20,000 nt of DNA from Atractiella rhizophila (lineage: Eukaryota): the NCBI GenBank assembly GCA_021432655.1, contig MU271444.1:44635-64634 (forward strand). Direction: 5' to 3'. Positions 1 through 20,000 of the stretch are shown here, in pieces. The translations under genes and the position numbers were made by a program. Every line of letters starts with the position of its first letter. Position 1 is the first letter of the stretch. Below the pieces are notes generated by a model. That model worked only from the letters and a program-made list of their open reading frames with translations, had not been told where the DNA came from and made no database searches.

Positions 1-85
1 CATAAACAGGATACGTCTAAGTGGGATGATGTTACAATGAAGGGGTCAAGGAGGATGTGCGCAGGCACTGAAGGATGAGGGGTTA

Positions 86-3028
86 TCAACGGATCCAAAA
101 GCTATGAACGAACCCGACGAAGCACACAATCGCGACGAGGAAGAAGCCTAGAGCGTAATTGAAGGGGTAATTTCGGGCATCAGGTCCATCTGCAATGGAA
201 TACGACCAAATCGCGCCGCCAATAAGAGGTCCCAAGAAGCGAGCAGCTGCAAAAGTATGTCAGCAATTTGATGAAAGGTAAACGACAAGGATACCTGATA
301 CTACGCTCTGAGCGGTACCGTTTGCCAAAGAGACGAGAGGTGCTGGCGTCATCGCGTTGACGAGAATCATGATGGCGGTATATGAGCAGACACTGGCTAA
401 ACTTCGGATGACTGGTAGCCCTCGTGAGTATCCGGTTGATAGCAGGTAAGGCATATATACCCATGAGCAGGAGCATTCCAAACATTACAAATCCATTTGT
501 ATTTTGGTGGAGCAGTCCTCGAAGTTCTGGGAAGAGGAGGTAGACTGGAATGTAGAGCAGCAGTCCGAAACGGAACATGAAGAGGTGAGAGAAGTGGCCT
601 CTTGGCGGTCCGACGTTGGGGTACTGTTAAACACATCTTTAGAGTGGAACAGTGTGGACGAGTGTTAAATCTCACGAAGCGGAATTGAAACAGCATTTGG
701 AAGAAGCATAACTGTTTAGCCAGTCAAAAATACGCCATCGTGAACAGAATGGAACTCACGAGTGCGATGAGTGTGGCGTAATCCGAAGCTCTCAGGCCCA
801 ATCCACCGCTCGCAACAGGGGTTACCAAAAACGACCTGTTTTGCACCAGTTCACTTTCCCCCACATAGGATGAACAGAATTACGGACATGAAGACTTGGT
901 CGCAAGTGGTTCCATGAAGAGCCACAACGGCATACTGGACGATGAGAGTGACAGGGAGTAACTTCCACACACTTTCCTGCATTCCATCCCCAGGAATAGT
1001 TTCCGCGGGAGGGACAGTCGTCTCTCCTCCGGTCAGCTGAATCACATCTTCCTCCTGCTCCTCCTCTTCCGCCCCAACATTCACCGGCGTCTTCGTCAGA
1101 CCAGTGTTATGAAAGATCGCACGAACGGATGAGGTAGAGCTGGACCTCCTGAGAGAAAGAGGAGCCAGAGTCCGTCCCACCCCTCTGCCTCTGTCCAATT
1201 CTCCATGGTCAGGCTCTTTAAGCTTTTGGCTCGGCTGGAAAAGCGCAGAAGGACGCGTATCAGGGAGGGGGAATAGGAGGTCTTCTGGGGTATCTGCGGT
1301 GGAGATAGCGGCTTGGATGCCGAGACCTATCGTCGGACGAGTTTGTTGAATGTCCTTCCACGGTCGCGCGTCTTCTTCTGAAACTTCCCTTGGACCAACT
1401 TGGTACCTGGAGCGGGAGTAGAGGGCTTGCTTGCGAGTGGCGTTTCGGACATCCGTTTCATTATGGGTTGCAGCATCGACCCATAGATCGGAGATGGAGA
1501 AAATATTGTTATCGTTGGACATGAGCAATCTTCCATTTGCATCAGCCTTCATGATTCTGAAGGAAAATCAGACGAGAACTTACCGCTTCGCAAAGCCTCC
1601 ACTAGTGCTAGTCCTCGACCTCAAACTAGAACCACTAGCTGAACTTCTCCTCCGCCCCGTCCCTCTTCCCTGAGTCGGATAACCGTACCTCCTATCATCC
1701 TCACTCGAACTCTCCTTCCCCTTCCCCTTTCCTGGAATAACAAAGCTGATCTTCCTCGTCGGCTTCGTCACGATCGGAACCTTTGAGCTCCCTTGCCGGT
1801 CATCATCGCTGTCGTCCGGCGAGCTAGCAGAGGATACCCCAATGGTCTTCTCCTCCCCCTCTAACCTGATACCGCCTTCTTTGACCCCTCCGTCCCATCC
1901 AAGGAAGATGGAGAGGAGGCAACCCGTCCCGGTGACACAAGCGGCTATGAGACATGGGAGGAGGTATGGATGCACAACGAAGATTTCGAGTTTTGGAGAG
2001 CTGAAGAGAGAAGGCAATTTGAGAGCTGGATGTTCTGTCAGGCCACCAATGATTGGGCCAACCTGTGGCATTCATGGAGCTCGTCAGTACAGCCCGCAAT
2101 GAGGATGTCATTCTTCCACATCCTGAGATGCGCCGCTCTACGCAGACGCAGTCCATCCATACTGAGAACAGAAGGTAGACTCACGATTCCGCCCATTCCC
2201 CAACAGAACCCCACAAGAGCATAAGCCCTCTGCTCATTTGTCGTGTCCGTAACGTCCTTCACAACTCCGCGCGCAACGCCAACGGCACCATTGAATAGAC
2301 CTTGGGCGAATCTAATGAGCAAGAGCTGTGGCAAGCTTGTAGCAGTTCCTTCATTCCAAAACCAAAAGACCTCAATGTCCAACCTTTACTACAGGAAAAG
2401 CAAAAGCAGACGTACCAAACAGCAGCAACGAGATGGTATTACCCGCCAAACTGCTCATCAACACCACCCTCCTGCCGTGTTTTCTCCCAATAGAAGCCCA
2501 TAGCAGACTGGTCAGGAATTGAGAGAGGAAGAAAGTCGAAGCGACGATTCCGGCCCATAGTCCGACTTTAGATTCGAGACCTTCTTCAGCTTCCCCAGAC
2601 TCTCGGAAGAAGCCCTCGATCATGAAGAAGAGGAAAGGACCGGCGACAGAAGCGGACAGAAATTCGCCAATCATTATGATGCAGAGCACCGTCATAGGTA
2701 CAACGGGCAAAGGCGTGATGGACTCGCCATCCTTCGAGACCTTGCTCTGACGATACCGCGGCAGAGGCAGCTTGGGGATCGAGGGCCGATACGGTTTTGA
2801 GGAATAAGAGAAAGCGGGCTCTTCGAACGTGTTCATCTCCACTGGCAGCAGGGGATCATTGTCCACAGTCGACGGCCGTGGGACGCTGGACATCCGCGGT
2901 GGGAAGCGAACGAAGGAGGCAAGGCGGTCGAGTAGCGTGGCCTTCTTCCTGCGCTTGAAGGAGGTCGGTGGCGCAGGTGGCCGCGGTGGCATCGTCAGGG
3001 GAGCTGGGGAAAGTGCTCGAGCTAACAT
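86..3028 (-). CDS. Major facilitator superfamily transporter (ZIF1/YCR023C-like), 9 exons, ~816 aa, with a very long central cytoplasmic loop
   Basis: Spliced model: 3028-2416, 2348-2185, 2062-1584, 1529-888, 835-760, 711-676, 623-461, 411-295, 246-86. All introns are GT-AG, the frame is continuous, and it ends in TGA at 88-86. MFS motif A-like 'WASIGRKHGRRVVL', plus 'RFAQGLFNGAVGVARGVVKDVTDTTN' and 'SLANGTAQSVVSAARFLGPLIGGAIW', with multiple hydrophobic helices. Confidence 0.9.
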
Positions 3029-3263
3029 GTTGGTCGTCGAAAGTGAAGCTGAATTCGCTAACAAAGAATACGCAGCCCCATTGATCGACTTTCTGGCTAC
3101 TGCGTAATTTAATGTCTTGTACAATACTTAATGCACCAGAATTCCGGAATCATTCTCGAGAAGCACCATAACTAGCCACTTCATCAGATTTGCATCCTTT
3201 CATTAAGGCAGTCGCCTGACAGGCTGTCGTAAACCTTTTTTTTATCGATCGCGTTGGTTGAGG

Positions 3264-5058
3264 ATGGCGTCCTTTCTTCCTTATCACGAACCAAGCATAC
3301 GAACAATCCTCATAAATGGGAGCTTTCTTCTGACCCTCAACTGGATCAATTATATCCTGGATTCCACAGTCTACTGTGGCTTAATCGGGCAAATATTCAT
3401 CGGGGTCGCCTGGGGAACACCAGCAGGTAAATGGCTCACAGAAGAAGCGGAACATACCATTGTTCAGTTGGGATATTTGGGCTTGATCCTTCTCGTTTAC
3501 GAAGGTAACAATTCTATCTGCCATTGAAAGTCTGTAGCAGCTGACACTCAAGATGATTAAACTGAAAGGTGGCCTTTCGACGTCTTTTTCAGCTCTCAAA
3601 GCGAACTTGTTACTGTCTACAAGCGTGGCCCTGACGGGCATACTCATGCCCATCGCTCTCTCCTTCCTCCTCGTCCCCATCGCAAAAGCGACCCATCTTC
3701 AAGCCTTTGCCGCCGGAGCAGCTCTCTGTTCAACCAGTTTGGGGACCACCTTCACCGTTCTATCGACTAGCGGACTAACCAACTCCCGTCTCGGAGTGGT
3801 GTTGACGAGCGCAGCCATGATGGATGACGTTGTTGGGCTGGTGATGGTGCAGGTCATTTCGAATCTCGGGAACTCCTCTTCGTCAGGTCGAGATGCTTTG
3901 GAAGCCACAGACGTGATTCGACCTATCGCGGTGTCGATCGGTTTTGCCGTGCTCATACCGTTAGCCTGCAGGTGGATCGTGAAGCCTTTGACAGAGTTCT
4001 TGAATCGAAAGAGAATGGAGAGGAGAGATGGTTTTGCCAATCGTATACTCAGGTTGGAACACACTCCGCTGATTCTGCACCTTCTTATTCTCCTCGCTTT
4101 TGTTGCTGCTGGATCTTACGCTGGGACGTCGAATCTCTTCACGGCTTATATCGCTGGAGCATGCATTGGTTGGTGGGATACAGAAGTTGGCCATTGCACC
4201 ACGTCTCCTCCTAGCTCCCAATCCACGATCGAGAACGAACCCGGAGCTCAAGCAATCAAAACCAGTAACAAAAGCGACCAGCTCGAGGATCGCAGCAAAA
4301 GGACGGGGCAAGCAATCTACTCTATATATCTCTCCCATGCGGTGGACCGGATTCTCAAACCCTTTTTCTTCGCGTCCATAGGATTTTCCATTCCTATTTC
4401 CCGCATGTTCGACGGCCCAGTCATCTGGCGAGGTATCGTCTATAGCATTCTCATGGCCTTCGCAAAGATCGTCTGTGGACTATGGCTTGTCAGGATGTCC
4501 ATGCCACCAGCAATTCCTAGAATCCTGAGAAGACTAAATGGTGCTCTTCCAAAGATTTCTCACGATTGGTGGCCGTGGAAGAAGAACAGTAACACGGCGA
4601 AATCTCGATCTAAACCTCTTAAACCGCCCGCCTCTCCCTCTCTCGCCATCACAAGGAAGAAGCGCAAAAGTGACGACTCTCCTAAACAACCTACCCAAGC
4701 AGAATCGTCGCCGGAAGTGGAAGTCTCTCCTCGTCCGAATGATCACACCTCTCCAGATCCTCCGAAACCTCTTTCGTTGTACCCAGCAGGAATTCTAGGG
4801 TGTGCAATGGTCGCAAGAGGCGAAATAGGTTTCCTCATTTCCTCCCTCGCCGACAGCAGAGCCATCTTCTCAAATAGTGAAGGCGGAGATGGGGAGAGCG
4901 ACCAAATTTTTCTCATCATTATTTGGGCTATTATGGTCTGCACGATCGTTGGTCCACTCAGTGTTGGACTTTTGGTGAAGAGAGTGAAAAGGTTGGATAG
5001 TGGACATCAAAATGGTGGTGGCGCGAATGGACCACTTGGAGTTTGGGGTGTCAAGTAA
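3264..5058 (+). CDS. Cation/H+ antiporter (Na+/H+ exchanger family, CPA2-like), 2 exons, ~576 aa
   Basis: Exons 3264-3504 and 3569-5058. Intron gtaaca...gctgac...aag restores 'LILLVYEGGLST'. CPA motifs 'GAALCSTSLG', 'SAAMMDDVVGLVM', 'PFFFASIGFSIP' and 'AMVARGEIGFLI'; many transmembrane segments. Confidence 0.92.
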
Positions 5059-7009
5059 AAGATCTAGAGTTGACACCACTCTCTCTTTCTGTACATATTT
5101 GACTGCATAATGATCATTTCCAAAATCGATCTGTGGAGCGCTCATCCTCATGCTGTTAGGAACCTCGAAGCGGAATGACTGATATGACACAAATGACTGG
5201 TCTTGTCCCACAATTAGAGCCACGAATACAGTTCTTTGGCCATAAAAGGGGGAGTCTCTGAAGAAGCAGGGCCAGCGAATTATCAAGCCAGCTTTGAACG
5301 CCTAAAATGACTCAAGACTCGAGCGAGAAGAAATCCTCGTCCCCATCGCAAAAGCGACCCATCTTCAAGCCTTTGCCGCCGGAGCAGCTCTCTGTTCAAC
5401 CAGTTTGGGGACCACCTTCACCGTTCTAACGACGAGCGGACTAACCAACTCCCGTCTCGGAGTGGTGTTGACGAGCGCAGCCATGATGGATGACGTTGTT
5501 GGGCTGGTGATGGTCCAGGTCATTTCGAATCTCGGGAGCTCCTCTTCCTCTTCGTCAGGTCGAGATGCCTTGGAAACCACAGATGTGATTCGACCTATCG
5601 TGGTGTCGATCGGTTTTGCCGTGCTCGTCCCTCTGGCCTGTCGGTGGATCGTGAAGCCTTTGACAGAGTTCTTGAATCGAGAGAGAATGGAGAGGAGAGA
5701 TGGTTTTGCCAACCGTATCCTCTGCTTGGAACACACTCCGCTGATTCTGCACCTTCTTATTCTCCTCGCTTTTGTTGCTGCTGGATCTTACGCTGGGACG
5801 TCGAATCTCTTCACGGCTTATATCGCCGGAGCATGTATCAGTTGGTGGGATACAGAAGTTGGCCATTGCACCACGTCTCCTCCTAGCTCCCAATCCACGA
5901 TCGAGAACGAACCCGGAGCTCAAGCAATCAAAACCAGTAACAAAAGCGACCAACTTGAGGATCGCAGCAAAAGGACGGGGCAAGCAATCTACTCTATATA
6001 TCTCTCCCATGCGGTGGACCGAATTCTCAAACCCTTTTTCTTCGCGTCCATTGGATTCTCTATTCCTATTTCCCGCATGTTCGACGGCCCAGTCATCTGG
6101 AGAGGTATCGTCTATAGCATTCTCATGGGCTTCGCAAAGATCGTCTGTGGACTATGGCTTGTCAGGACGTCGATGCCTTCAGTCATTCCCAGGATCATGA
6201 GAAGACTAAAAGGTGCTCTTCCAAAGATTACTCACGATTGGTGGCCGTGGAAGAAGGATAACAACAAGTCGAAATCTCGATCTAAACCTTTTAAACCGCC
6301 CGCCTCTCCCTCTCTCGTCGTCACAAGGAAGAAGAGTAAAATTGACGCCTCTCCTAGACAACCTACCCAAGCAGCAAAGTCGCCAGATGTCGAAGTCTCT
6401 CCTCGTCCAAACGATCACACCTCTCCAGATCCTCCGAAACCTCTTTCGCTGTACCCAGCAGGAATTTTAGGATGTGCAATGGTCGCAAGAGGCGAGATAG
6501 GTTTCCTCATTTCCTCCCTCGCCGACAGCAGAGGCATCTTCTCGAATAGTGACGGCGGAGATGGGGAGAGCGACCAAATTTTTCTCATCATTACTTGGGC
6601 TATTATGGTCTGCACGATCGTTGGTCCACTCAGCGTTGGACTTTTGGTGAAGAGAGTGAAACGGTTGGATGGTGGACATCAAAATGGTGGTGGTGGCGTG
6701 AATGGACCACTTGGAGTTTGGGGTGTCAAGTAAAAGATCTAGAGTTGACACCACTCTCTCTTTCTGTACATATTTTGACTGCATAATGATCATTTCCAAA
6801 ATCGATCTGTGGAGCGCTCATCCTCATGCTGTTAGGAACCTCGAAGCGGAATGACTGATATGACACAAATGACTGTTCTTGTCCCACAATTAGAGCCACG
6901 AATGCAGTTCTTTGGCCATAAAAGAGGGAGTCTCTGAAGAAGCAGGGCCAGCGAATTATCAAGCCAGCTTTGAACGCCTAAAATGACTCAAGATTCGAGC
7001 GAGAAGAAA
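3668..7009 (+). repeat. Direct tandem duplication: unit 1 = 3668-5333 (1666 bp), unit 2 = 5334-7009 (1676 bp)
   Basis: Both units begin tcctcgtccccatcgcaaaagcg and end ...cgagcgagaagaaa. They are colinear throughout, with scattered SNPs, two in-frame coding indels (+6, +3) and one 1-nt non-coding indel. Confidence 0.97.
5334..6733 (+). pseudogene. 5'-truncated second copy of the cation/H+ antiporter (lacks the first ~113 codons and exon 1); reading frame still open to TAA at 6733
   Basis: Protein nearly identical to the C-terminal ~460 aa of the 3264-5058 gene. No native start. The duplicated GFA ATG at 5307 is out of frame and stops at TAA 5427-5429. The first in-frame ATG is at 5483. Confidence 0.75.
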
Positions 7010-7430
7010 ACGTACACCGGAGGCTGCCACTGCCGTTCCAATATCTATGAGTTCAAGTGTCCGCCTCTCGACTCTGCCAAGGCGGAGCTGCACTATTGCA
7101 ACTGTTCCTACTGCAAGTATGACACCGGAGTTTCAATGCAAGTGCCTCCTCTTAGGAATTGATAATTTCTGACCATCCCACAGCGCCGTCCCTTCCTCCG
7201 ATTTCCGTTTCATAAAGGGGAGCATGGAGAACATGACCGGCTACTTCTTTGCCAACAAACGCATTGGACAATACTTCTGCAAGACTTGCGGCGTCACTAT
7301 TTTGGCACATTTTGACAAGATGGACGAGTACATTGTCGGGCTGAGATGTGTCGATGATTTCGAGCTGACGGATGAGATTGCGAAACGCGCAAAGTTGTAC
7401 GATGGTAAAAGTGTTGCTATCAAAACCTGA
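6983..7430 (+). CDS. GFA (glutathione-dependent formaldehyde-activating)/CENP-V/Mss4-like zinc protein, 2 exons, ~126 aa
   Basis: Exon 1 (6983-7116) encodes MTQDSSEKKTYTGGCHCRS...LHYCNCSYC. Intron 7117-7183 (gtatga...ctgac...cag). Exon 2 (7184-7430) contains 'YFCKTCGV'. GxCHC / CNCSxC / FCxxCG is the GFA family signature. Confidence 0.88.
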
Positions 7431-8497
7431 ACTGTTTGAATGTATGTGGAACCCTTCAAGGACAACGATCAGGCAGCTGTGAGCGTACATAAAAACATTT
7501 CGTTGCTGAAACGGATTCCAGTCAAGAATGCTCCAGTCTGGCAGGGCAAAAAGTCGGAGCCACATCACATTGGAAGCTCAACCTCCTTTTCGTGTCCTTC
7601 ATGCTCGTATGAAGGCTTTGAAATGCACTTTCCCTTTTCTCGGTTGTCATGTATTCCCTTTCATTGGGTGGATTCATCTCTTCAAAGCGCGACGATATCT
7701 TAATTTCAAATCGCGGGAAGGTTGCGGTGAACCTTCTTCAAGTTACAAGCAGGAGGAATGTTATTCAACCTTCAAGTTGTCCCTACTACTTCATTTGTTT
7801 ATTTGTTTTGATTTAAACTCATGCCATGATGACTACTCAAAAGGTTGCCTCGAGCAGGTTGCTGTGTAGCCCTTGTTTAGTGTTTCAACTGGATCGTTTT
7901 CCTTATCAACTTTACACGCGAAGCTTCAAGTTTGTTCATTCAGCGTCATTTGTTATTTTTCAGTCGCAAGGAACATGTTCGTTGTTTTTATCAGCAGTTG
8001 CCACGCGCAGAAGAACGATTGGATATGTCGACATGTGACTTGTTGCCGCTATTCATGATAGCAATCGTACTTCCTAGCCGGGGTGATGTTGATTTCCATT
8101 GGGCCTATCTACTGCCTTCTTTGTTATCCTGTTACGCACTGCCGGAGTCATCGAACATCCGCCTGATAAATGTAATCAAGCGATTAATGAGGTTTTAATA
8201 CCCCGATCTTGAAGTGCTGAACGCGTCGCGGGCACGCGAACTTACCAAAATAGACACTCCGTGCCTGCAGAGAACCTGCTTTCCGTTTGTCACGCCCCCG
8301 TCGCTTCCAGCATTCCTGTTACTCCTTAAAACCTTACGGCAGGATATATAATGATGCAGCAGACCCAGTTATGAATGAACCGCCTGGGTAGTTGCGAGAG
8401 TCCGAACTTCTCGTCAGTCATACATACATCTTAGACTCTTGTTTGCTCTCCCAGAGATTTACTTCTGTGTCTGAACGTTCTATTTTACTTGACCACC

Positions 8498-10221
8498 ATG
8501 AAAGCCTTCATCACTGTCGTTACCGCAGCGAGTTTATTCGCAACAACTTCAGCGCAGTATTCAGCCACCTACAATCCCGGGTCCTTGCCGAACCAGACAG
8601 AAACTGGTCAAGAGGGATACAACATTTGTGGGAATGGTAATAGCCAAGATTCGATGTGTCAGGTCCGTATTCTCCACTGACGAATGTTTCCGGAGAACAA
8701 CGTGTTCTTCTGTTGTTCGTTTCCCAGTTCAAGCACGTACTAATGGTACCTATCCAGACATTGTACTTCAACTCGTGAGGCTCTCCGTTCTCACGGGATC
8801 AATGGCATTTATCGGCCGACGTCAGGCTCAATGACTTCTGCGTCTGGGGTCCTCCAGGTCCAAAGGCTGAGGAGATCGGAGAGAGCGAACGTTACGAGGT
8901 CGCTTGGTGCACCAAACCAGGTTCGTCAGCCCGTCCTTCACGCGAAATACGCTTGATAGCACGAGCTAGGTTATGGCACGAGGTTGATCCCTGATGGCAC
9001 TATCACGGGTGCACATTGGGTGAGCGCTGTTGTCTCCATATCTCTGCGATCCATTATTCATGAGAGTTCAGGTCGAGACTCCTGATTACGTTCAGATTAC
9101 TGGCAAGTTAATCACGACAGCTCTAGAGTTTTTCTGAATACCATCAGGCTATGGAGATTTCACAAAGGTATGTCAATGCTTACCTGGGCTTTCTAAACTG
9201 ATGGCTCACGGAAATGATCAGATAAACGTCGTTCCCGGGAACACAGCGAACAGTGCAGGAGAACTAGGTATGGTTTCGTTTGCTGCTGAGAGTAAATATG
9301 ACAATCTGCTTTAGACCCTCATGGAGCTGATGGTTTGTCCTTTACTCTGGCACGAGCTCCAGTCCTCATCTCTCTTTCCATCTTAGGCAACGGCAATCCA
9401 ATCGGCGGAATCGTGTTCACAACCGCTTTTGGTGGTGGTGTGACACAAGCCCATGAATGGACAAATTTCATGAGCAATACCGTATTCTGTTTCCGCGTGT
9501 GCAAGGATGGGCCGAATGCGTGGCTTTGGTGGTACGTTTGCGCCAGTTCTCGAAATTCAACTGAAATATGTGCAATGCAGCCAACATATTTATGATGTGA
9601 TGGGGTAAGCCAGTTTTATAAGTTCCGTGACAGCTCCTGCTTACTTGAATAGTTGCGAATGGAATAACCCTGGTGAATTCTACTGTGTTCACAAGCCAAC
9701 TTTCAATTTTGCTGACAGCTTGATGCAGGTGACTACACAATTGGGACTTTCGATTCATGCGATGGAGACTCTGGACAATTTCCAGGTAAGCGATGCTTTG
9801 GAGAATCGGCCGCCATATCTTTGCTTAGACGTCTCTAAAAGGAATTGATAACGGCTCTACTTTCCATCAAGACAACGGACACACTCCTGCTGCTCATCCT
9901 GCTCCTCCCAAATCCAACTGCGTCCCTCAAAACACAATCTCCCCCAACAATGCTGTTGCCCTCCCCCAAACCACCAGCACGACAACGACTTCGACAAGTA
10001 CAAGTACAAGCACAAGCACAAGCACCACCTCAACTTCCTCTACGACTTCCACTACAATTGTCAACAACACTCCTTCGCGCTCGACTACTGAAACTGCTTC
10101 ACAGGCAACCGGTACAAAGGCAAGCTCGTCCCAAGGTGACCACTCTGGAGCTACTATACTCGCTGGTGGCACTGGCTTCGGATTTGTCAGCATGATGCTC
10201 GCTGTGGCTGCATTGTTTTAA
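8498..10221 (+). CDS. Secreted, probably GPI-anchored mannoprotein similar to the Cryptococcus MP88 / 'macrophage-activating glycoprotein' family, 13 exons, ~355 aa
   Basis: Exons 8498-8662, 8758-8774, 8826-8920, 8970-9019, 9072-9102, 9148-9167, 9222-9267, 9315-9332, 9387-9531, 9581-9604, 9653-9672, 9729-9785, 9842-10221. Signal peptide MKAFITVVTAASLFATTSA. Motifs 'DFCVWGPP', 'VAWCTKPGYGTRLIPDGTITGAHWVETPDYVQITG', 'GELDPHGADGNGNPIGG', 'EWTNFMS', 'CQHIYDVMGC'. Ser/Thr-rich stalk and hydrophobic C-terminus. Confidence 0.88.
9993..10024 (+). repeat. Coding hexamer repeat (ACAAGY)x5 encoding Thr-Ser repeats of the mannoprotein stalk
   Basis: acaagt acaagt acaagc acaagc acaagc read directly in the last exon. 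Confidence 0.85.
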
Positions 10222-10503
10222 TTACACACAGCGTTCCACTGGGAGCAAACAGGTTGATTAGGGCTTTATGGACTGACTGATTTCACCATCGTTTCTCTAC
10301 GCTCTTTGGTAGTAATCATAAGGCCATGCCAATGAATTAATATTTCTAATACATACTGGTACAGTAATAACGACGAGAAATAAGTTCATTTTCTATGAAG
10401 AGAAAGCAAAGCCTGTATAAATATAAATAAAGTTAAAGTTCAAACAAGGAAAGGAATTGTAATTGTCTTTGTCTAAAGAGATCCGCCCGCCGTACCACTC
10501 AAC

Positions 10504-11402
10504 ATGTCAAACAACTCTTTGTCACGACAGCCTTCCTCTCTATCCACCAACTCGTCATCAGCGCCGCCGAAACGGAAGGCAAAAAATCTTTTGAGGGAGT
10601 ATTATGGCTTACAGCATCCTCAAAGTCCAGTCACTCCTAAGGCGTTCCAGCACGGGGAAGTGCAGGGAGACCCTTTAATGATCGGTACGTTATCTTCTCA
10701 CACTTTACAGTACCGGGAGATGGTGTGACATTCTGCGTTCAAAGATACACCTGCCTTTGAACCACAAACTTATTTCAAGCATATTGCGGATACCGCTTCT
10801 GTACCCGAGCTGCTGAAGAAACATGAAGAGCTACTGTCAGGTGAGAAGCTTCTGCTGTTCAACGAGAGGTTCTGAATCGTGTCTAGAAATCCGAGAGCTT
10901 GATGGCGAGCGTCAATCCTTGGTTTACAACCACCATCATGAGCTCATCGACGGGTCGGATACAATCAAAAAGGTGTGAACCCTCCACTCCTCTTCCACGG
11001 ACTAACACTGTTTCTCAGCTGAACAGTCGAGCCGACTCTCTTGATTCTACTTTAGACCGCCTCCGCACTTCCTTCTCAACAATATCCCAACTCTCATCCA
11101 CGCTCTCTCTCCCAGCACCAAAACCTCCTTCTCGTACCTTTTCACCCATCGAGCACCTTCCAACACTGCTTTCTCTCCCCTTGGTTCTTCGAAACCTTCT
11201 CGAACAGTCCAAGGATAAGGAGGCACGGGAAGTGTGGGGGCGGTGGGAGCCGGTGCTGAAGGAATGGAAAGATGCCACGGTGGAAGGAGCGGAAGAGATA
11301 GAAAGAGAATGCAGGGATGTTTTCGGAGCTATGAGACTGAGAAGAGTCAGCATGGGGGATGAAGAAGGGAGGAGGAGCATTGAGAGCGCATCTGTGTACT
11401 GA
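10504..11402 (+). CDS. VPS51: Vps51/Vps67-domain protein (GARP complex subunit), short form, 4 exons, ~248 aa
   Basis: Exons 10504-10684, 10745-10840, 10887-10972, 11019-11402, all GT-AG and in frame. Motifs 'LLREYYGL', 'DTPAFEPQTYF' and 'EIRELDGERQSLVYNHHHELI' are typical of the Vps51 N-terminal domain. Confidence 0.85.
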
Positions 11403-12405
11403 CCACCTTCAGAACTTTAACATGGCAATTGACTTGAGTGCTGAAAATGAGTCCGGGAACAGGGAAAAAGGAGACGTCTGATGAAAATGCATTGATTATT
11501 ATAAAAGGTAGCAGTAAATATCGAGTAAGTAAGCAAGACATCAATGCACGAAAACTAGAAGGATCCACTGTATTTGAAAATCGAACATCTGTGGGCAAGT
11601 GAGGGATTGCATCAACAGCTGCATTGAGGGGAAACACCACAAATCGTCCATTTGGCACAAGAGGATCCAACTTCACTTCCACTGTTCAGCAGAAAGACGA
11701 AAAAAATCACACACATTTCGGGAAGTTCAACGACGAGACGTGGAAATACTAAAAGTGAACGAGGGTATTTTGCTTTTGAGGAAGTCAGAATATTGGAGAA
11801 GAGGGAAGATAAAGAGTGGAATCGATAAGTAAAAGGGTGGTGTCGTGGAGGGTGTGGTATATTAACGTGGGGGTTTATGATTATAAGTGTTTTGGAAGGT
11901 AAGAAAAGCGAAGCTCCATCCTGACAAACTAGAAACAAGCGATTGTTGCTCTGCTGCAAAGACTAGCCAGATGAGAAGCGAGTGAAGAAAAGAGGAGAGA
12001 GAAAGAACGTGGTAGTTTCCTTCTACTGAAGTTTGAGGGAGGAGGGGTAATGAAGGCACATATTGCGGCAGGTTGGTTTTGATGAAAACGAATAGTACGA
12101 AAGAAGACAAGCAGTCGATGGATGAGAGCGGAGGAAAGTCATCCCAACCGAACGAGCAGAAATTATGACCCAAAATCGTAAAGGTATCTCAAGTAAGGAC
12201 GACTTCCTGTGATTTATTTGTTTTGGATATTTTGAAGAGTGTGTGTATTCACGTCGTCGACATGCTGACGGTTAGACTGAAAACAACTGACGAATTTGTC
12301 TCTGCTGCTGCAAGCAAGCGTCTAAGAACTGAAGGCGGTGAGAAACGAACTCTGAATCGAGCACCGAGCGGTAAAAATCGAATCGAGTCAGTGACAAGCT
12401 TCAAA

Positions 12406-14115
12406 CTAATACATTGGCCCAAACGTGAGACCCGGAGGAATTTGAATCGGTGGTTCAGTCGTCGAAGGAAGAGCACTGAGGAGGTCCGCGCTCGTATCTG
12501 TCAATGGATCGAAGCCAAATAGTGATAGACTTTCAGGCCAGCCATCCGTAATCGTCAAGGAGAGCCCAAGAGAGGCGGCAGCGTTAGCATCTTTTGAAAG
12601 GTTTACTGGACGTAGTCCTCCATCCGGATGATCAAAGGAGATTTCAGAAGAGGAGCGAGTGTGATCCGTGTGGTCGGTGTCTCCCTCTTCAGTATCGTTA
12701 CCTTCCGACTGTATCCCATGAAATCATCAACAAAATTCTGCAGAGGAGGAAAGGAGAACAAACAGTGAAATCGAGAGAATCCTGTTCACCCGAGCGCAAA
12801 TGTGCCCGTTTATGCCTGTACACGGCAGACCGTAAGCAATACTCAGTCAAAGGACAGAAGGGACAAACCTCATAGCGTCCATCTGCAGCTTGCACAACCT
12901 CTTCAAAGGGTCGTTCTCCAGACTCGTCCTCAATTTACACGTCGCCAAATGCGCTCTGATGACAGCCGGACGTTTGGCTTTCGATCTAAACCGACAATTG
13001 GGTAGGCAAGACTGGTGTTTCAGCCATGCATTCGAGTTGCCTGTGGATGGGAACAGTTCGTGATCTTGCTCGAACACGCGGGTATAAGACCTTGGTGGGA
13101 ACTACCAAACATAATCTTCACTACTCTATCAAGCGGCGAGGGAAGTGCTTACGGTGATGGTGTCATTGTGCGGCCGTCCGACGGCCGCTCTCCCTCGTTC
13201 AGAATTGGCGGGATAGAGCTGCGAATCTTGTCTATCCCAAACATAATTTTCCTCTCCCTCGTTCATCAAACTGAAACCTCCGGGGGTGGTGACGCCAGAC
13301 GACGTCCCATTCGCCCCAGTCGTAAACTGAAGGCTGGTAGGTCTCCGTTGTCCAATCAATTCGTCACCCGAGTCCAGCGACGTGAGACTACTCCGATCTC
13401 CGGCCATATACGGCGTATGATGTTCCGTCGTCCTACCGCGTTTCATCGTGTGGCCATTCGTCCGTGAGAGAACGCCTGTGGGCGGAAGGAAAGATTGGGA
13501 GGTTGATTGAGGAGAGAAAAAGTTCGGAAGGCCGTTCGATGCATCTGGAGGACTGGGAATGAACGATGACTGCGGAGAAGTGGAGGCATAGGATGAAGAA
13601 GCGGTCCCATTGGCAGTGGGGTAGATCGTGGATCCGTACGTAGATTGAGAGGAAGAAACCTGCATTCCATTCGAAGAATACGGTGCTGGGGGTCCTTCCC
13701 ATCCAACATATAGTCACTCCGCCCATTCTTCTCTGCACAAAAATGACGCAAGAAACTCACCGTTCTGCATCCCTGCCGTGAACCCCAGCTCCGGAATGGC
13801 CAAGTTATTCTGCTGCAACGCTTTATTCAACACGTCCCACGTCAAATACAACGTTCCAGGTGCCAACGCGGTGAGATAAAGCCCGAGAGTGCCGTTGAAG
13901 CGAACCTGTGCTGGCACGACTTCATAAGTCGGGAAATTGGAAAACTGCTGCATCTGGTGATGGGGATTCGAGCCGAACTGCTGTTGCGAGGGAGGGTGGG
14001 CATGATTTTGAGCGTGGGGAGGGAGAGACGGGAGGGGCTGTTGAGGGGGCGGCTGGAGGGGAGGAGGAAGGGTAGCGGTTGAAGTCGAAGCTTGCCAACT
14101 TGGAGGACCCTCCAT
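12406..14115 (-). CDS. Unknown gene A: putative C2HC zinc-finger nuclear protein, 5 exons, ~494 aa; paralog of gene B
   Basis: Exons 14115-13761, 13694-13153 (alternative in-frame acceptor at 13685), 13101-12869, 12815-12764, 12708-12406, all GT-AG and in frame. Pro/Gln-rich N-terminus, Ser-rich linker, 'CLPNC...KRPAVIRAHLATC...LKRLCKLQMDAMRHKRAHLR', acidic C-terminal tail. The exact start and last exon are less certain. Confidence 0.72.
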
Positions 14116-14130
14116 CCCATCGACGAGCAG

Positions 14131-14160
14131 AGTGCGAGTGCGGGTGCGGGTGCGAGTGCG
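14131..14160. repeat. Hexamer tandem repeat (RGTGCG)x5 just upstream of the gene A start
   Basis: agtgcg agtgcg ggtgcg ggtgcg agtgcg. Confidence 0.85.
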
Positions 14161-14738
14161 ATGTGCGATCGAATGCTCTGAACTTTTCCAGGGCACGATG
14201 GACTCGTTCGAAAAGAAGCAGGTGATCGTGTGGTCGGAGAGAGATGCCGCGGTCTGTCGTTCCAATCGTTAGGGGAAGGAGAAGCTGGCAGTTATACGGT
14301 AGAGCCGTGGAAGTAACGATGGGGCTAGTCCAGACGTCCGCGTTAGCGATGGCGCAAACAGGGCTGGTCGTTGGATCGTTGGAGGTGGTCGTTGTGTTTG
14401 GAGTTGGAGTTCGTTGAAGAAGCTGGCTCTCGGCTTTTGCTCCTCGTGTCGAGCGTGGCAGTCATCAATTCAAATCAGAGTCAATGTTCCATCTGCCGAT
14501 TCTTAATTCTAACCCTAATAGCCATACTTCTCTCGGACAGCCGTCCAACACCAGAGTTCCTCCTGTCAAGGTTGTGGCTTCTTATTGGCGCTCTTATCCA
14601 GTCTTATCCACGTTCAACAGTCAACAAGGAGCAAGAAGAAGCAATGGGAAGGCATGAAGATATGGTGTAGGATTGCATTGCTGGCATACAAAGAATAGAG
14701 GGATGGCGGCATAAACAGTCGAAGTGTACGAAGAGTAT

Positions 14739-15562
14739 CTAAGCCTTGTTCGAAATGATACCGTCGAACTGTCACAAGATTCAGCATCTCACCCCATGAC
14801 TTGCTGAGGAAGAAAGACTCACTCGCTGTTTGAACCAAGCTTGAGAATCCTCCTTCTTCACCCTGTGGGAAGATCCAACTCGAGACTTGCACCTCTTTCG
14901 CCTCGCTACTCGGGCACCAGGACGTCCCATGCAGACATAGAAGTCCATTCCGAAGATACTATTCACATCCCACATCTTCACTCTCCGCCTTGACAACATC
15001 CAGAGCAAGTGCTTACCCAATAGCAGGATCATACTTGATGCCCAAATCGATATGCTCCTGAATGCCAAACCCAAAATTTCCAGTCTCGCTAAAGTTCCTC
15101 CTCTTCAACTCGTACTCCTTCACCTTCAAAGCCCTCTCCAAAATCTCCTCCGCTTTCGGTCCACGGATGGTGACGTGAACCGCAATCTTTTCGTTACGAC
15201 GGATACCGAACGATCGAATCGTGTATCGCGCCTTGGAAGTGACGGGGGATTGACCGGTGAGTTGTTCCAACACCTTGGATGCTCGTGTTAGACGATCTCC
15301 AGACTCGCCAACCGAAATGTCTGTCATTGAAGAGAACATGGATTAGAATGAGGGAGATGCAGACGAAAATGCAGGAGACGGACTGATGACGAGCTTCTCG
15401 ATGCGGAGCTCCCTCTGTCAATATCAGAATCGTCAGTTGTTGTCCTTATGTGTGAGGAGGAACGCTCACGTTAGGATTGACGGATTTCTTTTCGTCAGCC
15501 TATCCCAATCCATCCACCATCACTCCCATGCACCTCTGGGAGCATAAAAAGGGACGAACCAT
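14739..15562 (-). CDS. RPL11: 60S ribosomal protein L11 (uL5), 6 exons, ~177 aa
   Basis: Exons 15562-15560 (ATG only), 15499-15470, 15414-15384, 15320-15017, 14958-14823, 14768-14739. Unmistakable '[24 protein letters not shown]...[34 protein letters not shown]...[16 protein letters not shown]'. Confidence 0.98.
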
Positions 15563-15765
15563 TGTATGAGTCCACCTTTCCCTTCCTTACCTCAAGTCTG
15601 TCGTTTGGCGTGTCAAGTGGAAAATACGCGAGCCTCGTCTTAGGGTTGTCAGGTTACAAGTTAGGGTTCAGCGGGCGGATCTCACCCGCACTTTATTCGC
15701 CACCTATTCTTCATTCTCCAAACGGACTTTTTTGGGAGCTCGTTTCAAGCAGCAGGCGCACCAAA
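15563..15765. promoter_or_regulatory. Compact bidirectional promoter region between RPL11 and SmB, containing two TTAGGGTT (telo-box/Tbf1-type) motifs at 15640-15647 and 15661-15668
   Basis: The two ATGs are divergent and only 203 bp apart. The motifs are read directly; their function is inferred. Confidence 0.65.
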
Positions 15766-16549
15766 ATGGTGAGTCTCTTTCATCGGTAGCGCGTACGGGA
15801 GCTGAGGAGAGGGATAGTCTACGAAAAAAGGGGGGAAATTGATGGGCCTCATCCATTATCGCGTTCGCGTGACGCTGAACGACTCTCGGACGCTGATTGG
15901 ACAGCTGCTCGCCTTCGACAAGCACATGAACTTGGTGTTGGCGGAGTGTGAAGACTTTAGGACGATCAAGATGAAGAAGAAGAAGGATGCGGGAGGTGCT
16001 GGCGTCGGTGGAATGGGGGAGAAGATGGTGGTCGATGGAGAGGAGGGCAGTAATAGGTTGCAGGAGATTAAGAGGTCGTTGGGATTGACGATCCTTAGAG
16101 GAGAGACTATCGTTTCTATCTCTGTGGAAAGCCCTCCGCCTGTAGTTGACGAGAGCAAGCAGCCGAATGTTCGTCCTCTCTTTCTTCTCTAAAGGGTGTC
16201 ATCTCATTCTCCATTCTTCTTTGTAATTAGATCCTTCCTGGACCTGGCGTTGGTCGTGCGGTAGGACGTGGAGTGGGGCTAGCACCACCACGTACGTCTC
16301 CTCTCTCTGTCATGGTATTTTAGCGGGAATGATGCGCGGTGGTCCGATGCCATTCCCCCCTCGTCCTCCAGGCGCACCAGGCCTTCCTCCGCCCCCACCT
16401 GGGATGTTACCAGGCATGATGCCTCCTCCTGGGTTCTCTGGACCACCACCTGGGTTTGTTCATCCCTTACCATCTTTCCTTTCTTTGCTTGTCTGTGTGA
16501 GAAGGCTGATGCTTGTTGAGATAGGTTCATGCCTCCACCGCCGCGATAA
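15766..16549 (+). CDS. SMB1: Small nuclear ribonucleoprotein-associated protein B (SmB), 5 exons, ~189 aa
   Basis: Exons 15766-15768 (ATG only), 15818-16168, 16231-16291, 16324-16453, 16525-16549. Sm1 'YRVRVTLNDSRTLIGQLLAFDKHMNLVLAECEDFR', Sm2 'KRSLGLTILRGETIVSISVESPPP', and a GRG/PPPGM-rich tail. Confidence 0.95.
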
Positions 16550-16744
16550 TCGAGGATCGTTTTAAGCGTGGCATTGCAAGATGGTTGGATGATAGGATGA
16601 GAAGACGATATCGATTGGTGAGGAAGGTGAAAGGGCTGAAAAGTCAAAAGTGATACATGTTACGTCGTTTCTTTGCATCCAATCTGTTGTTCTCTTTCCA
16701 CTCTGCTCCACGCTTCCTCGCTTCCATGCACCACACTCTTCATT

Positions 16745-17361
16745 CTACGAAATCCGATCCTCGCTCTCCAGCTTTTTAGCCCTACTCTCAGCAATCAATC
16801 CCACCTCCCTCACCGCTCGCTCCACCTCTCCCTTCCACCTCTCGCTCTCAACCTCAAACCTCTCCTTCCCTTTCCCCTCCTCCCTCAACTCAGCTTCCCA
16901 CTCCTTGATCCTAGATTCGAGTTCGGAAGCGATGGCAGAACGAGAGCGCGAATTGACAAAGGTGATGTACCGTAACCCGGGAAAGAGATCCTCGTATCTG
17001 GCATTCAAGACCTGCCATCTTCCCTTCAGTTTTACATCAAACTAAATTAGACATGAATATGGACCTTCAATGTCTCCACCACTTCGGGAGGACATGCTTC
17101 ACCGCCTTCTCCGCGCGTTTGCTCCCCTTTCGACGCCGCACTTAGATGTTGGACGGGAGCTCCGATGCGTGGATGGGAGTGGAGGAAGGAGGCGCGGAGG
17201 GGGAGAGGCCAGGATTGGATGATGGTGATGGAGGTGGGGACGAGGGTTGTGGGTTTGTATGTTGTGTTGGGTGGGAGGGAGGGGATGAGGTGGGTGCTGA
17301 GGAGGGGGTGGTTTTCGAAGAGCAGGGGGAGGAGGATGGCTGGGTTGGTTGGGTAGGACAT
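16745..17361 (-). CDS. OHCU decarboxylase (2-oxo-4-hydroxy-4-carboxy-5-ureidoimidazoline decarboxylase)-like protein, 2 exons, ~187 aa
   Basis: Exons 17361-17065 and 17011-16745. Motifs 'LLFE', 'HPRIG', 'SKGEQ', 'LNARYEDLFPGLRYITFVNSRSR' and 'IAESR' match the fungal OHCU decarboxylase family. Confidence 0.88.
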
Positions 17362-17560
17362 GGTTGTACTTGTGCTACCTTGTGGACTTATGTTATTGCA
17401 ATATCTATTCCACAAGCTAAGATGCACTTGTTACTGAGCATCCATATTTCAGGCCAGCTAGCTGATTGATGGATTGCTGGAGAAGGGGTCAGGTCATCAA
17501 CAGACATCAAGAGAAGGACCAACGTCAGCAACAAGGCCAACAACGAACGTTGAGTCTGCG

Positions 17561-19340
17561 ATGTCCATCTCTCGCCCTCCCTCCGCTTCAACGCCGTACG
17601 TCCACCGCACCCTCCTCCAGCCTCAGCCACAGCCGAGCGAGGACGACCAGCACCACGACGACGTCTCCGTCTCAGGCGACGGCATACACCTCGGAGCGAA
17701 CGTCCTCAAGTGGGACCAGCTCGCTGAGGTCCTCGTGTCTCAGTCGACCGCTGGTCTTTTGCCGAGTGGACATGTCCTCGGATTGGCTGTCGCTTGCTTA
17801 CGTGCGTCTACTCTTATTATTTTTCTGTGTTCTATGGATTGGGATTGAATGGATCCTTGGATGTAGATACGGCAAATGCATGGGCTAATGGAAGTCCTCC
17901 CGAACACGCATCTTCTTCAGCTCTTCAACCCACCACCTCTCATCGTCGATTACATCCCATCCCCACACGTATAACTCAACCCTCTCCACCCACCTCCCTA
18001 CCCGCCACACCCTCAGGACCACCAGGACCAGCCACAACAACAACGACAACACACACAGCACCACCAACCCACCCACCCTCCGTTCCCTACGGCGTCAAAT
18101 CCGAAGGCTCAGCCTCCGACCTCCACTGCACCCTCTCCACCGACACCCTCGTCATCTACTGGGACCACCGCCTGCTCCGACCCGTGAACTCGCCGAGCGC
18201 GATAGTGTATCCGAGCGGGGCGACGGCGGCCGAAGAGGAGTTTGAGAGGATCGAGTTTGGCCCGAGGAGTCATTGGAAGGTCGTCAGAGCCGGAATCGAG
18301 GTCTGGCCGTGGGATGGGATTGGGCCGGGTAACGATTGGCTGCGTGGTCAGGTGTGTCTTTTCTCTCCTCTCCCTTTTTCTTTTTTTTTGAATAAAAGAT
18401 CGACGATTGTTGATGGATTGGTGATGTAGCTCGTCAATTCGCCAGAGTGTAGATGTGGAGTGTTCCACTTCAGACACTCTAATTCGGGTTTCAAGAGACC
18501 AGCGGTCATACGAGAGCATCTCGCCTCTTGTTCGACGATGGAAGCCGTACCGGAAGGTTTGAGGCGACTCTGCGTGTTGCAGAGGGATGCCGAGAAGATG
18601 GGAACGAAGAGGAAGAGGGAGGAAGCGAGGAAAGAAGGCGATATGGGGAAATTGGTTCGTCCTCCCCACCTCACTTCATATCCCTTTCGTCGACGTTGAT
18701 TTTGGATTTTTGGATGTGGCATGGCGAATAGAAGAGAGCCAGATACGTGCCCAATCATTCGGCTTCGAGGACAGGATTGGAGATGGTCGAAGGAGGGAGG
18801 TCAGACTCGAACGGCGTCGGTGGAGGGATCGAATCCGGACCTACCTCTCTCGCTTCTGGATCAGGATCTACAGCTATGACAGCAGGAGGAGGAGGAGGGA
18901 GATCAAACTTCTCAGCCGGCCTCTCCTCTCTCGCGATGGGAGCAACGATGGACCTCGACCCCGACACGGATGGACGGGACATACCCATCGAAGTCGAGCC
19001 TGACTCGCCAGACGGAAACACCCCTACTACCGGCGGCGGTCTGCGCGCACGTGGAAGTGGAAGCGGTGGTGGAGGAGGAGGGACGAGGGAGATGGAAGAG
19101 CTGAGGGGGAGGAATATCGATGAGGATGTGCTTGATCCGGAAGTCGTTGGGCGGGCGGTCAGGAATTCTAATTCCACTGGAACTCCCGCGTCGGGACATC
19201 GCAATGGGGGTACAGGTGGGAATGGGAATGGTACGGTGGGGACGAGTGAGGAGAGAGAGAGGATGGGGGAGGGGAAGTGGAGGGATGGTGATAGAATCGA
19301 CATGTTTGTCAGGCGGGAACATCAGGATTTCGATTCATGA
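17561..19340 (+). CDS. Unknown gene B: putative C2HC zinc-finger nuclear protein, 4 exons, ~519 aa; paralog of gene A
   Basis: Exons 17561-17801, 17867-18351, 18430-18654, 18732-19340, all GT-AG and in frame. Pro/Thr-rich linker, 'CRC...KRPAVIREHLASC...LRRLCVLQRDAEKMGTKRKR...LKRAR', and a Gly/Ser/acidic tail. Confidence 0.75.
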
Positions 19341-19408
19341 TTTCGGTGAATTCTGTCAGAATAAATGCTGAATCAATGTACTATGAATTCTTCAGTGGAA
19401 AACATGTG

Positions 19409-19428
19409 TGAATGAATGAATGAATGAA
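19409..19428. repeat. (TGAA)5 microsatellite
   Basis: tgaatgaatgaatgaatgaa downstream of the gene B stop codon. Confidence 0.85.
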
Positions 19429-19635
19429 CTTATTTGAAGCTGGAAGCTTGAAGCAGTAGAAAGAAAAGAGAAAAGGTTACTTAGAGTGGTTTGAACCTCG
19501 CCAAGCAACGGCCAGGAGCTTCTCCCATTGCTAGCATTATTGGTAGCATTATCCCTCTGTCCCAGCATTTCGCCAATCGCCATCTATCCATCCATCTACT
19601 CGTTCTCATCGGCTGCATATCGACACTAATCACCC

Positions 19636-20000
19636 ATGGACAGCACATCGCCCCTCCCTTCCCCATCATCCCTTCCCCTTCCTCCACCAGACACGCCCCG
19701 TCCCCGTCTGCCCATCCCCCGCTCATCCACCGTCCATCCCACCTCGTCCTCCTCCGCCGGAGCCTCCTTCCGCCGTTCCCTCTCCCAGCATCACTTCCAG
19801 CAACACTCCTCTAGCGGAGGAGGCGCAGGCATACCCCGTTCAAGGAGCGGAGACGCGAATAGGCCACTTCGCAGTGGGAGCGTGGGCGCGTCGGTGGGCA
19901 GTTTGGGGAGCCCTCCGACGTCGCCGAGGATGAGTATGAGCTTTGGGGGATTTGGAGAGTTGTTGAGTACGGGGAGGAAGGGGAGTTTGGGTGGACGGGT
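19636..20000 (+). CDS. 5' end of a gene with a Ser/Pro/Gly-rich low-complexity N-terminus; runs off the window; function unknown
   Basis: ATG at 19636 opens a stop-free frame to the window end (MDSTSPLPSPSSLPLPPPDTPRPRLPIPRSST...SPPTSPRMSMSFGGFGELLSTGRKGSLGGR). It is missing from the ORF track, probably because it has no stop within the window. Confidence 0.65.
   Translation, partial: MDSTSPLPSPSSLPLPPPDTPRPRLPIPRSSTVHPTSSSSAGASFRRSLSQHHFQQHSSSGGGAGIPRSRSGDANRPLRSGSVGASVGSLGSPPTSPRMSMSFGGFGELLSTGRKGSLGGR

Follow-up and report, generated by a model that had tools for sequence, protein, structure and literature searches.

Two genes of Atractiella rhizophila, here called gene A and gene B, are distant paralogs. 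They have in common a genuine domain, some 115-125 aa long, which is the hallmark of a putatively fungal, unnamed protein family. Both lie in a 20,000-nt stretch of contig MU271444.1 (assembly GCA_021432655.1, positions 44,635 to 64,634), which is referred to below as the window. We infer zinc binding, a nuclear location and a regulatory role for both proteins, and regard them as probably zinc-stabilised nuclear regulators in which a C2HC finger is built into a new fold.

The two genes are expressed, with spliced RNA contigs in four runs (coordinates in Table 1). The splice junctions of the initial annotation are backed by RNA for all four introns of gene A, which appear as GT..AG joints in the spliced contigs of run X24 (two also in X1, one in X4), and for two of the three introns of gene B among the joints listed, namely 17802-17866 (X24, X4) and 18352-18429 (X24, X1, X2). 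For the third intron of gene B, 18655-18731, the one support is the annotated protein P0002. At 494 and 519 aa, the spliced products agree with the size of ~500 aa first proposed, and the basic patches after the domain in both proteins match the earlier description, as do the tails, which are acidic or of low complexity; the tail of gene B is Gly-rich and acidic. The present models correct the public annotation, which divides gene B between two proteins, P0024 and P0002, and gives gene A without its true N-terminus. P0024 is the N-half of gene B followed by read-through into intron 2; P0001 is the annotated form of gene A, and the last three gene A junctions are identical in it.

Table 1. Positions of the two genes, their conserved elements and the intervening genes in the window.
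Feature	Position	Strand	Structure	Basis or remark
Gene A	12406..14115	-	5 exons: 14115-13761, 13694-13153, 13101-12869, 12815-12764, 12708-12406 (stop codon included)	494 aa, Cx3C subtype
Gene A conserved domain	12809..13254	-	residues 266-379; crosses introns 13152-13102 and 12868-12816	hmmsearch envelope
Gene A Cys/His set	12892..13008	-	C331 (13008-13006), C335 (12996-12994), H350 (12951-12949), C354 (12939-12937), C369 (12894-12892)	
Housekeeping genes between A and B	14614..17430	.	RPL11 (-), SmB (+), OHCU decarboxylase (-)	Pfam and spliced RNA contigs
RPL11 (L5 family)	15013-15342	-		Pfam PF00281/PF00673
SmB (LSM)	15818-16192	+		Pfam PF01423
OHCU decarboxylase	16745-17430	-		Pfam PF09349
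Gene B	17561..19340	+	4 exons: 17561-17801, 17867-18351, 18430-18654, 18732-19340 (stop codon included)	519 aa, CxC subtype
Gene B N-terminal motif LKWDQLAEVLV...	17708..17882	+	about residues 50-81; crosses intron 17802-17866	common to long family members
Gene B conserved domain	18142..18597	+	residues 173-298; crosses intron 18352-18429	hmmsearch
Gene B Cys/His set	18448..18573	+	C249 (18448-18450), C251 (18454-18456), H272 (18517-18519), C276 (18529-18531), C290 (18571-18573)	
Gene B basic stretch KMGTKRKREEARKEGDMGKLKRARY after domain	18598..18750	+	crosses intron 18655-18731	sequence

The spliced proteins A and B are identical at 40 of 95 residues (42%), with an E of 2e-13 in a single comparison, and the Cys/His exons compared on their own give an E of 6e-10. 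The peptides KRPAVIRAHLATC and KRPAVIREHLASC agree at 11 of 13 residues. The distant paralogy proposed in the initial annotation is thereby borne out, and the peptide strings quoted in it were all found in the window where it had placed them. Gene models and Pfam likewise confirm the divergent arrangement of A and B around RPL11, SmB and OHCU decarboxylase. It had been suggested that the pair, kept linked in divergent orientation, may act as a heterodimer, loosely in the manner of HD1/HD2 pairs; in its strong form, the two would be an obligate heterodimer and linked for that reason. The expression of both genes, the divergent orientation of the paralogs about 3.4 kb apart and the long terminal helix of both models, which could serve for pairing, are consistent with such an arrangement. 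However, three unrelated housekeeping genes separate A and B, so that they have no promoter in common, and both subfamilies are old and found each in other organisms. Furthermore, the six metagenome loci, which represent two distinct Cx3C-type genes, carry a single domain copy per contig and are devoid of RPL11, SmB and OHCU decarboxylase, a weak test given flanks of 2-10 kb; conserved linkage to RPL11/SmB was thus not seen in these two relatives. An obligate heterodimer kept linked for that reason appears unlikely.

The exhaustive profile search with HMMER covered 1.84 billion representatives, clustered at 50% identity, and returned 66 matches at E<=1e-3, 40 of them at E<=1e-10. These comprise 62 other family members, two annotated pieces of the genes themselves (P0001 and P0024) and two spurious matches. 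Gene A scores 138.0 bits over HMM positions 3-118, its annotated form P0001 being among the rows from which the HMM was built; gene B, which was not among them, scores 76.4 bits over positions 2-116. Conservation of the Cys/His residues in homologs had been named beforehand as a point on which the domain model could fail, and these columns turned out to be kept in 92-98% of 59-64 family rows (C 61/64, C 63/64, H 61/63, C 59/62, C 57/59). All five positions are present in both A and B. Also near-invariant in the domain rows are a Gln (64/64) and a Pro (62/63), and the conserved stretch begins about 65 residues upstream of the first Cys and ends about 20 past the last. The Cys pair followed by H-x3-C, as first described, is indeed present, although the pair is Cx3C in gene A and CxC in gene B, and the fifth conserved Cys, in the RLC motif, had been missed. 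The full patterns are C-x3-C-x14-H-x3-C-x14-C in gene A and C-x-C-x20-H-x3-C-x13-C in gene B.

Judging by spacing and phylogeny, the family consists of two old subtypes, Cx3C with gene A and CxC with gene B, each with members elsewhere. Among 49 near-complete rows, 35 show Cx3C-x14/15-H-x3-C and 10, gene B included, show CxC-x17..24-H-x3-C. In the tree, gene B falls within a clade of nine CxC rows (SH-aLRT 92) adjoining P0046, and gene A on the opposite side, among 33 rows of which 31 have the Cx3C spacing. Since both subfamilies have members elsewhere, the pair is not lineage-restricted, contrary to what was first supposed: 62 further clusters at 50% identity carry the domain, and A and B belong to different old subfamilies. 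Proteins of the Cx3C subfamily tend to be long, mostly 500-760 aa, and this long branch carries an N-terminal motif and a C-terminal SFLSMDE end. The full-length members of the CxC subfamily have 356-466 aa and a basic tail, with the domain near the C-terminus.

The motif of the long members, G-F-x-V...W-x-V-x-W-x-x-L-x-x-L-L, was made into an HMM from 14 long homologs, against which gene B scores 15.2 bits, while 1000 shuffled controls reach 8.6 at best; gene A gives no score above the shuffled controls with the same HMM. In this region A and B give a weak colinear BLAST alignment (E 1.2). The detection of the motif in gene B and not in gene A counts against the explanation that we favour. 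Many of the family matches are representatives of 89-240 aa, which could be fragments of dispersed copies, as expected if the domain came from a selfish or repeated element, such as a transposase-associated Cys cluster, and its copies in A and B were incidental. Such an origin is highly improbable: full-length members have common ordered N-terminal and C-terminal motifs, A and B have ordinary spliced transcripts, near-identical copies are lacking among the family rows (the closest relatives are 50% identical for A and 44% for B), and a Pfam scan of 20 proteins (E<=0.01), 18 of them true homologs, showed neither a transposase nor any other domain in these 18.

In the AlphaFold2 model of P0001, residues 101-230 have pLDDT values of 92-98 when taken in blocks of 10 residues. 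The model of P0032, a B-type relative, averages a pLDDT of 84.3 and reaches 90-98 in its core blocks, and its strands and helices follow one another as in P0001. The predicted layout begins with a small beta-sheet region bearing the motifs W-D, F-P-P-G-x-Y, E-x-x-P and N-x-W-L-x-x-Q, followed by the Cys knuckle, the K-R-P-x-V-I-R-x-H-x3-C helix and a terminal long helix starting with D-P-L-x-R-L-C; H-x3-C lies on the helix after the knuckle in both models, and the whole stretch is predicted as a single compact unit. The shared domain of ~100 aa had been said to belong to no named family, which agrees with the searches: no Pfam model and no PDB sequence match the domain. Nor did the two models match any PDB fold in Foldseek (best E 1.7 and 0.7) or VIA-align (top Z values of 3.3, with 47 residues aligned at rmsd 4.2, and 2.7, with 76 aligned at rmsd 3.6), and the family motifs were not found as text in the literature searched.

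The domain could nevertheless be merely a divergent named finger (BED, UBZ4/Rad18-type or C2H2) with unconserved flanks. Having an aromatic residue two places beyond the second Cys, C-x3-C-x14-H-x3-C does resemble the classical pattern, and an ESM Atlas feature search gave clusters partly annotated as zf-BED (10% of members) with scores of 0.82-0.85, a lead at most. This reading is improbable, as conservation reaches from ~65 residues ahead of the first Cys to ~20 past the last, and the models show all of this stretch as a compact whole. Moreover, no Pfam zinc-finger model was matched in eight window pieces (E<=1) or in 18 true homologs (E<=0.01), and in 29 domain members (E<=1) there was no BED, UBZ or C2H2 match, the only finger-like row being zf-CCCH_RBM22 in one member with 13 bits vs a cut-off of 53. 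The lack of a Pfam finger match and of a PDB finger in the fold search also counts against reading the Cys/His set as a C2HC finger.

In the explanation that we favour, that of zinc-stabilised nuclear regulators, the two knuckle Cys and the H-x3-C would hold one zinc ion. The finger formed in this way would be a C2HC version of the classical beta-beta-alpha type, set within a larger fold for which there is no solved counterpart. The predicted set of zinc ligands is ambiguous because of the fifth conserved Cys, and CxC is an unusual zinc knuckle, which counts against the zinc reading. The almost invariant finger surface may serve to bind one and the same ligand, be it a nucleic acid or a protein partner; the near-invariance of the K-R-P-x-V-I-R surface would suit a shared partner better than sequence-specific recognition of DNA. 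The stretch KMGTKRKREEARKEGDMGKLKRARY of gene B resembles a bipartite nuclear-localisation signal in its pattern. The disordered flanks may carry regulatory or activation roles, and a nuclear regulator seems the most likely function.

Clp1 proteins are weakly conserved nuclear developmental regulators of about 350-450 aa in Coprinopsis cinerea, Ustilago maydis and Cryptococcus neoformans; that of U. maydis is UMAG_02438 (XP_011388726.1). Downstream of the HD mating-type heterodimer, they operate via protein-protein contacts, the partners in U. maydis being bW, Rbf1 and Cib1, and Clp1 holds a key place in the regulation of dikaryotic development and of smut pathogenicity. It is not known outside basidiomycetes and is described as lacking known motifs. 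The short CxC subtype may be Clp1. Passages of two papers characterise Clp1 solely as a regulatory protein binding Cib1 (PMC6490947, PMC13652807). The identification of the CxC subfamily, gene B included, as basidiomycete Clp1 (clampless) regulators, with the domain as the Clp1 core and Cx3C as an unstudied sister family, is tentative. The 356-466 aa of full-length CxC members, the position of their domain near the C-terminus and the lack of a Pfam model, which fits a protein without known domains, speak for it indirectly. On the other hand, the motifs of the family were found as text in none of the papers searched, and the hsg-like promoter motif GATGN9ACA occurs twice in the window vs 3.2 expected, neither copy being in the promoter of A or B. 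This identity is compatible with zinc-stabilised nuclear regulators and would add a name to one of them. The broader proposal, in which a zinc-binding fold peculiar to fungi and unmatched among solved structures forms two branches of developmental regulators with Clp1 as the CxC branch and Cx3C as its unstudied sister, is doubtful.

In general, a family of at least 62 clusters emerges here with no Pfam model, no solved relative and motifs untraced in the literature searched. Its compact, confidently predicted fold and almost invariant Cys/His set recommend it for a domain entry of its own and for structural study. If CxC is Clp1, the domain would explain how this regulator is built and show which residues to mutate; if the two-branch proposal is true, it would offer the first structural and biochemical handle on Clp1 together with a candidate partner or antagonist.

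Compared with known systems, A and B resemble the HD1/HD2 mating-type pairs in being two divergent regulator-like genes, but they are paralogs of each other, are separated by three housekeeping genes and have no homeodomain, in agreement with the initial annotation (no Pfam homeodomain match in the exon pieces of either gene). By description, Clp1 is like the CxC subfamily in its size range, whereas gene B is longer (519 aa) and has a Gly-rich acidic tail. As in C2H2, BED and UBZ4/Rad18-type fingers, a Cys knuckle precedes a helix with H-x3-C, and classical beta-beta-alpha fingers further share the aromatic residue after the second Cys, the hydrophobic residue before the His and, according to the models, short strands and a helix in the right places. 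Unlike in classical fingers, the spacer has 14-24 residues instead of 12, one subfamily has CxC, and the putative finger lies inside a domain of about 115-125 aa, with ~65 conserved residues upstream and a long helix bearing the fifth Cys downstream.

Atractiella rhizophila is a basidiomycete of the Pucciniomycotina. Two of its genes in the window, gene A on the minus strand and gene B on the plus strand, are distant paralogs in a fungal domain family not described before. The family has a probable C2HC zinc site and an unmatched predicted fold, and each of its two branches has one member here.

Every peptide string quoted in the initial annotation is present in the window, and the similarity it had noticed between the two genes was confirmed: the spliced proteins share 40 identical positions in a 95-residue alignment (E 2e-13), and the Cys/His exons compared alone give an E of 6e-10. 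Low-complexity linkers were likewise found in both proteins, as were the basic patch after the domain (RHKRAHLR in gene A, KMGTKRKREEARKEGDMGKLKRARY in gene B) and the acidic or Gly-rich tails. The intron positions inside the domain differ between gene A and gene B. The C2HC-type Cys/His pattern that had been proposed as the domain model is supported, and is extended here by a fifth Cys (in R-L-C) that had been overlooked.

The models of both genes were built from six-frame open reading frames and the sequence (see the table). All of their introns are 51-78 bases long with GT..AG ends. RNA support came from contigs of four public sequencing runs (X1, X2, X4 and X24) placed on 12300-19400. Run X24 behaves as a transcriptome, with at least 15 joints that look like splice junctions and with a loose poly-T end at the 3' end of RPL11; its contigs are about 98% like the window, i.e., the transcripts differ by about 2%. 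Most of the proposed splice junctions appeared in these contigs as joints. All four introns of gene A are found in one 1873-base contig of X24, two of them also in X1 and one also in X4, and in gene B joints were obtained for introns 17802-17866 (X24, also X4) and 18352-18429 (X24, also X1 and X2). Among the joints listed, the third intron of gene B (18655-18731) has as its only basis the annotated protein P0002, which spans the junction of GDMGKL with KRARY. P0002 also implies that exon 4 of gene B contains an optional intron. The summed contig depth of X24 reaches 585,000 over 18462-19400 vs. about 185 over gene A. This high depth is probably due to cross-matching of low-complexity contigs, because the stretch is purine-rich and Gly-codon-rich.

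Genes and open reading frames (ORFs) in the window
Feature	Strand	Coordinates	Product or match
Gene A (exons)	-	14115-13761, 13694-13153, 13101-12869, 12815-12764, 12708-12406	494 aa
Gene B (exons; whole gene 17561-19340)	+	17561-17801, 17867-18351, 18430-18654, 18732-19340	519 aa
Na+/H+ exchanger family ORF	+	3538-5058	E 2e-24
Na+/H+ exchanger family ORF	+	5306-6733	E 2e-19
Major Facilitator Superfamily ORF (weak)	-	2372-3127	23.3 bits, below the Pfam cut-off

The two adjacent long ORFs matching the exchanger family look like tandem paralogs. A minus-strand intron (17477-17523, CT..AC on the plus strand) is located upstream of the coding region for OHCU decarboxylase, in the same assembled contig as the first exon of gene B. 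The divergent transcripts of OHCU decarboxylase and gene B appear to overlap at their 5' ends.

Both genes are misrepresented in the public annotation. Gene B, a single spliced gene according to the RNA joints, is split there into two proteins. P0024 (267 aa) continues through the second intron to a stop, and P0002 (209 aa) begins with an internal Met. The annotated version of gene A, P0001 (336 aa), has a shorter N-terminus with another start Met (MECRFLPLNL...) and one extra intron compared with our model. This N-terminus is contradicted by an RNA contig that is colinear over 13153-13693 and spliced to 13761-13993; the true gene A product is therefore about 158 N-terminal residues longer than P0001. 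Around 19215-19250, P0002 shows two residue differences (T to A) from the window, and it is recorded on a contig of 110,687 vs. 64,634 for P0001. A second haplotype or strain of the locus seems to be present in the public data.

The claim that the shared domain has no named family withstood searches by both sequence and structure. No domain family was matched in Pfam by eight pieces of the window at E ≤ 1, nor at E ≤ 0.01 by the 18 true homologs among 20 proteins scanned; for 29 domain members at E ≤ 1 the only matches were seven unrelated ones, each in a single member and far under its cut-off (best E 0.053). A sequence profile run against all PDB sequences yielded no matches at E ≤ 10. The ESM Atlas gave top feature scores of 0.85 and 0.82 with a structure TM of at most 0.39, values that serve as leads only. 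Hints from the same source to zf-BED and Rua1_C were not borne out by Pfam. The motifs KRPSVIR, KRPAVIR, KRPATIR and FLSMDE retrieved no relevant paper from the searched literature, the one result being an unrelated nematode neuropeptide preprint.

AlphaFold2 with the family alignment predicts residues 101-230 of P0001 with a pLDDT of 92-98 per 10-residue block; for P0032, a homolog of the gene B type, the mean pLDDT is 84.3 with core blocks at 90-98. The elements are arranged alike in both models: several short strands with a short helix come first, then a Cys knuckle, a helix ending with H-x3-C, and a long helix. With both models, Foldseek found nothing at E ≤ 0.001 among 350,542 PDB chains (best E 1.7 and 0.7), and VIA-align found nothing at Z ≥ 5 among 48,161 representative chains. 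The best VIA-align results, Z 3.3 (rmsd 4.2, 47 aligned) and Z 2.7 (rmsd 3.6, 76 aligned), lie below 7-8, the typical range of this tool for unmatched models. No known fold was recovered for the predicted structures, which by itself does not prove a new one.

A word-indexed protein search returned P0001 as the sole match of the gene A exon and P0002 as that of the gene B exon, both of them annotated as Atractiella rhizophila, and when it was run with a 29-row domain alignment none of 7220 candidates scored. When 1.84 billion representatives at 50% identity were searched exhaustively with an HMMER profile, 66 proteins reached E ≤ 1e-3; 40 of these also reached E ≤ 1e-10, and one E ≤ 1e-30. The domain is carried by 62 of the 66; two more are the annotated pieces P0001 and P0024 from the window, and two are spurious. 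The latter, P0063 and P0066, are bacterial repeat proteins whose match is confined to the low-complexity part of the profile. A domain HMM was made, and the 62 members were aligned together with gene A and gene B. Read in order, the columns conserved in 80% or more of the rows give W...F-P...P...N-x-W...Q-x-C-x3-C-x-F...K-R-P-x3-R-x-H-x3-C...R...D-P-L-x2-L-C-x-L. The conservation of Cys and His in homologs, on which the initial annotation had made its domain model depend, is evident, the respective columns being kept in 61/64, 63/64, 61/63, 59/62 and 57/59 rows.

For the subfamily analysis, the 49 rows with 80% or more of the domain columns filled were used and 15 fragmentary rows left out. 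The pattern Cx3C-x14/15-H-x3-C occurs in 35 of the 49, gene A included, and CxC-x17..24-H-x3-C in 10, gene B included. Two rows have Cx2C, and H-x3-C is absent in another two, which are probably truncated protein models. In a quick maximum-likelihood tree with SH-aLRT support only, gene B lies next to P0046 (44% identical) within a clade of nine CxC rows, which is supported at 92. Gene A is placed on the other side of the tree; of the 33 rows there, 31 are Cx3C, and the one closest to gene A shares 50% identity with it. Support for the basal split is modest (82). The two genes are not a recent or lineage-restricted pair, as had been suggested, because each represents an old branch also found elsewhere. 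The long Cx3C proteins (500-760 aa) have a common N-terminal motif, G-F-x-V...W-x-V-x-W-x-x-L-x-x-L-L, and the long Cx3C homologs P0003-P0023 a nearly fixed terminal S-F-L-S-M-D-E(E/D), preceded at a short distance by W-L-x-x-Y-G-L. In gene A the S-F-L-S-M-D-E terminus is missing, and the protein ends in ...GLTFGPMY. An HMM of the N-terminal motif scores 15.2 bits on gene B, and the highest score among 1000 shuffles was 8.6; the HMM did not find the motif in gene A.

It is possible, if rather doubtful, that the CxC subfamily corresponds to the basidiomycete Clp1 (clampless) proteins. These are fungal-specific, weakly conserved regulators of about 350-450 aa, a size close to the 356-466 aa of the CxC members, and they are not known to carry recognised motifs. 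The literature consulted describes Clp1 in functional terms only. Two 17-base qPCR primers from one supplement are too short to be informative, and a window scan with an hsg-like motif gave matches at chance level.

The two genes had also been proposed to be kept linked and to act as a heterodimer. Their starts are 3.4 kb apart with three unrelated expressed genes in between, and they have no common promoter; RPL11, SmB (LSM) and OHCU decarboxylase were indeed located between them by Pfam matches. A metagenome pattern scan gave 32 matches, none of which was confirmed, and a later run gave six loci representing two distinct Cx3C-type genes. Each of the six contigs has one domain copy, and RPL11, SmB and OHCU decarboxylase are absent from the flanks. 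These contigs do not support conserved linkage and argue only weakly against it, because the flanks span only 2-10 kb. A complex prediction that paired the domain of gene A with that of gene B, the latter supplied as its two exon-encoded halves, scored 0.00, a value with no bearing on binding, as the partner fold is itself uncertain and the supplied alignments were unused. The heterodimer claim is not supported.

The motif K-R-P-x-V-I-R-x-H is near-invariant across both subfamilies, which argues that this putative finger face would bind one common ligand rather than read varied DNA sequences. Taken with the NLS-like basic stretches and the long disordered flanks, the proteins are most likely zinc-stabilised nuclear regulators or adaptors, a role in which we infer zinc binding, nuclear location and the ligand alike. 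The knuckle-plus-helix of the domain can be likened to the classical beta-beta-alpha finger in a C2HC form: the second Cys is followed two positions later by an aromatic residue, and the His is preceded by a hydrophobic one. In contrast to the classical finger, it is buried inside a larger domain.
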